A stretch of 64,000 nucleotides of DNA, from contig JBBSYF010000001.1 in the NCBI GenBank assembly GCA_038045405.1, forward strand, positions 101,175 through 165,174. The letters are read 5' to 3'. Numbering within the stretch: the first letter of the stretch is position 1; each line of letters opens with the position of its first letter. The translations under genes were made by a program, and so were the position numbers. Of this stretch, positions 1-64,000 are shown piece after piece. Source of the stretch: Nanobdellota archaeon. GTDB lineage: Archaea > Nanobdellota > Nanobdellia > Pacearchaeales > GW2011-AR1. The notes beneath the pieces were generated by a model that saw nothing but the letters and a program-made list of their open reading frames with translations, was not told where the DNA came from and made no database searches.

Positions 1-1
1 T

Positions 2-253
2 AGTTTAATAGCAATTATTGAAGAGTCAGTTAAGAATAGACACGAAACCCTTGAATATGCAATGATTAGAGATGACTGCTCTTATTTTGGTTTAATGTTT
101 GACATGGAAATGATAGATATAGAGAAAGGAACTAGACTGGATCTGCGAAATCCATCCTCGAAATTGTTAAGTAGGTCAAGATATTGGTTCTTATCAGAAA
201 AAGCAATAAAACTTCATCGCGACTTCGCATACGAAGGTTACTTATCTCACTAA
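2..253 (+). CDS. C-terminal fragment of a hypothetical protein; the ORF is open from the window edge
   Basis: The reading frame is open from position 2 and in frame with the listed 62..253 ORF. I recognise no family. Confidence 0.3.
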   Translation, partial: SLIAIIEESVKNRHETLEYAMIRDDCSYFGLMFDMEMIDIEKGTRLDLRNPSSKLLSRSRYWFLSEKAIKLHRDFAYEGYLSH

Positions 254-284
254 AATGAAAAATCTTGAAGTGATTTGATAATCA

Positions 285-485
285 TTAACTTTGATGTTTA
301 GATTTAGAAAATAGAAAAACAATCAAACCTAGAACAAACAGAGCGAGACCAATACCTGCCATAGAATAAATATTAAAGTCTGGGTTCAAACTAAAATCCG
401 AAGAGAATACTTCTGTAGTTAAGATATTATAAACACTAAACCCCAAACCCAGAATCATCAATACGACCCCTAATCCCTTACTCAT
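285..485 (-). CDS. small hydrophobic (two-TM) hypothetical protein
   Basis: 66 aa ORF with two hydrophobic segments; no recognised family. Confidence 0.25.
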   Translation of the reverse strand: MSKGLGVVLMILGLGFSVYNILTTEVFSSDFSLNPDFNIYSMAGIGLALFVLGLIVFLFSKSKHQS

Positions 486-675
486 CCTGTACTAAAGTTA
501 AAAGATTTTAAAAATGTATCTTTATTTATAGCAAGATGAAAAACCCCCAAGTCTTTTATCTTTCTTTGTTAGCAATTGTTTTTATGATTCTTACCTTTAC
601 TGTTAACTGGCTTTTCATAATTCCCGCATTGGTAATTGTCTTTATCAACCAAAAAAGCCTGATGAAAAAACGAAG

Positions 676-2313
676 TTAATGAAATAATTTTTTCTTCTTG
701 AGAACACAAAAACTCTCTTTTGCAACATAGGCTCCAAGAAAAAACATCAACATTGAAATCCCTGCGAGAAGAAAGTTCCCTTCACTTAGATATCCAGATG
801 GACTGAAAGTTAAATAGACTAAAGCAAAAAGTGTTGTTACCAAAACAAGGACTGCTGGTATCACTATAAACTTAACATTTGTTCTTCTTGAAATGAAAAA
901 TGCTGCAACTCCCATCATAGTTATTGAAGCTATAAGCTGATTTGAAGTTCCAAAGAGCCTCCATAAAGTTTCATAACTGTTTGTTACAGCAATAAGCCAT
1001 GCCGGAATAAGAATCATAAGAGTTACCAAAATCTTTTTCTTTTTTAATTTAGTTATCAAACTTTCTGAAATAATAAATCTTCCAATTCTCGCGGAAGAAT
1101 CAACAGTTGTCAAGATAAACTGATTAACCATTAAACCCCCGATTAAACTTGCTACAGAGAATGTTATGAATGGAATTCCAACCCTGCTCACAATATTTCC
1201 ATAACCTGAAGAGAAAAGAACAATCCAGCCTTTTCCAAGTTCTGTTTGGAATGTTTGCGCTCCCACGCCCCAATTCAAACCAGCAATTGCTACAATTGTA
1301 ACAAAAATTGCTAATGTTGCTTCTAACAACATCCCACCATATCCAACCGCCCTACCATGGGACTCTTTTGCTAGTTGTTTACTAGTAGTTCCTGAAGCAA
1401 TAAGTCCATGGAAACCGGAAATTGCTCCACAAGCAACAGTAATGAAAAGAACAGGCCATAAAGGAAGTCCACTTCCTGAAATGTAAGCAGGAGCATTAAC
1501 TGATGGATGCACAATCAAAACACTAACAATTCCGAGAAGTAAAAGAAGAGAAAGATGTATAGAACTCAAAAAGTCTCTTGGCCTAAGCAAAATCCATACT
1601 GGAACAATTGAAGCTATTCCCGCGTAGATTATTATTATGGTGATTAACACATTTCTTAGCAGTACTGGGCTTAGGAAAGACAGGTTAATAGGGTACATTA
1701 TTCCAGCCCAAACAGAAGCAAAAATGATTATCAAAGAAGCAACAGTCAAAATCTTATAATCCCACTTAACCTTTTCAATACAATAACCAAAGATTATTGC
1801 AACAATATTGATAGTAATCAATGGAATAATCAATTCAGTTTTATTTGCAATACTTTCTGCTGTTGAAACACTAAACACCGTTACTATCAAAACAAGAGTA
1901 ATCACAATCATTACAGCGAACAAAGTTCCTGCTCTTGAATTTAATGTTTTTTTAGCTATGTTAGAAACGCCCTCTGCTTTATTTCTCACAGAAGCAATTA
2001 AGCTTGTGTAATCATGCATAGCTCCAATTAAAACAGAACCTAAAGAAATCCAAAGAACCACGGGAAGCCACCCAAAATAACTCACTGCAAGAATTGGTCC
2101 GATGATTGGTCCTGCTCCTGCAATTGCTTCAAAATGATGTCCTATTAAAAGAGGTTTCTTGGCTGGAGAAAAATCAGAGTCGTTCTTTTTCATAGAAGCC
2201 GGAGTTTTATTTTTATCACTAACCCTCATTCGCGCCTCAATGAATTTTCCGTAAAATCTATACCCTAAATAAAACCATGCAGTTACTAAAATCAAAATCC
2301 AAACGGCATTCAT
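676..2313 (-). CDS. cstA: carbon starvation protein CstA family membrane transporter
   Basis: 545 aa polytopic membrane protein. The N-terminal motif GHHFEAIAGAGPIIGPILA matches the CstA signature HHFxxIAGAGPIVGP. Confidence 0.75.
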   Translation of the reverse strand: MNAVWILILVTAWFYLGYRFYGKFIEARMRVSDKNKTPASMKKNDSDFSPAKKPLLIGHHFEAIAGAGPIIGPILAVSYFGWLPVVLWISLGSVLIGAMHDYTSLIASVRNKAEGVSNIAKKTLNSRAGTLFAVMIVITLVLIVTVFSVSTAESIANKTELIIPLITINIVAIIFGYCIEKVKWDYKILTVASLIIIFASVWAGIMYPINLSFLSPVLLRNVLITIIIIYAGIASIVPVWILLRPRDFLSSIHLSLLLLLGIVSVLIVHPSVNAPAYISGSGLPLWPVLFITVACGAISGFHGLIASGTTSKQLAKESHGRAVGYGGMLLEATLAIFVTIVAIAGLNWGVGAQTFQTELGKGWIVLFSSGYGNIVSRVGIPFITFSVASLIGGLMVNQFILTTVDSSARIGRFIISESLITKLKKKKILVTLMILIPAWLIAVTNSYETLWRLFGTSNQLIASITMMGVAAFFISRRTNVKFIVIPAVLVLVTTLFALVYLTFSPSGYLSEGNFLLAGISMLMFFLGAYVAKESFCVLKKKKLFH

Positions 2314-2363
2314 GCGTGTATAAGTCCCTTATGTTTTATAAACTTAAACATCTTTTATCTTAA

Positions 2364-2783
2364 ATGGAAGATTTGGAAAAATTAAAAAAAGAGAATGAAC
2401 AACTAAAAAAAGAGATTGAAAGATTAAACTCAGCAAAGTTCAAACAAAAACAAGGCATGGTGAAAATGGCTGTTAAGGGTAATCTGATGTCTCGTGCACC
2501 TTTTGGATATAACATCCAAGATGGCAAGCTGATTCCTGCCCAAAACAGAGTAGAAATTGAAGAAATTTTTGAAGAATTTCTTAGAGATAATATCAGTTTA
2601 ACACAACTCTCAAAAAAACATAACCTTTCTGTTAATGGTCTTAAAAAAATATTAAAAAATTTTACATACATAGGAAAGATAAAATTCAACAATCAAGTCT
2701 ATGAAGGAACTCACGAACCTATTATAAGCACTACACTTTTCAATCACGTTCAAAACAAGATTGAGAACTTGGGAATTAGATGA
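2364..2783 (+). CDS. stand-alone recombinase-domain protein, matching the DNA-binding domain of large serine recombinases; there is no catalytic resolvase domain
   Basis: N-terminal coiled coil, then APFGY...LIPAQNRVEIEEIFEEFL...ISLTQLSKKHNL...GLKKILKNFTYIGK...HEPIIS, which matches the Recombinase (PF07508-like) domain pattern. The upstream sequence encodes no resolvase catalytic domain. Confidence 0.5.
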   Translation: MEDLEKLKKENEQLKKEIERLNSAKFKQKQGMVKMAVKGNLMSRAPFGYNIQDGKLIPAQNRVEIEEIFEEFLRDNISLTQLSKKHNLSVNGLKKILKNFTYIGKIKFNNQVYEGTHEPIISTTLFNHVQNKIENLGIR

Positions 2784-2827
2784 GCCAATAATTACATTCT
2801 ACATCAGATTTCTTTTTATACCCCTTC

Positions 2828-3400
2828 TTGTTAATTATTTTGTCTATGGAAAAAAGAGAGTGTCTTTACGTAGGAGCAGATGATTCTAATCATGCGGGCG
2901 ATACAAAAGGAGAAATAATTGTTGCAACTTTTTCTTTTGATAGGAACGACTCCCTCGTTCGCAATTTTCCCAACACACGTGATTTGAAAGCAGTTGCAGA
3001 GTGGTTAAAACTTCCTGAAAGAGATTATCTATTTTCACTTCTTACTTCAGACTCATACAGACACTCTGGCCAAAATCTTATTGAGGTTATTCCTTATTTA
3101 GTTGACTTTTATCTTGATAAAAATTCCGTTCAAGTTGGAAACTTGAACGTTTATCTTGATGGCAGACTAGACGGTGGCGCACGGGATCACATCAAAAAAC
3201 ATTTTATGGAAAAACATGGAATAGAAAATGTAGTGGTTGACAACTTTATCAAAAAAACAAAAAATACCAAGGGAAGAATTGAAAAACACCCCCACTGTCC
3301 AACTTTAGTCTATAACGCAGATGTGATTGCAAATTCTCTTTACAGACAGAATACTGCCGAACAACTTTTTACACACGGAAAGTTTATCCCACTGAAATAA
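2828..3400 (+). CDS. hypothetical protein
   Basis: 190 aa ORF with a plausible internal start (MEKREC, near 2846). I assign no family. It sits next to the recombinase-domain relic. Confidence 0.35.
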   Translation: MLIILSMEKRECLYVGADDSNHAGDTKGEIIVATFSFDRNDSLVRNFPNTRDLKAVAEWLKLPERDYLFSLLTSDSYRHSGQNLIEVIPYLVDFYLDKNSVQVGNLNVYLDGRLDGGARDHIKKHFMEKHGIENVVVDNFIKKTKNTKGRIEKHPHCPTLVYNADVIANSLYRQNTAEQLFTHGKFIPLK

Positions 3401-3802
3401 CTATCTGAAAGAACTCTGTCGCTTACTTCTTGCCTTTGAATCTCCAGGTTTATAAGCTTCTTTTCTTCGAACATCTGCAACAAGAAGATTTCTGTCATAT
3501 TCGGTAAAAGCCTCTTCTAATTCTTTACTCTTGGTGAAAGCTACAATTGCCCTTGCAAGTGCAAGTCTCGATGCCTCCACTTGCCCCTTTTCTCCCCCGC
3601 CCTTAACGTTTATTGCAACATCAAAGTTTGGCTTACCAGTTACATTAACTGCAATTCTAAGTGGCTCCTCAATTTTAAGTCGGTCCAAAATTTGAAGTGT
3701 TTCATATGGTTTTTTGTTTATTGTAACTCTTCCAGAACCTTCAGTAGCTACTGCTCTTGCTACTGCTCTTTTCCTTTTTCCAGAGGTTATAATTTTTATC
3801 AT
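3401..3802 (-). CDS. rps9: 30S ribosomal protein S9 (uS9)
   Basis: GKRKRAVAR...KGGG..GQ..A..LA.ARA with a C-terminal SKRQSSFR tail. It ends in TAG. Confidence 0.9.
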   Translation of the reverse strand: MIKIITSGKRKRAVARAVATEGSGRVTINKKPYETLQILDRLKIEEPLRIAVNVTGKPNFDVAINVKGGGEKGQVEASRLALARAIVAFTKSKELEEAFTEYDRNLLVADVRRKEAYKPGDSKARSKRQSSFR

Positions 3803-4191
3803 TTTTTAATTTCTCCAACAGTAATGAATTTGCTTGTTACTTCTTTTCCACCAGAGATTTTTTTAACGCCCTGGAATTCTTTAGGAACTCCTACATAACA
3901 TCTTATTTTTCCAAACGCGATTTTACCTCTTCCCTTTCTGTGATCCGGGAGCATTCCTCTAATTGCTCTTTTCACAATTTTATCAGAACTTCTTGAAATT
4001 TTTGGGCCCATTTGTCCACTTCCAATTCTTGTTCTCTTCTCATCAAAGTCTGCCTTTATGCTTGCTCTACTTCCTGTGATTATAACTTGCTCACAATTCA
4101 AGATTACAATATCTTCACCAATAAGGGCTTGTTTAGCAGCATAGCTAGCAAGTCTTCCCATTACTGCATCTTTCCCATCAATTACTTTCAT
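3799..4191 (-). CDS. rpl13: 50S ribosomal protein L13 (uL13)
   Basis: GRLAS.AAK..L.GE.IV..N.E...ITG pattern; the ORF overlaps rps9 by 4 nt and ends in TGA. Confidence 0.9.
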   Translation of the reverse strand: MKVIDGKDAVMGRLASYAAKQALIGEDIVILNCEQVIITGSRASIKADFDEKRTRIGSGQMGPKISRSSDKIVKRAIRGMLPDHRKGRGKIAFGKIRCYVGVPKEFQGVKKISGGKEVTSKFITVGEIKK

Positions 4192-4562
4192 TTTATCAAA
4201 ACCCTCACACCTTTAGCTTCAGGATTCTTTTTAATTTCATCCATTATGCTTGAAATTTGTATCTTTTCTTTTAAGAGTTTTTCTTTTGCCTTTTCCGAAA
4301 ATTTGTAAGCAACAACTCTTATTTTCTTTTTGATTTCTCCTTGAGACAGAACCTTTCCCGGAATAACAACCACGTCTCCCTCTTTCGCCAAGAAGTCTAT
4401 TTGACCAAGGTTAAGATCTATTGATTCTCTTCTAGGGCTGGAAAGAATACTTGCAACTTCAAGCCATTTTACTTTTTTCTTTGCAGCGATTGTAGTCTCA
4501 ACTAATTCATTATTTGTTTTTCTTCTAATCTGACTTTCTATTTTTGTTTTTGTTTTTGTCAT
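4188..4562 (-). CDS. rpl18e: 50S ribosomal protein L18e (eL18)
   Basis: Size, basic composition and its position in the canonical archaeal L18e-L13-S9 cluster. Confidence 0.75.
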   Translation of the reverse strand: MTKTKTKIESQIRRKTNNELVETTIAAKKKVKWLEVASILSSPRRESIDLNLGQIDFLAKEGDVVVIPGKVLSQGEIKKKIRVVAYKFSEKAKEKLLKEKIQISSIMDEIKKNPEAKGVRVLIK

Positions 4563-4689
4563 TTTATCTTTGTTATCTTTATCACTAAAACAAGCGACAC
4601 GTTAGAATTAATCCCGCTAACGCGTTAACTTGCAGGTAAAAATTTGAGTTTTACAGTGTTTATAAAGATTTTTGTTTCCCCTTTTCTTA

Positions 4690-5286
4690 TTACTTAAGAA
4701 GTCTTCGAAAACATTCTGCAGTCAATTTAGCATCAGTAAGAGCATTGTGAGCCTCTCCTTCTTTTATCACCTTCCCCTTTTCAACAACCCTCCGAGTATC
4801 TTTCAACCCGCAAAATTCCATAACACTAGGAAGATTCATATCACTTTTTCCTGTTTTTCCATCTTTCATTTTGAATTGCCCTTTTTTCTCCTTATACTTT
4901 AAACTAGCGAGAGTATGCAAATCTATTGTTCTAACACCTATCACTTCTGAGAATTTGTCTTTAATCCCCTATCGAATACATTTACTCTGTATAAAGATAA
5001 TATCAAAACCGACATTGTGTCCTGCAACTATTCTCTCATCGCATGTTTTACACCACTTCAAAAAATTTTCAATCATTTGTTTCTGACTCTGCTTTTTCTT
5101 GTCTCTTAAGTCCTCTTTTGTTTTTCCGATAACCATAAGAGCCTCTTCAGCAATTTCATCTTCATCGTCTATTCTACTCTCTTCAAGAAATACATTTTTT
5201 GGATTTTCAAACTCGACTGCTCCAATCTGCCAAATTCCACACCTTCCAGTGTCAAGCCCACTTGATTCAATATCTAAGACTATCAT
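4690..5286 (-). pseudogene. DEDDh (DnaQ-like) 3'-5' exonuclease interrupted by one in-frame TAG at 4969-4971
   Basis: Exo I DIESSG, Exo II HNVGFD and Exo III HNALTDA motifs lie in one continuous frame; the two listed ORFs share a frame and are separated only by a TAG. Confidence 0.6.
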
Positions 5287-5309
5287 TTTGTCATTTACCT
5301 ACCAAAACA

Positions 5310-5394
5310 TGCGGGCGAAAGGATTCGAACCTTCGAAGGCACTAAGCCAACAGATCTTGAGTCTGTCCCATTTGACCACTCTGGCACGCCCGCA
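5310..5394 (-). tRNA. tRNA-Leu(CAA), class II with a long variable arm
   Basis: The reverse complement GCGGGCGTGCCAGAGTGGTCAAATGGGACAGACTCAAGATCTGTT...GGTTCGAATCC...CGCCCGCA folds as a cloverleaf with anticodon loop CTCAAGA. Confidence 0.85.
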
Positions 5395-5478
5395 TTAAAT
5401 TAACATCCGAGTATTATTTAATAAATCTTGTTATTGGTCTAAAATTTTCAGAATCTGAGCAAGAATAAGAAAAGTCTC

Positions 5479-6201
5479 TTAAGCTTTATCTATCCCTTTC
5501 TGAACAGAAGTAAGGTCTTTCTTTAAGACTTCAACTGATTTCTTAAACATATCTTCAGGGCTCATCTGCCCGAAACTTTCCAGAGTAATCACAAGTTCAC
5601 TTTTTGTTTCAATTTCTGTCTTCTTTTTCTTTTTTTCTGCCACACCCTCGCAAAAATCAAGAATCTCATTCTTTTTGTTATCAATTATTACTATCTTGTT
5701 CCCCTTCTCCTTTATCTCATTTTCTGGAAAAACCCTTTTTACTTCATCATGAAATTCTTTGTCTAGTGTTATTTCTGAAATATTTCTGTAAAACATTAAT
5801 CCTGGAGAAAACTTTGAATGTTCCGAACCTTTTCCAGCTTTAACAAAAGCAACAAGTTGAAGTTCCTGTCCTTCAGAAAGTGTTGTGATTGGAATGTTTT
5901 CATAAACAACTTCGGGGGTTCCCTTTAAATCTCTAGAATATGCAGATCCTTCTTTTTTCACTTCTAACTTCAATTTACCCTCAGATTTCTCATTAACTGA
6001 CTTCTCAGTTTTTAATGGAATAAGAGCAATTCTATGTGCAACTGCTTCGTCGTACAAAGCAGAATCATTTCTTGAAATTTCAACTTCATCGACGGCCATT
6101 ACCAAAACCTGATTAAGATATCTCCTTATAGAATTTGCAAGAGTTTCGCTTATGTCTGCAGTGAAAACAATTTGATTTTCCGTTTTTTCAACTTTTTTCA
6201 T
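5479..6201 (-). CDS. rpoD: DNA-directed RNA polymerase subunit D (Rpb3 homologue)
   Basis: IRRYLNQVLVMAVDEVEI...AHRIALIPL dimerisation-domain motif; downstream of rps11, as in other archaea. Confidence 0.85.
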   Translation of the reverse strand: MKKVEKTENQIVFTADISETLANSIRRYLNQVLVMAVDEVEISRNDSALYDEAVAHRIALIPLKTEKSVNEKSEGKLKLEVKKEGSAYSRDLKGTPEVVYENIPITTLSEGQELQLVAFVKAGKGSEHSKFSPGLMFYRNISEITLDKEFHDEVKRVFPENEIKEKGNKIVIIDNKKNEILDFCEGVAEKKKKKTEIETKSELVITLESFGQMSPEDMFKKSVEVLKKDLTSVQKGIDKA

Positions 6202-6452
6202 ATTTTATTTGTAGCTCTCCTCACTATTATTTCATATTTGTTACCAACTTCATCTCTGAAGTTAGATACTAGGGTGTAACTCTTATATTTAGCAGTTACA
6301 TATTGAGAACCCCTTTCTAAACTTAAATATCTTGTTCCTCTTCTTTCTTTAATGGGACCCATTTCCATCATTATTTTATCCCCCTGTTCAACTATGGTGG
6401 CAATTGATGCTCTTACCCGGCGTTTTATTTGTTCTCTTGTTTCTTTGTCCAT
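6198..6452 (-). CDS. small hypothetical protein (84 aa) lying between rps11 and rpoD
   Basis: 84 aa ORF tightly coupled to its neighbours: it overlaps rpoD by 4 nt. I recognise no family. Confidence 0.4.
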   Translation of the reverse strand: MDKETREQIKRRVRASIATIVEQGDKIMMEMGPIKERRGTRYLSLERGSQYVTAKYKSYTLVSNFRDEVGNKYEIIVRRATNKI

Positions 6453-6498
6453 ATTAATTTCTTTTATTTTTTGTATTTAAATCTATGTTTATTTTTGT

Positions 6499-7050
6499 TT
6501 AAGGTCTTCTTCCTCTTCTTCCACCCTTTATCTTAGGTCCGCCTCTTGGGAAGCGAGTTGTATCAAGGATATTCAATACCTTGAAACCTTCTCTAGAAAG
6601 ACTTTTGATTATTGCATTAGCACCCGGCCCTGGCGCAGGATTCCTTGTTTTTGCTCTTATTCTGAAATATAAAGAACCAATACCTATCTCATGTAAATTT
6701 TCCGCAATTCTTTTTGCTATGAACATTGCAATTGTGGGATTTGCCTTAAGTCTCCCGTGTTTAGTAACCATCCCTCCAGTTACTTTAGCTAAAGTCTTTC
6801 CAGACATGTCTGTAACGTGAACGATAGTATTATTAAAAGAAGTGTAAATGTTTACAACAGCTTCAGCTTTTTTCTTCTCTTTTTCCTTTTTCTCTTTTGA
6901 TTCTCCCTTTTCTGAATTTCCTTCATCCGAGGATTCTTCGTCTTCTTCAGAACTAGTTTCTCCCCCGATTTTAATTTTAGAGACATCTTCTTTTTCTTCC
7001 TCAACAACCTTCCCTTTTTTCTTCTCTTTTTCAATTTTTTCTTCTTTCAT
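6499..7050 (-). CDS. rps11: 30S ribosomal protein S11 (uS11) with a long K/E-rich N-terminal extension
   Basis: Core NNT.V.VTD.SG....GG...KHGRLKA and NP...GPGA..AIK.L...G sequences, preceded by about 60 aa of low-complexity K/E/S-rich sequence. Confidence 0.85.
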   Translation of the reverse strand: MKEEKIEKEKKKGKVVEEEKEDVSKIKIGGETSSEEDEESSDEGNSEKGESKEKKEKEKKKAEAVVNIYTSFNNTIVHVTDMSGKTLAKVTGGMVTKHGRLKANPTIAMFIAKRIAENLHEIGIGSLYFRIRAKTRNPAPGPGANAIIKSLSREGFKVLNILDTTRFPRGGPKIKGGRRGRRP

Positions 7051-7541
7051 TTTTCATCTTCCTGAACTTCGCTATCTTGTTCTTTAACTTTTTTAACTTT
7101 TACCTTAAGAGATATCTTATCTTCCATGTCTACGGGAACAATGTAAGAAGGGCTGTCAATAGCATTCTTTCCAACTAAAACTTTTCTGTGAACAATTAAC
7201 TGTCTTGCTCCTTTTGGTGTTCGTGCCAGTTTTTTCTTCACCAAAACAGTTTGTAACCTTCTTTGAAGATAATCTGTTTTATCTAATGAAAGAACATCAG
7301 GAATTGAATTAACATTTAAACCAATTTCTTTAAGTCTATCGAATAATGCTTTTTGTTCTTCAGGCTTAGCTGAAATCAATTTTTTTGCCTTTTCTCTTAT
7401 TGATTTTACTCTTGCATCCGCTCTCCAGATTTCTCTTTTGTTTTTAAGCCCAAATTCTTCCTTTATTTTTGCTTCCTCTTCAAATCTCGCTTTGTCGAAA
7501 GGTCTTTTTGGTCTTGAATATTGTTTATGTTTTCTTTTCAT
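7047..7541 (-). CDS. rps4: 30S ribosomal protein S4 (uS4)
   Basis: N-terminal RPKRPFD...EEFGLKNKREIWR motif and an S4 RNA-binding domain. Confidence 0.85.
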   Translation of the reverse strand: MKRKHKQYSRPKRPFDKARFEEEAKIKEEFGLKNKREIWRADARVKSIREKAKKLISAKPEEQKALFDRLKEIGLNVNSIPDVLSLDKTDYLQRRLQTVLVKKKLARTPKGARQLIVHRKVLVGKNAIDSPSYIVPVDMEDKISLKVKVKKVKEQDSEVQEDEK

Positions 7542-8128
7542 TTTTTATTTGTAGTAGTTTTAAAATTTTCAGCTTTATTCTCAACTTTATCTTCAGTCTT
7601 TCCACGCTTCTTTATTCCCATACTCTTCGTTTTATTTTTTCTGAAGTGGCTCTTTGTTCTTTGCCCTCTTACAGGAAGATTTGCAGCGTGCCTTATTCCT
7701 CTGTAGCTCTTTATTTTCTTTAATCTTTTAATATCGAATTCTGTTTGTAACTCCAATCCGGTTCCAGTCAAGTGAAGATTTTTTCCAGTTTCAAAGTCCC
7801 TGTTTCTATTAAAAAGAAATTCAGGTATTTTTGGATTTTTTATGAATTCTGTAACCATCTTTATTTCTTCTTCCGTCAAAGAACCAATCTTTCTATTTTT
7901 GTCTATTTTTAACACATGGCATGTGGCGTTAGCTAAACTCCATGAAACACCGTTGATTTTAGTCAGCGCAGGATAAACTTTCATAGCTCCTTCTATGTCT
8001 TCAGACATCAATCTTACCATTTTCTCTCCGTATTTCTTCTCTTCTCTCATCTTATTAGCCATGTACTCTGATATCTCTGGCTTTTGATGAGGCACCTTCG
8101 TTTCTGGTTGTGATGTTTGTTTTTCCAT
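7538..8128 (-). CDS. rps13: 30S ribosomal protein S13 (uS13)
   Basis: SYRGIRHAANLPVRGQRTKSH motif. Confidence 0.85.
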   Translation of the reverse strand: MEKQTSQPETKVPHQKPEISEYMANKMREEKKYGEKMVRLMSEDIEGAMKVYPALTKINGVSWSLANATCHVLKIDKNRKIGSLTEEEIKMVTEFIKNPKIPEFLFNRNRDFETGKNLHLTGTGLELQTEFDIKRLKKIKSYRGIRHAANLPVRGQRTKSHFRKNKTKSMGIKKRGKTEDKVENKAENFKTTTNKK

Positions 8129-8131
8129 TTT

Positions 8132-8668
8132 TTAATTTACAAATAAGTTGTGTCTTTCCACAGATGTTAACTCTTTGATTATTCTTTTTTCAATTGCCCT
8201 TTCTGGATCGGGTAAGTTTTGAATTCTTTTTTTCATATCATCAAAACTTTCAAATGGCTTTTCTTTTCTTTGTTTAAGAATCTCTTGCATATGTTTTTTT
8301 CCTAAACCTGGAAGAAGCTCAATTTGATGCATTCTCTTATTTATTGCTTCTGACTTGTTAAAAAACTCCAAAAATTTAACTTCTCTTTCCTTAACTACCT
8401 TTTTGATGAACTCATGCAATGAACTTTTTGCTGACTCCGTCAATTTTTCCCTTGGTAATCTTCCCAAAATGTAGTATATCTTATCTCTCTTGCCGTCGCC
8501 TATGTAAACTCTCTCCCCTATTTCCAAAGAAATCCCCCTTCTAGGTACAAGTTCAAGCAGTGTCAAATTTAATTCTCCAATTGCTTGAGCCATAGGCATC
8601 ATCTTTCTCTCCAAAGGATAGCCATTTGGCAGATATTCTAAGACTATTGCGTATTCTTCTTTTTCCAT
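8132..8668 (-). CDS. DUF655-family predicted RNA-binding protein with a helix-hairpin-helix
   Basis: N-terminal EEYAIVLEYLPNGYP... and HhH LLPGLGKK; it holds the conserved archaeal position next to rps13. Confidence 0.55.
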   Translation of the reverse strand: MEKEEYAIVLEYLPNGYPLERKMMPMAQAIGELNLTLLELVPRRGISLEIGERVYIGDGKRDKIYYILGRLPREKLTESAKSSLHEFIKKVVKEREVKFLEFFNKSEAINKRMHQIELLPGLGKKHMQEILKQRKEKPFESFDDMKKRIQNLPDPERAIEKRIIKELTSVERHNLFVN

Positions 8669-8673
8669 TTTCT

Positions 8674-8979
8674 TTATTTGAATTCTTTGACAACGTCAAG
8701 TATTTTTTTTGATTCATCTTCGTCTAAACTAACATCAGTGAATATTTTGTTCAAATTCTCAGCATCTTCAGGTAAAAAATCAATAACTTTGGCAATATGT
8801 TCAAGTTTTACTTTTATTAAGTTTAAAGATTCAAGTTTTACTTTCATTTTTTTTGCGTCTTTATCATCCAATTTCACAAATCTCTTTATGAACTTTTTAA
8901 GCTCTGCCTCACTTTCTTTTTCTTCTCCAAGGTATTCTGTTGCTTCTGCCATACTTAGTGGAGTCATATTTTTTATCAT
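8674..8979 (-). CDS. rpoF: probable RNA polymerase subunit F (Rpb4-like)
   Basis: About 100 aa acidic helical protein between rpl21e and the DUF655 gene, which is the conserved archaeal context for rpoF. The sequence similarity is weak. Confidence 0.4.
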   Translation of the reverse strand: MIKNMTPLSMAEATEYLGEEKESEAELKKFIKRFVKLDDKDAKKMKVKLESLNLIKVKLEHIAKVIDFLPEDAENLNKIFTDVSLDEDESKKILDVVKEFK

Positions 8980-9251
8980 TGTGCTACCTTTTTTCCCATT
9001 ATCATTATTTTTTTAAGATGAACTGGTTCGATTATAAATTGTTTTTCCTTATTTATTTCTTTTATTTTTACTATATAAGACCTTCCTCGTTTGCCGGCTA
9101 TAATTCCCGTTCTTCCTTGAATTCTCCCCGGAAAACTAGACTGAACTGCTTGTTCTTCAACAACTGCCACAGAATCTCCCTCTTTAAACTCTTGAAAATA
9201 TCTACTCAATTGCAGTTTTCCTCTGGTCTTTATTTTTTTCTTTTTAGCCAT
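8976..9251 (-). CDS. rpl21e: 50S ribosomal protein L21e (eL21)
   Basis: FPGRIQGRTGIIAGKRGRSYIVKI...EKQFIIEPVHLK pattern. Confidence 0.8.
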   Translation of the reverse strand: MAKKKKIKTRGKLQLSRYFQEFKEGDSVAVVEEQAVQSSFPGRIQGRTGIIAGKRGRSYIVKIKEINKEKQFIIEPVHLKKIMIMGKKVAQ

Positions 9252-9305
9252 ATAATCTTCAGATTTATTCTATTTAAAAACCTATCTTTAGGCTAGAAAT
9301 CGCTG

Positions 9306-9518
9306 TTATTTATCAAGTGAAATGCCTATTGTGTTCGTGGAAACAAGGTCTCCCTTTGCACTTGCATCTTCCATATTCTTTAGAATAGTATTAAACATCT
9401 TCTCTCCCCAAACACCTCTCCCGCATCTTGCGCAGAAATCAATCACACTTTCTATAGGGATATCAGTTTTACAATAAATACACTTCTTTTGCATTGACAT
9501 TTTCTCTTTTATTATCAC
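9306..9518 (-). CDS. zinc-ribbon hypothetical protein
   Basis: CIYC...(18)...CARCG four-cysteine ribbon; family not recognised. Confidence 0.3.
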   Translation of the reverse strand: MIIKEKMSMQKKCIYCKTDIPIESVIDFCARCGRGVWGEKMFNTILKNMEDASAKGDLVSTNTIGISLDK

Positions 9519-9767
9519 TTCAAAATTTTAAACTTTTTAAAGATTTGTGTTTATTTTTATTTTAAGTCAATAACAAATCGAATTTGTTACTTTATTCTCA
9601 TTCATAACGCAAAGCATCAACTGGCTTCAATCTGGAAGCTTGGTCATTTGTTATCTCAGAAAAATCAAGGATCTGAGCTTCCCTCATCACCTTGAGTTCT
9701 TTAGCTACAAAGTGTATTTAAATCTAACTGTAAAAAGCTTTAAAAACCATAAATCAAGATTAGTATT

Positions 9768-9965
9768 ATGATAATCCCTGTTCGATGCTTCTCCTGCGGA
9801 AAACCTGTTGGTCATTTGTGGGAAGAATACAAAAAACGTGTAGCTGCTGGCGAAAAGCCAAAAAAAATTCTCGATGAACTTGGCCTTGAAAGATACTGCT
9901 GCAGAGCAATGTTCCTCGGACAAGAAGACTACATAGAGTTAGTAAGCAAGTTCAAGAAAAGTTAA
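9768..9965 (+). CDS. rpoN: DNA-directed RNA polymerase subunit N (Rpb10 homologue)
   Basis: MIIPVRCFSCGK...RYCCRAMFL is the canonical RpoN sequence. Confidence 0.85.
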   Translation: MIIPVRCFSCGKPVGHLWEEYKKRVAAGEKPKKILDELGLERYCCRAMFLGQEDYIELVSKFKKS

Positions 9966-10086
9966 TTCTTTATTCTGTTTATAAAAATAGTACGAAAAAG
10001 AAGTTTTGAAACGTTCTTAAATTACCAAAAAGAAAATGAAAGCAAACATGAAATTTTCATTCATCTTATTCAAGAAAAATAAAAAT

Positions 10087-10202
10087 GAAAGACAGCACCA
10101 TTGCTTCGCGTCTTTTCGGACACTAACACAAGCGGCGTAGGAAGCTTAACTTCTGTGTTCGGAAAGGGAACAGGTGTTTCCAACCTACTATGGCCGTCTT
10201 CT
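10087..10202 (-). rRNA. 5S ribosomal RNA, orphan and not linked to 16S/23S
   Basis: The reverse complement contains GGCCATAG...GGAAACACCTGTTCCCTTTCCGAACACAGAAGTTAAGC..., the 5S loop C/helix signature. Terminal helix I pairs GAAGACGGC with GCTGTCTTTC. Confidence 0.8.
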
Positions 10203-10222
10203 AAAATCACAGAAAGAAGAGG

Positions 10223-10231
10223 TTTATAAAG
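10223..10231 (-). promoter_or_regulatory. putative archaeal TATA box for the 5S rRNA
   Basis: TTTATAAA (minus-strand sense) lies about 22-29 nt upstream of the inferred 5S 5' end. Confidence 0.35.
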
Positions 10232-10262
10232 ATTTTGTTCTGAATTCTTCTCTCGAGAATGC

Positions 10263-11111
10263 CTATCTTTTATACTTAAGACCTAAAGACTTCCAGTAAA
10301 TAAAACCAAAAAGAATTGAAATCAAGGTTGCTACTACAAGGACAATAACTAAGAATGGAGTGTGTGCACTGAAATAAGCTTCTGATAATGCAGGGATTCC
10401 AAATATTGCCCCAATAGTTCCCGGAACAGAAACCACAATACTAACAATGGTAAGGATGGTCATTATTACTGTAAGTCTGCCCATAGTATCATTTAGTTCT
10501 CTGTTAGATTTCATCTCAGACTTTGTTCTCAGAGATGCTATTCTGTATATGTGACTTCTACATCTTTCAAGCCAATATCTTGCTTCTGTACTTAAAACAT
10601 CATAATCAAAATTAACAAGTTCAGTATCGAATTGTTTGATATCTCTTTGTTTTAAAACAATGATTAGTTCAACAAAACTTTCCATTTTGTCTGTTAGTCT
10701 TCTTAGCGCTCTTCCAGAGTCTTCAACTAGGTCAAGAACGGGGTCTGATTCTAGCTCGTTCATTCTATCTCTAATGTTTTGAAACTGTTCGGAGTAATTT
10801 TTAAGGACGTGTTTTAGCATAAGAAAAGTCATAAGTGTACTCTCTCCATTAGGTTTCATTGAAGAAGTTTTGTAATTTTTACTGTGGTTGTTAAATCCCT
10901 TAGGAGCATAAACGAAAACGTTCTTCTTTGAAATGACTATAAGACATTTATCTTCAGTTTCACGATAAAGAGGAAAATACAATACCGAAACTTTGTCCTG
11001 ATAATCAAAAAAAGGCAGTTCTAATTTTAGTAATGAGTCAATGTCCCTTTGTATTTTAGCAGAAGAAAGGCTCTTTTTTATATCTTCTAATTTTTCAAAA
11101 AAATGAATCAT
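10263..11111 (-). CDS. CorA-like divalent cation transporter family protein
   Basis: Soluble N-terminal domain plus two C-terminal TM helices, with a GIP variant at the GMN position. The fold and length fit CorA/ZntB. Confidence 0.5.
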   Translation of the reverse strand: MIHFFEKLEDIKKSLSSAKIQRDIDSLLKLELPFFDYQDKVSVLYFPLYRETEDKCLIVISKKNVFVYAPKGFNNHSKNYKTSSMKPNGESTLMTFLMLKHVLKNYSEQFQNIRDRMNELESDPVLDLVEDSGRALRRLTDKMESFVELIIVLKQRDIKQFDTELVNFDYDVLSTEARYWLERCRSHIYRIASLRTKSEMKSNRELNDTMGRLTVIMTILTIVSIVVSVPGTIGAIFGIPALSEAYFSAHTPFLVIVLVVATLISILFGFIYWKSLGLKYKR

Positions 11112-11163
11112 CTTCTTTACTAAATAATAACCTTTAAAATATCTTCGCTTCTGTTTAAAGTAA

Positions 11164-11247
11164 GCGGGAATGCCAGAGTGGTCAAATGGGATGCGCTAAG
11201 GACGCATTGGCTTAGTGCCTGCGAAGGTTCAAATCCTTCTTCCCGCA
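11164..11247 (+). tRNA. tRNA-Leu, class II, with an apparent anticodon AAG
   Basis: GCGGGAATGCCAGAGTGGTCAAATGGGATGCGCTAAGGACGCATT...GGTTCAAATCC...TCCCGCA. It is near-identical to the tRNA-Leu(CAA) scaffold, with anticodon loop CTAAGGA. Confidence 0.75.
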
Positions 11248-11276
11248 TACAACATTAATTTCCTATTACGGAAGAC

Positions 11277-11351
11277 GCCCGGGTAGCTCAGCCTGGATAG
11301 AGCGAAAGGTTCCTAACCTTTAGGTCGCAGGTTCAAATCCTGTCTCGGGCA
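11277..11351 (+). tRNA. tRNA-Arg(CCU)
   Basis: GCCCGGGTAGCTCAGCCTGGATAGAGCGAAAGGTTCCTAACCTTTAGGTCGCAGGTTCAAATCCTGTCTCGGGCA, with anticodon loop TTCCTAA. Confidence 0.8.
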
Positions 11352-11379
11352 TGAGGTAAAAGTTAATTAATCCACCAAA

Positions 11380-12090
11380 ATGTACAAAACAAAAATAAAA
11401 AAATTTGTAAGAGAAGCTTCAATACCTCTGGTATTTTTAGTCCTATACTACTTTTTATTCCATTTTCAAAAATTTATTTCATTGCCAACTCAAGACAAGT
11501 TCATGGATTTAATCTTAAATTTCATGAATACCCAAAACATCTTTTTAATATTTTTAATAGCATTAGTTGAAGGGGGGCTGATCTTAGGTCAATATTCTCC
11601 AGGAGGTATTGTTATTTTTTTGAGTATAATGTCTGCAGAAGGAAATATTCCCAAAATGATTTTGCTTCTTTCAGTTATATCACTTGCTTATTTGTTAGCA
11701 TATTCCCTTGATTACCTCTTCGGTTATTATGGGGTAGAAACTGTCATTAAAAAATTAGGTTTTGAAAAAAAAGTTGAAAGATATCGAAAGCTCCTTGATA
11801 AGAATGTTTTTAGTACCATTTTCTTCAGTTACGCCGAAACAAATATTGCCTCGCTTGTGGCAGTATCTTCAGGATTGCTAAAAATCCCCTTCAAAAAATT
11901 CATATACTTCTCGGTAATTTCTGTTATCTTTTGGAACACTTTTTGGGCAGTTGTTCTTTACTTCTTTGGAAATGCCATCCTGAGCATATTTGGAACTACT
12001 TACCTCGTAATAATCTTAGCAATATGGGTTTTGATTGTTTTTTATAACAATTTCTTAAAAAAGGAAGAAACAATTAACGTAAGCTCTTAA
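11380..12090 (+). CDS. DedA/SNARE-associated (TVP38-like) family membrane protein
   Basis: Polytopic membrane protein with a ...GLILGQYSPGG... and ...LDYLFGYYG... pattern. Confidence 0.45.
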   Translation: MYKTKIKKFVREASIPLVFLVLYYFLFHFQKFISLPTQDKFMDLILNFMNTQNIFLIFLIALVEGGLILGQYSPGGIVIFLSIMSAEGNIPKMILLLSVISLAYLLAYSLDYLFGYYGVETVIKKLGFEKKVERYRKLLDKNVFSTIFFSYAETNIASLVAVSSGLLKIPFKKFIYFSVISVIFWNTFWAVVLYFFGNAILSIFGTTYLVIILAIWVLIVFYNNFLKKEETINVSS

Positions 12091-12132
12091 AACCAAATAA
12101 AAATTCTTTATTCTCTTAACAATTTGTTAGAA

Positions 12133-12618
12133 TTAAACAACAAAGTAAAGAATCACTGTTGTATAAAATAAAACAATCAACTCATTCGTTACAAAATACT
12201 TTCCCGAAATTTCGTAGTTATTTTTTAACTTGAAAAGTAGGTAAAGGATAATTACTGATTGCAAGAGTATCACATGAAAGTAGATAAAAAAATCGCTAAA
12301 AAAGAAAATTGCGGCATCTTTTATGTAAGGTGTTATCAAAGAAGTTATGAGCAGGGTAACAAAAAACCCTTCAAAAAAATCACCCTTTTCTTTTCCCTCT
12401 TCTTTATCCTTTCTTGAAAAAATAGAGAACATTCCTTTTTGAAAAAGGTTTGAGAAAGCATATGCTAGACTTAATCCAACAAACCATGATGCTGGAGTCT
12501 TTATATAAGTAAATGACTTTTCAAATATACCAAAATTGGATATCTCTATCAGCGTTATCGCGCCCATAACCCCTAAGACCAAAAGTTCTAAGAGAAAAAA
12601 CTTTACATTCTTGTTCAT
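12133..12618 (-). CDS. hypothetical membrane protein
   Basis: 161 aa ORF with multiple hydrophobic helices. Confidence 0.3.
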   Translation of the reverse strand: MNKNVKFFLLELLVLGVMGAITLIEISNFGIFEKSFTYIKTPASWFVGLSLAYAFSNLFQKGMFSIFSRKDKEEGKEKGDFFEGFFVTLLITSLITPYIKDAAIFFFSDFFIYFHVILLQSVIILYLLFKLKNNYEISGKYFVTNELIVLFYTTVILYFVV

Positions 12619-12758
12619 GAGACAGAAGGTACACCAAATTTAATAAATCTTTACTACGTTACTTCTTCAGAATCAAAAGCCTTTAAAAGAGCTTATTTTT
12701 TAGTCCAGCGGTAGTACCAAATAGCAAAGTTTATAACTTTAATTTTCTTAACCAGAAC

Positions 12759-13631
12759 ATGCCTATCTTCGTAAAACTTACTAAAGAAGACAGAATTAGA
12801 CTATTCAAAGAAGCTAAGAAAAATCTAAATGGTCCATGGAACAAAGTTTACCCTCAGTTTAACATTAGTAAGTCAATGTTTTTTAACTACCTCTCTGGAA
12901 AATATGACATCCCCCAAGACATCTTCTTAAACCTGAAAAAAATAGCAAAATTTAACATATCTAACTATAAACAGTTCAATAAAAACAAATTCATAAAAAA
13001 AGAGATAAAAAATCCAATAATGGACAGTCACCTTGCAGAAATTCTAGGAGTTCTCAATGGTGATGGATACATATCTGATATTAAATATGAAATTAGTGTG
13101 GTTTTAAGTTCCTATGAAAAAAATTATGCTCTTTATCTAAAAAATATGTTTGAAAAAAAATTTAAAACTCATTTTAATCTCATTATTCAACCTGGGAAAA
13201 TCAGATTAAAGACTTATTCTACTGATATTTTTAAAATACTTACTTCTAACTATAACCTTCCAAATGGAAAGAAAAAAGGAAAATTAGCCATCCCAAAACA
13301 AGTTTTTACAAACAGAATATGGCTAATTTCTTATCTTAGGGGGTTATTTGACACTGATGGAAGTTTTTATATTAGAAGAAAAAAAGACCCTGTTATAGAG
13401 ATAAGTAGCGCAGATAAACGATTTTTAAACGAAGTAAAAGATACCTTAATCCATTTAGGATTTAATACATCTATTGGGACTAATAAAATTTCTATTTACA
13501 GAAAAGAAGATATCATCAAATTTTTCAATTTGATAAAACCTGCAAACTCAAAACATTTAAAAAAACATCAAAGTTACTTTAATTTAGGCGCTGGTAGTAT
13601 AATGGCTAGTATATCTGCCTTCCAGGCATAA
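12759..13631 (+). CDS. single-chain LAGLIDADG homing endonuclease-like protein with an N-terminal HTH-like region
   Basis: Two LAGLIDADG motifs, LAEILGVLNGDGYIS and LRGLFDTDGSFYI. The 3' end of the ORF runs into tRNA-Gly exon 1, so the true stop may be read-through ORF extension. Confidence 0.7.
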   Translation: MPIFVKLTKEDRIRLFKEAKKNLNGPWNKVYPQFNISKSMFFNYLSGKYDIPQDIFLNLKKIAKFNISNYKQFNKNKFIKKEIKNPIMDSHLAEILGVLNGDGYISDIKYEISVVLSSYEKNYALYLKNMFEKKFKTHFNLIIQPGKIRLKTYSTDIFKILTSNYNLPNGKKKGKLAIPKQVFTNRIWLISYLRGLFDTDGSFYIRRKKDPVIEISSADKRFLNEVKDTLIHLGFNTSIGTNKISIYRKEDIIKFFNLIKPANSKHLKKHQSYFNLGAGSIMASISAFQA

Positions 13632-13691
13632 AACCTTAAGGATTGAGTGCAAAGAAAGCAGATGGCCCGGGTTCGACTCCCGGCCGGCGCA
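13588..13691 (+). tRNA. tRNA-Gly(UCC) interrupted by an about 32-nt intron at the canonical 37/38 position
   Basis: Exons GCGCTGGTAGTATAATGGCTAGTATATCTGCCTTCCA / AGCAGATGGCCCGGGTTCGACTCCCGGCCGGCGCA match archaeal tRNA-Gly(UCC). The intron GGCATAAAACC...GCAAAGAA can pair with the anticodon loop, as in a bulge-helix-bulge substrate. Confidence 0.75.
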
Positions 13692-13700
13692 TTTTCAAAA

Positions 13701-14657
13701 ATGGACGAAAAAATAGAAAACAAAGGAGAACAGCATACAAACGCAGTTTTAAAAAAACATCCTGAAGCAAAAAAGAAATTTAACTTCAATTACGACAAAC
13801 ATTATGGAAAATTGTTCTTGATTCCAGTGATTCTCATGCTTTTCTCTGTAGGTTACTTATTCTATTTCTATTCTCAAACTGGAGAGTTCATTATCAAAGA
13901 TGTAAGTCTTTCAGGGGGAACAACTATAACTGTTTTCGGAAATTTTTCAGACACTGAAATTCAATCTTTGGAGAGTAGTTTAATGGCCCAGTATGACGAC
14001 ATCTCTTTCAGAAGGCTCACAGAGTCTACTTCAGGTAAGAGCTCTACATTTGTAATTGAAAGCCAAGAAGGGTCGGAAAAGATTACTGCCTCTATAGAAG
14101 AAATACTTGGAATAAAGCTCACACAACAAAACTCCAGCATAGAATTTTCGGATTCTGCTTTAGGTGAAAGTTTCTATCGTCAGTTAATTACCTCTTTGTT
14201 TATTTCTTTTGTATTAATGTCTATAGTTATCTTCATTCTTTTTAGGTCATTTGTTCCAAGTATGGCTGTGATCTTTGCAGCATTCTCTGACATAGTCATG
14301 CCTTTAGCCTTAATCGACTATTTAGGAATAAAACTTTCAGCAGCAGGAATTGCAGCATTCTTAATGTTAATAGGTTACTCGGTAGACACAGACATTCTTC
14401 TTACGACAAGAGCATTAAAGAAACAAGAAGGAACAATAAATGAAAGAATTTATGGAGCATTCAAAACAGGGATATTCATGAATGTAACTGCTTTAGCAGC
14501 AGTTCTTCCCGCATTTTTTATTGTAACGGGCTTACCAGACTCCTTTAGACAAATATTCTTCATTCTTGCATTAGGTTTAGTAGCGGACATTATTAACACA
14601 TGGCTTACAAATGCAAGTATAATCAAGTGGTATTGTGACAGGAAGGGAATAAAATGA
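13701..14657 (+). CDS. secF: protein-export membrane protein SecF
   Basis: C-terminal 6-TM SecD/F domain; the start is taken at ATG 13701 (MDEKIEN) because the listed ORF start lies inside the tRNA. It precedes secD. Confidence 0.7.
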   Translation: MDEKIENKGEQHTNAVLKKHPEAKKKFNFNYDKHYGKLFLIPVILMLFSVGYLFYFYSQTGEFIIKDVSLSGGTTITVFGNFSDTEIQSLESSLMAQYDDISFRRLTESTSGKSSTFVIESQEGSEKITASIEEILGIKLTQQNSSIEFSDSALGESFYRQLITSLFISFVLMSIVIFILFRSFVPSMAVIFAAFSDIVMPLALIDYLGIKLSAAGIAAFLMLIGYSVDTDILLTTRALKKQEGTINERIYGAFKTGIFMNVTALAAVLPAFFIVTGLPDSFRQIFFILALGLVADIINTWLTNASIIKWYCDRKGIK

Positions 14658-16300
14658 AAATATCTTGGAGAGTTTGGGTTTTGACCTTCGTACTCGCGCT
14701 TTCATTAGTTTCAATCCTTAACATTTCTTTGGCTTCCAACTTTCTCGTTGGGGCGTTAGTACTCTCAATTCCTTTCACTTTAACTTTTTCAAAATCAAGA
14801 ACAACAAAAGTGATCATCATGATTTTGACAGTGATTGCTCTCATACTAATAATCTTTTTTTCATTTCACAAAGGAGCGATAATAACTTCAATAAGTTCAG
14901 ATTCGGTATACTTTACTGATGGACTACGAAAAGGAATGATCATCACGTCAGTTAATAAGAATACGGTGACAAATGTTGAAGACTACATTGCTCAAATAAA
15001 TTTAATAGACTTCCAAGATTATACAAAAATTGAATTTCAAACAAACCAAGGCAATTTTCTTGTTTTGGCAAATCAAACACCAAACATTGTTGTTTCTAAT
15101 GTTCCAAAAACTAATCTAAAAACCGGACTTGACTTGGGTGGTGGAGCTCGTGCCGTTCTTAAGCCGATTAATACAACGCTCTCTCAAAATGACATGAATG
15201 ATTTAGTTTCAGTAACTTCGAGCAGGCTTAACGCTTTTGGAATAAGTGATGTCTCTGTTAGAGGTGTTTCTGATTTGGAAGGGAATAAATTCTTAATGGT
15301 AGAAGTTGCAGGAATGACTCGAGATGACTTAAAAGAAGTAGTGGGCCAACAAGGGAAATTCGAAGCAAAAATAGGGAATGAAACCTCTTTTGTCAAAGGA
15401 GAAAAAGATATCACTTTTGTTTGCAGAGGCGATGCAACTTGTGCGGGAATTGAATCTCTCGGACAAGATTCTTCGGGAGCATATGTCTCTAAATTTAAAT
15501 TCTCAGTATCTCTTAGTCAAGAAGCAGCACAGAGGCAAGCAAGAATAACACAAAATTTAACACTTGATCCTACAGATTCTCAGTCTCTATCAAAAAAATT
15601 AGACTTGTACGTGGATGACAAACTTGTTGAGTCTTTGTCAATAGGGGTTGGTCTAAAAGGTTCAGATACAACTCAGATTCAGATTTCTGGTTCTGGAAAA
15701 GGAGAAACACAACAAGAGGCAGATGATGATGCGCGTAACTCTATGAAAAAACTTCAGACTGTTCTTATAACTGGCAGTCTTCCTTACAAATTAGAGATTG
15801 TAAAATTAGATTCTTCCTCCCCTGTTTTAGGAAAAGATTTTACAAAAAATATAATAATTCTTGGCCTTGTCGTTTTCTCGATAGTTTCTCTTTTTATTTT
15901 TATAAGGTATAAGAAGATTAAAACAACCCTAGCAGTTATCTTAACAATGTTCTCTGAAGCAGTAATCACCTTAGGAATTGCCTCTTTACTTGCATGGAAC
16001 TTAGATGCTCCAAGTATTGCAGGAATTATTGCGGGAATAGGTACTGGAGTTAATGATCAAATTGTAATCATAGCAGAATCTGTTTCTGAAGAATCTTCAA
16101 CTTTAAAACAGAGAATCAAAAGAGCCTTTTTCATAATAATTGGAGCCTTTTTCACTATTTTTGCTGCAATGATACCTTTATTTTGGGCGGGGATTGGAAT
16201 GCTTCAAGGTTTTGCATTCACAACAATAATAGGGATAACTGCAGGAATTTTGATTACGAGGCCGGCATTCACAGAGATTATAAGAAGAATCGAGGAATAA
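14654..16300 (+). CDS. secD: protein-export membrane protein SecD
   Basis: GLDLGGGARAVLKP motif, a large periplasmic-type domain and a C-terminal SecD/F TM domain. Confidence 0.8.
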   Translation: MKISWRVWVLTFVLALSLVSILNISLASNFLVGALVLSIPFTLTFSKSRTTKVIIMILTVIALILIIFFSFHKGAIITSISSDSVYFTDGLRKGMIITSVNKNTVTNVEDYIAQINLIDFQDYTKIEFQTNQGNFLVLANQTPNIVVSNVPKTNLKTGLDLGGGARAVLKPINTTLSQNDMNDLVSVTSSRLNAFGISDVSVRGVSDLEGNKFLMVEVAGMTRDDLKEVVGQQGKFEAKIGNETSFVKGEKDITFVCRGDATCAGIESLGQDSSGAYVSKFKFSVSLSQEAAQRQARITQNLTLDPTDSQSLSKKLDLYVDDKLVESLSIGVGLKGSDTTQIQISGSGKGETQQEADDDARNSMKKLQTVLITGSLPYKLEIVKLDSSSPVLGKDFTKNIIILGLVVFSIVSLFIFIRYKKIKTTLAVILTMFSEAVITLGIASLLAWNLDAPSIAGIIAGIGTGVNDQIVIIAESVSEESSTLKQRIKRAFFIIIGAFFTIFAAMIPLFWAGIGMLQGFAFTTIIGITAGILITRPAFTEIIRRIEE

Positions 16301-16304
16301 TGAG

Positions 16305-16781
16305 ATGAAAAAAAGATTGACTGAAAAGGAGTTTAAGTCTATTTATACAAGAGTACCTCGTTTGTGTGTCGAAATAATAATTGTTAACAAAAAAGGAATT
16401 CTTCTCACTAAAAGATCAATAGAACCATTTAATGGTTTATGGCATTTTCCCGGGGGAGGGGTGTTCTTCCAAGAAACAATAAACCAAGCTATTAAGCGAG
16501 TAGCAAAAAATGAATTGGGAATAAATGTAACTGTACAAAAATTTTTAGGCTATGCAGAATATCCTCATGATGGTTTTAGACACAGTGTTTCGTTAGTTTT
16601 TAAATGCAAAATTTCTAAAAAAGAAAAACCAAGGGCTATTGAACAAGCAGATGACATTAACTTTTTCAACAAAATTCCCAAAGCAATTATTCCTTTCCAC
16701 AGGAAATTACTGAAAGTTTATCTGAAGAGTCTTTTAAACAAAGACAAGACTTCACAAAGAATAAAAACAAAGAAAAACTAA
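16305..16781 (+). CDS. NUDIX hydrolase
   Basis: Nudix box GGGVFFQETINQAIKRVAKNELGI (GX5EX7REUXEEXGU-like). Confidence 0.7.
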   Translation: MKKRLTEKEFKSIYTRVPRLCVEIIIVNKKGILLTKRSIEPFNGLWHFPGGGVFFQETINQAIKRVAKNELGINVTVQKFLGYAEYPHDGFRHSVSLVFKCKISKKEKPRAIEQADDINFFNKIPKAIIPFHRKLLKVYLKSLLNKDKTSQRIKTKKN

Positions 16782-16788
16782 CTCCCTT

Positions 16789-18144
16789 ATGAACTTTCTT
16801 AGAAAAGGTGAGTCTGATATGAAGAATATCTTTAGAAGAATAATAAACAGAGACTTCTCAGGAAATACTGGATTAGCAATAAAAAACAGTACATACCAGT
16901 TTTCCACCAATCTCACTGGAAAATTCGGAGCTCTTATCTTTACAGTGATTTTAGCGAGGATTATTCTCCCTGAAACTTTTGGGTTATACAGTCTAGCATT
17001 GTCTACAGTAATGTTTTTCTACGTCTTTTCTGACTTAGGAGTGAACCAAGCCCTCATTTTTTTCTCAGCAAAAAATCTAAATAAAAACAAGGGGAAAGCA
17101 AAGGCATACATCAGTTATTTGTTTAAAATTAAGTTACTCCTGGCTTTGGCTTCTGCAATAATCTTAATCGTTTTAGCAAGAGCAATCTCTGAGAATTATT
17201 ACAATCAACCAATATTTCTCGTTTTAATTGCAGGTTCACTTTACATGATCTTCACAAGCCTCCAAAGTTTTTACCTGGCTCTTTCCCAATCAAATAACAA
17301 TTTTAGAAACCCTTTAATAAAAGAAATTTTCTTACAATCTTCAAGAATTATTGCCATCCCCTTGATAATTGTTTATCTCAGAAAATTTGGTCCCACAAGT
17401 TCTTCAAATGTTCTTGCCATTTTTGTCTCCTTATTAGTTATTTCTATTCTTTCTTTACTATTGTTGTACTACCTTTCACTTAAAAATCTAAAACTAAAAA
17501 ATATAAAATCTTCTAAGTTAAACAGCAGAGACACAAAAGAAATAAGGAGTTATATTTTCAAGATAGCATTGATTACCTCTTCAATTCTACTGCTTGGTAA
17601 TATTGATAAAATTATCCTTGGCCCATTTGTTTCTCCCGAATTTGTAGGTTACTACTCTGCCGCATTTAGTTTGGTTAACGCCTCCGCATTTTTAATAGTC
17701 TTTTCAGATGTATTTTTTCCTATATTTCTCAGAGCAAAAGGAGATGAACTTAAGAGAGCCTTTGAAAAATCAGTAAGAGTGACATTTTTCATTTCATTCG
17801 CCCTATTCTCCTTTATCCTCATTTTTGCAACACCTCTAGTAAAAACAATCTTTGGAGCAAACTACTCGTCTTCGATCAACATGCTTAGACTACTAGCGCC
17901 TTTGGCTATTTTGTTTCCATTAATAGAACTTTATACTAGTTACATCATCTCTAAAGGAAGTTTAGAAAAGATAAGAAAAATAGTTTTCTTTATACTTGTT
18001 ATTTCAGTAGTGTTGCCTTTCTTGTTTGTTAAACTAATGCTAAATTATGGGCCCACCTCTGCAGTGTTAGGAGTTATCTTTGGGGTTATCTTAAGTAAAG
18101 CAATTCACCTAATCTGCCTGATGTGGGTATCCAGAAAAATTTAA
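16789..18144 (+). CDS. polysaccharide/oligosaccharide flippase (Wzx/MOP superfamily)
   Basis: About 440 aa protein with at least 12 TM helices and Wzx-like topology, located in the glycan cluster. Confidence 0.6.
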   Translation: MNFLRKGESDMKNIFRRIINRDFSGNTGLAIKNSTYQFSTNLTGKFGALIFTVILARIILPETFGLYSLALSTVMFFYVFSDLGVNQALIFFSAKNLNKNKGKAKAYISYLFKIKLLLALASAIILIVLARAISENYYNQPIFLVLIAGSLYMIFTSLQSFYLALSQSNNNFRNPLIKEIFLQSSRIIAIPLIIVYLRKFGPTSSSNVLAIFVSLLVISILSLLLLYYLSLKNLKLKNIKSSKLNSRDTKEIRSYIFKIALITSSILLLGNIDKIILGPFVSPEFVGYYSAAFSLVNASAFLIVFSDVFFPIFLRAKGDELKRAFEKSVRVTFFISFALFSFILIFATPLVKTIFGANYSSSINMLRLLAPLAILFPLIELYTSYIISKGSLEKIRKIVFFILVISVVLPFLFVKLMLNYGPTSAVLGVIFGVILSKAIHLICLMWVSRKI

Positions 18145-18153
18145 ATAGATTCT

Positions 18154-18951
18154 TTGAAAAATACTATAATGAAGAAAAAAGAAAAAGAGTTTGAAGATTT
18201 CAAAAAAAAGACATTACATCCAAAAGAAGAACTCTTAGCAATTTTAACTGTAAACCCTCTTACAGTAAGAATAGCTTACTTTATAAAAAAACACAATTTG
18301 AACATTTCTCCAAATCAGGTAACTTCTATTAGACTATTTTTATTATTTCCTTTAATCACCTTCTTGTTATTCCTAGCCCCAATTATGCAATACAGACTAT
18401 TTTATCTTCTTGCTGCAATAGGTGTCTATTTTATGGCATTCACTGATGATTTAGATGGAAACATTGCTAGAGGTTTAGATAAAAAATCAAAGTATGGGGC
18501 TTTTTTAGACAGTATTGCTGACAGAGCGTACACTTTCATCCTCCTAATCTTTATTTTTTCTTTTGGTATGTGGACTAATCACACGCTTTTAATTTATGGA
18601 GCATTATTCGCTCTTACGTTAAAATCTTTTCATTTGATGATAATAAGCAAAGTATACTACTACAACCCAAATTCAAGTGTTACGACTATTTTTCCTGAAT
18701 TCTTTCAGCCAGGAAACAAAGTAATGGTTAGTCTAAACAAGATATTCAAAATAAAAAGATGGTGTGAAAATTTCGGAGGATTTGAAAGAATATTCCTAGC
18801 CTTTATGCTACCGGCGATTTTATTTTATTTTGGTTTTGAATTAATTGTCTTTGTAATGGTTTATGCTTTAACCATTTTCAATATTTACTTTTACCTTTCA
18901 AGAACCAGAAACCTCATTAGAGACTATGAAGGCGTACTAAACAAGAAGTAA
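18154..18951 (+). CDS. CDP-alcohol phosphatidyltransferase family protein
   Basis: DDLDGNIARGLDKKSKYGAFLDSIADR matches the D-G-x2-A-R-x8-G-x3-G-x3-D-x3-D motif. Confidence 0.7.
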   Translation: MKNTIMKKKEKEFEDFKKKTLHPKEELLAILTVNPLTVRIAYFIKKHNLNISPNQVTSIRLFLLFPLITFLLFLAPIMQYRLFYLLAAIGVYFMAFTDDLDGNIARGLDKKSKYGAFLDSIADRAYTFILLIFIFSFGMWTNHTLLIYGALFALTLKSFHLMIISKVYYYNPNSSVTTIFPEFFQPGNKVMVSLNKIFKIKRWCENFGGFERIFLAFMLPAILFYFGFELIVFVMVYALTIFNIYFYLSRTRNLIRDYEGVLNKK

Positions 18952-18962
18952 TTTTCTTTATC

Positions 18963-19151
18963 CTATTCTTCAATTCTAACTTGCCACCTTTGGTAGTAAT
19001 TCCCCGTCAATTGTTTGTACTCTTTAGATAAACTGTCCACCCTTCTAGAATGTTCTTTAGTTAAATCCATATGCCCTGCACTTAGTCCTCTGTCAAGTAA
19101 AAATTCTAATTCAGATTCAATGTCTTTAATTCTTTTTTGTTCAATAGACAT
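18963..19151 (-). CDS. small hypothetical protein downstream of the radical-SAM gene
   Basis: 62 aa ORF with no cysteines and no recognised family. Confidence 0.2.
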   Translation of the reverse strand: MSIEQKRIKDIESELEFLLDRGLSAGHMDLTKEHSRRVDSLSKEYKQLTGNYYQRWQVRIEE

Positions 19152-19163
19152 CTGTAAAATTTC

Positions 19164-20966
19164 CTAAATCTGTCCAACCTTCTCTTCAAGATTCTTAAGA
19201 GAACCAAATTTTCTTCCAAACCAAGCTATCTTCTTTGCATATTCTGGCACATTTCCCCCAAAGTCATCAGGCGTTATGAGTCTTCTCTTCTGTCTTTGAA
19301 TAACATCATTAGGAATAGAAATAAATCTTCTATTAATCATCTCTTCAACTTGCTTGTAAAAAAGATTAAGATCTCCTGTTACAATATCTAAAAAAGATTT
19401 TTCTTCAAGAGGCCAAACTAGATTCCCATATTTCTGATCTACTTCTCCCCAATCCCCACCGCTTAAAGCTCTATCTAAACTTCTATTTGTACGCACTACT
19501 TGTTGACCAAATACAGTCTCTGGACCTGATGAAAGAAGTCCTTCATAAAAACTTTGGTAAGAAATTCCTTGGTTTTTTAAATAAACAGCAATATCTTGGG
19601 TAAGCCCTAAAATGTGGGATGCTTGAGTTGCCCATGAGAAAAGGAATGTTCTACGAAAATCTTCAGAGGGCATGGAACTAGTTGCTATAACTGTGTCTGC
19701 ATATTCCGTAATAGGATCTTCTCCAGGTGTAGCATGATTCTGTAATATGGGTGATCTGATAGACCTTAATCCGAATTCTTTCATGTACTCTGGATCATTC
19801 ATGCCTGCATTTTCTAGAAGCGTGCACAAATAAATATTAATTCCATTATGTTGACCACTGCTAAAAAGAGTTTCTAATCCTTTCGCAAAAGTTCCGTAAG
19901 TCTCTCCTGGAAGAGCCAATATCAATTCTGTGTAAGTAGGAATACCTGCCCCTTCATATTTTGCAAGTAACTCCGATCTATTATCAAATTTTATGTTTTT
20001 TCTTTTTATGTTTTCTAATACCTGTTCATCTAAACTCTGAAGAGATAATGTAACCCCTATACCCATCCCAGCATCTGTCAATTTTTTGGCCATGTTAAAC
20101 ATTCTCTCATGAGAGTTCTTAGCCCAGTTCGCTCTTAGCTGTTGGGGATATCCCACCCTTTTTTTTAATTCAATTAAGTAATCCGTTAGCTCCTCATCTT
20201 CTTTAAACATTCCAAAATTTGCATCAGCATTGTATATCATTGGAATTTTATTTTCCGCTGTCCAATCATATTCTGCTTTAATACGCTCTTCAGAAAATTT
20301 CCTCACTTTTGTTTGCGTAGCTGACCCCCACTGACAAAATTTACAGGAAAATGGACAACCTCTATGAGTTTCGGAAGTAACGTGGAACTCTAAATCCGGA
20401 TTATTTTTAACAAGATTATCAAATTCTCCAGTCAAATAAGGTGATGGTGAACGTTCTAGTTCCTCAATTGATAGTCTCGGTCTTCCAGGCGTTTTTACAG
20501 AATTCCCTCCTTGGTTTATAGTAAGTCCAGCTATTCCCTCATAATTTGGATTTTCTTTGAGGCGTTCTCTCAAAATATCAGAAAAAATTACTTCTCCTTC
20601 CCCATGAACAAGAAGGTCTACATAAGGATGTTCTTGGAAAAAACCATCAGAGCGATCCGGAACTTGTGGTCCCCCCATGACAATTAATGAATTCGGATGT
20701 TGTCTTCTTGTTTCTTTTGCTAATACCTTGCTCCATTCCCAGTTCCAAGTATAGCTTGAGATACCTACGACATCGGGGCTATCCAAAGATTTTGCAATAC
20801 TATTTGGATCTTCCCTCAAAAAAATTGGAGTGCCAAATCTGTAAGCCTCTTTTAATTCTGGTTGCGCTTTAGCGTGAGCCTGAAGGAGCCCCACAGAATA
20901 AGGCAAAAAAACTTTGTTTTCCCCAAATTTGTTGTTAACTTGAGCAAGGTATACATTTCTTGTCAT
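19164..20966 (-). CDS. B12-binding domain / radical SAM domain protein (class B rSAM-like)
   Basis: N-terminal Rossmann-like cobalamin-binding region (VVGISSYTWNW...LIVMGGP) and a CPFSCKFCQWG CxxxCxxC cluster. Confidence 0.75.
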   Translation of the reverse strand: MTRNVYLAQVNNKFGENKVFLPYSVGLLQAHAKAQPELKEAYRFGTPIFLREDPNSIAKSLDSPDVVGISSYTWNWEWSKVLAKETRRQHPNSLIVMGGPQVPDRSDGFFQEHPYVDLLVHGEGEVIFSDILRERLKENPNYEGIAGLTINQGGNSVKTPGRPRLSIEELERSPSPYLTGEFDNLVKNNPDLEFHVTSETHRGCPFSCKFCQWGSATQTKVRKFSEERIKAEYDWTAENKIPMIYNADANFGMFKEDEELTDYLIELKKRVGYPQQLRANWAKNSHERMFNMAKKLTDAGMGIGVTLSLQSLDEQVLENIKRKNIKFDNRSELLAKYEGAGIPTYTELILALPGETYGTFAKGLETLFSSGQHNGINIYLCTLLENAGMNDPEYMKEFGLRSIRSPILQNHATPGEDPITEYADTVIATSSMPSEDFRRTFLFSWATQASHILGLTQDIAVYLKNQGISYQSFYEGLLSSGPETVFGQQVVRTNRSLDRALSGGDWGEVDQKYGNLVWPLEEKSFLDIVTGDLNLFYKQVEEMINRRFISIPNDVIQRQKRRLITPDDFGGNVPEYAKKIAWFGRKFGSLKNLEEKVGQI

Positions 20967-21189
20967 AATTTTCTTTTGCCAATTCTAAGTTATTTTTTGG
21001 AATCCTCCGGTAGTTCTATAATTTAATCCCTTTATAAGATTTATGAAGAGAAAGCGTACAAATTAACAATATTCTCTACACTTTTGAAAAGAAATGGTGA
21101 AGATTTAACGATGTAATCGAATAAAATTTTTAGTCATATGCTACTCTATTTCATAATCTTTAAAAAACAATTCACTATCTCCTTGTAAT

Positions 21190-21921
21190 ATGAAAGCTAT
21201 AATTCTTGCAGCAGGAATCAACTCAAGACTAAAAGATTACATAAACATACCAAAATGTTTGCTTCCATTAGGAGATAAAACCATACTTGAAAATCAAGTA
21301 TCTTCATTAATAAAAGCAGGTTTTAAACAGGAGGATATACTTGTCGTTGTGGGACATAAACATGAAATGATAGAAAAAGTTCATAACAACACACTATTTA
21401 ATCCAAAATTTGCAGAGTTCAATAATGGTTATAGTGTTTATCTTGCATTACAGTACATCCTTCATGAGTGTGATTTACCAGAATCAGAAAAAATTTTTAT
21501 TCTGGATGGAGATCTTGTATATGACAATAACTTAATTCTAAAAATCAGTTCATCAGATAACGAAAACATTCTTGTAAACAAACCAATCGATTACAGTTTA
21601 GAACTAAAAGATGAAATTTCTGTTTTAGACAGTAACGGAAAAATCGTAGAATTACAAATCCCTTCTCAGAAAGACCCTCTGGCCCCTGAATACTCTCAAA
21701 AGCCTCTTTACAGTTATGCTGGAATAATGAAAATTTCAAAAAACGTTGCAACACAATTACACGAAAAACTAAAAACCTCTCATCAAGGTTGGTACACTTT
21801 ATCTCTTCCAGAGATTGTTCTTAATAATGATATCTACTCTTTTGAAATCACCGAAGATTTAAAATACTGTTTTGATGTGGATACTAAAGAAGATTTAGAC
21901 AAACTTTCAAACATTAACTAA
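21190..21921 (+). CDS. LicC-family nucleotidyltransferase (CTP:phospho-alcohol cytidylyltransferase-like)
   Basis: MKAIILAAGINSRL... and FNPKFAEFNNGYSVYLA...FILDGDLVY closely parallel the LicC/PntC pattern AIILAAGLGSRF ... FNDKYADYNNFYSLYL ... VIDADN. Confidence 0.65.
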   Translation: MKAIILAAGINSRLKDYINIPKCLLPLGDKTILENQVSSLIKAGFKQEDILVVVGHKHEMIEKVHNNTLFNPKFAEFNNGYSVYLALQYILHECDLPESEKIFILDGDLVYDNNLILKISSSDNENILVNKPIDYSLELKDEISVLDSNGKIVELQIPSQKDPLAPEYSQKPLYSYAGIMKISKNVATQLHEKLKTSHQGWYTLSLPEIVLNNDIYSFEITEDLKYCFDVDTKEDLDKLSNIN

Positions 21922-21922
21922 A

Positions 21923-23038
21923 ATGCAAAAATCAAGAAAACCCTTTAAGATGTTTACTGCCGGCCCAGTAAATGTTTCAGATACTGTCAAACAATCGTTA
22001 GCATATTCTGAAATAGGACATAGAGAACCAGAATTTTCTGAGGTTTACGAAAGCATAAGGGGGAAATTGTTACAAGTATTCGGAGCTAATCCTAAAGATT
22101 ATGGCTCTTTTGTCGTCGGAGCGTCTGGCACTGGTGGAATAGAATCTGTTTTGTCAGGTACTGTCCACAGCGGTGGGGAAATGCTCGTTATTAACAATGG
22201 TGCTTTCGGAGACAGAATGGCTGAGATTTGTGAAATATACCAGATTCCCACTCTAAGAGCAGGTTATCAATGGGGACAATATCCCGACCTTAAAGGTGTA
22301 GAAAGATTAATTCTTGAAAATCCCAAAATTGAAGCCGTCTCAATGGTATTCCTTGAAACTAGTACTGGTATGACAAATCCTGTTAAAGAAGTTGGGAAGC
22401 TTTGTAAAAAGTACGAAAAGATGTTCATTGTAGATGCTGTTAGCGGATTAGCAGGTGATCCTTTAAACGTTCAAGAATCAAATATAGACTTCTGTATATC
22501 CAATACCAACAAAGGACTTTCTGGTCTACCTGTAATCTCTTTTGTTTGCGCCAAAAAAAGTTCTGTTGAGAATGTAAGAGACATTCCTCCACGAAATTTT
22601 TATTTGAGTATGTTAAAGCATTATGATTACGCCGAAAAAACAAACCAAACACCAACTACTCCTCAGATTCCACTTTTTTATATGCTTGATCAAGCATTAA
22701 CTGAATTGTTAGAAGAAGGTGTTGACAATAGACACGGAAGATATCGAGAAAATAGTAATATTATGAGGCGTCGCCTTGGTGAACTGGGTTTTAGATTTCA
22801 GCTACCTGCAGAACAAATGTCACGAGTGATGACTAATGTTTTAATTCCAAATAGTCACAAATACGAGGAGTTTCATACTCCTTTGAAAGAAAGAGGGTAC
22901 ATTGTTTATCCGGGAAAAGGCCCTCTTGAAAACAAGATTATACATATTGCAAATGTTGGCACTCATACACTCGATGATGTAAATGACTTTTGTGATGTTG
23001 TTGCAGAAATTGTAAGAGAAAAGCGAGTAAAATATTAA
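21923..23038 (+). CDS. class V aminotransferase (serine-pyruvate / 2-aminoethylphosphonate-pyruvate transaminase-like)
   Basis: PLP-lysine region SNTNKGLSGLPVISF resembles the PhnW/AGXT motif SSANKCIQGVPGF; the length of about 370 aa also fits. Confidence 0.6.
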   Translation: MQKSRKPFKMFTAGPVNVSDTVKQSLAYSEIGHREPEFSEVYESIRGKLLQVFGANPKDYGSFVVGASGTGGIESVLSGTVHSGGEMLVINNGAFGDRMAEICEIYQIPTLRAGYQWGQYPDLKGVERLILENPKIEAVSMVFLETSTGMTNPVKEVGKLCKKYEKMFIVDAVSGLAGDPLNVQESNIDFCISNTNKGLSGLPVISFVCAKKSSVENVRDIPPRNFYLSMLKHYDYAEKTNQTPTTPQIPLFYMLDQALTELLEEGVDNRHGRYRENSNIMRRRLGELGFRFQLPAEQMSRVMTNVLIPNSHKYEEFHTPLKERGYIVYPGKGPLENKIIHIANVGTHTLDDVNDFCDVVAEIVREKRVKY

Positions 23039-23039
23039 C

Positions 23040-24155
23040 TTATTTCTCTTCCCTTTTTCTTTCAGGAAATAATCTTTGTATTTCTTCCTCAGATGCCCCG
23101 CAGATTCCTCTTTCAGTAATCAATCCGGTTATCAATCTAGCCGGAGTCACGTCAAAACCGTAATTTACAGCAGGGCTTTCTTCAGGAGTTACTAAAACTC
23201 TTTTCAATTCTCCCTCATGTAAACCTTCAACATAACTTACTTCCTCGGCATCCCTTTCTTCAATAGGAATTTCTTTCACTCCATCTTTAAGATTCCAATC
23301 AAAAGTTGATGAAGGGAGGGCAACGTAGAAAGGAACATTATTGTCTTTTGCAGATAATGCCTTAAGATATGTCCCTATCTTGTTAGCAACATCTCCAGTG
23401 TGGGTAACTCTATCTGCACCGACGATACAAGCATCTACCATTCCGTGTTGCATCAAATGTCCTCCAACATTATCCGAGATTACATGGTGTGGAACTCTAT
23501 GATTGAGTAACTCCCATGCTGTTAGTTTAGCTCCCTGATTTCTAGGTCTTGTTTCATCAACCCAAACATGAACTTTTATTCCAGCATCAAATGCAGCATA
23601 AACTGGAGCAAGTGCAGAACCGTAATCTACAAATGCTAACCAACCCGCATTACAGTGTGTTAGAATATTTACTGGTTCTCCACTTTTCTCTTTGCTTAGT
23701 CTTTTGATTATCTCTAAACCCTCTTGCCCAATTCTTCTACAGTATTCTGCATCCTCATCAGCAATTTTATTTGCCGTCTTTAATGCAACTTCTACTTTTT
23801 CTTCAAGCCCATTTACAGAGCTTATTTCTTTTATCTGTCTGTCGACGGCCAATGCAAGATTAATAGCTGTAGGTCTTGTTCTTTTAAGTTTTTCTCCAGA
23901 CTTTATCAAAAAGTTATCAAAATTATGGCTAGGGGCCTCAAGAGCTGCAAGGTACATTCCATATCCTGCTGTGGCTCCGATAAGACCTGCACCCCTCACA
24001 TGCATATCCTTAATTGCTGTTGTTGCATCTCTAACGGTTCTTAAATTTTCAATTACAAATTTATGTGGAAGATATCTCTGATCTATTATTTTGACTGTGG
24101 AATTCTCTTCTTCTGATAACCAAATTGTTTTGTAAGGAATACCTTTTACTCTCAT
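23040..24155 (-). CDS. eIF-2B alpha/beta/delta family isomerase (MtnA / ribose-1,5-bisphosphate isomerase-like)
   Basis: RGAGLIGATAGYGMYLA...VGADRV...NKIGT pattern of the MTR-1-P isomerase / aIF-2B family. Confidence 0.7.
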   Translation of the reverse strand: MRVKGIPYKTIWLSEEENSTVKIIDQRYLPHKFVIENLRTVRDATTAIKDMHVRGAGLIGATAGYGMYLAALEAPSHNFDNFLIKSGEKLKRTRPTAINLALAVDRQIKEISSVNGLEEKVEVALKTANKIADEDAEYCRRIGQEGLEIIKRLSKEKSGEPVNILTHCNAGWLAFVDYGSALAPVYAAFDAGIKVHVWVDETRPRNQGAKLTAWELLNHRVPHHVISDNVGGHLMQHGMVDACIVGADRVTHTGDVANKIGTYLKALSAKDNNVPFYVALPSSTFDWNLKDGVKEIPIEERDAEEVSYVEGLHEGELKRVLVTPEESPAVNYGFDVTPARLITGLITERGICGASEEEIQRLFPERKREEK

Positions 24156-24218
24156 ATAACCAAGGCTAAGAGGACATCTTTAAAACTCTTATGATACAAA
24201 AAACTAGTAAATTCTATT

Positions 24219-25508
24219 ATGTACTTCTCTTTAATAAACTTTAATAAGGATATTTCAAAAGTATTTTTGTATAAGATGATACTTTATTTTGATAATCGAA
24301 TAACTGACATTCAGCTGATGCCGAAAGGTTCCTACGCAGAACTTGACACAATTAGGGAATCTAATTCTAATTATAAGTTTCAAGATAGACTAGCCGTTAC
24401 AATGTACTCTCTTGCAAGCCATGCAGATATTCCATGGACAGATGTGATTATTAAGTACGAACTCTCTCCGGCGAACAAGAAGAAACAAAAAATATTTGAA
24501 AAATTTGTAAAAAAGATATGGCCCGAAGCCAAAATTATTTATGGGCAAAGTGTTAAAATAAGTCAGTATAGAGAAATCGCTAAAATAATAAACAACAGCA
24601 AAGACAATTGGATTTTTTATGCTGCTAATAATGATCATCCTTTTATGTCTCCTGATAAAGAAATGCTCAACAAATGTCTCAGAAAAGCTGAAGAATTGAC
24701 TAAAAAGCACAAGTATGTTTCAGTTGTTTATTCCCATTTTCCTGAACCATTACATATGGCTAGAGAAGGAACAACGCTTCATGATATAGGATTCCCAGCC
24801 TCAAAAATACTTGAAGAGAATAAAGATACCATAGTGGCTTTATTCCCAAAAGGGTATACTACTTCGATGCAAATTGCCAACAAAAATTTGTTTAATCATT
24901 GGGTCAATGGAAATATTCCTGAATCTGCACCAATATGGAAACTAGAAAATGTTTATAATTATATTCCTAAAAGAAAAAGGCCGCCCCAAATACTAGTATT
25001 ACCAAAAAGGCCGCTTTTTGCTCACTTTGATGGATACAGCCATAACAAAGGAACGGGATATCTTGTTTCTGCCTCACTTGTTCCCCCCTTATTTATTCCA
25101 CCCGGATTTTTTGAAAATAAAATAAAAATAGCTTATGGGTATGACAAAATGAGGGAAGGATGGGTTAACATAAATCCTTTAAAGAAAAAATATTCTTTTG
25201 AAGATTCTGTTAACGGAACAGATTTAATGATAACCTTGAAAGATTTACCCTTGTTTTGGAAAAATAGAATAAAAGAAATAGACATTAATCCAAAAGCCGA
25301 CTTAAAAAAGTTGGAAGATGCTGCAGCTAGAAGAAAAAATAAAATAGAGAATGCTTACTTCAAAAGAAGTATTTGGAATTTTCCCCTTTATGAAGCATAT
25401 GTCTATCAATTTCGAATAAGAAATTTGATAAAAAGAGTGCTTTCAACAATTAAGCCGATTAAAGAAACAATAAGAAAGATAGAGATAAAATACAAGATAA
25501 AATTGTGA
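24219..25508 (+). CDS. hypothetical protein, possibly a glycosyl- or phospho-transferase
   Basis: 429 aa ORF embedded in the glycan cluster next to a KdsC-like phosphatase. Family not recognised. Confidence 0.3.
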   Translation: MYFSLINFNKDISKVFLYKMILYFDNRITDIQLMPKGSYAELDTIRESNSNYKFQDRLAVTMYSLASHADIPWTDVIIKYELSPANKKKQKIFEKFVKKIWPEAKIIYGQSVKISQYREIAKIINNSKDNWIFYAANNDHPFMSPDKEMLNKCLRKAEELTKKHKYVSVVYSHFPEPLHMAREGTTLHDIGFPASKILEENKDTIVALFPKGYTTSMQIANKNLFNHWVNGNIPESAPIWKLENVYNYIPKRKRPPQILVLPKRPLFAHFDGYSHNKGTGYLVSASLVPPLFIPPGFFENKIKIAYGYDKMREGWVNINPLKKKYSFEDSVNGTDLMITLKDLPLFWKNRIKEIDINPKADLKKLEDAAARRKNKIENAYFKRSIWNFPLYEAYVYQFRIRNLIKRVLSTIKPIKETIRKIEIKYKIKL

Positions 25509-25562
25509 TTTAATACAACTTATTATCATAATCTTTATAAGTTAGAACAAAGAGCAATTATT

Positions 25563-26045
25563 ATGGAAGAGTCTAAGAAAAAACTTAATCTGATAATAGA
25601 CATTGACGGAGTAATGACTACTGGTCAATTCCTCTATTCTGAAAAAGGCAAAGCGTTCAAAGTCTTTGGCCCTCATGACTCGGACGGCCTTAAAATAATA
25701 AAAGATAAAATCAACATCCTCTTCATAACTGCAGACAAACGCGGTTTTAAAATCTCTAAAAAAAGAATCGACGACATGGGATACAAAATTGAACTTGTCA
25801 AGGACGGAAGCAGGTATGAATGGATAAAAAGTAATTTTGGTCTTGAAAATGTAATCTTCATTGGGGATGGGATTTCTGATGCTTTGGTAATCAGAGATTG
25901 TAGGTTTGGGATTGCTCCTGCAAATGCAAGAGTTGAAGCAAAGAAGTGGGCAAAGTACATAACACCCTCCAAATCAGCTGAAGGTGCTGTTTGTGATGCA
26001 TGCATAAAAATTAATAAGGTTTTCTTCGGTGGTAAGAACAATTAA
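25563..26045 (+). CDS. KdsC-family HAD-IIIA sugar-acid phosphate phosphatase
   Basis: LIIDIDGVMTTG HAD motif I and ...IGDGISD motif; the size of about 160 aa is typical of KdsC/NeuA-associated phosphatases. Confidence 0.65.
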   Translation: MEESKKKLNLIIDIDGVMTTGQFLYSEKGKAFKVFGPHDSDGLKIIKDKINILFITADKRGFKISKKRIDDMGYKIELVKDGSRYEWIKSNFGLENVIFIGDGISDALVIRDCRFGIAPANARVEAKKWAKYITPSKSAEGAVCDACIKINKVFFGGKNN

Positions 26046-27555
26046 TATGGATGAAAATCAAAAAATTCTAGAAGTAGCTAAAGAAGCGGCAAGAAAAGGC
26101 GGTGAAATAGTCTTAAAGTATTTTAAAGAAGAGGTTGAATTTCGTCAAAAAGAAGATAAAACATTTGCGAGCATTGCTGACGATGAATCGGAAAAGGAGA
26201 TTAAAGAAATAATCTTAAGAAATTTCCCAGAACATTCTATTTACGGGGAAGAAACAGGAAAAACCGGTCAAAGTAATATCGTTTGGCATGTTGATCCTTT
26301 AGATGGCACAAGCAATTTTAGAAATAAAATACCACTTTTTTGCGTTTCAATAGGGGTAGAAAGGGATGGAAATTTTATTGTGGGAGTTATTTATAACCCT
26401 ATTACAAATGAACTCTTTTCAGCTTCAGAAGGCGAAGGAGCTTTTGTTAACGAAAAAAGAATAAGTGTAAACAAAGAAGATATCTCTAAAGGAATTCTTG
26501 TTCTAGACTCTTCTTTCAAGGGAGACATTGGAAGAATAAAAACTAACTTACAAAGTGAAATAATCAAACTTTCTTCAAGAATTAGAATGATAGGAAGTAA
26601 TGCTCTGCAATTAGCAGAGGTAGCTGAAGGAGCATATTTCTCTTCAATTTCAGATCACATTGATGCCTATGACTTTGCTGCAGGAATAGTCTTAGTTAAA
26701 GAAGCTGGGGGAATTGTGACAGACCAATTTGGAAACAAACCCTCTGCAAAATCAAAAGTCATTGTTGCTTCGAATAAAAAAGAAAATCACGAGAAAATAA
26801 TTGGATTAACTAAAAATTATTATTCTAACTTTGATAAGCAAAATTCTGTTAATAATTATAAAGTTTGCATCTTAGCTGGGGGGATTGGTAGTAGGATGGG
26901 GGAGTTTTCTAAAACTTTTAATAAAGCGATGATTCCTGTTCAAGGAAAACCTTCTATTTGTCACATAATAGAAAAATTTCCCGAAGATGTAGAAATAGTG
27001 GTGATTGTTGGCTATAAAAAAGAAACAATCATAGACTACTTAAAATATGCTTATCCTAAAAGAAAATTTACTTTTTTCGAAGTTGAAAAACCTTCAGGAT
27101 TAGGCGCCGGTCCTGGCTATGCCGTTTTGGAATGTAAACACTTACTTCAATGCCCATTCATCTTTTTTGCTGCAGATACCTTAGTAAAAGAAAATGTTCC
27201 TGAACCCGATGAAAATTGGTTTGGAATCGCAGAAGTTGATGATACTAGTAGATTTTGTTCTGCCAGCATAAACGAAGAAGGAATGATTTCTAAAATTGAT
27301 GACAAAATAAAATGTGACAACAAGTTTGCATTTATAGGGTTAGCAGGGATAAAAGATTACAAAACTTTCTTTGCATCTTTAGAAAATGACAAAACACTCG
27401 TAAAAGGAGAAATTCAAGTTTCTAACGGATTTAAATCTCTAATGAACTTGGGAATGAAAGCAATTACATTTACCTGGTTTGATACTGGTGACCCTACATC
27501 GTATTCTCATGCTTTAGAAAATTATCCAAACGGGGAAGGTTATCGCGGGCAGTAA
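26029..27555 (+). CDS. bifunctional inositol-monophosphatase-family phosphatase / MobA-IspD-like cytidylyltransferase
   Basis: N-terminal IMPase motifs (WHVDPLDGTSNF and a downstream metal-binding region); C-terminal NTP-transferase domain beginning VCILAGGIGSRMG...GKPSI. Confidence 0.65.
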   Translation: MVRTINMDENQKILEVAKEAARKGGEIVLKYFKEEVEFRQKEDKTFASIADDESEKEIKEIILRNFPEHSIYGEETGKTGQSNIVWHVDPLDGTSNFRNKIPLFCVSIGVERDGNFIVGVIYNPITNELFSASEGEGAFVNEKRISVNKEDISKGILVLDSSFKGDIGRIKTNLQSEIIKLSSRIRMIGSNALQLAEVAEGAYFSSISDHIDAYDFAAGIVLVKEAGGIVTDQFGNKPSAKSKVIVASNKKENHEKIIGLTKNYYSNFDKQNSVNNYKVCILAGGIGSRMGEFSKTFNKAMIPVQGKPSICHIIEKFPEDVEIVVIVGYKKETIIDYLKYAYPKRKFTFFEVEKPSGLGAGPGYAVLECKHLLQCPFIFFAADTLVKENVPEPDENWFGIAEVDDTSRFCSASINEEGMISKIDDKIKCDNKFAFIGLAGIKDYKTFFASLENDKTLVKGEIQVSNGFKSLMNLGMKAITFTWFDTGDPTSYSHALENYPNGEGYRGQ

Positions 27556-27627
27556 TGCTAATCTCTATGCTTCAACTTCATAAATCTTATAAAGGCGTTT
27601 TAATATTTACGGGAGTAGTCAGCGAGG

Positions 27628-29277
27628 ATGTTTATAAATAAAAACATTATAGGCGACTATCGGATAGACAAAATGGTGAATTATAAAGTATGCATCTTAG
27701 CTGGAGGCGTTGCTAGTCAAATGGGCGACTTGACTAAACATGTTAATGCAGCTATTCTTCCCGTAAACTTCAAAGCTTCTATTTCTTATATGATTGAAAA
27801 ATTCCCAGAAGATGTTGAAATTGTAATTGCTGTTGGTCACAAAAAAGAAACAGTTATAGACTACTTAACTTTGGCATATCCAAATAGAAATCTAAAATTT
27901 GTTGAAGTTGATAGGTATTTTGGACCTGGAACCGGACCGGGGTATGGACTTCTTTGTTGCAAACAGCATTTGCAATGTCCATTTGTTTTTGCGGTGTCAG
28001 ATACAATAATCCTTGAAGAAATTCCAAAACCAGAGGAAAACTGGTTCGGAATCGCTCCCACAAAAGAAACAGAACCATATTGTACTGTCAAGATAAAAAA
28101 TAATCTTGTCTATCAAATTGACGACAAAATAAAATGTGATAATAAACATCTTTTCATTGGTTTGGCTGGAGTGAAAGATTATGAACACTTTTGGGAAGCT
28201 CTGGAGAATGATAAAGAGCCCGTAAGAGGAGAAATTCAAGTTTCCAACGGGTTCAAAAGGCTTATTGAAAAAAGACTTGTTCCTATAGGATTCACTTGGT
28301 TTGATACTGGAGCTCCTGGAAGCTATAAGGAAGCTCACCTCAATTTTTCTGGAGGAGGGCAAACATTTGACTTTAGTAAGAATAATGAATTTCTTTATTT
28401 TGTCAATGGAAGAGTCATAAAATTTTTTGCTGATCAAGAAATAACGAAAAAGAGGGTTGAAAGAGCAAAGAACCTCGTAGGGCTTACACCAAAAATTGAA
28501 GGACATAAAGGCAACTTCTATTCATACAAAAAAATGGATGGGCAGGTACTTTATTCCGTTTTAAACCCCCAAATAGTAAACGACTTTCTCCAATGGGCAA
28601 AAAGAGATTTGTGGAAGGAAATAACTCTCTCTGAAAATGAAAAAAAAGAGTTCAAAGAAGCAACACAAAAATTTTACTACGAAAAAACAATGAAAAGACT
28701 AGGTGAATTTTATAACAAATCAAAGATTAGTGACGATTTTAATGTCATCAACGGAGTTCAGATTCCACCCTTAAAAGAACTATTAAACAAAATCAATTGG
28801 GAATACATCTGCAACTCTGTTCCTGTAAAGTTTCATGGAGACCTACAATTCGATAACATTTTAGTAAGCAGAGATGAAAAGAGCCAACTAACAAAATTTA
28901 TCCTTCTCGATTGGAGACAAGACTTTGGAGGACTTACCAATGCTGGAGACTTATATTATGACTTCTCCAAATTGTATGGTGGAATGATAATCTCATACCA
29001 ACTGATAAAAACAGGCCAATTTTCTTTTGATATGAGTGGCTCAAGCATACATTACAACTATACTATCAAAAATGACTTGCTTGAAGCAAAAGATGAATTT
29101 GAGTCTTTCATTAAAAAAAATGGTTTTGACTTAAACAAAATAAAAGTTATCACTTCTCTAATTTTTCTAAATATGTCCCCATTACATCATGAACCCTTTG
29201 ATTTGATGCTTTATCACCTCGGAAAAACAATGTTGCATAAGTCTCTTAAACAAACTGAAAATAATAAATTACAATAA
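27628..29277 (+). CDS. bifunctional MobA-IspD-like cytidylyltransferase / APH-choline-kinase-like small-molecule kinase
   Basis: The N-terminal domain (VCILAGGVASQMG...) is about 60% identical to the C-terminal domain of the preceding gene. The C-terminal domain carries the Brenner-type HGDLQFDNILV...LLDW kinase motif. The likely true start is the internal Met near 27673. Confidence 0.6.
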   Translation: MFINKNIIGDYRIDKMVNYKVCILAGGVASQMGDLTKHVNAAILPVNFKASISYMIEKFPEDVEIVIAVGHKKETVIDYLTLAYPNRNLKFVEVDRYFGPGTGPGYGLLCCKQHLQCPFVFAVSDTIILEEIPKPEENWFGIAPTKETEPYCTVKIKNNLVYQIDDKIKCDNKHLFIGLAGVKDYEHFWEALENDKEPVRGEIQVSNGFKRLIEKRLVPIGFTWFDTGAPGSYKEAHLNFSGGGQTFDFSKNNEFLYFVNGRVIKFFADQEITKKRVERAKNLVGLTPKIEGHKGNFYSYKKMDGQVLYSVLNPQIVNDFLQWAKRDLWKEITLSENEKKEFKEATQKFYYEKTMKRLGEFYNKSKISDDFNVINGVQIPPLKELLNKINWEYICNSVPVKFHGDLQFDNILVSRDEKSQLTKFILLDWRQDFGGLTNAGDLYYDFSKLYGGMIISYQLIKTGQFSFDMSGSSIHYNYTIKNDLLEAKDEFESFIKKNGFDLNKIKVITSLIFLNMSPLHHEPFDLMLYHLGKTMLHKSLKQTENNKLQ

Positions 29278-29278
29278 A

Positions 29279-30277
29279 ATGTCAAATTCTAAAATAGCTG
29301 TTGGACCAATGAGCTCGGAAGTTGTTGAAGCAATATTCAGATTCTCTAATTATAACAGAAAAGAACTAATGATTATAGCTTCGAAGAATCAAGTGGACCA
29401 TTCTGGAGGTTATGTGAACAAATGGACAACAAAAGAGTTCATGAACTTTGTTAAAAAAATGAGAGAAATGTACCCTCAATCAAATGTTAAAATCTGCCGA
29501 GACCATTGCGGGCCAGGTTTCAATGGGATAGACGGCTTGGAAGACAGTTATAAAACAATAAAAGATGATATAGAAAACGGATTTGATCTTATCCACATTG
29601 ATTTTTGCCATTTTCGTGGATCAAAAGAACAACAGTTTGAAGAAACCAAAAAAGCAATAGAATACTGTTACAGCTTAAATCCAAAAATAATGATCGAAGT
29701 TGGAACTGACGAAAATGTTGGTACAAATTTTGGTTTTATGAACCTCAAAGAAATTGAAAGAGAAGTAGAGTTTTTCACTTCTTTTTGCAAGCCAGAGTTT
29801 TATGTTGTTCAAACAGGAAGTCTCATCCTAGAAATTAATCAAGCTGGAAGTTTTAATAAGGAATTTGTTGAAAAGATTTCACAAATTCTAAAGACTAAAG
29901 GAATAAAGCTTAAGGAACACAATGCAGACTATCTTTCACTAGAAGAAATAGAAAAAAGAAATGGAATTGTAGATGCTATGAACATTGCACCACAATTAGG
30001 GGTATTACAAACAATGTTCGTATTGAACAAATGTCTTCTTTATGGAATTGATTTCACCGAGTTCTTAGCTGAGGTATATGAAAAAGGAAAATGGAAGAAG
30101 TGGATGAATAAAAACACACCTGAGAACAAGTTTTTATGTTGTGTTATAGCGGGACATTATCATTTCTCTTCTGAAAATTATAAAAAATTAATAGAAAAAT
30201 TAGGGGAAAGAGAAGACATCAAGGACAATATAATAGACCATCTAATGGGGGTTATATCTCATTATGTTAGAAAATAA
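29279..30277 (+). CDS. GatZ/KbaZ-like (tagatose-6-phosphate kinase family, PF08013-like) protein
   Basis: LMIIASKNQVDHSGGYV parallels the GatZ IEATSNQVNQFGGYTG motif; TIM-barrel-like length. Confidence 0.45.
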   Translation: MSNSKIAVGPMSSEVVEAIFRFSNYNRKELMIIASKNQVDHSGGYVNKWTTKEFMNFVKKMREMYPQSNVKICRDHCGPGFNGIDGLEDSYKTIKDDIENGFDLIHIDFCHFRGSKEQQFEETKKAIEYCYSLNPKIMIEVGTDENVGTNFGFMNLKEIEREVEFFTSFCKPEFYVVQTGSLILEINQAGSFNKEFVEKISQILKTKGIKLKEHNADYLSLEEIEKRNGIVDAMNIAPQLGVLQTMFVLNKCLLYGIDFTEFLAEVYEKGKWKKWMNKNTPENKFLCCVIAGHYHFSSENYKKLIEKLGEREDIKDNIIDHLMGVISHYVRK

Positions 30278-30995
30278 GATGTTGGAAAAAAGGACAATCC
30301 TGATAACTGGCTCTTCGAGAGGGATAGGGGCTTCCATAGCAAGACTAGCAAAAAATTATGGAGCAAACGTAATTTTACACGGAAAAACGGAATCGGAGAG
30401 CCTTAAGACTCTGGCTCGTGAATTAGATTCACCATATATCTTTTGTGATGTTTCTGATGAAGAATCTGTCAGACGAGAAGTCGAATCTCTTGAAGGAATA
30501 GACATCTTAGTTAATAATGCTGGAATAAATCCTTCAAAAAACTTTATGGAACTTACAGGTAGCGATTGGAGAGAAATCTTTAATGTAAACCTTTTAGGTC
30601 CAGTTTACTTTTCAAAAGCGGTTCTCCCAAAAATGATTGAAAAAAGATATGGAAGAATAATTAACATCTCTTCTTTCAAAGGTTTAAATTATGTTTCAGG
30701 AAAACCCGCCTACGCCGCTTCAAAAGCAGCAGTTATTAGGCTAACTTCAAGCATGGCTGAAGAATTTGCGCGTTACGGAATAAATGTTAATTCAGTTGCT
30801 CCGGGATTTACTGAAACAGAGATGACAAAGGCAACAATGTCTCCTAAAATACAATCTCAAGTCGATAAGATACCTTTGAATAGAATGGGAAAGTCAGAAG
30901 AAATTGCCGAGGCTGTTTTATTCTTGGCAAGCGATAAAGCAAGTTACATAACTGGACAAACAATAATTGTTGACGGGGGTTTGAGTATAATTTAA
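30264..30995 (+). CDS. short-chain dehydrogenase/reductase (FabG-like)
   Basis: TGSSRGIG cofactor motif, NNAG, and the catalytic S...YAASK triad. Confidence 0.8.
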   Translation: MLENKMLEKRTILITGSSRGIGASIARLAKNYGANVILHGKTESESLKTLARELDSPYIFCDVSDEESVRREVESLEGIDILVNNAGINPSKNFMELTGSDWREIFNVNLLGPVYFSKAVLPKMIEKRYGRIINISSFKGLNYVSGKPAYAASKAAVIRLTSSMAEEFARYGINVNSVAPGFTETEMTKATMSPKIQSQVDKIPLNRMGKSEEIAEAVLFLASDKASYITGQTIIVDGGLSII

Positions 30996-30996
30996 A

Positions 30997-31461
30997 ATGT
31001 CCGAAGAAAAAAGAAGAGATTGGTTCAAAGAAGATTTCCTATCCTTTCAAAGAGAAGGGGCAAAGATTGTAACAAAGCCTTGGGGGATGGAAGTATGGTT
31101 AGAACTAAATGACAGATACTGCTATAAAAGAATTTACATCTCAGCAGGGAACAAAACAAGTTTACAATATCATGAAAAAAAACTAGAAACTAACTACATA
31201 ATAAAAGGGGAAGCAGAAGTTTGGATGCAAGATCCAAATGGAGAAACCAATCTAAGAATTGACAATCAAGACTATACTTTTTCAGTTACTAAAAGAAGAG
31301 AAAATTATTTCTTTACAGTAACTCCCCCAACAGTTCATAGAATTAAGGCTCTTACAGACATAATCTTACAGGAAGTTTCAACACCTGATGTCGACGATGT
31401 AGTAAGACTTCAAGATGATGCTGGTAGAGGAAGCGGAAAAATAGACTCGGAACATCAGTAG
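30997..31461 (+). CDS. cupin domain protein (type II mannose-6-P isomerase C-terminal-like)
   Basis: KPWGMEVWLE cupin motif 1 and a downstream His-containing motif. Confidence 0.55.
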   Translation: MSEEKRRDWFKEDFLSFQREGAKIVTKPWGMEVWLELNDRYCYKRIYISAGNKTSLQYHEKKLETNYIIKGEAEVWMQDPNGETNLRIDNQDYTFSVTKRRENYFFTVTPPTVHRIKALTDIILQEVSTPDVDDVVRLQDDAGRGSGKIDSEHQ

Positions 31462-31472
31462 GTTTCTTAATC

Positions 31473-33497
31473 CTAAGCAACACCAGCGTTAATCATACCT
31501 GCCACTTTTTTTGCAATATCTACACAGGTGACGACTTTTCCAGAAAAAATAGTGATTAATCCATTACCATGATTTGTAATTTCGCTTGGCCTTTCATCAG
31601 TGTCATCAACGTTGGCCTTTACTGCTCTTATCACATAAATTGGTCTGATTATTTTTGCATCTTTCAATATTGGAAAATCTTTAGTGGCAGTTTTTAATAT
31701 CTTCTCCCTATTAGTCTTTACATTCTGCAAGATCATAATTTCTGGATCAAGATTATCAGAAACAAAATCATTGAGTATGGACTCTTTTATATGCACTAAT
31801 GTAAACCTTCCTTCTTCTGCCCTTGGCATCAAAGTGCTGAATTGTCCGTCGAATATTGATAGACCAACTTTCTCTTTTAAAGGAAGTTCAATCTCAAGCA
31901 TTTCAACTAGTTCATAAAGAACCTTTCTTCTAGGTAAACCAAACCACTGATTAAAACAGTTAAAATTAAAGTACGTTGCATTTATTACAAAATCAAACTC
32001 TTCTTCTAAAATTCCTGAAGGAGAAGATATTCTTAACACCTTTTTATCTCCCCTAATCTCTCCACCCTTTATTTCATGGTTAAGTTTAACCTCAACTTCT
32101 GAATTTTTTAATTTTTCCTTCACTATCTCAAGCATTTTTTTTGGGTCATAGGCATATTCTGCTACTTTAACAACCATAGAAACCCTCTCTTTATTTATGA
32201 GGTTTCCATCAATGTCTACTACTTGATAAGGAAGCCCCAATTCTTCACAAAATTTTAAGTAACTTCCCGGAGTTGTCTTACTATCCTCTTTTGCTATTGC
32301 ATGATAATGATTAAAAGGTCTTATGATACATCCGCCATATTCTTTTTCAAAGCTTTCTCTTGAGTTTAGGCATTCAAGTGCAGTACTTTTGCTTCTAGGG
32401 TAATGGTATCCTCCATGATGTCTTAAATGATTATTTGTAGATGCTCCAGAAAGAAGTTCTCCTGAACGCTCATACAAGGTAACATCAAAATTTTTTGAGA
32501 GTTCTAAAGCTGTTGAACTGCCAAATATTCCTCCACCAATTACTGCCACCTTCCCCGTCCTCTTTTGCGGTATTCCTCTTTTTAAGTCATAAGAAGCGTA
32601 TTCAGCAATAATTTTCTCTGTAAGTTCAATACTTTCAAGAATTTCTTTTTTCTCAACTAAGGGGGCATTAAGCCCATTGACTGCTCCTAAAAATTTTTTA
32701 ATTGAAACTTTTAGAGGATCTTCTATCTCAAAACTTCTTCCATTTCCCATGAATGTCTGTTTGTATGCCGGGCCTATTTCTCGTCTAAAAGATTCTCCAT
32801 TTAAAGAAAAAATAATTTCTCCCGGTTTTTTTGTTCTTAACTTAAAATCATAGACTACTTCACACTCTTGTTCCGAATTTCTGTATTTGAATCTAACGGT
32901 CATCGCCTCTTCACTTTTTGATAAGAATTCCACATCTTCTGCCTTCCCATTAGGAATCAAACCTATCAGAATACTATTTGTGTGGGGAAGGTGGTCCATT
33001 ATCATGCTTATACCACTTTCTGCAGGCTCCATATAAATAGAAAGATTTCTTAATTTGTTCAAATCAGGATACCTTCTGAAGTAGTCTACAATTGAAATCC
33101 ACTGGGTGTTTATTGTTAAAAGTTTTTTTCTTTTTTCAGCAAGATTAAACAACTCTTCTGCTATTCTATGATTATTACCTTTTGTTTGAACAAAAGGTTT
33201 TTCACATATTACGTGCAGATTATTTTCTAAACATAATCTTATCTGATTTTCGTGCATCTCAGGTGGTGTACAAATAGAAACAGCATCTAAACTCTCCCAT
33301 TTTATCAATTCTTCAAGTTTATGGTAAGCTCTTACATTAACATTGAACTCTTTCTTTAACTCTTCAGCTTTTTTTGAAGCACTTTCTCTTGTGCTACAAA
33401 GAATAGCAACCACTTCTGCTCCAAGTGCAGAAAATTCTCTAACGTGATACTTCCCGATTTTTCCCACCCCTAATATCGCAACTCTTATTTTTTCCAT
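31473..33497 (-). CDS. fusion of a Gfo/Idh/MocA NAD(P)-oxidoreductase (N-terminal) with an FAD-dependent DAO-like oxidoreductase (C-terminal)
   Basis: N-terminal IRVAILGVGKIGKYH...ICEKP; C-terminal VAVIGGGIFGSSTALEL...ERS dinucleotide-binding motif. Confidence 0.6.
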   Translation of the reverse strand: MEKIRVAILGVGKIGKYHVREFSALGAEVVAILCSTRESASKKAEELKKEFNVNVRAYHKLEELIKWESLDAVSICTPPEMHENQIRLCLENNLHVICEKPFVQTKGNNHRIAEELFNLAEKRKKLLTINTQWISIVDYFRRYPDLNKLRNLSIYMEPAESGISMIMDHLPHTNSILIGLIPNGKAEDVEFLSKSEEAMTVRFKYRNSEQECEVVYDFKLRTKKPGEIIFSLNGESFRREIGPAYKQTFMGNGRSFEIEDPLKVSIKKFLGAVNGLNAPLVEKKEILESIELTEKIIAEYASYDLKRGIPQKRTGKVAVIGGGIFGSSTALELSKNFDVTLYERSGELLSGASTNNHLRHHGGYHYPRSKSTALECLNSRESFEKEYGGCIIRPFNHYHAIAKEDSKTTPGSYLKFCEELGLPYQVVDIDGNLINKERVSMVVKVAEYAYDPKKMLEIVKEKLKNSEVEVKLNHEIKGGEIRGDKKVLRISSPSGILEEEFDFVINATYFNFNCFNQWFGLPRRKVLYELVEMLEIELPLKEKVGLSIFDGQFSTLMPRAEEGRFTLVHIKESILNDFVSDNLDPEIMILQNVKTNREKILKTATKDFPILKDAKIIRPIYVIRAVKANVDDTDERPSEITNHGNGLITIFSGKVVTCVDIAKKVAGMINAGVA

Positions 33498-33522
33498 TAT
33501 ATTTTTGTTTTATTTGTAACTT

Positions 33523-34392
33523 TTATTTACTTGTAAAAATTTTAATTAAGTTATCAGCATGTTTCTCCCAAGTAATCTTGCTATCTTGCATCCACTTCCT
33601 GTAATCTCTTTCTTTCGAATTTTTTATAGCCTCTTCAAGACTATTGAAATTTTCTACCTTATCAAAAGGAAATTTATACCCTTCTGCATGCATATTTCCA
33701 ACTATTCTGGGAACACCTGCAGCCATAACTTCCATGTAAGTTACACCGCCACCAGAACCTTTTGGAGGTAGACTAACATAGATTTTACACTTATTATAAA
33801 ATTCATTCATTTTCTCATGAGGAATATTTTCTGCAATTAAGACTGGAATCCCTAATTTTTTACCTATTGATTCAACATGCTCTTTGGTGAGGTTTTCTGT
33901 TGGTTTATTTGTCCATCCTAGGTAAATTCTTTTTTTGTTAAGAGGTTTAAACTCCTCCATATTGACAGCAGTAGCAAGGAGTGTTGACTTTGAATATCTC
34001 TTTTCATTTGTGCGATCTCCAGTAAGCAACCTTTTTCCCATAAGAATTCCAACTGGAACTTGAACAAAAAAACCTTTTCCACTTTGTGTGGCATTAAAAA
34101 AACAGAAATGTTTTTTCTTGAATATCGGATAAGGAAACAAGAGAGGTAATGCAATATTCCAATCTTGAGTATAAATTATGTCATATTTCTCTTTTTTCAT
34201 GATATCTTTAATCTTTTTTCTTAAAGAAGAAAGGGACTGCCTCACACTGTTAAGTTTTAGGTCATCTTGCCTAGAAAGGATATCAACCGTATGCCCTTTT
34301 TTGTTAAACTCCTTAGAAAGGTTTTTCATAAGGGTCTCAACACCACCAAATCCTTTATATTTTCGCTCTTTAACAACAAAGAGAATCTTCAT
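33523..34392 (-). CDS. glycosyltransferase family 1 (GT4-like)
   Basis: GT-B fold features; the C-terminal half holds an EX7E-like region. Confidence 0.55.
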   Translation of the reverse strand: MKILFVVKERKYKGFGGVETLMKNLSKEFNKKGHTVDILSRQDDLKLNSVRQSLSSLRKKIKDIMKKEKYDIIYTQDWNIALPLLFPYPIFKKKHFCFFNATQSGKGFFVQVPVGILMGKRLLTGDRTNEKRYSKSTLLATAVNMEEFKPLNKKRIYLGWTNKPTENLTKEHVESIGKKLGIPVLIAENIPHEKMNEFYNKCKIYVSLPPKGSGGGVTYMEVMAAGVPRIVGNMHAEGYKFPFDKVENFNSLEEAIKNSKERDYRKWMQDSKITWEKHADNLIKIFTSK

Positions 34393-34502
34393 AGACTTTC
34401 ATAAATTTTTGGGGTTAAAAGCTTTATGAAGAGAGAAACTATAGTTATCCTCATATAAAACTCTTTCATAATCTTTAAATAAGAACTTAGTTGTAGGTTT
34501 TT

Positions 34503-35624
34503 ATGAAGATACTTTTCATAAAGTTAGGGGCCCTTGGAGGAGTATTAAGGGCAACCCCTCTATTTACTGGACTTAAAAGAAAATACAAGAATTGTGAGCT
34601 TAATGTTATTACTAAAGAAGATGCCTCCCCTCTTTTGGATAATAATCAAGACATCGACAAACTTTGGATATGGGAAAGAGACAAAAACAAAATTGAAAAG
34701 GATTCTTTTGATTGGATAATAAACACTGAAGATGATGAAGAAACTTGCAAATTTGCTACCAAACTGAAGACAAAAAAATTTACGGGTCCTTACTTTTCTA
34801 AAGAAGGAAAGATAACCTACACCAAGGATATAGCAATATGGTACAACATGGGTAAAATCTCAAAGTTTGGACTAAAAAAAGCAAATCAACTGAAGAAAAA
34901 AAACTCAAGAAGATATCAGGAGATATACTCTCAAATTTTAAAACTCCCCAAAAATAAATACCCTCTAGTCTTGAACATGACTGATTATGAAAAAGAGTGG
35001 TCTCATGATTTTAGAAAAAAACATGAAGTTGGTGGAAAACACTTTCTTATTGGGGTAAACACAGGGGCTGGAGCTAACTGGCCGATTAAAGCGCTTTCAA
35101 TACAAAAAACAGTAAATCTCATAAAAGATATTCACAAAAAAAATCAAAGTGTAATCCTTTTAGGCGGTCCAAATGAAAGAGGAAGGCATCAAGAGATTCT
35201 CAAAAAACTAAATGTTAGACTGATAAAAAACTCTTTTCAAAATAAAACCCGAAGGTTCTTCTCAAATATTATTTCTTTTAAAGATATCATAAAAGCCTCT
35301 GAATTTGACATAAAATTGATAAATCCTGGTACTGAGAATAGCCTACGAAAATTTATATCGATAATAAACGCATTAGACATTCTCATAACTAGTGATACCT
35401 TGACACTTCATATTGCAGTTGCACTTAAAAAAAGAGTTGTTTGCTTTTTTGGACCGACTTCTGCAGAAGAAATAGAATTATACGGACAGGGTGTTAAAAT
35501 AAAACCTAACTCAGACTGTTACTGTTGCTACAAGAAACAGCGCACAAGTGAAAAGATGTGTATTGATGAAATAGAAGTGGACAAACTAACTCAATCAATG
35601 TTAAATCAGACAAGATACCTATAA
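34503..35624 (+). CDS. glycosyltransferase family 9 (heptosyltransferase-like)
   Basis: N-terminal MKILFIKLGALGGVLRATPL typical of GT9, with GT-B fold length. Confidence 0.55.
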   Translation: MKILFIKLGALGGVLRATPLFTGLKRKYKNCELNVITKEDASPLLDNNQDIDKLWIWERDKNKIEKDSFDWIINTEDDEETCKFATKLKTKKFTGPYFSKEGKITYTKDIAIWYNMGKISKFGLKKANQLKKKNSRRYQEIYSQILKLPKNKYPLVLNMTDYEKEWSHDFRKKHEVGGKHFLIGVNTGAGANWPIKALSIQKTVNLIKDIHKKNQSVILLGGPNERGRHQEILKKLNVRLIKNSFQNKTRRFFSNIISFKDIIKASEFDIKLINPGTENSLRKFISIINALDILITSDTLTLHIAVALKKRVVCFFGPTSAEEIELYGQGVKIKPNSDCYCCYKKQRTSEKMCIDEIEVDKLTQSMLNQTRYL

Positions 35625-36578
35625 CTTTTTCTTCTCAATCTCTTTTTCCTTCCTTCCAGATGTAACTGACTTTTCAATTTTTCCAAAGAAAAAGCCCCTA
35701 TGAAAACCAACAAAGTAGCCCATTCTCTTAGTGTAAAATATCCTAACATATGTTGAAAAAAGAAGCAAAGGTGAAAAGACTATTGCAAAAGGTATGGCTA
35801 AATAACTTAAAACCATGGCTAAAAGATACTTTTTTGGAACCTTTCCGTAATACTTAAAGTTGACACCGTCCCAGTGTCCAAAGTTTTTGAACTGATTGTA
35901 TAGCCCCTTGTAAGTACCCCTCATAGCCCTATAACCAATAGCGTCTTTTATCGTAGACGCCTTATATCCTCTGTTGAGTATACGTTCATTGAATAAAGTG
36001 TCCTCGCCACCATAAAAGTCTTCAGGATAACCACCTACCTCTTTCCATATCTTCTTTGATAAAATGATATTTCTTGAAGAACCATAGTTCCCATTTTTTG
36101 TAAGACTTTTACCCATTATTTTTTCGAATCTGTTCTTTGCAAGAGGAAAAGTCCTTCCAAACCCAATTTGCCCGTTAAATCCTGCAACCATATTTTTTAT
36201 CCAATCCTTGTGGTAAACACAACCTCCACCGTCCGCCCCAATAACAGTATCATTTTTAGCGTTTTTTATTGCAATGTTTCTACCTTCTGCAATGTTACAC
36301 TTTTCAGTTTCAATGATCTTTAATATTTTGTAAGTTTTTTTATAATCTTTTAGAATTTTTGTCGTGTTATCTGTAGAACCCCCATCCACAATCACAAACT
36401 CATCAGGCTGTATGGTTTGTGCTTTAATAGAATCTAACAAACCTTTGATGTTCTCCTCCTCGTTCCAGACTGTGCAGATAAGACTAACCTTCATAAAAAG
36501 GCCAGACAAAGACATTTTAAAAGGTTTATGTAAATAAAAGTCACAATTAAGAATAAATTTATATAAGGTACTTAACAA
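35619..36578 (-). CDS. glycosyltransferase family 2
   Basis: VSLICTVWNEEENI...FVIVDGGSTDNT GT-A DXD-type motifs. Confidence 0.75.
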   Translation of the reverse strand: MLSTLYKFILNCDFYLHKPFKMSLSGLFMKVSLICTVWNEEENIKGLLDSIKAQTIQPDEFVIVDGGSTDNTTKILKDYKKTYKILKIIETEKCNIAEGRNIAIKNAKNDTVIGADGGGCVYHKDWIKNMVAGFNGQIGFGRTFPLAKNRFEKIMGKSLTKNGNYGSSRNIILSKKIWKEVGGYPEDFYGGEDTLFNERILNRGYKASTIKDAIGYRAMRGTYKGLYNQFKNFGHWDGVNFKYYGKVPKKYLLAMVLSYLAIPFAIVFSPLLLFSTYVRIFYTKRMGYFVGFHRGFFFGKIEKSVTSGRKEKEIEKKKL

Positions 36579-36597
36579 AGATTTTTACTCGAAGAAA

Positions 36598-37419
36598 ATG
36601 AATCTAAAAAATAAACTAAGAATAATCACTCTAAAAGTCTTGGGTCCAGAGAACGTTGATAAAATAAGATATCTCAAGTTTTCATACAAGTTTAACAAAT
36701 TTGTTAAGTACAAAGACAAGAACGTTTTTATTAAAAAATTCTCAGACTTTTACGAACCTGAGATGAGCATCATTCCTAAGATACTTCCTACTCCTGAGGT
36801 TATCGTAGACGTTGGAGCAAATTATGGGACTTACTCATTTTTCTTATCAAGATTATATCCAAAATCCCAGATTTTCGCATTTGAACCCTCAACGAGAACT
36901 TTTAATATACTAAGAAAAATAATTAAAAAATTTAACTTAAAAAATGTTATTCCAATAAAAAAAGGACTAGGAAGCAAAGAAGAAAAGAAAAAAATAGTAA
37001 TGCCGGCACATTATACTATTCTGGCCTATATCTCTGAAGATAACAAAAAAAAGAAAAGTAACGACTTAGTTGAAGATATAGACATCACAACTCTAGACGA
37101 CTTTGTCAAAAGAAACAATCTAAAAAAAATTGACTTTATCAAATGTGATGTGGAAGGTTTTGAATTTGAAGTCTTTAAAGGTGCGAAAAATACACTTAAA
37201 AAATTTAAGCCTATGGTGTTGGTTGAAATTGAAGAAAGACACACTCTCAAATATGGGCTAAACCCTAATGATGTTCTAAAATTCTTTAAGAAATTGGGCT
37301 ACACGTGTTATTCTATAAAAAGTGAAGACATAAAAATCACTGATAAAGTAAATAAAGAAATTCCTCTATACGTTTTTTCGTATAAAAAATTAAAAATCCC
37401 AGTTTCACAATCCTTTTAA
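36598..37419 (+). CDS. FkbM-family SAM-dependent methyltransferase
   Basis: VIVDVGANYGTYS...CDVEGFEFEV, the FkbM domain pattern. Confidence 0.6.
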   Translation: MNLKNKLRIITLKVLGPENVDKIRYLKFSYKFNKFVKYKDKNVFIKKFSDFYEPEMSIIPKILPTPEVIVDVGANYGTYSFFLSRLYPKSQIFAFEPSTRTFNILRKIIKKFNLKNVIPIKKGLGSKEEKKKIVMPAHYTILAYISEDNKKKKSNDLVEDIDITTLDDFVKRNNLKKIDFIKCDVEGFEFEVFKGAKNTLKKFKPMVLVEIEERHTLKYGLNPNDVLKFFKKLGYTCYSIKSEDIKITDKVNKEIPLYVFSYKKLKIPVSQSF

Positions 37420-37435
37420 ATAGTTCTAGCGTTTT

Positions 37436-38560
37436 TTGTCTATGAGGGAAAAGAGAAAAGCCGGAAAACTGGACATATTCTTCAATCCAGGAGTCCACCC
37501 CCAGTTTGCAGAAATTTTCAATTATCCTCCAAATGGGGTTAAATACCATTACTCAATGCCTAGTGGAGATCATAATTCTGAATTTACGCGGAAAAAGAGG
37601 TTAGTAATAGTTCAGACCCACAAACTTGGATTACCAAGAATTTCTCAAGTTAAAAATACCGAAAAATATGATTTGATATATTCTACAAGAGGAATACTTC
37701 CTCTAAATAGAAAACCTTGGATAGTAGACATTGAATCTGGAGCAGCCTTTGCGGGATTGAATTGGAATAATCTAAAGAACCCCATAATGCAAAAGATAAT
37801 CAAAAGATTTCTTTCCTCTAAATATTGCAAGAAAATCTTGCCCCAAAGTGACGCAGCAAAAAAAAGTCTATTAGAAAATATTGATTGTTCTGGCTTCAAA
37901 GATAAGATAGAAACAGTCTACTTGGCTTATCACACTACAAAGCTTAAAAGAAAACATTCGGATACTGTCAGAATTTCTTTTATAGGTCGTGGATTTTATG
38001 AAAAAGGCGGCAATGATTTACAGGAAGCATTTAAGATACTTAACAAGAAATATAAAATAAGTTTAAAATATAAGGGAATTGTGCCTGAAGACAAAAAATT
38101 AAAATTACCAAATGTTCATTACCTTGAGAACATTTCCGACCCTAAAAAATTTTATGAAGCAATTTTCGGAGATTGTGATATTTATGTTCAACCGACGACA
38201 GTTGACAGTTATGGGGTTTCCATACTTGAAGCAATGTCAACGGGATTGCCCATTGTTTGTACCGATGATTTCACTTTGCCAGAGCTTGTTGAAGACGGAT
38301 ATAATGGCTTTTTAGTGAAAAGTCCTATCCATTGGTACGACTACAGATTTGATTTGGACAAATATGTTGAAGATGTTAAAAAGCCACACCCCGAAACAGT
38401 AAAAGAACTTGTAGAAAAAATTTCTATCTTAATAGAAAACAAAAAATTAAGAGAATCGATGGGAAAAAACAGTTTCAAACTTGTAGAGTCTGGAAAGTTT
38501 TCAATAAAAGAAAGAAACAAAAAACTACTGAAAATTTACAATGAAGCAGTAGAAGATTGA
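37436..38560 (+). CDS. glycosyltransferase family 1 (GT4)
   Basis: C-terminal ...YVQPTTVDSYGVSILEAMSTGLPIV...GFLV E(x7)E motif. Confidence 0.7.
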   Translation: MSMREKRKAGKLDIFFNPGVHPQFAEIFNYPPNGVKYHYSMPSGDHNSEFTRKKRLVIVQTHKLGLPRISQVKNTEKYDLIYSTRGILPLNRKPWIVDIESGAAFAGLNWNNLKNPIMQKIIKRFLSSKYCKKILPQSDAAKKSLLENIDCSGFKDKIETVYLAYHTTKLKRKHSDTVRISFIGRGFYEKGGNDLQEAFKILNKKYKISLKYKGIVPEDKKLKLPNVHYLENISDPKKFYEAIFGDCDIYVQPTTVDSYGVSILEAMSTGLPIVCTDDFTLPELVEDGYNGFLVKSPIHWYDYRFDLDKYVEDVKKPHPETVKELVEKISILIENKKLRESMGKNSFKLVESGKFSIKERNKKLLKIYNEAVED

Positions 38561-39501
38561 TTCTGTTTTAAATAGTCAACAAATTTGATTATTCCTTCTT
38601 GAATTGTTATTGTCTCAATTCCTAACAAACTTTTCATTAAAGTTGTATCTGCTTTAAGATTGTCCACATAATTTTTATCTTTTGGAATGAATACGGGATC
38701 TGCTCCCGAACCGACAGAACTCTTGACAAGACTCAATAATTCTTTAAAAGAGATGTCTCTTCCCGTTCCAACATTTATTACACCACGATAATCTATCTCT
38801 GCTGCTCTTACTGCTGCTTTAACTATATCCTCAACATAGATGAAGTCCCTCGTTTGTCCACCGTCGCCCCAAACTTCAGGTGCTTTTCCATTCATGTAAT
38901 CTCTTATGAACATATACAAAACACTTCCAAACTCTTTTTTCCATTCTTCTCCAGGACCATAACCTCCAAATACTCTTAAACCGACGCAATTGACGAAATC
39001 TGAGTAAGAACTAGCAAGACCTTCACATGCCACTTTTGAAGCTGCATAAAGGTTTCGTGGCTTAACATTAATATTCTCATGATGGGGCATCTCGTTTCCA
39101 GCATAATTGCTTCCAGAAGAAGGATAAACAACTCTCTTTACATTATTCATCTTAGCAAACTCTAGAACATTCCAAAATCCAAAAACTGTTTCATTGTAAC
39201 ATTTTTCTGGACTTTCTTTAAACAAAGTTATGGATGATGGGGCTGCGAAATGAAAAATGTACTCAATATCTTTTGGAACTTTTTCCCAAGTTTCTTTTCT
39301 TGACACATCTCCCCATATAACTTTAACTTTATCGAGAAGAGGTGTAAGTTTGTTCCGTGCCATATCAAAGTTAATGTATGAAAAGTTGTCTATAGAATAT
39401 ACTTCTGCCCCTCTGTCTAATAACTCTTTTCCTAAGTTTGAGCCTATAAATCCCGTTATCCCATTCACTAGAACTTTTTTGCCTCTCCAATCCATAATCA
39501 A
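38536..39501 (-). CDS. NAD-dependent sugar-nucleotide epimerase/dehydratase
   Basis: VLVNGITGFIGSNL Rossmann motif and a YxxxK catalytic region (YAASK). Confidence 0.8.
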   Translation of the reverse strand: MIMDWRGKKVLVNGITGFIGSNLGKELLDRGAEVYSIDNFSYINFDMARNKLTPLLDKVKVIWGDVSRKETWEKVPKDIEYIFHFAAPSSITLFKESPEKCYNETVFGFWNVLEFAKMNNVKRVVYPSSGSNYAGNEMPHHENINVKPRNLYAASKVACEGLASSYSDFVNCVGLRVFGGYGPGEEWKKEFGSVLYMFIRDYMNGKAPEVWGDGGQTRDFIYVEDIVKAAVRAAEIDYRGVINVGTGRDISFKELLSLVKSSVGSGADPVFIPKDKNYVDNLKADTTLMKSLLGIETITIQEGIIKFVDYLKQNQSSTASL

Positions 39502-39539
39502 AAATGTTGAAAATTCTTTTTAAGCTTTATGCAACGAGA

Positions 39540-40688
39540 TTATATATTTGTATTCTCATCAGGAATTAGTAAAGAAACAATTTTCTTGCTAACACCTCTT
39601 TCCCCATACGGATTTTTGAACATCGTAGGCTTTATTTTGTTACTTTCAATGTCTTCTATAACTTTTTTTGCATAATTTACATTTAGATTAGTCAAAAAGT
39701 TAATTCCCGTCGACAAACCCTCCTGCCTTTCTGTTTTTTTTCTGAGAATTATGCATGGTTTTTTGAAAACCAGACTTTCTTCTTGTATTGATCCTCCATC
39801 AGCAATAAGATATTTGCAATTTGCAAGTAAGAAAATGAAATCCTCATAATCAATTAAAGAAATTACTTCAATATTCTTCATACTTTTTACCTCTCCAACT
39901 AAACCAAACTTCTCTATAAAGCGCGCAGTATTTGCATGTAAGGGCCATATGCCATTAGTTTTTACAGCCTTTAGTATTTCTATTATCTTTACTAATCTTT
40001 TTTTGTTGTTAATGTTCTCGTGTCTGTGGATGTTAATAAGAGCATAACCAGAAACTTTTTTTCTTTTTTTCTTTTTTGAGTTTTGATAAGCAATCAATGA
40101 AGAGTCTACTATAGTGTTTCCTATCTTCACAATTTTTCCTCTAAGTCCCTGTTTTATCAAATTTTGTTCTGAAAAATCTGAAACCGCAAGTAAAATATCT
40201 GAGAATCTATCACTAATCTGCCTTGAAATTTCTTCTGGAAAAGGTTCTAACAAACTTCCAGAACGCAAACCCGCCTCGAGATGTACATTTTTCCATTTCT
40301 TCTTAGAATTTAGGGGTTTGCTTGAACCTATTGATGCTGCGGCAGTACTCATAGTGTCTCCATGATAAATTACATACCTCGGCCCTAGTTTTCTAATTAA
40401 AGTTCTTATCTTGAATATCATTCCAAGAAACCAAACCAAAGAATTTCTATTAACTTTAGACCAAAATTTAGTGCTTCGCTCAGGTTCCTTGCTCAGTACA
40501 AAATCTGGTTTTTTGATTCCGAAATCTTCACACGCTTTTCCCAAAGAATGTTGTCCAGTATGGATAAACCAATACTCTTTTCTCTGATTCTGAAGCTCAA
40601 GCATTACAGGCATACATTTGATAAGTTCTGCTTTGGTTCCAATGACAATTGCTATTCCAGAATGCCCTCTATCCATGAGATTAATCAC
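39540..40688 (-). CDS. UDP-N-acetylglucosamine 2-epimerase (non-hydrolysing, WecB-like)
   Basis: IAIVIGTKAELIKCMPVMLEL...FIHTGQH N-terminal signature. Confidence 0.7.
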   Translation of the reverse strand: MINLMDRGHSGIAIVIGTKAELIKCMPVMLELQNQRKEYWFIHTGQHSLGKACEDFGIKKPDFVLSKEPERSTKFWSKVNRNSLVWFLGMIFKIRTLIRKLGPRYVIYHGDTMSTAAASIGSSKPLNSKKKWKNVHLEAGLRSGSLLEPFPEEISRQISDRFSDILLAVSDFSEQNLIKQGLRGKIVKIGNTIVDSSLIAYQNSKKKKRKKVSGYALINIHRHENINNKKRLVKIIEILKAVKTNGIWPLHANTARFIEKFGLVGEVKSMKNIEVISLIDYEDFIFLLANCKYLIADGGSIQEESLVFKKPCIILRKKTERQEGLSTGINFLTNLNVNYAKKVIEDIESNKIKPTMFKNPYGERGVSKKIVSLLIPDENTNI

Positions 40689-40722
40689 AAAAACTCTGTT
40701 TTAAATATTATGTAACTGAAAA

Positions 40723-43494
40723 CTATGCTATAAACTGCAATGTATCGAACTCTGCATATTCGCCAGATCTTCTTAAGAACTCATCCCTTACTAAAATGTT
40801 ATTAGGATAATCAACTTTCCAAATTTGTATTGGACCTCTGAAACCGTTGATATACGCCATGTTGCCTAAATTTGCACCTTGTTTGTTTAAGCTGTCAAGG
40901 GTTAGATCTGGTTGGGAATGAGCTACACTCACTGTTCCATATTCTTTCAAAGGATCATTAAGCAAGTACAATTGGGCAAACAACCCTTTTGAGACTCTTG
41001 GAGACAAATAAATAATTGCCCCTGCTCCGTCGATTTGAACACCTTGCCCATCCTGAGAAACGGAAGGAATTATTTTTATCACCGCGTCTAATCCGCTACC
41101 AAAATCAGAAAACTTATTTTCATAATACAAGTATCTTATTGGAATATTTGTTTGTTTTTGATTGTACACAAAAACAGCTTGTGGTTGTTTGAAAGAATTG
41201 GAGTTATTACTTCTTACAACCTCGATTACAGTCCCTATAACTACTGCTCTGTCTGAAGGTAAAAACACCTCTCCATCACCAGTGTTATACACAATATCTT
41301 GATCCACAGGTGCCCCTCCCTGATAGATCCTCATTTCACCAGTGCTTGTTTCTCTTATCTGTGAAGGGTTGAATAACATAATCGGAATTTGAGCAAATCT
41401 ATCTCCTCCTGCTCCATCGCCACCGATACTACTGTATGCTGGATATTTGCCTAAATCGGATGGATCTATTAACAGGTAAGATACGTTGTGTGTTTTCATG
41501 AAACTAAGTGCGGCATCCGGATTTGGCGTTGTTAGTAAGTACCTTCCTATTAAATGGTCCCAGTAAGTTACTTCGTGGCCTCCGTCAGTTACTGTGGGTC
41601 TTTTTCCAATTGTTTGTACCCAATAACCATAATCCCACCAATGAACAAACATACTTTGTTCAGCAGTATTTTCCCTTACCCATGCCATGGCCATTTGCCA
41701 CTGAACTGTGTCCGAACCTGGAATTGTGTACTTTACTGCACCAGAAGTGGCAGCCTCGTAATTTTTAAAAATTAAGCCAGTATAAAAAAGGCTGACTAAA
41801 ATTAATATCAACAAAAAAAGTTTCAAGAGGTCATCTTTTGATTTGATTCTGTAACTCATCAAAGCCAGAGGAAGGAAGGCCATAGGTATTATAAAAACTG
41901 GTGAAGATATCACAAGCAATCTTATTGCTCCTCTTGAAGCTACAATCATCAGAACAGTGAGAAGTAATACAAAAATATAAGAAAATTCTATTTCTTTAAA
42001 TCTTTCAAGCTTACCCTCACTTTTTAAGTTTTTTACATAAACATAAATTATTGAAGCAGAGAAAACAATCATTGCACTAAAATAAACAATCTGACTTACG
42101 GGATGAACACCATTGAACAGATTACTTTCTGGAGAGTATCTTGAAAAAATCAAACCAATCACGAAGGCAATAAAAGATGTAATTAATACTATCTTGTCTC
42201 TCTTCTCCAAACTTTTTACTGCTTCACAAAATAAGAATATTAATCCGAAGAAAAACATCCAGAAAAAACTAACACCAAAACTAGAAAAAATGTCTACGAC
42301 ATACAATGGTTTATTTTCAGCAACCGTTAGTCCTACTCTACTTCTTCCAAAAGGATAAAGAAGGTGCTCCTTTAAGTCAACTAAAATTCCAATAAGAAGG
42401 CTTGGTTTTAGAAAAACAAGGACTATGAATCCTCCCAATATAACCAACACAAGTGAGATTATTTCTTTGTTTATCCAGTCTTTTTTAAAAGTTCTTTTGA
42501 CTCTGTTCAAAATTCCCTCATTAATTAAAATGTTTACAATTAATACTAAAAACACAAACAAAGCTATTGTTGCATGAGTCACGTCTAAAGCAGCTACTTT
42601 AAATCCAACTTTCATTCCCAGGAATAAAAAAGAAGGGACAAACCACAAGGAGTAAATTATTGTTTCTTTTTTATTTACCTTTCCTAATAAAAAAGCAATC
42701 ATAACTGCCAGAGGCAGCGCGTAGAATATGAACCGAAATCCACCCCATGTGAAGGTCATTAATGCTGTTGAAATTCCGGAAGCAAGAGCTAACAGATATC
42801 CTCTATGTACATTGAGAATCTTTTTGTCATCATGCCATGCTTTCAAGAAAAAGAAAAAAGAGAGCCAAAAGAAAAATAATCCTGCACTCTCTAATTCGGG
42901 TATTCCAGCAGTTGTTCTATGTTGCATTAAAGGTAAAACAGAGTAAATGACCGTTGCAATAACTGCTATGGCACTTTTCTGAAACTCTTCTTTCTTAGGG
43001 AATAGTTCTCTTACAAAGAAGAAGAATACAATGATACTCAATCCAAAAAAGATTACCGGAAAAATTATTGCTGCATATTCCAATGAAACATCTTTTTGAA
43101 ACAAATTTAAAAGTTTGTAGAGGTATGCGATTCCATAAGGTAAAAAGTTGTAGTAAGGTTTTGCCCCGTGATAACGCATGTAATCTGGATTAAGAATTTT
43201 TCCATGATCGATTATTTCGTAAGCTGTTCTTAGATAAAGGAATGGGTCTAAATCTGGTCCAAGAGTATAACCTCCAGTAGTGACGTCTTTGAGCTGAGGT
43301 ATATTCGTTGTTCTTATGTACGTTCCAAGAATCAAAATCACCAGCAGTAAACCCAAAGCTATGTAAAACCATCTTTTGCTACCTTGCCAATTCTCTTTAA
43401 ATTTGAAACTGATAGAATCTTCACTCATTTTCTTAGATTCCCAAGGAAAAATCCCTTTAAAATCTTTGTCTATTGAATGATTAATGGCCAACAA
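40723..43494 (-). CDS. aglB: archaeal oligosaccharyltransferase AglB (STT3 homologue)
   Basis: 13-TM N-terminal domain and the catalytic HWWDYGYW motif; 923 aa. Confidence 0.85.
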   Translation of the reverse strand: MLAINHSIDKDFKGIFPWESKKMSEDSISFKFKENWQGSKRWFYIALGLLLVILILGTYIRTTNIPQLKDVTTGGYTLGPDLDPFLYLRTAYEIIDHGKILNPDYMRYHGAKPYYNFLPYGIAYLYKLLNLFQKDVSLEYAAIIFPVIFFGLSIIVFFFFVRELFPKKEEFQKSAIAVIATVIYSVLPLMQHRTTAGIPELESAGLFFFWLSFFFFLKAWHDDKKILNVHRGYLLALASGISTALMTFTWGGFRFIFYALPLAVMIAFLLGKVNKKETIIYSLWFVPSFLFLGMKVGFKVAALDVTHATIALFVFLVLIVNILINEGILNRVKRTFKKDWINKEIISLVLVILGGFIVLVFLKPSLLIGILVDLKEHLLYPFGRSRVGLTVAENKPLYVVDIFSSFGVSFFWMFFFGLIFLFCEAVKSLEKRDKIVLITSFIAFVIGLIFSRYSPESNLFNGVHPVSQIVYFSAMIVFSASIIYVYVKNLKSEGKLERFKEIEFSYIFVLLLTVLMIVASRGAIRLLVISSPVFIIPMAFLPLALMSYRIKSKDDLLKLFLLILILVSLFYTGLIFKNYEAATSGAVKYTIPGSDTVQWQMAMAWVRENTAEQSMFVHWWDYGYWVQTIGKRPTVTDGGHEVTYWDHLIGRYLLTTPNPDAALSFMKTHNVSYLLIDPSDLGKYPAYSSIGGDGAGGDRFAQIPIMLFNPSQIRETSTGEMRIYQGGAPVDQDIVYNTGDGEVFLPSDRAVVIGTVIEVVRSNNSNSFKQPQAVFVYNQKQTNIPIRYLYYENKFSDFGSGLDAVIKIIPSVSQDGQGVQIDGAGAIIYLSPRVSKGLFAQLYLLNDPLKEYGTVSVAHSQPDLTLDSLNKQGANLGNMAYINGFRGPIQIWKVDYPNNILVRDEFLRRSGEYAEFDTLQFIA

Positions 43495-43519
43495 AACACA
43501 AATTTTTAGTCAAAGGAAT

Positions 43520-44530
43520 TCAAAGAAATACGAAAAAAGCAATAATTATAAGTAAAATCTGGAAACAATGAATTAAGTAAACAACATCATTTTCATAAAC
43601 TTTCTTGCTTGGTTTAAATTTTTTAAGAAGGTAAATTGCGAGATGTTCTAATCCGTATATTTTCTTGTAAGGCATTTCCAAGCTTCCATCTTTATTCGGC
43701 TTAGCGAATGATTGCTTTTCCAATCCTCCTCTTAACTTTAAAACTGTTTCAAGAACATAAGGTATGAAAATAAACATTGCTATCTTTTCTAGATTTCCGA
43801 GTATAGCCATCCCCGCAATGAGTGCTCCGATTGCCCATGTAAGAGAATCGCCTGGGAAAACTTTTGCAGGATTTTTGTTATAAAACCAAAAACCAATTAA
43901 TGCAGAAACCATAATCAATCCAACCACTGCCAACCAAGACGAACCTGTTATATATGCAACAAAAGACAAGAAACTAAGAATTAAAATCCCCTGGCCAGCT
44001 TCAAGCCCATTGTACCCTGCTAAAAAGTTGTAAGTTGTTGTCGCACCAACTATTCCAATAGGAATTACAAGCAGAGGGTAAAAAATCCCCAAGTCTATTT
44101 GTCCTAAAAAAGGGAAATTCATTGTTGAGCTTCCAGCATTAATAACAACTAAAGGAACAGAAGCTATAAACGCCAAAATAATTCTTGTCCTCTTAGACAA
44201 CCCCTTGTTCCTCCAACCTAACAAGTCGTCAATAATTCCAACAATACATAAGATGAGCACAACGCTTAGCAAAGCAAAAATTTCAAGGCTTACACCATTC
44301 TGATTTTTTAGTAAAAATGTTCTTATTGCAATGTAATACAAAACTCCGACGACAAATGCAATTACAACAACTATACCTCCAGAACCACCAACATTTTTTG
44401 GTTTATTTGGTTTGTTCATATCCTCCCAAACAAGCCCCACTCTTTTCATTTTTTTAATCCAAAAGGGCATAGTAAAAAATGTTAGGAGAAAACTTATCAC
44501 TAAAGCGATTAAAATCAAGACCTCAACCAT
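43520..44530 (-). CDS. GT4 MraY/WecA-family sugar-1-phosphate transferase (AglH-like dolichyl-P GlcNAc-1-P transferase)
   Basis: Polytopic membrane protein with the IIDDLLGW... D-D cytoplasmic-loop motif of the WecA/MraY/GPT family, next to aglB. Confidence 0.7.
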   Translation of the reverse strand: MVEVLILIALVISFLLTFFTMPFWIKKMKRVGLVWEDMNKPNKPKNVGGSGGIVVVIAFVVGVLYYIAIRTFLLKNQNGVSLEIFALLSVVLILCIVGIIDDLLGWRNKGLSKRTRIILAFIASVPLVVINAGSSTMNFPFLGQIDLGIFYPLLVIPIGIVGATTTYNFLAGYNGLEAGQGILILSFLSFVAYITGSSWLAVVGLIMVSALIGFWFYNKNPAKVFPGDSLTWAIGALIAGMAILGNLEKIAMFIFIPYVLETVLKLRGGLEKQSFAKPNKDGSLEMPYKKIYGLEHLAIYLLKKFKPSKKVYENDVVYLIHCFQILLIIIAFFVFL

Positions 44531-44603
44531 AGGTGGATTAGTCTTTTTTTGTTTTTAAATCTTATAGAACTTGATTTCATGAAAACGAACTAACTTTTAA
44601 AAA

Positions 44604-45455
44604 TCAACTAAAAATCAGTGGAGTAAAATAAACTTCCATTATTGCAGCAGCAATAAGAATTGCAAGAGCTATGAAAAGAAGCACAACTGTGTTTTCAACA
44701 ACGTGTACAAACCTATCACTCTTAAATCCGTTTCGTACAACTCCAACACCAAAAATCCCTCCTGCTAAAGCGGCAATAAAATATGCCGCTACTTCTGGGA
44801 AGCCATGAACCATGTACCTCAAGACTCCTAAAGGTATGTCTGCTATAGAATTCTGAGCAAAAATGCTTATTGCGGCAGCAATGACGCTTGCATTCCATGC
44901 AAGGACAAAAATAGCCCCGGCCCCGAAAATTAGCGATAAGATTAAAGTAAATATCATCACATAAACATTGTTCTCAATTATTGAAAGTAACCTAATCTCT
45001 TTTACAGCCGCCCCCGTAGCTTTATTAAAACTGTAACTATCAACACACTTGTCCAAGTCTCCAGGGCTGTTTATTCTACAAAAAGTTTCTATTTGTGCGT
45101 TAAAGAGGTTGGAGTCTTGTAAAACTATGTACCAAAAAGAGAAAGCGATGATGAAACCCAAAAAAAGCCATAAAAAAGAGTAAATTGCATCTTTGTGAAT
45201 TCTCCACACACCAAAAAATCCAAACACTTCTTCATCTTCGGCTTCTTCTTCGGTTATTACAAAGTACATAAATGGAAGGGTTAGCATAACACAAAAAGTA
45301 ACAACAATCATTCCAGAGTACTGTGACAAAACAACATCTCCAGCAAAGAACCACTTTACTAAAATTAAAGAAAGAGAGGCATAGAGAATTCCTATGAAAA
45401 GCATTTTCCAAGGTCCCTTCTCCAATCTTCTCGGGTTAAACATACTCTCTATCAT
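44604..45455 (-). CDS. SpoIIM-like / DUF95-family membrane protein
   Basis: Multi-TM protein; the pattern resembles DUF95 but the assignment is weak. Confidence 0.35.
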   Translation of the reverse strand: MIESMFNPRRLEKGPWKMLFIGILYASLSLILVKWFFAGDVVLSQYSGMIVVTFCVMLTLPFMYFVITEEEAEDEEVFGFFGVWRIHKDAIYSFLWLFLGFIIAFSFWYIVLQDSNLFNAQIETFCRINSPGDLDKCVDSYSFNKATGAAVKEIRLLSIIENNVYVMIFTLILSLIFGAGAIFVLAWNASVIAAAISIFAQNSIADIPLGVLRYMVHGFPEVAAYFIAALAGGIFGVGVVRNGFKSDRFVHVVENTVVLLFIALAILIAAAIMEVYFTPLIFS

Positions 45456-45505
45456 TATATCAATAAAAAAAGAGAATTTTTAAACTTTCTCCAATTGTCA
45501 CTATC

Positions 45506-46327
45506 ATGAGTAATCAAAAAAAATTCGACAAAATCGTTTCTGACATAAAAAAGATAAAAATTCAGGGAGCTAGAAATGTAGCAAAATCTGCCCTTAACGC
45601 TTATTTTTTAATTCCCTCACAAAAATCCAAAGATATTTTATTAAAATCCCGTCCAACAGAACCCATGATGAAAAACGTTTTAGATATGACAAAAAAGTAT
45701 TCACAAGGAAAAATACTAAAACACTTTGATGAATCTAGACAAAAAATAAATGAGCACATTTTCAAGTTAATAAAGAACGGCGACGTGATTTTTACTCATT
45801 GTCATTCTACCAGTGTTAGCGATGCTCTTGTATATGCAAAGAAAAAAGGGAGAAAATTTGAAGTTTATAATACTGAAACCCGCCCATTGTATCAGGGAAG
45901 AAAAACTGCTCAAGAGTTAGGAAAAGCAGGAATTAAAGTCACAATTTTTACAGATTCTGCTTTCGAAATTGCCTTACTAAAAACTCAAGACACAAAAAAA
46001 GTGGACAAAGTTTTGATTGGGGCTGATGCTCTAATAAGCAGAGGTGTAATAAACAAAATAGGAAGTGGTATGATTTCTGAAATTGCTTATCATCACAAAA
46101 TCCCAGTTTATATTGTCTCAGACTCTTGGAAGTACACTTCAAAAAAAGTTCCTTTAGAACAAAGAAACATAAATGAGATATGGAATAACGCCCCAAAAAA
46201 TGTCAAAATAAAAAACCCTGCTTTTGAATTTGTACAAAAAAAATACATCAAAGCAGTCGTCTCTGAACTTGGAATTTTGAGTTATGATAATTTCTTGAAA
46301 AAAGTTTCAAAAACTAGTAAGAATTAA
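45506..46327 (+). CDS. translation initiation factor eIF-2B family protein (short aIF-2B-like paralogue)
   Basis: ...HCHSTSV...TETRP..QG...A.EL...GI.VT...DSA...GADA... family pattern. Confidence 0.65.
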   Translation: MSNQKKFDKIVSDIKKIKIQGARNVAKSALNAYFLIPSQKSKDILLKSRPTEPMMKNVLDMTKKYSQGKILKHFDESRQKINEHIFKLIKNGDVIFTHCHSTSVSDALVYAKKKGRKFEVYNTETRPLYQGRKTAQELGKAGIKVTIFTDSAFEIALLKTQDTKKVDKVLIGADALISRGVINKIGSGMISEIAYHHKIPVYIVSDSWKYTSKKVPLEQRNINEIWNNAPKNVKIKNPAFEFVQKKYIKAVVSELGILSYDNFLKKVSKTSKN

Positions 46328-46332
46328 TCGTT

Positions 46333-46740
46333 TTACTTAGATTCTTCTTGCATTTCTGAAAGAGCATCTGTCAACTCTTCACTTATCTCTTCAATTTTCT
46401 CATCAAGCTCTCCCTTAATCTCCACAAGTTTTTTTATTTGTTCATCTATTATCTTCTTAGTTTGAGGAACTGTTTTTTTCACAAAATTCCTATTGCCTAC
46501 ATCAACAGTTAGACTATCGGAGAGGAGTTTAGCTTCAACAAAGATGCCTCTCCCTAAAGGAGCAAGAATATCTTTTCTTATAGAGTTAGTAATCTCATCC
46601 AATCCTGTGTTTAAGAGATTTAGATCAATCATGCTCTCTTCAACTGCTTGAAGCTGTTGCTGAAGATGCTGAATCTGCTGCTCAAACATGCCTAGCTTGA
46701 ACATAAGTTCTTGGTTAGGATTCTCTCCAGTTTTTCCCAT
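46333..46740 (-). CDS. pfdA: prefoldin alpha subunit
   Basis: Coiled coil, central beta-hairpin region (LGRGIFVEAKL...TVDVGN), coiled coil; about 135 aa. Confidence 0.6.
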   Translation of the reverse strand: MGKTGENPNQELMFKLGMFEQQIQHLQQQLQAVEESMIDLNLLNTGLDEITNSIRKDILAPLGRGIFVEAKLLSDSLTVDVGNRNFVKKTVPQTKKIIDEQIKKLVEIKGELDEKIEEISEELTDALSEMQEESK

Positions 46741-46789
46741 AAATATTAAATAGACAAATGCCTTATAAATCTAGTCCTACAAAATTAAA

Positions 46790-47104
46790 ATGGAACAGAT
46801 ACAAGTAAAGGGCATAGAATCTTTGGATGAAAAAGAGAAAAAAATAGCAGATAAACTCTTTGGAGAATACTTCACTAAACTTCAAAGAAAAATAAAAAAC
46901 ACTCTTTCACTAAAAATCTACGTAAAAGAATACAACAAAGAAGGAAAAAGAAAGAAATACAGCATAAATGCAGAAGCAGTTTCTTCTGGAAAAACCTTTA
47001 AGGCAAACTCTCACGAATGGGATTTTGCAACTACAATCCATCAAGTGTTTGAAAAAATATTAACACAAGTGGAGCATGAATTTCATGTTAGCGATCAACA
47101 TTAA
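46790..47104 (+). CDS. possible ribosome hibernation factor (HPF/RaiA-like) protein
   Basis: About 100 aa with a beta-alpha-beta-beta-beta-alpha-like pattern; the assignment is weak. Confidence 0.25.
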   Translation: MEQIQVKGIESLDEKEKKIADKLFGEYFTKLQRKIKNTLSLKIYVKEYNKEGKRKKYSINAEAVSSGKTFKANSHEWDFATTIHQVFEKILTQVEHEFHVSDQH

Positions 47105-47127
47105 TTCAAGAAATTTAAATAGTAACT

Positions 47128-47673
47128 CTAAACAACCTTCATCATCTTTCTAAGAATTGAACTGAAAATCATGGTTCCCAAAAGATAAAACCAAAACCAA
47201 CTAAAGATTCCAAAGAACCTGAAACCTTCCATTAATGCAAAAAAGTCCATGAACCATCTGAAGAACAAAATCAGAGGTATTGCAGTGTAGACTATCGGTC
47301 TCATAGTAAGTTTCATTGTTTTTGGGATGAATTCTAATTGCTTCCTCGATAACTCTGCCACTTTCTCTGGATGGTTTTTATATTTCTTCATCTCTTCTTG
47401 AAGAATCTTCTGTTCTTCTTTCATCTCTCTCAATATCTTCTGATCAGTAGCATACTTTTGGATTATTGTCATAAAAAAAGAAATTATCAAAACAATGGCA
47501 CTCATACCAATTGTGATATTCCAATTTAGTAGAACTCCTGCTGTTGGATTTAAGATAGCGTGAGCTCCTTCTTTTATGAAACTAACTTTATCCCACAAGG
47601 AAGCGAGTGCTAATGAGACAATCATCACAATAAAAATTCCCATAAATCCTCCTTCTTTGCCTTCAGTATTCAT
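47128..47673 (-). CDS. DUF106-family archaeal YidC/Oxa1-like membrane insertase
   Basis: Three TM helices with a central cytoplasmic coiled-coil loop; it holds the conserved position next to secY. Confidence 0.55.
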   Translation of the reverse strand: MNTEGKEGGFMGIFIVMIVSLALASLWDKVSFIKEGAHAILNPTAGVLLNWNITIGMSAIVLIISFFMTIIQKYATDQKILREMKEEQKILQEEMKKYKNHPEKVAELSRKQLEFIPKTMKLTMRPIVYTAIPLILFFRWFMDFFALMEGFRFFGIFSWFWFYLLGTMIFSSILRKMMKVV

Positions 47674-47704
47674 GTTAATTAAAAAGAAAGATTGTTTTTA
47701 AAGA

Positions 47705-49144
47705 CTAACCCCCAACGAATTTTCTCATTACAGGATGCATGTCTACTTCATGTTGTTGAGCAATATTCTGGTAGAACTGGAACATTATCATAATCACAAG
47801 AAGAATAGCTGTTCCAGAGGTCAATGCACCCAACAAGTCTGTAACAGAAGCAAGAAGCCCTATTGCCATTCCCCCCATTACTGTAAGAGGCATGATGTAT
47901 CTGTCTAAGATACTTTCCAAAATTCTTTCGTCCTGTCTGAAACCAGAAACTTGCAATCCTGATGAAGAAATTTTATGGGCCTGACTTGCTGCATCCATGC
48001 CTGCAGTTTTGACCCAAAAGACTGCAAAAAGAGTAGAGAAGAACATGAAGAACAAAATGTGTGTTAAACCTTGAATTAAAAATTTAGGTGAAAACCCTCC
48101 TCTAATTGTTAATTCAAGAAGATTAGTATTCCCTAACCAAAATGCAAGTCCCGAAATTGCCTGTCCTCCATTGAACTTTCCTAAAAAAGTAAAGTAAGAA
48201 GCAAAATGTGCTTTTCCTACACAAGCACCTCCCGAAAAACAAGGTGCAGCAGCATTCTCAACTATGCCTCCGAAAAGTTGTATGTTTGCGATTAACGCAG
48301 CAGTTAGAATAACAGGAATAACTGAAGCATAGAAAAAGGAAAGAGGCCATTTAACTCCGTATCCTCTAAGTCTTCCAAAAGAAAGAGGAATTTCAACCTT
48401 CAAAGATTGCGCCCAAACGACAATTAGGAAGATAATTATTGTTGATATAATCGCTGCTCCTGCAGAAAAGAGCTCTAGTGGAAATCGGTTTATAACAGAT
48501 TGAATCACCACGAAAACTTTTCCGGCACAAGGAATTGTTTTGAAATCCAACAAACAATTTCTACCTTGTTGGTCTATAAACTGGAAAGCCCCAGTCATTA
48601 TTCTCCATGAAACTCCTGCCCCTATAAACAAGCTAACACCAGAACCGAATCCCCATTTTGTTGTGAGTTCATCCATGTAAAAAATTGCCAAGCCTCCTAA
48701 AACGAGTTGAACTATCAACAACCATGCAAATCCCGGAGCTGCTTGAAGTCCCTGCATTAAAACATAAACAAGTGCTTCAAAGATTATAAAAAAGAAAACG
48801 AGAATTTTCTGAATTCCTTGGAAAAACTTTTTCCCTTCATCGGTTGTAGTGTCTATACTGACTACTCCCGAACCCGTAAGCAACTGCAGTATAATAGACG
48901 CCATAACGATAGGACCTATTCCTAGAGAAATGATGCTTCCGAAATCTGTTCCAAGAATGATAGCAAGGTACTCAAAACGAGCCAATGCATTTGCTGAAAG
49001 TCCGAAGAGAGGAACATTAGCAAGAACGAAAAATGAAACTAAAACTATTAGTGTCCATTTCAATTTTACACCGAAACTTAACTTCTTTTCTTCCGGTTTC
49101 CTTACTTCAGGAATAAAACTGAATATGTCTTTTAAGTTTGCCAT
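47705..49144 (-). CDS. secY: preprotein translocase subunit SecY
   Basis: 10-TM SecY/Sec61-alpha pattern at the distal end of the ribosomal superoperon. Confidence 0.9.
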   Translation of the reverse strand: MANLKDIFSFIPEVRKPEEKKLSFGVKLKWTLIVLVSFFVLANVPLFGLSANALARFEYLAIILGTDFGSIISLGIGPIVMASIILQLLTGSGVVSIDTTTDEGKKFFQGIQKILVFFFIIFEALVYVLMQGLQAAPGFAWLLIVQLVLGGLAIFYMDELTTKWGFGSGVSLFIGAGVSWRIMTGAFQFIDQQGRNCLLDFKTIPCAGKVFVVIQSVINRFPLELFSAGAAIISTIIIFLIVVWAQSLKVEIPLSFGRLRGYGVKWPLSFFYASVIPVILTAALIANIQLFGGIVENAAAPCFSGGACVGKAHFASYFTFLGKFNGGQAISGLAFWLGNTNLLELTIRGGFSPKFLIQGLTHILFFMFFSTLFAVFWVKTAGMDAASQAHKISSSGLQVSGFRQDERILESILDRYIMPLTVMGGMAIGLLASVTDLLGALTSGTAILLVIMIMFQFYQNIAQQHEVDMHPVMRKFVGG

Positions 49145-49232
49145 TTTATTTCTTAAAACGTAAAAATTATTGTCTTACCCTCAATATAAACCTTCTCTCT
49201 TTTTAACATTTGATTATACAAGCAATCTTTGT

Positions 49233-49697
49233 TTATTCTTTTGAACCTTTTTTAACTAGTATAATTTCTCCGCCAGCTTCCTTAACTTTTTTAATCACAG
49301 ACTGTGAGGCCATGTTTGCTTTTATGACAAGTTTGTTCTTTAGCTCGTATCCTTCTGAACCCCCAAGAATTTTATACTCTTTCAGGTCAATTTCCCACTT
49401 GTCTCCAACTTTCTTACCATATTTTGTTAAGTTAGTTTCAATATCCATAAGGTTTATTCTCATTCTCTTATCTTTCTTTGTTCCTCTACTCGTTATTCCT
49501 TGTTTTCCAAAGTAATCGTGTCCGTAAAGCGCAAGAACTAGTGTTTTTTTATGGTCTGATCTTTTCCCTGAACCCGACATTCCTGCTCCACCTCTATGCC
49601 CAGATTTCTTCCTTTTCTTTCTAGCTCCGCCTCCGTGAGTTCCAGTTCCCCTCATTCGCGACATCTTTCTTCTCTTCTTAGTTTTCCTCATTGCCAT
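49233..49697 (-). CDS. rpl15: 50S ribosomal protein L15 (uL15)
   Basis: Gly/Arg/Lys-rich N-terminal region (GTGTHGGGARKKRKKSGHRGGAG). Confidence 0.85.
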   Translation of the reverse strand: MAMRKTKKRRKMSRMRGTGTHGGGARKKRKKSGHRGGAGMSGSGKRSDHKKTLVLALYGHDYFGKQGITSRGTKKDKRMRINLMDIETNLTKYGKKVGDKWEIDLKEYKILGGSEGYELKNKLVIKANMASQSVIKKVKEAGGEIILVKKGSKE

Positions 49698-49698
49698 T

Positions 49699-50118
49699 TT
49701 ATAACATCTTCTCCACTAATTTATTTATCTTATCTCCGTGATTTCCAAGAACTCCTTTTGGAAAATGAATCTTAGTATTTATTCCGCCTCTTGCAGGATG
49801 TAATCTAAAAAATGGTTTCAAATTTAAGTCTTCGTACTTCTTTCCACTTTCCAACTCTTCAACAACCTTCTTTGCGTCTACTTTTTTCTTTTTCTTGTCA
49901 ATAGGTTGTCCTCTTTTCTCGATTAACTTCTCAAAAGTTTCCTTGCTTATCTCTCCAAATGCAACAAGATTCTTCACTTTGCTTATCATGCCGGCCTGTT
50001 CTTTATTTGGGTTTAAAACAATACAAGTATATTTCTTTCTAAGTCTCAATCTATGTAAAGTTTCTTTTACATTTCCGTCCATGTTGACTTCTCCTCGTAT
50101 TCTTATTATGCAAATCAT
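49699..50118 (-). CDS. rpl30: 50S ribosomal protein L30 (uL30)
   Basis: IIRIRGEV...V..TL..LRL ferredoxin-like L30 pattern. Confidence 0.8.
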   Translation of the reverse strand: MICIIRIRGEVNMDGNVKETLHRLRLRKKYTCIVLNPNKEQAGMISKVKNLVAFGEISKETFEKLIEKRGQPIDKKKKKVDAKKVVEELESGKKYEDLNLKPFFRLHPARGGINTKIHFPKGVLGNHGDKINKLVEKML

Positions 50119-50119
50119 T

Positions 50120-50977
50120 TTATTTTTGGTTTGTTTTTCTTAAAGCATCAAAACCAGCTCCAACTAAATTGAAGGTGGTTCTTTGCTTACCGAAAGTTTT
50201 AGTATAAATATCTTTTATTCCTGCAAGTTTTAACATTTTTTTTAGTTCACCAGCTGCAACTAATCCTGTTCCTTGTGGTGCTGGAATCAAAATAACTCTC
50301 ACACTTCCAGACTTCCCAATAACTTTTTGCGGAACAGTATGAAGTTCAGAGCAGTCACAATCAAAACTAGAGCAAGCTCTTTTTATTTTTATAATATTCA
50401 GTTTTGCCTTTCTTTCTGCTTTGTCTCTTGCTGGTAGAGTTTCTTTTGCTTTACCTGTACCAATACCTACATGTCCATTTTCATCTCCAACAATTGCCAT
50501 TGCAGAAAAAGTAGCCACATTACCTTCCATAGTCTTCTTCTGAGTCTGACGCCACGCTCTTCTCTTACCTCCACCGAACTTCCCCTTTGCTTGTCCTATT
50601 AAAGCTAAGTCCTTTTTGATATCAAGTAAAAAATCAACTATCTCGAATTCCAATATCTTTTTGTTATTATCAAGAATTTCATCAATATTTCTAATCTTTC
50701 CATTTTTAACTTCTTGTCCTAATTTTGTTTTTGGTTCCCATGAAGAAAGACCTCTTTCTCCTGCTCTTTGTTTGTTTTCCTTTGTTTCTTTTTCTATAAT
50801 GCCTAACTCAAGGTCATCTTTTAAAATTACAAGATTATCATCTTTTTCTATTAATTCTTCAGTAATCTCTTCCAGCTTTTCAGCTTTTTCTTCGGCAGTT
50901 TCTTCAGAAAGTGTTCCATGAGCTGCAGCAGTTCTCTTTACATTCTCAAACATCAATTTCTTCTCACTTTTTGTCAT
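50120..50977 (-). CDS. rps5: 30S ribosomal protein S5 (uS5) with an acidic N-terminal extension
   Basis: Core KRRAWRQTQKKTMEGNVATFSAMAIVGD..GHVG.G.GKAKE and a C-terminal GTGLVAAG. Confidence 0.85.
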   Translation of the reverse strand: MTKSEKKLMFENVKRTAAAHGTLSEETAEEKAEKLEEITEELIEKDDNLVILKDDLELGIIEKETKENKQRAGERGLSSWEPKTKLGQEVKNGKIRNIDEILDNNKKILEFEIVDFLLDIKKDLALIGQAKGKFGGGKRRAWRQTQKKTMEGNVATFSAMAIVGDENGHVGIGTGKAKETLPARDKAERKAKLNIIKIKRACSSFDCDCSELHTVPQKVIGKSGSVRVILIPAPQGTGLVAAGELKKMLKLAGIKDIYTKTFGKQRTTFNLVGAGFDALRKTNQK

Positions 50978-51471
50978 TTTATTTTCTGTATTTTTAATTT
51001 AATTTCTTCAAATGTTTTTGAAAAATCTTCTTTAAGATGTTTTCCTTTGATTCTATTTTCATCCGGGTAATATTGCTCTTCACATTTTACATTAAGCCCA
51101 GAGTCCTTTAATCCTTTTAGAAATGCGAATACTTTGTTTTTGTGAATATTTCTTGTCATTCCTATGTCTATTATTGGTATCTGCAATTTCTTCGCAAGAA
51201 TTTCTTTTCCAAATAAAAATCCTGTAAGGTACACAGCCGGAGTTGACTTAAGACTTCCACTCAATTCTTTTGGCCATCCATGCATTAGTAATACTTTAGA
51301 GGTTGTTCCTAGTTCGATTTTGTCTTGAGCTGCTTTGCTAGTCGTGTACTCTGCTATTACGTACTTGTTTGTTTTTCTGAAGACAACTCTTGGAATGCCA
51401 CTCTTAAGCACATTTACTCTTTTGCCGTAATCCGTCTTGTTTTCTTGTCTTCTTCTTTTTAGTGTCTTCAT
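50974..51471 (-). CDS. rpl18: 50S ribosomal protein L18 (uL18)
   Basis: N-terminal RRRQENKTDYGKR motif. Confidence 0.85.
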   Translation of the reverse strand: MKTLKRRRQENKTDYGKRVNVLKSGIPRVVFRKTNKYVIAEYTTSKAAQDKIELGTTSKVLLMHGWPKELSGSLKSTPAVYLTGFLFGKEILAKKLQIPIIDIGMTRNIHKNKVFAFLKGLKDSGLNVKCEEQYYPDENRIKGKHLKEDFSKTFEEIKLKIQKIK

Positions 51472-51872
51472 TTTTTTATTTCTCCTAAATGTTCTCTAAG
51501 ATGCGCCTTACTTCTAAAAACCTTGTTTCTTATTTTTTTCCTAATATCTCTGAATGTTTCATTTGTCATTTCCCCTGACTTTTTCAGTTCAGCAACATGT
51601 TTTCTTAGCTTTCTTGTCATGATTATATAATCTCTTTTTACAACACGTCTGCCCTTTCTTATATTTCCAGGCCCTCTATTACTCTTCTTCCTAATCTTCT
51701 TTCTTCCACCGATTTCTCTTATGACTATTGCACCATCTTTCATTAAATCTCTGATGTCTTGTTTAGTAATGGCTTCTTTTATGTCTTCTAGTTTTGATTC
51801 TACGAAGATTATTCTATCTTTTCCAATGCCTAATGTTCTTTTCGCAAGTTCTTTCTTTTTACTTAAGTTCAT
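51468..51872 (-). CDS. rpl19e: 50S ribosomal protein L19e (eL19)
   Basis: N-terminal sequence LSKKKELAKRTLGIGKDRIIFV.... Confidence 0.85.
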   Translation of the reverse strand: MNLSKKKELAKRTLGIGKDRIIFVESKLEDIKEAITKQDIRDLMKDGAIVIREIGGRKKIRKKSNRGPGNIRKGRRVVKRDYIIMTRKLRKHVAELKKSGEMTNETFRDIRKKIRNKVFRSKAHLREHLGEIKK

Positions 51873-52233
51873 TTTTTTCTCCTTTATTCTCTACTTTTTT
51901 TAAAAACTTTTTACTGTTAACGTTCATTATAACAACTCCCATTTCTCCAGCTTTTTTTACAAGTTCTATTTTTTTCTTTTTCCCAATCTTTCCCAAAACT
52001 ATCTCTTGTCCCCTTGAAGCTGTTAAAAGTTCCGGAATATTTCTCACTACCAAAAAGTTTCCTCTTTCAGATTCTTTTTGTCTGTATCCAATGCTTACTG
52101 TAGGGCCATAGCCTCTTCTTTTATCTCTGAGCTTGTTATCTCTTCCTTTAGGCTTTCTCCATACCCTATTCTTTCCCCTCTTCTTACCAAGTTTGTGGTA
52201 TCTATTATATATTCTTCTCAAAAAGGTAGTCAT
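51859..52233 (-). CDS. rpl32e: 50S ribosomal protein L32e (eL32)
   Basis: ...WRKPKGRDNKLRDKRRGYGP.... Confidence 0.85.
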   Translation of the reverse strand: MTTFLRRIYNRYHKLGKKRGKNRVWRKPKGRDNKLRDKRRGYGPTVSIGYRQKESERGNFLVVRNIPELLTASRGQEIVLGKIGKKKKIELVKKAGEMGVVIMNVNSKKFLKKVENKGEKNELK

Positions 52234-52793
52234 TATATTTCCCTCCCTGCTTTACTAGTTATAAATATCCCGTCTTGGAAGATTCTTCTGTCTCTTTTTC
52301 TTATTCTTGTAGCTGTTTCAAAATCTGCTGCTGCTTGGCCTGCAAGTTCCTTGTCAACCGATGTGACTGTAATAACATCTTTATCTATTTCTACTTCAAC
52401 TCTGTCAGGAATTAGTGTCTTTCTAGGAATTTTTTCCCCAAGGAAATTTTTGATTAAGACTTCTTTACCCTTAATGTCCACACTAATTGGGAAATGACTA
52501 AAGCAAACTTTTAATGTATACTCGAACTTTTTTTGAACGCCCGCTATCATATTTTTTATGTGCGCGGCTGCAGAATTAATTAATTTCTTTTCTTTTTTAG
52601 TTGCTATTTTAGTCCCAACTACTATCAAATTATCTTTCTTCGTAAGACTAATATTGTTTATCTTGAAGTTTCTCTGATTTTCTCCTTCCGGGCCTATAAC
52701 TTTTAGTGTAGTTCCGTTCACTTCAACTTCTATTCCCTCAGGAACTTCTACTTCTTTAAAAATTTCTTTTTTCATTTTAGTAAAAATAAGCAA
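52233..52793 (-). CDS. rpl6: 50S ribosomal protein L6 (uL6)
   Basis: Duplicated alpha-beta domain pattern; position in the conserved L5-S14-S8-L6 order. Confidence 0.85.
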   Translation of the reverse strand: MLIFTKMKKEIFKEVEVPEGIEVEVNGTTLKVIGPEGENQRNFKINNISLTKKDNLIVVGTKIATKKEKKLINSAAAHIKNMIAGVQKKFEYTLKVCFSHFPISVDIKGKEVLIKNFLGEKIPRKTLIPDRVEVEIDKDVITVTSVDKELAGQAAADFETATRIRKRDRRIFQDGIFITSKAGREI

Positions 52794-53157
52794 TTAAGCT
52801 TCCTCCAATTCCTTTTTCAACAGCTTCCTCATGAGTCATTAGCCCCTTTCCTGTAGAGATTACAACAGTCCCAACATTTCTTGCAGGAAGATATCTTCTT
52901 CTGTATTTCTCGATTTGATCTTTTTTAACGCTAAATCTAGGTTTTATTACTTTACATTCGGAAAATTCTCCAAGGCTAACTTCAACAGACTGTCCTTTTG
53001 TGTCAATCTTGTATTTCTTGATTATTCCCTTTAGTTTCATTATTTTCAAAACTTCAACTAACAATTTTGAAACTCTTATGAGTTTCACACTATCTTTTCT
53101 TGCTCTCTTTGCATTTCTTATTCCATTCATTGCATCAGCTAGTATATCTTGTGACAT
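52777..53157 (-). CDS. rps8: 30S ribosomal protein S8 (uS8)
   Basis: DILADAMNGIRNA...; C-terminal GGSLIAYFY. Confidence 0.85.
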   Translation of the reverse strand: MSQDILADAMNGIRNAKRARKDSVKLIRVSKLLVEVLKIMKLKGIIKKYKIDTKGQSVEVSLGEFSECKVIKPRFSVKKDQIEKYRRRYLPARNVGTVVISTGKGLMTHEEAVEKGIGGSLIAYFY

Positions 53158-53158
53158 T

Positions 53159-53389
53159 TTAACTATATTTTTTGAAACCGATTTCTACAGCGATTTCTCT
53201 AAAACACTGTCGGCATAAATTTAATCCGTATGATTTGATATGAGCTCCGAATCTACCACATCTTTCACATTTCTTTCTTGCTATTCCTGTTTTTCTTTCT
53301 TTAGGTTTATTATGTTTGAGGAATTTTTCCATTTTCTTAGGCTTGCCTACAAGTTGCTTCAAAGTTTTTTTCCAATCGCTTGCTGTCAT
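53159..53389 (-). CDS. rps14: 30S ribosomal protein S14 type Z (uS14), zinc-binding
   Basis: C..C...(11)...CRQCFRE zinc ribbon; the true start may be the internal Met (MEKFL...). Confidence 0.75.
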
Positions 53390-53446
53390 TTGACACCCCT
53401 GTGGCGAATGATTGAAAATTTCATATTTGCTGTCATTTTATTTTAT

Positions 53447-53992
53447 TCAAACAAATTTTGTTTTGAAATTTTCCCCCATAAATTTAATTATTTCTTCCTT
53501 CGAAACATGTTGCCTTTTTGGAACACGTCCCATTTTTGTTTTCTTAAGCTTAATTCTCTTTCCAGCTCTTTTGAATGTAACGGTAACGTCTAAACCTCTA
53601 ATTCCTATGTCTCTCTGATACTCGATACCTGGAATTTCAATATATTCCTTAACTCCGAATGAAAAGCTATTTTCACTTATCTGGCTCTTCTTTAATTTAT
53701 TGTCTGTTGCAGTTAACATCTTTCTCAAAAATTCTTCAAGATTTTTTCTGATAGTGACCACAGCTCCGACCTCAAGTTTAGGTCTAACTCCTAATGAAGG
53801 AATTCTTTTTGTAGACATCATTTTAGCAGGATTTCTTCCACTTAAAAGTTTTATAAGTTTGAATCCTTTTTCCAGATTTTCTCCACTTCCACCGACGCTA
53901 AGAACCACCTTTTCCATTACGACTTTTCTCATAATGTTTGTTTTTTTCTCTGAATGAGCTGGTTGAACCTTTTGATTTTCTGTTTTTTTCAT
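53447..53992 (-). CDS. rpl5: 50S ribosomal protein L5 (uL5)
   Basis: ...VVLSVGGSGENL...GIRGLDVTVTF.... Confidence 0.85.
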   Translation of the reverse strand: MKKTENQKVQPAHSEKKTNIMRKVVMEKVVLSVGGSGENLEKGFKLIKLLSGRNPAKMMSTKRIPSLGVRPKLEVGAVVTIRKNLEEFLRKMLTATDNKLKKSQISENSFSFGVKEYIEIPGIEYQRDIGIRGLDVTVTFKRAGKRIKLKKTKMGRVPKRQHVSKEEIIKFMGENFKTKFV

Positions 53993-53993
53993 T

Positions 53994-54630
53994 TTATTTT
54001 ATAGTCATAAATTGTTTAATTAAGACACTTATTGTTTTTCCTTCAATGTCTATCTCAGATATTCCTTTTTCTTTGTACATCTTCTTCAAAAATCCAGACT
54101 TTCCGGAGTGTTTCCCTGAGAACACAAAAACCTCCGAACCTTCCCTTAAAGGAATGCATTTCTCAACTTTTTTCTCTTTGAAGTTCACAAGAACTGAATC
54201 ATTCACGTTACATCTCATGTCTGAGATAAAGTTCATTCCATCTTCGCAGTTTAATTGAATCTTTTTACCTTTGAGCGTCTTTTTGTTTGTTAGTTTTACT
54301 ATTTTATGATTAGCTTCACCCTCTTTTATTTCAGTGAGACTAAACTTTCCACCATCCAATAAATCCATTCTGTAATGTTTTTTTGAAGGAAGGATAGTTA
54401 CTGTGTCAAAGAGTGTTACACTATTCTTTTCGTCGGATACTTGTTTGTTATTCATCAAAACTTGTCTTAAATGAATTGCCCTCTTAGCTTCTTTTCTATT
54501 CTGTACTATCTTAAGCATATCTCTTAAAACAATCAAGAAAGGAACACCCCTCTGAGCATCAAACTCAGGTCTAACTACGTACTTCGTTCCCTTTCGATAT
54601 ATTGGCCAACTTTTTGGCACTTCCTGTCTC

Positions 54631-54641
<11 letters not shown>
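53994..54641 (-). CDS. rps4e: 30S ribosomal protein S4e (eS4)
   Basis: MHLKRQEVPKSWPI... Confidence 0.85.
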
Positions 54642-55090
<449 letters not shown>

Positions 55091-55101
<11 letters not shown>

Positions 55102-55492
55102 TTGAGGCGATTCTTGCTACTGATGACCATCGCTCCATTACCTCCCTTGCTACAGGTCCTTTAATCTGAGTTCCTTTTGGATTTCCCTTTTCATCTTTTA
55201 AAATTGCAACAGCGTTGTCCTCAAAAGATATTCTTTCTCCATCCATTCTTCTCCAAGATTTTTTCTGTCTGATGACTATCGCATCAAAAACTTTTCCCCT
55301 CATATCTGGAATTCCTTTCTTTATACTTACTTTGACCATGTCAGCTACTTTAGCACTCATCTGTCTACCCTTTGTTCCCTTACCTCTTTTTACAGAGACA
55401 ATTCTTGCTATCTTTGCTCCACTATTGTCTGCAACATGCATTATTGAGCCGAGATTCAAACCAGCCGTCATTTTTGCCGATACTGCTTTCAT
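55091..55492 (-). CDS. rpl14: 50S ribosomal protein L14 (uL14)
   Basis: ...HVADNSGAK...V.V.....GKV..AIVIRQ... The start is taken at the internal Met (MKAVSAKM), immediately after the rps17 stop, because the listed ORF 5' end overlaps rps17. Confidence 0.8.
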
Positions 55493-55493
55493 T

Positions 55494-55862
55494 TTACTTT
55501 TTTTCCTCCTTACTTTTAATTTTTTTAACAACGACAAAGTGAATTATTTTACTTAATGGCCTACATTCCTGAACCCTAACTGTGTCTCCAATGTTTATTT
55601 CTTTTTCAAGACATGTTGGAAGTCTCGCATGGATTTTTGTTTTTGACTTTGAATATCTTTCATATTTTTTTACATAAACCATTCTCTCAAATTCTATTGC
55701 AATTCTTTTATTGAACTTACTTGTAACCATGCCTTCGAAAGCCCTTCCTCTTGTCTTTAAACTTCCGTGGAAAGGGCAGTCTCTGTCTTGTGAAACAGCT
55801 TCAACTGTCTTTGGCTTCTCTTCTTGAGCCTTCTGTGTTTTTTTTGTTTTTTTGTTTTCCAT
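55494..55862 (-). CDS. rps17: 30S ribosomal protein S17 (uS17)
   Basis: ...GMVTSKFNKRIAIEFERMVYVKKYERY... Confidence 0.85.
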   Translation of the reverse strand: MENKKTKKTQKAQEEKPKTVEAVSQDRDCPFHGSLKTRGRAFEGMVTSKFNKRIAIEFERMVYVKKYERYSKSKTKIHARLPTCLEKEINIGDTVRVQECRPLSKIIHFVVVKKIKSKEEKK

Positions 55863-55866
55863 TTTT

Positions 55867-56166
55867 CTATTCTTCTATTGACTCTTCGTCAAATCCGAGC
55901 CTGACAAGGACTTCCTTCACTTTCTTCCTGTGATCTCCTTGAAGCTCTACCATGTCGTCTTTATAAGTTCCACCGCACGCGAGCCCGTTTTTCAGGTCCT
56001 TTGCGACTTGTCTTATATCTATCCCACTTCCGAATCCAGTAATAACCGTTACTATCTTTCCGTATCTTTTCTTGTCTGTTGTTACTCTAATCTTCTGTGA
56101 ACTTTTTACAATCTGTTCACATACACATGCCTGTTTTGGCAGGCCACATTTTGGACATATCTCCAT
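55867..56166 (-). CDS. translation initiation factor aSUI1 (eIF1 homologue) with an N-terminal zinc ribbon
   Basis: ...VITGFGSGIDIRQVAKDLKNGLACGGTYKDDMVELQGDHRKKVKEVL..GF... Confidence 0.8.
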   Translation of the reverse strand: MEICPKCGLPKQACVCEQIVKSSQKIRVTTDKKRYGKIVTVITGFGSGIDIRQVAKDLKNGLACGGTYKDDMVELQGDHRKKVKEVLVRLGFDEESIEE

Positions 56167-56167
56167 G

Positions 56168-56347
56168 TTATTTTTTGTTGAGTGTGAGTATTCTAGCTAT
56201 GACCTTTCTAATTTCTCCCGGTCTTGAACTTCCTGTTTTTACAGTGCTTACTTTTGATTTTATTAATTCGAGTTTTAACTCTTGAAGTTTCTTAACTCTT
56301 TCTTGTTCGTTCATTCTTTTCAAATCTTCCATTTTTATTTTTGCCAT
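56168..56347 (-). CDS. rpl29: 50S ribosomal protein L29 (uL29); absent from the ORF track because it is under 60 aa
   Basis: Manual translation gives MAKIKMEDLKRMNEQERVKKLQELKLELIKSKVSTVKTGSSRPGEIRKVIARILTLNKK, a canonical L29. Its stop abuts the aSUI1 start, and it sits in the expected slot between rps3 and aSUI1. Confidence 0.75.
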   Translation of the reverse strand: MAKIKMEDLKRMNEQERVKKLQELKLELIKSKVSTVKTGSSRPGEIRKVIARILTLNKK

Positions 56348-56348
56348 T

Positions 56349-57038
56349 TTATTCTGCCTTTGATTTTATCTTCTTTTTCTTTTTTAATACTTTTTCAACT
56401 GGATTGTTTATGGCTTCTACATTCTTTCTTATTTTTTCTAAAAGTTTGTCATTAACGTCTATCTTATCTTTCAAATCTGCATCTGGAGAAAGAATACTCA
56501 CTTTTACTCCAACAGTTCCAGGTCTAGTTTGAGCAACAGCTTGTGCTCTGTCCACAACTTTTGCACTATCTCCCGTTTTCTTAAGATAACCTTGCGCGAA
56601 TCTCCATGTTTTAGCTCTTGAACTAGGAAGTTTACCGCTCAATCTTATTTCAGTACCAAGTGCACCTGCATTCATTATTCTCTGCAAAGTTTTGTATGCA
56701 ATTACCTTGAACTTTAAAGGGCCAAATCTTTCAAGGCTCAATGCAATTTCGTCGGCCATTATCTGAGCATCAAACTCAGCGTTTCTTATTTCGTCTATTT
56801 CTATGTGGGGATTTTCCAGATTAAATTTGCTCTTCAATATTTTTGTAAGTTCATCTATCTTTTCTCCACCTCTACCAATAATCAATCCTGGTCTATTTGT
56901 TGAAATAATAATCTTTTCTCCAACAGGAGTGTATTCTATCTTAACTTTACTAACTTTTCCTTTTCCAAGAGAATTTCTTACATATTCACGAATAGCAAAC
57001 TCTTCTTTTTTGAACTTTATGATATTTTTTTCTTCCAT
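56349..57038 (-). CDS. rps3: 30S ribosomal protein S3 (uS3)
   Basis: KH domain (LIIGRGGEKI) followed by a C-terminal S3 domain. Confidence 0.85.
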   Translation of the reverse strand: MEEKNIIKFKKEEFAIREYVRNSLGKGKVSKVKIEYTPVGEKIIISTNRPGLIIGRGGEKIDELTKILKSKFNLENPHIEIDEIRNAEFDAQIMADEIALSLERFGPLKFKVIAYKTLQRIMNAGALGTEIRLSGKLPSSRAKTWRFAQGYLKKTGDSAKVVDRAQAVAQTRPGTVGVKVSILSPDADLKDKIDVNDKLLEKIRKNVEAINNPVEKVLKKKKKIKSKAE

Positions 57039-57039
57039 T

Positions 57040-57606
57040 TTATTTTTTATTTTTTACCTTTTCCGCAACATCTTTTGCAACAATCTTGATGTGAGTTCTC
57101 TTTTTTCTAACTGAGCCAAACCTTCCCATGACCTTCATACCAATATTTGGAACAGCTTCAACAATGACTGGATTTTCTAATCCATTGTAATTTGAGTTTG
57201 CTTTAAGACTTTTCAACAGTTTTATGAAATTTTCTGAAGCCTTTTTTGGGTATCTACCAGACATCATTCCCTTGCCCTTTCTGTGTGGAATTTCTCCAGT
57301 CATAGGAACGATTTTCTTAAATTTAAGGACTGCTTCCAAATCTTTGATTGCATCTTCAATTTTCTTTCCTCTAATGAACCTGCAGATTGCAGATGAATCT
57401 TTTGTTGAAATAGGAATGTTTTCTGCCATTACAACAGCTTCTGTTTTCTTTGGCCTTTCATGAACATGTTTCTTAACTTCTTTTTTCTCAGATTTTGTTT
57501 CCGTTTTCTCTTGATTTTCTAATTCTACCTTTTCTTCTTTCTCTTCTCTTTCTTCAACTTTCTCTATTCCTTCTTCAAGATTTTTTTCTGTTTTACTTTT
57601 TGTCAT
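57040..57606 (-). CDS. rpl22: 50S ribosomal protein L22 (uL22) with an acidic N-terminal extension
   Basis: Core ...AICRFIRGKKIEDAI..L...; an E/K-rich N-terminal segment of about 50 aa. Confidence 0.8.
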   Translation of the reverse strand: MTKSKTEKNLEEGIEKVEEREEKEEKVELENQEKTETKSEKKEVKKHVHERPKKTEAVVMAENIPISTKDSSAICRFIRGKKIEDAIKDLEAVLKFKKIVPMTGEIPHRKGKGMMSGRYPKKASENFIKLLKSLKANSNYNGLENPVIVEAVPNIGMKVMGRFGSVRKKRTHIKIVAKDVAEKVKNKK

Positions 57607-57608
57607 TT

Positions 57609-58037
57609 TTATTTTTTAGACTTGGATTTACTTCCTTTGGTTGCTCCAATACCTGCTTTACTGTGCTTTACTCTTGATCTTGTTAAGGCGAATTCTCCAA
57701 AGGTATGCCCTATCATTTCTCCAATTACGATGACTGGAAAAAATGTTTTTCCATTATGCATATCAATTTTCATTCCAACCATTTCTGGGACTATGATGAG
57801 ATCTCTTTGATGAGTTCTTATTGGTTTACCCTTACTTATCTTGACTTTTGCTCTGTTAACAAAATCTTCAATCACTTGGAACTGTCTAAGAACCGTTCTT
57901 CTCTGTCTTGCCTTTAAATATTTAGCAAACTCTCTAACGTCGAGTTTTTTAAGCTCTTCAAGACTTTTACCTCTGTATGTAAAGTCCTTCTTCTTCAGTT
58001 CTACTATTTCCGTTTCTTCGTTTTCCATTTTATCCAT
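57609..58037 (-). CDS. rps19: 30S ribosomal protein S19 (uS19)
   Basis: ...HNGK.F..V.V...MIGH.FGEFA.TR... Confidence 0.85.
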   Translation of the reverse strand: MDKMENEETEIVELKKKDFTYRGKSLEELKKLDVREFAKYLKARQRRTVLRQFQVIEDFVNRAKVKISKGKPIRTHQRDLIIVPEMVGMKIDMHNGKTFFPVIVIGEMIGHTFGEFALTRSRVKHSKAGIGATKGSKSKSKK

Positions 58038-58728
58038 GATACCCCGTTTGTTTTGGTCTTAAGTGTCCAACTCTTCTTCCTGGAGGAGCGTTTCTCTTTG
58101 CAATCTTACTCTTTGGATTCTTTCCTCTACCAGAGCCGAATGGGTGATCGATAACATTCATTTTAACTGCAGAAGTTCTTGGCCATAATTTTCCTCTGGA
58201 AGTTTTTATGTGGAAGTTTTTACCGGCCTTCAATATTGGTTTGTCTAGTCTTCCTGCTCCAGCAACAACTCCAATAAATGCTCGACATCTTTTATGGAAG
58301 CTTTTTTCTTTTTTCGAAGGCATTAAAACATAAACTTCTTCCCCAACAACTTTGTTAACAACCCCGTAACTTCCAGCAGTTTTTATGAAAACTCCGCCGT
58401 CACCAGGTCTAGACTCTATATTGTAAACCTGTGTTTTTATAGGAATATTTCCTAGCTCCAGAAGATTTCCTTCTGCAACAGTTTCCCCGCTGAGATTTAT
58501 CTTTTGTCCTTCTACCATTCCTTTGAATGCCGGCATGTAAAAGATACCCTTGCTGTAAATAATCTTAGCTAAGGGGGCAGTGTGAGCTGGGGAGTTTACT
58601 AATTTCAAAACAGTTCCTTCTCCTGAAAGTTTTGAAGGATATGTAACTTCGAATCTGAAAGCTCTTCTTCTAACTCTGTAGGTTCCGCTTCCGTGTCCTC
58701 GTGCTTGTGATACAATTCTTTTACCCAT
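58030..58728 (-). CDS. rpl2: 50S ribosomal protein L2 (uL2)
   Basis: ...GRNAPPGRRVGH... and conserved SH3-like/OB regions. Confidence 0.9.
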   Translation of the reverse strand: MGKRIVSQARGHGSGTYRVRRRAFRFEVTYPSKLSGEGTVLKLVNSPAHTAPLAKIIYSKGIFYMPAFKGMVEGQKINLSGETVAEGNLLELGNIPIKTQVYNIESRPGDGGVFIKTAGSYGVVNKVVGEEVYVLMPSKKEKSFHKRCRAFIGVVAGAGRLDKPILKAGKNFHIKTSRGKLWPRTSAVKMNVIDHPFGSGRGKNPKSKIAKRNAPPGRRVGHLRPKQTGYHG

Positions 58729-59046
58729 TTAAGAATACTTTGCCTCCAATTCTTTCATCAATAATTTATATTCGGATAATAGTTCAGGGTCCATGTTTGC
58801 ACTACCATAAGTCACCACATTTGCAAGAGTATGCTCGTCCAAGGTTAAATGTCTCTTTGATAATCTGCGAACACTTTCTCTGCCAAACTTAATCTTATGA
58901 ACAAGTCTTGATGTTGATGACCCACTGGTTGCTGCAATTATCTCAACAGTTCCATCTCCGTCTTTTCTGCTGCAATATCCCATCCCATAACCAGCGACGG
59001 ACATCTTGCTTCCCACTTTTATATCTTCAAATTTAATTACATTCAT
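58729..59046 (-). CDS. hypothetical 105-aa protein inserted between rpl23 and rpl2
   Basis: The ORF is directly abutted by the rpl23 stop and the rpl2 start, which implies co-transcription. Family not recognised. Confidence 0.4.
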   Translation of the reverse strand: MNVIKFEDIKVGSKMSVAGYGMGYCSRKDGDGTVEIIAATSGSSTSRLVHKIKFGRESVRRLSKRHLTLDEHTLANVVTYGSANMDPELLSEYKLLMKELEAKYS

Positions 59047-59047
59047 T

Positions 59048-59296
59048 TTATATTATCCCAAGTTTCGTAGCTATGTCTAAAGCTGGAAACTCCTTCTTTA
59101 ATTTAACATAAGCAAACTTCTTGTTGTCTTTAACCAATGTTCTAATTTTTTCAACTTTAACATCGAACAAAGATTCAATTTCTTTTTTTATGCTTTCTTT
59201 TGTTGCTGCTTTCTCTGTTTTAAATGTAAGAACATTTTCTCTTTCGATAAGCATAACTGCTTTTTCTGTTACTATTGGTTTTAAATTGAAGTTCAT
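59048..59296 (-). CDS. rpl23: 50S ribosomal protein L23 (uL23)
   Basis: ...KPIVTEKA......N.L.F.V...A.K..IK.....F.VKV.. Confidence 0.8.
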   Translation of the reverse strand: MNFNLKPIVTEKAVMLIERENVLTFKTEKAATKESIKKEIESLFDVKVEKIRTLVKDNKKFAYVKLKKEFPALDIATKLGII

Positions 59297-60090
59297 TTTA
59301 GTTTTTCACCTAATTCCTTTATTGCAGTCTCGGTGTAGACGGTTAGTCTTCCTAAACCACCTTGTGCTAGGTCATTTACATTCAAGTTGTGGGTGTTCTT
59401 CACTTCGAAAATTTTTGCTTTAGCTTTTTCACTCTTTCCGACAACCAAAAGCATGCCCGCACTATTCTTGTACCTTCTTCCTCTACGCTTTCCCTTCCCA
59501 CTTCTAATTTTTTTACTTCCTAATGCAATTTCAGATATTTTTTCTCCAAGTATTTTTTTAACACTGTTAACTAACTCTTTTGTTTTTAATGAGAGGAACT
59601 TTGAATCAACAACAAGAGGTAATTCCTTCATATCTTTCTCAACAATTCTTGAATATCTTGCTACCATTGTCTTTTCGTTTGCAGTAGCATTTATTGCTGA
59701 GATAAGTGCGAGGTTCATTTCTCTTTTATTTATTTTTTTAGTATTAATCATAGAGATAACTTTTGGAGGATGTGCTCTTCTTCCACCTCTTGTGGAGGCA
59801 ATTTCTGCTCCTACCCAATTAAATTGCGTTCCTCTTCCAGACATTATTTTCCTTGGAACTCTCGAAATTCCTTTTCCATACGCAGTTCTCCATTTTCTTC
59901 TTGCGTGTCTTATGATTCCTGAAGCAGAATGTTGTTTACCTGCAATAAGTGAAGGAGCATATGGGTGCATTGTCTTACTTGCTTCAAGAACTTTTGACAC
60001 TATATCTTCTCTTATTCTCTCTGAGAAAAAACTAGGAAGTTCCATTTCTTTTGTCTTCTTTCCTTCGGTGTCAAATATTTTTATTTTCAT
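59293..60090 (-). CDS. rpl4: 50S ribosomal protein L4 (uL4)
   Basis: ...RSGKGKRRGRRY... loop plus position in the operon. Confidence 0.85.
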   Translation of the reverse strand: MKIKIFDTEGKKTKEMELPSFFSERIREDIVSKVLEASKTMHPYAPSLIAGKQHSASGIIRHARRKWRTAYGKGISRVPRKIMSGRGTQFNWVGAEIASTRGGRRAHPPKVISMINTKKINKREMNLALISAINATANEKTMVARYSRIVEKDMKELPLVVDSKFLSLKTKELVNSVKKILGEKISEIALGSKKIRSGKGKRRGRRYKNSAGMLLVVGKSEKAKAKIFEVKNTHNLNVNDLAQGGLGRLTVYTETAIKELGEKLK

Positions 60091-60092
60091 TT

Positions 60093-61046
60093 TTATCTTA
60101 GTTCTATAAACTCAAATTTTTTCTTTCCTTGTTTTTTAGTTTCTCTTAAGGGGAAAGTAGCAACAAGTTGTCTTTTTGGAGGGCCTTGTACAGAACCCTT
60201 AACAAGAATGTAGTCTGTTTTCAGGTCTCCAAAATTATGAATATTACTCAAGCCTTTTTTCCCTTCAGATTTTCCCATGTCAACTATTGTGTTATTGTAT
60301 GAAACTCTCGTAAACATTCCATACTGCCCTGCCATTGGTGCTCTGAATGTAGTTCTCGCAGGATGCCAAGGTCCTAAGCTTCCGGGACGTCTAACACCCT
60401 TTTCAGACTTATGTGACTTTAATGTGATTCCAAATCTCTTAACTGGTCCTGAAAGCCCCCTCCCAGTTGTTAAACCCCTGAAATCAACTAACTGTCCTCC
60501 TTTGAAGACACTTGAAATGGAAATTTCTTTTCCAAGATTTTCTTTTACAAATTCAAGTTTTTCGTCGAGACTTCCAGTCAATCCAATTTCACTTAAATCA
60601 GGAGTTTTCTTGATGTTTGTTTTTTTAACTTGCGAATAACATATAACTTTGATGTCGTCATACTCTTCTCTTTTAACACTATCAACCTTTCCATGCTTAC
60701 CTTTTGCCATTATCACTTTTCTTCTCATTTCTTTGTCAAGGTTTTCAGAAAGAATTTCTTTTGCAGGGATTCCGTCTTTGTAAAATCTTACAGAGAAAAT
60801 CTTCATCGTTGGGCACTCTAAAATTGTTACAGGAAGAACAATTTTCTTTCCCTTAGTCATAGAATGTTCGGTGTTGTCTTTCACATAAGCAGAGGCCATT
60901 CCTGCTTTGTAACATATGAATCCTTTAAGTCCTTTAAGATTTTTTTCAGAATCAATAGCACCCCAGTTAACTCTAGGCAAAAATTTTCTGGCCCTTTTCC
61001 TTGGCCAAAATTGCAAGCTTCCTTTCCTTGGTGTTCGTGTTGACAT
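60093..61046 (-). CDS. rpl3: 50S ribosomal protein L3 (uL3)
   Basis: N-terminal PRKGSLQFWPRKRA...; first gene of the operon. Confidence 0.9.
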   Translation of the reverse strand: MSTRTPRKGSLQFWPRKRARKFLPRVNWGAIDSEKNLKGLKGFICYKAGMASAYVKDNTEHSMTKGKKIVLPVTILECPTMKIFSVRFYKDGIPAKEILSENLDKEMRRKVIMAKGKHGKVDSVKREEYDDIKVICYSQVKKTNIKKTPDLSEIGLTGSLDEKLEFVKENLGKEISISSVFKGGQLVDFRGLTTGRGLSGPVKRFGITLKSHKSEKGVRRPGSLGPWHPARTTFRAPMAGQYGMFTRVSYNNTIVDMGKSEGKKGLSNIHNFGDLKTDYILVKGSVQGPPKRQLVATFPLRETKKQGKKKFEFIELR

Positions 61047-61196
61047 TTGTTATTGTTATACTGTTAGTACTGATAGCGGTTTTCATTTTACCTTCCCTGG
61101 AATATAATACCAAGAAAAAAGGGGTTTTTAAATCTTTTTTAGGCGTTGCGGGAGAGATGTATTGTAACATTAAAAGGATTTAATTAGGCTAGAAAA

Positions 61197-61451
61197 TTAA
61201 TCAAACATTCCTTTTCCCATCCGTGTTTGAATATACTCCAATAATTTCGGACTATTTTTAACTATCAATTTTCCTTTTATTCTTATTGCTTCTTTAAGCA
61301 CCATAGTTCTTTGACCGCCACTTCCTCTTTGAGATTTTGTTCTTTCTGTGTACAAAGGAGTAACTAAAACTAATGTGTAAGGACTTATATCATCTTCTTC
61401 ACATTCCATAACAATTCCATCTGCCCCTTTTAACCAATTATCAGTTTCCAT
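61197..61451 (-). CDS. hypothetical protein
   Basis: 84 aa ORF upstream of the ribosomal operon; no recognised family. Confidence 0.25.
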   Translation of the reverse strand: METDNWLKGADGIVMECEEDDISPYTLVLVTPLYTERTKSQRGSGGQRTMVLKEAIRIKGKLIVKNSPKLLEYIQTRMGKGMFD

Positions 61452-61553
61452 TATGTAAAACCATTTAAAGAGTTTTTATTCCCCAATCTCTTTTTTCCCA
61501 TCTCACAATACTTTTTATCAATCTCTATGTTTATGCTGTTTCGGTCCAATTTA

Positions 61554-61754
61554 TTACAATCCACCTTTGAAGCCTCTTAATACCCATAAAATTAAAGCAA
61601 TAACTGTGGCTATCACAAATATTAAACCAATAACGAATAACAAACCTGTCGAATCTGTGCTACTAGAACTTAGAAATAAAAATCCAACAAATATCAAAAC
61701 GGTAGCACCAATTAATGTGCTTATTATGGTCTTAATGTTACCTTTTGAGTTCAT
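61554..61754 (-). CDS. small two-TM hypothetical membrane protein
   Basis: 66 aa ORF with two hydrophobic helices, overlapped by an antisense ORF of similar size. Confidence 0.2.
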   Translation of the reverse strand: MNSKGNIKTIISTLIGATVLIFVGFLFLSSSSTDSTGLLFVIGLIFVIATVIALILWVLRGFKGGL

Positions 61755-61772
61755 ATCTTAATTACCTCCTTT

Positions 61773-63350
61773 TTATTCATCTCGTTTTGCTCTCACTGCA
61801 GCTAATTTTTTGTTTAATTCTTCCATATCTTTTTGTATTTTTTCTTCCTCATCGAATGCTCTCATAATCTCTCCTGTTCTTCTCAAAATCATATCTCTCA
61901 GCACAAAAATCCTGCTCTTATCCTCGCCCCTCTCTTTTACCATAATCTCAGCAATACCTTCAGCAATGTTAATTGTAGCGTAGAATATTGAATCTTTTGT
62001 TGCAGAGAAAGCAGGGAAAATTACGTTTGTAAATATTTCAATACCTTTCTCATCACTTAAAGAAACTTGCTTTACTATGCTCTTGTCTTCTAAATCGACA
62101 AACTTGTGGGTGTATCTAAACTTTTTCCCATTAATTGTGAGTTCATATTTTTTCTTATTATGTGTTTTTTTTGGATTTCTTTCCCTTTCTGTTTCTGGTT
62201 CTTTGACTTCTTGGATAACTGAAACCTCTTGCCGTTCTCTCTTTTCTATTTCAGTGTCTATTTTTTTATTTTTTCCACTCTGACTCAGAGGAGTTGCATA
62301 ACTTTTTAGTTCAGGTGTGTTTTTGATGGCTCTCGCAATTATATCCTCCTGGACACTCATTTTTTCTTCCAAAGCAGGGCTAATTTTTGAAACTGTATCG
62401 TATTTCCTTGCTTTAGCCAAAAAGGGCTTTACCTGTTCCCTCATTTTAGTTTCAAACTCAAAATACTCTCCAGACTCTTTAATCCACTCTCTTTTGTTGT
62501 GTGTAACAGGTATACCTTCAACAAAAATTTCTCCTGCAATTCTTCTAGCATCTGGGTGAGGACTGAATCCTATTTTATCATGTTGTGTAATCAGTCTGTT
62601 GTGCCTATAAGTGTTAAAACCATAAAATCCTTTATTTCCTGAATAACCACTTTTCATCAAACCAATCCAACCTTTTATTACTCCTCCACTAGACAATTTA
62701 AAAGAAAATTCTGACTTTCCATCTTCGGTAAGCTCCTGTTCTACAGGGAGACATAAACTATTGTTAACCTTTAATATTATTTCACCACTAGAGATATAAG
62801 GTCCGAATCTTAACGCCAAATCTTCTTTCACATTAGTTACCAAGTTAGGGTAATATTTAATTTTCAACTTATCAACAGTAATTTTAGTGCCAGTTTCATT
62901 AGGGGATGTCTTTTGAATTCTCATTGGATGCTTATTCCAATCTCCCCTTTTTAACCAATCATCTTCGTCAAATTCTAAAACAAATCTTTTATCATTCTTT
63001 CTTTGTGTGGTATCAATAACAAATCTTTTTCCTAAACTCTGACAAGATGTTTTCAGACCCAAACCAAACTCTCCTAACTTGTTCTTTTTTTCAGAGTGGG
63101 CTAATTTTAGAGATTTAGCTGCGTTGTTTTCGTCCATTCCCATCCCATCATCATTTACTTCAATAAAATCTTTATTCAACAAAATATTCACATTAAGCAC
63201 TGCATCATCAAATCTGGCATCTATTGAATTGTCGACCAGTTCCGAGATTGCCTGACTAACACTATATCCTGCCTGACCAATTTTTGGCATTAAACTTTTG
63301 TCAGGAGTTATGTCAATCTGTTTGATTTCATCTGTTTCTGTGTTTTGCAT
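61773..63350 (-). CDS. GHKL-superfamily ATPase (MORC/paraMORC-like HATPase_c)
   Basis: Bergerat-fold motifs: N box ELVDNSIDA, G1 box DDGMGMD, G2 box GEFGLGLKTS. A C-terminal region of about 200 aa has unknown function. Confidence 0.65.
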   Translation of the reverse strand: MQNTETDEIKQIDITPDKSLMPKIGQAGYSVSQAISELVDNSIDARFDDAVLNVNILLNKDFIEVNDDGMGMDENNAAKSLKLAHSEKKNKLGEFGLGLKTSCQSLGKRFVIDTTQRKNDKRFVLEFDEDDWLKRGDWNKHPMRIQKTSPNETGTKITVDKLKIKYYPNLVTNVKEDLALRFGPYISSGEIILKVNNSLCLPVEQELTEDGKSEFSFKLSSGGVIKGWIGLMKSGYSGNKGFYGFNTYRHNRLITQHDKIGFSPHPDARRIAGEIFVEGIPVTHNKREWIKESGEYFEFETKMREQVKPFLAKARKYDTVSKISPALEEKMSVQEDIIARAIKNTPELKSYATPLSQSGKNKKIDTEIEKRERQEVSVIQEVKEPETERERNPKKTHNKKKYELTINGKKFRYTHKFVDLEDKSIVKQVSLSDEKGIEIFTNVIFPAFSATKDSIFYATINIAEGIAEIMVKERGEDKSRIFVLRDMILRRTGEIMRAFDEEEKIQKDMEELNKKLAAVRAKRDE

Positions 63351-63436
63351 AGATATGCAAATAAGATATAACTATTTAAATGTTTCTATATTCGAGTCGG
63401 AATATAAGATTTAGAATTTCTTATAAAGGTATTATC

Positions 63437-63994
63437 TTATATCTCAAAATCCTTTTCAGTCTTTACTTCCTTACCATCAACATTAGTGGTTCTAATGATT
63501 TTTCCTTTTCTTTTAGCCATCTCACGGATTTTGGCATAATCTGTTTCTCCCTTAGGCATAACAATGCCTGTTATTATTAGTCTATGCTCAACACTTGCTT
63601 TTTTACAGTCCGGCAAATCCCAGAAAAAGTCCTCTCTTGCTTGCCCAAAGTATTTTTCATCAATTTCCATCTGGCAGAATTTATCGTCTATTTTTCCTTC
63701 ACTTTTTCCTGGCTTTGGTAGTTTGGCCTTTATTCTTAATTTTAGCCCGTTACCATCTGCATTCAGAAGAAAGCAATAAACCTGCGGTGCAATCTTTTTT
63801 ATTTGACTGCTTGGCATGTCTTTAACTTCATAAATTATTTTTCCCTCTTTCTTCTTTCCAGAAAGCCCAGGAATATCTTGCCTACTCCATATAGTTCCGT
63901 AAAAATTTGCTTCTCCTAAATTAGCAACAAATAAAGTAAAATCATTTGCATACTCAAAACTTCCCTTAATCTTTACGTTTTTTGTTCTCCACAA
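63437..63994 (-). CDS. hypothetical protein upstream of the GHKL ATPase (possible PD-(D/E)xK-like nuclease)
   Basis: 185 aa ORF, apparently co-oriented with the ATPase in an operon. A D...(15)...EVK spacing (RQDIP...IIYEVKD) is weakly suggestive of a restriction-endonuclease-like core. Confidence 0.3.
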   Translation of the reverse strand: MWRTKNVKIKGSFEYANDFTLFVANLGEANFYGTIWSRQDIPGLSGKKKEGKIIYEVKDMPSSQIKKIAPQVYCFLLNADGNGLKLRIKAKLPKPGKSEGKIDDKFCQMEIDEKYFGQAREDFFWDLPDCKKASVEHRLIITGIVMPKGETDYAKIREMAKRKGKIIRTTNVDGKEVKTEKDFEI

Positions 63995-64000
63995 TCCAAG

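Follow-up and report, generated by a model that had tools for sequence, protein, structure and literature searches.

The S10/spc operon is usually seen as a fixed block, and both phylogenomics and the binning of metagenomes use its gene order as a marker. In the S10-type operon of a Pacearchaeota-like DPANN archaeon, a 105-codon open reading frame (ORF), here termed X105, lies between rpl23 and rpl2, which raises the question of what this ORF is and how it is accommodated among essential genes. The original prediction, made from the sequence of the window (the whole 64,000-nt stretch of DNA that was analyzed, to which all coordinates refer), described X105 as an unrecognised gene and considered a ribosomal protein (r-protein), a mobile-element remnant, or a small nucleic acid-binding protein as its possible product.

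Boundaries and coding potential of X105

X105 occupies positions 58,729-59,046 of the minus strand, reads ATG to TAA in both the ORF listing and the sequence, and fills the junction between rpl23 (uL23; 82 aa; 59,048-59,296, minus strand; Pfam Ribosomal_L23, E = 1e-13) and rpl2 (uL2; 232 aa; 58,030-58,728, minus strand; Pfam Ribosomal_L2_C, E = 1.6e-34). The ORF and its translation were as predicted, and we can add the strand, which had not been given. The abutment of starts and stops was also borne out. At the upstream boundary (TAA-A-ATG; 59,044-59,050, minus strand), the X105 ATG (59,044-59,046) begins 1 nt past the TAA of rpl23 (59,048-59,050), and at the downstream boundary (TAA-ATG; 58,726-58,731, minus strand) its TAA (58,729-58,731) directly adjoins the ATG of rpl2 (58,726-58,728). 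Relatives without an insert have the same sequence at L23/L2 as the window has at L23/X105; since they read TAA-A-ATG there, the insert amounts to exactly one ORF of 318 nt.

The chance of a 105-codon open frame at the base composition of X105 is P ~3.5e-4. Its GC content declines by codon position in the order typical of coding sequence (GC1 > GC2 > GC3), and its overall GC (0.377) and GC3 (0.33) fall inside the range of the neighboring genes. The codon-preference score of X105 was low (0.09), but SUI1 and S4e scored 0.04 and 0.11, respectively. More than 20 contigs, which were assembled independently and come from several samples, carry X105 at the identical place; this rules out an assembly artifact, and the frame was intact in all three known haplotypes and in every strain contig that we looked at. 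Databases list its product as a hypothetical protein. As judged from its sequence, X105 is a genuine protein-coding gene.

Shine-Dalgarno (SD)-like motifs were located ahead of both start codons. The first, GGGA in the last codons of rpl23 (59,056-59,059, minus strand), precedes the X105 ATG by 10-13 nt (-13 to -10); in insert-free relatives the equivalent site (e.g., GGAGTGAT in the closest sampled relative, L003) precedes rpl2. The second, a GGAGG core in the last codons of X105 (L-E-A; 58,743-58,747, minus strand), lies 14 nt upstream of the rpl2 ATG (-19 to -15), farther than the ~10 nt that is the mode among the junction ORFs described below, and is the predicted replacement SD for L2. 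Similar motifs recur among those ORFs: SD-like tetramers preceded 78 of 96 insert starts (81%, vs. a background of 15-19%) and were found in insert 3′ ends before 58 of 90 downstream r-protein gene starts (64%, vs. the same background), and a control position 30 nt deeper inside the inserts had them in 14 of 96.

Because X105 has no room for a promoter or terminator of its own, it must be transcribed with the operon. Two features of translationally coupled cistrons were found at X105, namely stop and start codons that abut and an SD located in the coding sequence of the preceding gene, and this arrangement fits translation within the operon, as the suggestion of coupling and real expression had supposed. 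L23, X105, and L2 would be translated in that order via SD-assisted re-initiation, the output of X105 may be close to r-protein levels, and translation of L2 would now rely on signals inside X105. That reliance would make imprecise loss or truncation of X105 costly and would help to hold the frame open.

Homology searches and candidate identities

X105 matched no Pfam family at E ≤ 1 and gave only noise against NCBIfam. Its best PDB sequence matches were to unrelated proteins (E = 0.39), and a Foldseek comparison of its predicted structure with PDB folds returned nothing significant (best E = 0.63). A defense, phage, or viral origin was rejected after searches of PHROGs, of BFVD viral folds (using the model), and of viral contigs yielded no match and the PADLOC defense models recognized 0 families for X105 and four other junction ORFs. 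HMMER found a single match, with 98% identity, among 1.84 billion representative proteins, a 5.8-billion-sequence database likewise held a single match, and metagenome scans recovered the same population only. All known copies of X105 belong to a single Pacearchaeota-like (DPANN) population of the Hainich groundwater, in which three haplotypes, nearly identical to one another, occur always at the same junction, and there are no paralogues elsewhere within the window. The L23/L2 junction was empty in 61 of 78 related genomes, including L003 (83% L2 identity), and a full-text search of the literature found no description of ORFs filling junctions between r-protein genes.

By these searches, X105 is a taxonomically restricted orphan gene confined to one species-level population, and the label "unrecognised" was apt, as no family, structure, or homolog was found outside that population. 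Absence from close relatives and atypical codon usage had together been named as the marks of a recent junk insertion; X105 was indeed missing from every sampled relative outside the one population, whereas codon usage was not clearly atypical.

A number of specific identities were also rejected. When X105 was considered as a diverged, partial duplicate of L2, tblastn gave weak matches (best E = 0.36), every one of them to the C-terminal domain of L2 in related genomes, and the L2 profile gave 0.9 bits, a score matched by 56 of 1000 shuffled sequences; ten other r-protein profiles did no better. SUI1/aIF1 and Rpp29 (PF01253 and PF01868) received no Pfam or fold match, and X105 lies at L23/L2 rather than at the canonical L29/S17 position. 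A small β-barrel r-protein of the L14e, L21e, or L35Ae type had no family or fold support, and an 84-aa ORF upstream of L3 showed no similarity to X105. A structured RNA was dismissed on a folding z-score of +0.23, with 57 of 100 shuffles folding at least as well; an Rfam search over the operon at E ≤ 1 returned one spurious lncRNA match, elsewhere in the operon.

The leading idea among the original proposals was a lineage-specific ribosomal or ribosome-associated protein that is co-expressed because it acts on the ribosome. Some unidentified ORFs of archaeal r-protein operons were later shown to be r-proteins or translation factors, and X105 lies inside such an operon in what appears to be a tightly coupled arrangement, together with SUI1, which resides between L29 and S17 (55,867-56,166). 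Its predicted small β-rich domain with a helix and its mildly basic character (pI 9.0; K+R 0.15) would also suit a protein of this kind, but the r-proteins of the operon are more basic (pI 9.6-10.7; K+R 0.19-0.29), and neither an r-protein family nor a PDB ribosome chain was matched. The confinement of X105 to one species-level population, with an empty junction in L003 and 60 other relatives, speaks against a ribosomal role, as does the finding that the products of the remaining junction ORFs show no relationship to one another and for the most part are acidic or neutral. Sequence variants point the same way: those of X105, small in number, lean nonsynonymous, unlike those of r-proteins (two nonsynonymous and one synonymous change, compared to one nonsynonymous and five synonymous in 725 codons of the flanks). 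We therefore regard this proposal as unlikely, and distinctly so.

Inteins and related mobile elements had been suggested as well, and X105 could in principle be the remnant of an intein (Hint domain), of an integron-type cassette, or of a homing endonuclease that stood on its own. Some relatives have junction ORFs and others lack them, families of these ORFs move between junctions, and a "KxG..V" β-strand start occurs near the X105 N-terminus. Searches of Pfam and of PDB folds, however, gave no Hint, LAGLIDADG, HNH, or GIY-YIG match, and X105 is free-standing, with its own start and stop, rather than in frame within a host protein, L23 and L2 both being intact. An attC-like site has no place in the 0-1 nt of non-coding sequence on either side, the operon contains no integrase, and viral or PHROG relatives were not found. 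A hunt for target-site duplications was likewise negative, as the two ends of an insert at one locus agreed at 6.0 of 15 positions and ends taken from different loci at 6.15; no common repeat was seen at the ends beyond the generic SD/stop/start motif. An origin from such an element is extremely improbable.

Junction ORFs across the clade and the nature of X105

The premise that the L3-L4-L23-L2-S19 order is invariant and uninterrupted does not hold in this clade, where an ORF occupies L23/L2 in 17 of 78 relatives. At least one same-strand insert ORF between r-protein genes from L3 to L14 was present in 46 of 80 related genomes, counting inserts of at least 150 bp, and 97 of the 101 inserts were filled by a same-strand ORF. 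Besides L23/L2, inserts were observed at L3/L4 (24 of 73 relatives), L4/L23 (21 of 77), L2/S19 (9 of 77), and S17/L14 (11 of 66). One genome (L090) seemed to have lost L2, S19, and L22, but this loss is only apparent, as its scaffold has a run of Ns there. Within the window, X105 is joined in this positional class by another orphan ORF, of 84 aa, at the S11/RpoD junction (6,198-6,452, minus strand); the TGA of this ORF overlaps the RpoD ATG (ATGA), and GAGGAG occurs in its last codons.

As a rule, the junction ORFs encode soluble, mostly non-basic proteins of ~100 aa (median pI 6.1), nearly all of them orphans, and 57 of the 78 small ones are singletons. Content differs between sister genomes, one family was occasionally found at different junctions, and the encoded proteins change several-fold faster than those of the adjacent genes. 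Family B, at the same junction as X105, has only five members among 5.8 billion proteins; family A retains invariant residues across 24 members. As part of the best overall explanation, X105 is probably one instance of this clade-wide class of junction-filling ORFs, a class that is defined by position and not by demonstrated homology, so that inference from its other members to X105 is weak.

A closer relationship would exist if X105, family B, and others were very rapidly diverged orthologs, all descended from one gene that stood at L23/L2 in their ancestor and was later lost, precisely, many times. Eight of the 18 ORFs at this junction measure 101-108 aa, and an alignment of the secondary structure predicted for X105 with that predicted for family B scored 50, compared to 6.3 ± 13 for segment shuffles (0 of 2000 reached 50); their models also draw the same weak matches, to levivirus coat protein and Pur-alpha. 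Similarity at these distances would be erased at the rates observed (86% identity for inserts where flanks retain 93-97%). The sequence comparisons themselves do not favor common descent. A relationship of X105 to family A or to an ORF of another genome (L075) was rejected: pairwise Smith-Waterman z-scores were 4.4-5.9, the family A HMM gave 1.3 bits, inside the shuffle range (reached by 131 of 1000), and hhalign probabilities against deeper profiles of families A and B were 0.1-0.4; iterative profile merging joined no junction families at E < 1e-3. The motif "E-(A/S)-G-(L/K)" recurs at the C-termini more often than in shuffles (13 vs. 4.3 ± 2.1), but it is no proof of a superfamily, since it recurs because the SD for the next gene is embedded there, a constraint at the nucleotide level. 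Inserts are, moreover, scattered on the tree and differ between sisters, which would call for many exact deletions, some L23/L2 inserts plainly encode something else (a HAD hydrolase in one case, small helical proteins in others), and the X105 model is of modest reliability. We consider an ancestral gene of this kind possible, if somewhat doubtful.

The predicted structure of X105, determined with AlphaFold from the single sequence, consists of seven β-strands and a long C-terminal helix (pLDDT 78); only one of the five models was confident (pLDDT 78, 61, 54, 50, and 50). By prediction, the protein would be soluble and mildly basic. It had been proposed to resemble OB- or PRC-like nucleic acid binders; the model is β-rich, but none of its fold matches is significant. 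The weak top matches common to X105 and family B (E ≥ 0.3; TM 0.2-0.35) are to RNA or ssDNA binders, and the levivirus coat protein and the PUR repeat display the same order of elements, i.e., about seven antiparallel strands followed by a C-terminal helix. Neither is a significant match to X105, and thus this is a resemblance and not membership.

Whether the amino acid sequence of X105 matters at all is a separate issue. If X105 were a neutral or selfish spacer, possibly arisen de novo or left by a decayed insert, selection would act on the open frame and its embedded SD rather than on the protein. The orphan status of X105, its two nonsynonymous against 0-1 synonymous changes, the derivation of the C-terminal motif from the SD, and the exact filling of the gap by every such ORF are all compatible with a spacer, as is the class-wide elevation of dN/dS (0.4-0.7, and 3.7 in the closest pair, vs. 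~0.1-0.2 for flanking genes). The same ratios nevertheless stay below 1 at moderate distances, and family A keeps its invariant residues in 24 members. Random or newborn ORFs rarely reach the pLDDT values of the X105 model, with its regular seven strands plus helix, or of the family B model (pLDDT 83), and the base composition of X105 by codon position is gene-like. A mere spacer is, in our estimation, rather unlikely.

Taken together, we favor the reading that X105 is an accessory gene of one lineage, a "passenger" that sits between L23 and L2 in the S10-type operon and is likely translated with it. Our best guess at its role is a dispensable, fast-evolving accessory protein that may bind nucleic acid or another protein.

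Implications and comparison with known systems

There is a small chance that the junction ORFs, including X105, form a pool of exchangeable, cassette-like genes that can be plugged into any "SD-stop-start" junction of ribosomal or RNA polymerase operons. An incoming ORF would take over the SD of the upstream gene and bring a replacement for the downstream gene, and spread between related genomes could proceed via recombination, for which the ultra-conserved r-protein genes on either side would be the anchors. If this were true, fast-evolving small proteins, perhaps involved in conflict or ribosome modulation, would gain r-protein-level expression in promoter-poor DPANN genomes.

In one large DPANN clade the S10/spc block is open to insertion: inserts occur in over half of the genomes sampled, and each junction ORF appears to supply the ribosome-binding site of the next essential gene. 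Such ORFs may be miscalled or passed over wherever annotation pipelines or marker-gene tools expect r-protein genes to be contiguous. For X105 itself, the appealing idea that it is a new ribosomal protein can be set aside for want of support. If the passenger reading is upheld, these junctions would offer a natural setting in which to ask how a new or foreign gene can win expression inside an essential operon and leave the operon unbroken, and in which to follow the birth and turnover of orphan proteins in very small genomes.

X105 can be compared to several known arrangements. Like the coupled cistrons of polycistronic r-protein mRNAs, it has stop/start distances of 0-1 nt and an SD inside the upstream coding sequence; this likeness covers how X105 would be expressed and not what it is. 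SUI1/aIF1 and Rpp29, residents of the S10/spc region, are also small proteins whose genes lie between those of r-proteins and are expressed together with these, but they belong to recognizable families with fixed positions and archaea-wide conservation, none of which applies to X105. Phage morons resemble X105 as extra ORFs between conserved syntenic genes, with presence/absence polymorphism, heterogeneous content, and mostly no assigned function. Classical morons, however, carry their own promoter and terminator and often a deviant base composition, whereas X105 has no non-coding flank, has ordinary composition, appears to lean on the host operon for its expression, and belongs to a cellular rather than a viral genome. 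X105 is also akin to the orphan ("ORFan") genes of DPANN archaea, being small, hypothetical, fast-evolving, and without a homolog outside one population. It differs from them in its setting, which is the most conserved operon of the genome and not a variable island, and in the exact abutment of its start and stop with the neighboring genes, together with an embedded, putative SD for the essential gene that follows.

A 105-codon ORF between rpl23 and rpl2

X105 lies on the minus strand (58729..59046), with its ATG at 59046 and its TAA at 58729-58731, between rpl23 (59048..59296 (-); Pfam Ribosomal_L23, E = 1e-13) and rpl2 (58030..58728 (-); Pfam Ribosomal_L2_C, E = 1.6e-34). One base separates the L23 stop codon from the ATG of X105, and the X105 TAA is followed with no intervening base by the ATG of L2. 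These coordinates confirm the original observation of an ORF wedged between the two genes and abutting both. The L23/L2 junction of insert-free relatives reads ...ATA-TAA-A-ATG-GGN-AAA..., indicating that the extra DNA in the window is exactly one 318-nt ORF. At local base composition, the probability of a chance open frame of this length is ~3.5e-4. Atypical codon usage had been proposed as a mark of a recent junk insertion; the base composition of X105 was found to be ordinary, with the same pattern by codon position as adjacent genes (GC1 > GC2 > GC3). L2 itself (58030..58728 (-)) is full length at 232 aa, yet Pfam matched its C-terminal domain only and the Ribosomal_L2 N-terminal domain (PF00181) gave no match at E <= 1, which suggests that the N-terminal domain is unusually divergent.

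Searches with X105 gave no match in Pfam (E <= 1), PHROGs or PADLOC, only noise in NCBIfam, and unrelated proteins in a PDB sequence search (best E = 0.39). Among 5.8 billion proteins, word-indexed searching returned one match, 98% identical, and HMMER run in full against 1.84 billion cluster representatives again returned a single match at 98% identity; no relative was found among the viral contigs searched. The 90% cluster holds three haplotypes, labeled "hypothetical protein [Nanoarchaeota archaeon]" at NCBI, whose sole differences are I9V and S58N. The contigs encoding them derive from groundwater at Hainich (wells H43 and H51) and from a small number of other samples, and all have the gene order L23-X105-L2. 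Because matches are restricted to one population's contigs in a constant order, X105 is an orphan of one species-level population, as unrecognized as originally described, and its recurrence on multiple contigs shows that it is not an assembly artifact.

Several identities were considered and rejected. An intein or endonuclease remnant is not supported by any Pfam, PDB sequence or PDB fold match, and the suggestion of an intein-like or mobile-element remnant found no endonuclease or intein signature, target-site duplication or attC-like site. Noncoding flanks of 0-1 nt and the lack of an attC-like site argue against an integron cassette, the absence of a PADLOC match against a known defense gene, and that of an Rfam match to the X105 DNA against a structured RNA. 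For inserts in general, the ends showed no target-site duplication and leave no space for an attC-like site, and no flanking repeats were found beyond the generic Shine-Dalgarno (SD) motif (of 15 end positions, 6.0 match within a locus and 6.15 between loci).

Junction ORFs in related ribosomal operons

An L2 protein search retrieved metagenome-assembled genomes (MAGs) of Pacearchaeota, Woesearchaeota and Nanoarchaeota, the best match (83% identical) being L003 (RIFCSPHIGHO2_12_FULL_34_15), the closest sampled relative, which lacks X105. Window r-proteins were mapped by tblastn onto 80 such loci, all on MAG contigs, and gaps of at least 150 bp were scored as inserts. These occurred at L3/L4 in 24/73 loci, L23/L2 in 17/78, L2/S19 in 9/77, S17/L14 in 11/66 and S3/L29 in 4; the counts at L4/L23 (21/77), S19/L22 (5 loci) and L22/S3 (7 loci) may include r-protein terminal extensions, whereas L23/L2 and L3/L4 are clean. 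A same-strand ORF spanned essentially the whole gap in 97 of 101 inserts. At least one clean insert was present in 46 of the 80 relatives (89 altogether, 72 of them ORFs of 60-180 aa), so the uninterrupted L3-L4-L23-L2-S19 order, originally taken as invariant, does not hold in this clade. The 17 loci with enlarged L23/L2 spacing (190-460 bp) each carry an ORF of 64-149 aa on the same strand, no such ORF is similar to X105, and L003 has no insert there; the insertion is therefore not conserved at this position in sister genomes. Neither the L23/L2 junction nor the presence of an insert there is special in this clade. A JGI metagenome contig (L088) encodes an unrelated 96-aa ORF at L23/L2 (4384-4674 (+)) and an ORF of family A, a small homologous group, at L3/L4, showing that the pattern reaches beyond GTDB representative genomes.

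Eighteen L4/L23 inserts form one ~210-aa family of RNase_T/DEDD exonucleases and a HAD hydrolase occupies L23/L2 at one locus; no Pfam or PHROG match was found for the remaining ~75 small junction ORFs, and 57 of 78 were singletons by phmmer. Family A has 24 members, of which four divergent ones were examined, all at L3/L4. Four small families occupy more than one junction, depending on the genome: family B, represented by just five of 5.8 billion proteins, at L23/L2 (L036, L047) and L22/S3 (L035, L057); two others at L3/L4 and L23/L2 (L007 and L041; L008 and L019); and one at L2/S19 (L009) and L22/S3 (L051). Mapped on a tree of concatenated r-proteins, the inserts were scattered and sister genomes differed, with five versus none (L029, L040) or three versus none (L008, L012); the window has the L23/L2 insert only, while its sister L003 has inserts at L3/L4 and S17/L14. 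Independent acquisition from an unsampled gene pool and movement between junctions are both candidate origins. Small junction ORFs occurred elsewhere in the operon in 16/18 relatives with the L4/L23 exonuclease versus 28/62 others (loci L003-L082; Fisher p = 0.001, not corrected for phylogeny), and operon inserts appear to be generally tolerated in some lineages. As a class the junction ORFs are soluble, with a median length of 104 aa (IQR 89-114) and a median pI of 6.1, versus 9.6-10.7 for r-proteins. A lineage-specific ribosomal protein, one of the identities first proposed for X105, fails on distribution, absence of homology, composition and substitution pattern.

Two further cases of inserted genes were found in the S13-S4-S11-RpoD-L18e-L13-S9 cluster of the window. 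Between S11 and RpoD lies an 84-aa orphan ORF (6198..6452 (-)), which forms a singleton 90% cluster and matched neither Pfam nor PADLOC; its stop codon, TGA, overlaps the RpoD ATG (ATGA) and its final codons include GAGGAG. It is preceded by a 49-nt AT-rich spacer with TTTAAATA ~21 nt upstream of the ATG, a possible archaeal TATA box that would give a leaderless start. Between tRNA-Leu(CAA) (5309..5394 (-)) and L18e, an exonuclease gene (4693..5286 (-)) belongs to the RNase_T/DEDD family found at L4/L23 in 18/77 relatives. A single in-frame TAG, in place of a conserved Tyr (CIR*GIKDKF vs CLKYGINDKF in relatives), divides it into ORFs of 105 and 84 aa; recent pseudogenization, a sequencing error or a stop codon that is read through could each account for this. 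Directly upstream of L3, the region 61197..63994 (-) encodes a MORC-like GHKL ATPase (61773..63350 (-); HATPase_c_3 and Morc6_S5; PADLOC MzaB, E = 3e-7), an 84-aa ORF, a 66-aa membrane protein and a 185-aa ORF without a match. This region is wholly different in strain contigs L001 and L083, which are elsewhere 99.7% identical, making it a strain-variable island abutting the operon that is possibly defense-related. Lysine/glutamate-rich N-terminal extensions of ~50-80 aa, outside the conserved domains, occur on several r-proteins (L22, 57040..57606; S11, 6502..7050; S5, 50120..50977; S13, 7538..8128). A 104-aa protein (46790..47104 (+)) is a borderline match to Ribosomal_S30AE (HPF/RaiA; E = 1e-4; 23.5 bits, cut-off 23.7); this hibernation-factor family is typically bacterial, and a member in an archaeon would be unusual, if real.

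Translation signals at the junctions

Within the 15 nt before start codons, position-specific composition peaked in G around -14 to -11, and a stretch rich in A lay ahead of the ATG. SD-like tetramers, scored at -18..-5, preceded 78/96 insert starts, within the final codons of the preceding r-protein gene, and 58/90 r-gene starts following inserts, within the insert's last codons; background was 19% at random ATGs and 15% at sites 30 nt deeper inside inserts, and only 1/31 starts of L3, the operon's first gene, had one. Upstream of X105, GGGA (59056-59059 (-)) lies in the L23 codons for '...LGII'; the equivalent codons of L003 read GGAGTGAT and there serve L2. A GGAGG (58743-58747 (-)) lies in the X105 codons for '...L-E-A...', 14 nt before the L2 ATG. 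Together these elements suggest that X105 captures the native ribosome-binding site of L2 and supplies a replacement. With the abutments, they favor the translational coupling that the junction layout had suggested. The account of insert expression is partly read from the sequence and partly inferred: since L2 would rely on signals within X105, truncating the insert or deleting it imprecisely should carry a cost, and that cost may help such ORFs stay open. Because the SD for the next gene is encoded there, the C-terminal motif 'E-(A/S)-G-(L/K)-stop' was rejected as protein homology and reflects largely nucleotide-level constraint.

Evolutionary rate, predicted structure and known systems

Homologous inserts were compared with flanking r-protein genes by the Nei-Gojobori method, with few sites or saturated dS. 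Insert dN/dS was 0.43 in L078/L080 (flanks ~0.1), 0.71 in L035/L057 (flanks 0.10-0.18) and 0.41-0.47 in distant family A pairs (flanks ~0.1); a 141-aa enzyme-like insert had an ordinary value of 0.10. In the closest pair, L026/L053, the family A insert at L3/L4 (2661-2945 in both) reached 3.7 (flanks 0.13-0.19), its dS being 0.018 versus 0.10-0.22 and its dN 0.064 versus 0.012-0.041; positive selection, recent transfer of the insert or synonymous-site constraint could each produce this pattern. Junction genes thus evolve several-fold faster than their neighbors and are not obviously unconstrained. Between the window and L001, X105 had two nonsynonymous and no synonymous changes, versus 3 and 18 in ~2,150 r-protein codons (Fisher p = 0.04); with more strains the counts were two and one, versus 1 and 5 in 725 flanking codons. 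This lean to nonsynonymous change is a trend only, and the variants are compatible with weak constraint or none.

Single-sequence AlphaFold2 modeling of X105 (mean pLDDT 78, pTM 0.66; other four models 50-61) predicted seven β-strands and two helices, one short and one C-terminal (residues 87-104), and Foldseek found nothing significant in the PDB (best E = 0.63) or BFVD (best E = 0.5). The model of family B, found at L23/L2 in other genomes (pLDDT 83, pTM 0.78), has the same order of elements at nearly equal positions and likewise no significant PDB neighbor. Their secondary-structure strings scored 50, versus 6.3 +/- 13 after segment shuffling (0/2000 shuffles reached 50); a profile-profile comparison gave no signal (probability 0.1). 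Both models share weak, non-significant matches to levivirus coat proteins and Pur-alpha, a predicted resemblance that serves as a lead only. The common predicted architecture leaves room for a third origin, in which a few ancestral junction genes diverged to an extreme degree; we judge this less likely than not. The confident models of X105 and family B, conserved family A residues and dN/dS < 1 at moderate distance speak for the class including at least some functional proteins.

In the best-supported reading, X105 is a real, lineage-restricted accessory gene belonging to a class of junction ORFs, defined by position, that are carried along in this clade's ribosomal operons and integrated into operon translation signals. 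A limited full-text search of the literature found no account of such ORFs, an absence that is not proof of novelty. SUI1 and Rpp29, the non-ribosomal residents of the archaeal operon, are conserved, belong to recognizable families and hold a fixed position, whereas X105 has none of these properties. The closest behavioral analogs are phage 'morons', likewise extra genes between conserved neighbors; unlike these, X105 lacks its own promoter and terminator and has ordinary base composition. Formally, X105 is an orphan, taxonomically restricted gene, and its mode of expression would be that of a translationally coupled cistron.

Follow-up and report, generated by a model that had tools for sequence, protein, structure and literature searches.

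The closest described relatives of the locus analyzed here belong to the prokaryotic MORC family of Iyer, Abhiman, and Aravind (2008; PMC2292703). These proteins join a GHKL ATP-binding domain to an S5-fold domain with a conserved basic residue and the motif GhXhhpXXRhl, which is specific to MORCs and separates them from paraMORCs and other GHKL proteins. In about 70% of the MORC operons described, a superfamily II helicase is encoded together with a nuclease or methylase, and it was predicted in 2008 that prokaryotic MORCs act in restriction-type systems and are the ancestors of the eukaryotic MORC chromatin silencers (PMC2292703). In the literature searched, we found no experimental test of a canonical prokaryotic MORC, only of a fused GHKL-Shedu relative. 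In that relative, VcSduA (paraMORC3, Shedu type I-D; PMC12137116; bioRxiv 10.1101/2023.08.10.552793), a GHKL ATPase and a middle domain control a DUF4263 (SduA_C) nuclease, and phage protection needs both the ATPase and the nuclease residues (PMC12137116). GHKL ATPases are also found within multigene defense systems as MzaB (of the MZA system) and paraMORC4, the latter with a TIR domain that is fused or encoded by a separate neighboring gene. MutL, which licenses a nuclease as a DNA clamp operated by ATP, combines a GHKL and S5 module with a disordered linker and a C-terminal dimerization domain. Eukaryotic MORCs bind and compact DNA; they dimerize through their N termini in an ATP-driven manner and have a C-terminal coiled coil.

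The locus described here lies near the end of a stretch of 64,000 nucleotides (the whole stretch analyzed, hereafter the window) and its features are collected in Table 1. It resembles the prokaryotic MORC family in its domains and motifs, in a sporadic distribution of the lateral-transfer type, in the restriction-modification and defense neighborhoods of its homologues, and in an occasional pairing with a second GHKL protein resembling paraMORC1 (loci L052 and L053 in our survey). It is unlike that family in three respects: the window holds only two small ORFs where a helicase, nuclease, or methylase would be typical, its subfamily has a C-terminal domain of its own and is found mainly in CPR bacteria and DPANN archaea, and members of this subfamily carry one swappable downstream gene. 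The helicase, nuclease, or methylase context is a frequent association and not a strict requirement.

Table 1. Features of the locus, in window positions
Feature	Position	Strand	Extent	Basis or remark
3' part of conserved 220-aa gene	63437..64000	minus	187 codons	Cut by window edge; outside the MORC module
Strain-variable insertion	61142..63430		~2.29 kb	Holds the MORC gene, 66-aa ORF, and 84-aa ORF
TATA-box-like element TTTAAATA	63373..63380	minus		22 nt before MORC ATG; read from sequence
MORC-family GHKL ATPase gene	61773..63350	minus	525 aa plus stop codon	ORF list, Pfam, homologues
GHKL (Bergerat) ATP-binding domain	62781..63293	minus	Residues ~20-190	Alignment A1, Pfam
S5-fold transducer domain	62391..62780	minus	Residues ~191-320	Morc6_S5, A1
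Helical segment, then Lys/Glu-rich, probably disordered linker	62154..62390	minus	Residues ~321-399	AlphaFold2, A1
Family-private C-terminal domain	61776..62153	minus	Residues ~400-525 (~125 aa)	AlphaFold2, A1, HMMER
Shine-Dalgarno-like GGAGGT	61764..61769	minus		9 nt before 66-aa ORF ATG; read from sequence
66-aa ORF	61554..61754	minus	66 aa	Two strongly hydrophobic helices; downstream-partner position
84-aa ORF	61197..61451	minus	84 aa	Inside island; a possible gene

An intact MORC-family ATPase

The 525-aa ORF is confirmed as an intact prokaryotic MORC-family GHKL ATPase. The preliminary description had proposed a MORC type on the basis of three motifs (ELVDNSIDA, DDGMGMD, and GEFGLGLKTS), and the proposal is borne out: all three occur in the translation, Pfam finds HATPase_c_3 (E = 5.9e-19, residues 29 to 147; HATPase_c, E = 2.3e-7) and Morc6_S5 (28.1 bits against a gathering cut-off of 26.2, residues 221 to 308), and the nearest solved structures by sequence are MORC3, MORC4, and MORC2, with matches that span both the GHKL and the S5 stretches. 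GHKL proteins are recognized by the patterns ExxxN (motif I), DxGxG (II), the glycine-rich lid GxxGxG (III), and GT (IV). In an alignment of 40 sequences of the family (A1), the corresponding positions, namely, E37/N41/D44, D67/G71, G93 to G98, and G154-T155, are all invariant or at least 90% conserved, as befits a member of this superfamily. The S5 transducer that follows carries G244-F-N-T-Y-R-H-N-R252-L-I (family consensus YGFRVFRRGRLI), in which G244, F245, R249, and R252 are invariant and which fits GhXhhpXXRhl. A loop further on, T283-H-N-K286-R-E, is at least 90% conserved from T283 to E288, aligns with PTHNKQDF of MORC3, and holds a predicted phosphate-sensing lysine in keeping with the conserved basic residue of MORC S5 domains. 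More than 500 homologues were found, with full-length ones at 47 to 73% identity.

Structural comparison places the protein in similar company. A Foldseek search with the AlphaFold2 monomer model (pLDDT 79) retrieved the ATPase modules of TRAP1, SMCHD1, and MORC4, the lowest rmsd being to MORC4 and SMCHD1. Likeness to the eukaryotic MORC2/3/4 modules (6o1e, 5ix1, 7k7t, and 9cdh; E = 1.6e-15 to 1e-9) includes the THNK loop of the S5 domain, but identity in structural alignments is 13 to 17%, the C-terminal domain is unrelated, and the window protein has no CW zinc finger, chromodomain, or other chromatin-reader domain.

A divergent housekeeping protein, that is, a MutL, topoisomerase VI-B, or Hsp90 orthologue, would also have a GHKL domain. 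Weak N-terminal matches to MutL and Topo VI-B models are present, as expected within one superfamily, and TRAP1/Hsp90 ranked high in the Foldseek search. Yet the MutL models (NCBIfam/TIGR) score 14 to 22 bits against cut-offs of 180 to 693, whereas MORC3/4/2 score far better; the S5 signature is specific to MORCs; and Pfam detects no MutL_C, Toprim, or Hsp90 C-terminal domain. The gene is, moreover, patchy across phyla and strain-variable, and its absence from near-identical strains (see below) already refutes this reading, which we regard as almost certainly wrong. The ATPase is thus of the MORC type and not a MutL, GyrB, or Hsp90, and its gene is an accessory one, not a housekeeping one.

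Two surveyed loci (L008 and L014) look like a split version of VcSduA, with a MORC gene followed by a separate SduA_C gene, but the window protein has no nuclease domain (no SduA_C match in Pfam or PADLOC) and no SduA neighbor, and the MORC S5 signature is absent from paraMORC3. For this MORC family, PADLOC v2 offers no model. The only hits were to MzaB, weakly and over the N terminus, and to TmtA, more weakly still; the former covers residues 27 to 155 (NF041932, 45.4 bits against a cut-off of 850; PADLOC MzaB, E = 3e-7), and no neighboring MzaA, MzaC, MzaD, or MzaE is present. The paraMORCs as a group are without the MORC motif carried by the window protein. The separate TIR gene of paraMORC4 has its counterpart in two surveyed loci, L119 and L124.

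The final ~200 residues had been called uncharacterized, and Pfam indeed gives nothing for residues ~320 to 525. In the AlphaFold2 model, the linker falls below pLDDT 50 at residues 356 to 377 and 381 to 399, which is a variable, gap-rich part of A1. The domain beyond it is modeled as a four-stranded sheet with helices and a terminal helix of ~45 residues (480 to 524) at pLDDT 73 to 90. Invariant in A1 are G408, H415, F417, G436, T441, N442, F445, P446, D453, F456, Y457, E464, and A467. This domain matches no Pfam family, and in an exhaustive HMMER search it was confined to 54 clusters (50% identity), nearly always at the C terminus of proteins of ~500 to 550 aa. The layout of N-terminal GHKL and S5 domains, flexible charged linker, and C-terminal domain resembles that of MutL and the MORCs. 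The C-terminal domain is predicted to be a constitutive dimerization module, with the long terminal helix probably holding the two subunits together. By analogy with these clamps, ATP binding would close the two N-terminal modules round a substrate, most likely DNA; the N-terminal dimerization and C-terminal coiled coil of the eukaryotic MORCs bear on the window protein as an analogy only.

The accessory island and its neighbors

The ATPase gene had been placed just outside the ribosomal genes, and it is in fact immediately upstream of the rpl3-rpl4-rpl23-rpl2-rps19 operon, in an insertion between that operon and a conserved 220-aa gene. In three near-identical strains (L002 to L004), the flanks are 99.8% identical (window positions 61141 to 56001) and 99.3% identical (64000 to 63431) to those of the window, and the interval holds ~0.9 kb of unrelated DNA instead. 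Because such flanks occur in strains without the ATPase, the segment from 61142 to 63430 is an insertion and not an operon with the upstream gene. Within a groundwater population of Nanoarchaeota (DPANN), some strains carry this small accessory island and others lack it. One contig (L110) corresponds to window positions 63497 to 61090 and so takes in the island with ~50 bp of flank at either end; this is the shape expected of an assembly bubble and was therefore counted toward accessory status. Several other samples contain the island with 100% identity, always at the same site, and its GC content is 33.2%, compared with 34.0% for the window. The same site in sister strains holds a ParB-like fragment, a 135-aa gene, and 32 bp duplicated from the end of the 220-aa gene; between this gene and rpl3 lies a hotspot where accessory DNA differs at the strain level.

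We looked for hallmarks of an integrative element where the island meets its flanks and rejected this option: no direct or inverted repeats of note, no terminal repeats, no tRNA, and no integrase occur at the borders, and there is no Rfam match. IS-type integrase genes lie a few kilobases away in the long contig. A viral origin of the MORC gene was also rejected, as IMG/VR has only remote N-terminal GHKL relatives at no more than 34% identity. In one further contig (L191), the MORC gene is broken into pieces of 302 and 215 aa by four small indels; this single contig is of low coverage and otherwise 99.8% identical, and we did not use the break as evidence of pseudogenization. A promoter and terminator scan gave background values with a sigma-70 model, which does not apply to archaea.

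The ORF upstream of the ATPase had been described as a 185-aa protein with a PD-(D/E)xK-like spacing, forming with the ATPase a two-gene cassette in an apparent operon. None of this survived closer analysis. The ORF is incomplete: its frame runs on unbroken to base 64000, with CTT and GGA, and no stop codon, ahead of the listed TTG. The full-length version (P0121, 99% identical) has 220 aa, so that the TTG start and the length of 185 aa are artefacts of the window edge. The 220-aa gene has 463 homologues of ~220 aa at 55 to 90% identity, and across Nanoarchaeota its product is as conserved as the neighboring L3, L4, and L2 and evolves equally slowly. The order AI-2E transporter (opposite strand), 220-aa gene, and rpl3 is kept in L002 to L004, L050, and L051, all of which are without MORC. 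Judged by these sequence comparisons, it is a core gene of Nanoarchaeota that always lies just upstream of rpl3. The nuclease-like spacing finds no support in profile, PDB, or structure searches: the product has no Pfam, NCBIfam, or PADLOC match and no PDB sequence match, and its model (pLDDT 93) matched no solved structure, nucleases included.

An operon of the MORC gene and an upstream nuclease partner would fit the shared strand and the spacer of 86 nt, and the literature often describes MORC-nuclease pairs (PMC2292703). Against it stand the truncated core gene itself, which near-identical strains keep directly beside the rpl3 operon with the ATPase absent, and the lack of any conserved linkage, which the preliminary description had named among its refuting conditions, as a homologue of the 220-aa gene occurs in none of 59 MORC loci. 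The spacer also holds a canonical archaeal TATA box. By the established rule for archaeal promoters, the element in Table 1 is a candidate for the MORC gene's own promoter, which would give a leaderless or short-leader transcript. The operon reading is already refuted on linkage, and we give it next to no credence; there is no two-gene cassette here.

Exchangeable partners and the small ORFs

Homologues of the ATPase are scattered over CPR bacteria, DPANN archaea, Nitrososphaerales, Chloroflexi, and Acidobacteria at 47 to 49% identity. We surveyed the neighborhoods of 59 distinct MORC homologues from CPR bacteria, DPANN archaea, and other phyla. A same-strand ORF begins within 60 nt downstream of MORC in 32 of them, and these ORFs are, with few exceptions, unrelated to one another. 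The partner genes lie only 4 to 23 nt away or overlap with MORC. Eleven partners have effector-type domains (Trypsin_2 in three; ClpP and ThsB_TIR in two each; also NYN, Hypoth_Ymh/HEPN, SduA_C, and SMODS). Over the whole set, partners range from such effector types, with a CBASS cyclase among them, to a second GHKL or a membrane protein. Partners are swapped between close relatives: MORCs that are 95% identical carry a ClpP-like or a trypsin-like partner, and MORCs that are 82 to 90% identical carry a TIR, DUF2188, or coiled-coil membrane partner. Between L115 and L117, nucleotide similarity ends at the MORC gene plus ~100 bp upstream. Across the 59 homologues, the MORC gene moves as a unit.

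The remaining 27 loci have no tight downstream gene, and many of those contigs are short. At least one homologue, from Chloroflexi, sits alone between housekeeping genes, in the order coaE, MORC, selA. Some relatives have DnaA_C and sigma70_r4 helix-turn-helix domains, either fused to the MORC C terminus or encoded just upstream, and PC4-like single-stranded-DNA-binding proteins are encoded upstream of some family members. Among relatives, helicase, methylase, or restriction genes are seen only farther out in the L053 island and in L049, a distant homologue (25% identity) with a PLD-SNF2 helicase gene two genes downstream. In the closest relatives (59 to 65% identity), MORC is followed by a second GHKL gene of 493 to 497 aa, which is missing in the window, and the window copy may therefore be a reduced or partnerless remnant. 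A C-terminal domain shared by the two proteins would imply heterodimerization; this was rejected, as MORC and the second GHKL of L052 and L053 showed no C-terminal similarity beyond that of shuffled sequences.

In the window, the position of the family's variable partner is taken only by the 66-aa ORF, with hydrophobic segments at residues 10 to 28 and 38 to 56 (Kyte-Doolittle values of 2.6 and 3.3). The gap between the MORC stop codon and this ORF is 18 nt and contains the GGAGGT, which suggests translational coupling of the two in one transcript. Matches to membrane DUFs are subthreshold, those to PADLOC "2TM effector" models (E = 0.06 to 0.07) and PycTM (E = 0.32) are all weak, and there is no homologue besides itself among 5.8 billion proteins. 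NCBI annotation appears not to include the ORF, as the flanking genes carry consecutive accessions; an orphan that is also apparently unannotated may not be a gene. The 66-aa ORF is the candidate membrane effector of the window's MORC. The 84-aa ORF has no family match in Pfam, NCBIfam, or PADLOC profile searches, and its only relatives are at least 90% identical and all in the same island context. We rejected the idea that it is a decayed MORC/GHKL fragment, since it is absent from the list of MORC-profile matches, whereas 1,211 of 2,000 shuffled copies are present. Two adjacent nucleotide repeats (D1 and D4) link positions 61389 to 61442 with 62940 to 62986 and are treated as chance; there are also weak tblastn pieces.

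A proposed modular switch and its alternatives

Defense-gene proximity of the family was judged from examples. In one, DpnII restriction-modification genes, MORC, SduA, and an integrase lie together; in another, MORC, a second GHKL, GmrSD, and type III restriction-modification genes lie beside a transposase; in a third, a HEPN/nucleotidyltransferase pair lies upstream of MORC; and in a further one, a CBASS cyclase lies downstream. Of the defense module suggested in the preliminary description, the part that concerns the ATPase stands, as the gene is accessory and its homologues lie among or ahead of defense genes, and the part that enlisted the upstream ORF falls. The ATPase probably belongs to an anti-virus module. 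From this context we infer, at about even chances, that MORC is the conserved ATP-driven sensor or switch of a modular conflict system, directed against viruses or mobile elements, with swappable downstream effectors. VcSduA, with its ATPase and nuclease in one protein, is a precedent. The output would come from the gene coupled directly downstream, which in relatives encodes a TIR protein, a trypsin- or ClpP-like protease, a Shedu nuclease, an NYN or HEPN RNase, a membrane protein, a CBASS-type cyclase, or another GHKL ATPase. In the window version, the two-helix 66-aa protein would damage the membrane, leading to dormancy or abortive infection.

It is also possible, if unlikely, that MORC needs no partner and serves by itself as a clamp that compacts or silences DNA (for xenogeneic silencing, control of mobile elements, or a chromatin-like role), with the 66- and 84-aa ORFs irrelevant or spurious. 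This corresponds to the epigenetic option in the preliminary description. The tight downstream genes could then be unrelated cargo of the same islands, with no tie to MORC other than a common promoter. The solo occurrences, the 27 loci with no tight downstream gene, and the orphan status of the 66-aa ORF all point this way and count against a modular switch; the helix-turn-helix fusions and PC4-like neighbors suggest a DNA or single-stranded DNA substrate; MORC2-DNA structures (9cdh and 9cdj) are among the Foldseek matches; and a clamp with its own conserved C-terminal domain needs no partner. However, classic effector domains, and not random cargo, dominate among the closely spaced or overlapping partners, the replacement of partners between 95% identical MORCs in unrelated flanks suggests that the pair travels together, and no methyltransferase or reader domain accompanies the window copy. 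We think it quite unlikely that the island is instead a selfish or decaying remnant of a mobile cassette of MORC and a second, paraMORC1-like GHKL, having lost its partner and being neutral or self-maintaining, with the small ORFs as leftovers. Such a history would account for the missing 493- to 497-aa gene and the orphan ORFs, and it would suit the hotspot site, with its different contents in sister strains, and the IS-type integrase genes nearby. It sits poorly with a MORC ORF that retains every catalytic and family-invariant residue, an island identical across several samples, borders bare of terminal repeats, tRNA, and integrase, and an 84-aa ORF with no similarity to the MORC profile.

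The sensor-or-switch reading can be extended, more tentatively and at less than even probability, to the whole subfamily. MORCs with the private C-terminal domain may be the sensors of an undescribed, highly modular defense system, found mainly in ultra-small CPR and DPANN organisms, in which effectors are exchanged on very short evolutionary time scales, as MORCs that are 95% identical carry different effectors; the window would then show its minimal form, a MORC and a 66-aa membrane peptide.

At the least, the gene model at this site is corrected, the upstream ORF being a core gene and not a MORC partner. If the broader reading is true, it would add to the very thin catalogue of CPR and DPANN defense systems, whose hosts have small genomes that carry few known ones. 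A compact MORC subfamily with one swappable effector would, in that case, also offer an easy experimental entry to nucleic acid sensing and signaling by MORC clamps.

A MORC-type ATPase with a private C-terminal domain

The 525-aa ORF and its ATPase motifs, as reported in the preliminary description, are real, and the assignment to MORC-type ATPases holds. Pfam recognizes HATPase_c_3 (E = 5.9e-19) and Morc6_S5 (28.1 bits versus a cut-off of 26.2), and a profile search of PDB sequences placed MORC3, MORC4, and MORC2 at the top (E = 1.6e-15 to 4e-8), with the match falling in two stretches, the second of which spans the S5 "THNK" loop. Across a 40-sequence alignment, the four GHKL motifs and this loop (T283-H-N-K286-R-E) vary little or not at all. 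The S5 motif GhXhhpXXRhl, which separates MORCs from paraMORCs (Iyer et al., PMC2292703), reads G244-FNTYRHN-R252-LI in the window protein. The AlphaFold2 model (pLDDT 79) matched GHKL plus transducer modules in Foldseek, with the lowest rmsd for MORC4 (5.2 Å) and SMCHD1 (6.3 to 7.0 Å). A housekeeping GHKL role is refuted, as the MutL, MzaB, histidine-kinase, and sacsin models gave only weak N-terminal matches far under their cut-offs and the gene is missing in the sister strains (contigs L002 to L004). Since every sequence test placed it in the known prokaryotic MORC family, the protein is not of a new kind. PADLOC v2 contains no model for this family.

Past the S5 domain, the AlphaFold2 model has a helical stretch, a Lys/Glu-rich segment (residues 356 to 399, pLDDT <50), and a well-predicted C-terminal domain (residues 400 to 525), which combines four strands with several helices and finishes in a helix of ~45 residues. 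No Pfam family covers this domain. Among 1.84 billion cluster representatives searched exhaustively with HMMER, just 54 clusters have it, nearly always as the last part of a ~500- to 550-aa protein, which makes it a private domain of this MORC subfamily. An ATPase module followed by a flexible linker and a C-terminal domain is also the layout of MutL-type clamps, and the protein presumably dimerizes via its C-terminal domain.

Full-length homologues (47 to 49% identity) are found in numerous CPR bacteria (Wildermuth-, Kaiser-, Taylor-, and Paceibacteria) and also in Woese- and Micrarchaeota, Nitrososphaerales, Chloroflexi, and Acidobacteria; IMG/VR viral contigs yielded remote relatives only. 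Proteins from Nitrosopumilaceae and Cenarchaeum (loci L021 to L026; 617 to 719 aa) share only the N-terminal ~300 residues and have a different C-terminal part. Each of their genes is followed by one of ~360 to 430 aa, and the two that were scanned (L021 and L025) encode AbiEii-type nucleotidyltransferases, so that the MORC-like ATPase would occupy the usual place of the AbiEi antitoxin.

The insertion and the core gene beside it

The region (GC ~33 to 34% throughout) lies on the minus strand, directly 5' of the archaeal rpl3-rpl4-rpl23-(105-aa ORF)-rpl2-rps19 operon, which ends at 61046. In an alignment with sister-strain contig L002, DNA identity is 99.8% for window positions 61141-56001 and 99.3% for 64000-63431. 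Between these flanks lies an accessory insertion of 2.29 kb; L002 has in its place ~0.9 kb with a 63-aa ParB-like fragment and, on the opposite strand, a 135-aa ORF. Two or more alternative cargos are thus known from the spacer separating the 220-aa gene from rpl3, which behaves like a hotspot. Several further samples have the island at this site too, with 100% identity, and a contig from one other sample consists of the island plus ~50 bp per flank, a shape that is the signature of an assembly bubble from co-existing strains. Island composition is not deviant. Its borders show no repeats, tRNA, or integrase, and Rfam gave no match.

Positions of the features discussed, in window coordinates unless a contig is named
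Feature	Position	Strand	Remark
Island	61142-63430		ORFs: MORC, 66-aa, 84-aa
MORC gene	61773..63350	minus	525 aa
TATA box, TTTAAATA	63380-63373		22 nt 5' of MORC ATG
220-aa gene, 3' part	63437-64000	minus	continues beyond window end; full length = L002:8030-8692
Contig from another sample	63497-61090		2,408 bp
Two adjacent short repeats	61389-61442 and 62940-62986		24 nt at 88%, 29 nt at 83%
Last 32 bp of 220-aa gene	63441-63472		duplicated in sister strains, L002:8690-9127
105-aa ORF	58729-59046	minus	between rpl23 and rpl2; no family
Two rve-type integrase/transposase genes and a LAGLIDADG endonuclease gene	L001:844-1695, 1731-2549, 4442-5296		~5 to 9 kb past window end

The gene upstream of the ATPase had been described as a 185-aa ORF forming a two-gene cassette, apparently an operon, with it. 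It is not complete: the frame is open to base 64000 (CTT GGA TTG...), with no stop ahead of the listed TTG, and a protein search returned a full-length match of 220 aa (P0121, from a Nanoarchaeota MAG and with no annotation beyond "hypothetical protein"; 99% identity across all 187 in-window residues) and 463 more homologues, nearly all of 218 to 243 aa. An identical protein is encoded in L002 to L004, where the order of AI-2E transporter (opposite strand), 220-aa gene, and rpl3 operon is kept in all three contigs and none has an ATPase gene, and the gene also lies directly 5' of rpl3 in the more distant relatives L050 and L051, neither of which has the MORC. Identity of the protein to L050 and L051 (88% and 75%) is as high as that of the adjoining ribosomal proteins L3 (93% and 67%), L4 (88% and 62%), and L2 (91% and 71%) in the same genome pairs. 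Moreover, a canonical archaeal TATA box stands between the two genes, which argues for a separate MORC transcript, its promoter function being predicted from sequence. The cassette is thus refuted, and the upstream ORF represents a core gene rather than a MORC partner.

The PD-(D/E)xK-like partner proposed from residue spacing fails as well, because both the linkage and any fold match are absent. Searches of Pfam, NCBIfam, PADLOC, and PDB sequences gave no match for the 220-aa protein or 33 homologues, and Foldseek with a very confident AlphaFold2 model (pLDDT 93.3, pTM 0.90) found nothing in the PDB (best E = 0.086, TM 0.16) or BFVD. The protein is basic (pI 9.5), with an invariant KLPKPGKxExKxDDKFCQ loop. 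It is confined to Nanoarchaeota and related DPANN, always immediately 5' of rpl3. It could be associated, in this lineage specifically, with the ribosome or translation, and its fold may be an undescribed one.

Several side observations concern this locus. The final 32 bp of the 220-aa gene (encoding ...KEVKTEKDFE) occur a second time in the sister strains, ~430 bp downstream, at the end of the 63-aa ORF, which has a ParB-like "DGLHR" motif; the 135-aa ORF, of no family, follows. The 105-aa ORF is present in L002 to L004, while L050 has at the same position a 109-aa ORF with no detectable similarity to it, and L051 has none there, its 115-aa ORF lying between rpl3 and rpl4; such small ORFs in DPANN ribosomal operons look like fast-evolving embedded genes. 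In the 760-kb long-read contig L001, the integrase/transposase and endonuclease genes have the rpl1/rpl10/rpl12 cluster on one side and the AI-2E transporter gene on the other; this stretch is arranged differently in L002, which suggests more strain-level variation just beyond the window. Many ribosomal genes of L001 are frameshifted, likely through sequencing errors.

Exchange of neighbouring genes

The neighbourhood set comprised 71 full-length loci (59 unique), in which ORFs were called crudely (longest non-overlapping, genetic code 11) and many metagenome contigs are short. On this basis, a same-strand ORF begins within 60 nt 3' of the MORC in 32 of the 59, and these ORFs are almost all mutually unrelated. 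Their domains include Trypsin_2 proteases (n = 3), ClpP-like proteases, ThsB-type TIR, and DUF2188 (n = 2 each), a second GHKL ATPase (n = 2, the two closest DPANN relatives), and, once each, an NYN RNase, Hypoth_Ymh/HEPN (also matching PADLOC Aga_HEPN and PD-Lambda-3_B), an SduA_C Shedu nuclease, a SMODS/CBASS cyclase (PADLOC E = 7.5e-126), and a weak TGT-like match; several others, with hydrophobic segments, resemble membrane proteins. Partner swapping is fast. The MORCs of L115 and L117 are 95% identical and have ClpP-like and trypsin-like partners, respectively, DNA similarity between these loci being restricted to the MORC gene and ~100 bp upstream. MORCs 82 to 90% identical to these have a TIR, DUF2188, coiled-coil membrane, or 55-aa partner, and those of L016 (cyclase) and L153 (HEPN) are 73% identical. 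The wider context of homologues includes DpnII restriction-modification genes with an integrase, GmrSD and type III restriction-modification genes with a transposase, a nucleotidyltransferase/HEPN pair, and, in a distant haloarchaeal relative, a PLD-SNF2 helicase.

Upstream, in the clade at 36 to 43% identity, a conserved 70- to 105-aa protein is encoded directly 5' of the MORC in 10 loci (L141, L143, L148, L152, L158, L159, L160, L162, L176, and L018). Translationally coupled (-4 to +12 nt in most loci), with the consensus ...ERFKRLATxRTNxxLxxLRxLGNLSNRxxYDYSEEEIxKIF... and no Pfam or PADLOC match, it may be a dedicated regulator or adaptor.

In the window itself, the MORC is followed at 18 nt by a 66-aa ORF preceded by GGAGGT and encoding two strongly hydrophobic helices. 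It has no homologues besides itself and seems to be omitted from the NCBI annotation, as the flanking genes carry consecutive accessions. The 84-aa ORF has near-identical copies only, all in the same island context. Two short nucleotide repeats, permuted in order, join its start to the part of the MORC gene that encodes FVLEFDEDDWLKRGD. No homology at the protein level emerged from a profile test, which rules out a MORC remnant, and the repeats are probably chance in AT-rich DNA.

A candidate switch with an exchangeable effector

Taken together, the private C-terminal domain, the mobility of the gene unit, the defence genes seen near individual homologues, and the swapped downstream gene form the pattern of a conflict system with a sensor and a variable effector. 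The conserved MORC NTPase and its private domain would act as sensor or switch, and the tightly coupled, quickly exchanged downstream gene, taken from the common stock of effectors, would provide the output. Among experimentally tested proteins, the closest analogue is VcSduA, in which a GHKL ATPase and a Shedu nuclease are fused and both activities are required against phage (PMC12137116); Gu et al. class such fusions as Shedu type I-D. Iyer et al. (PMC2292703) had already described MORC-paraMORC1 pairs, as well as paraMORCs in which TIR and nuclease domains are either fused or encoded next door. Given this pattern and these precedents, a MORC switch with a swappable effector is the best explanation, to which, judging from gene context, we give an even chance.

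The associations in the 36 to 43% clade point to nucleic acid as the MORC substrate: four loci have PC4-like ssDNA-binding proteins upstream, three have helix-turn-helix proteins with DnaA_C plus sigma70_r4 domains there, and in L017 the latter domains are fused to the MORC C-terminus. That the MORC works alone on DNA is unlikely in our estimation. The weakest link of the switch-and-effector proposal is the window's own candidate effector, the 66-aa two-helix ORF; we consider it rather improbable that the island is a partner-less remnant.

In described MORC operons, the central component is a superfamily II helicase, accompanied by a nuclease and/or methylase. The subfamily of the window differs from these in its private C-terminal domain, in its bias to CPR and DPANN organisms, and in single-gene effector swapping, and its minimal form would be a MORC with a membrane peptide.
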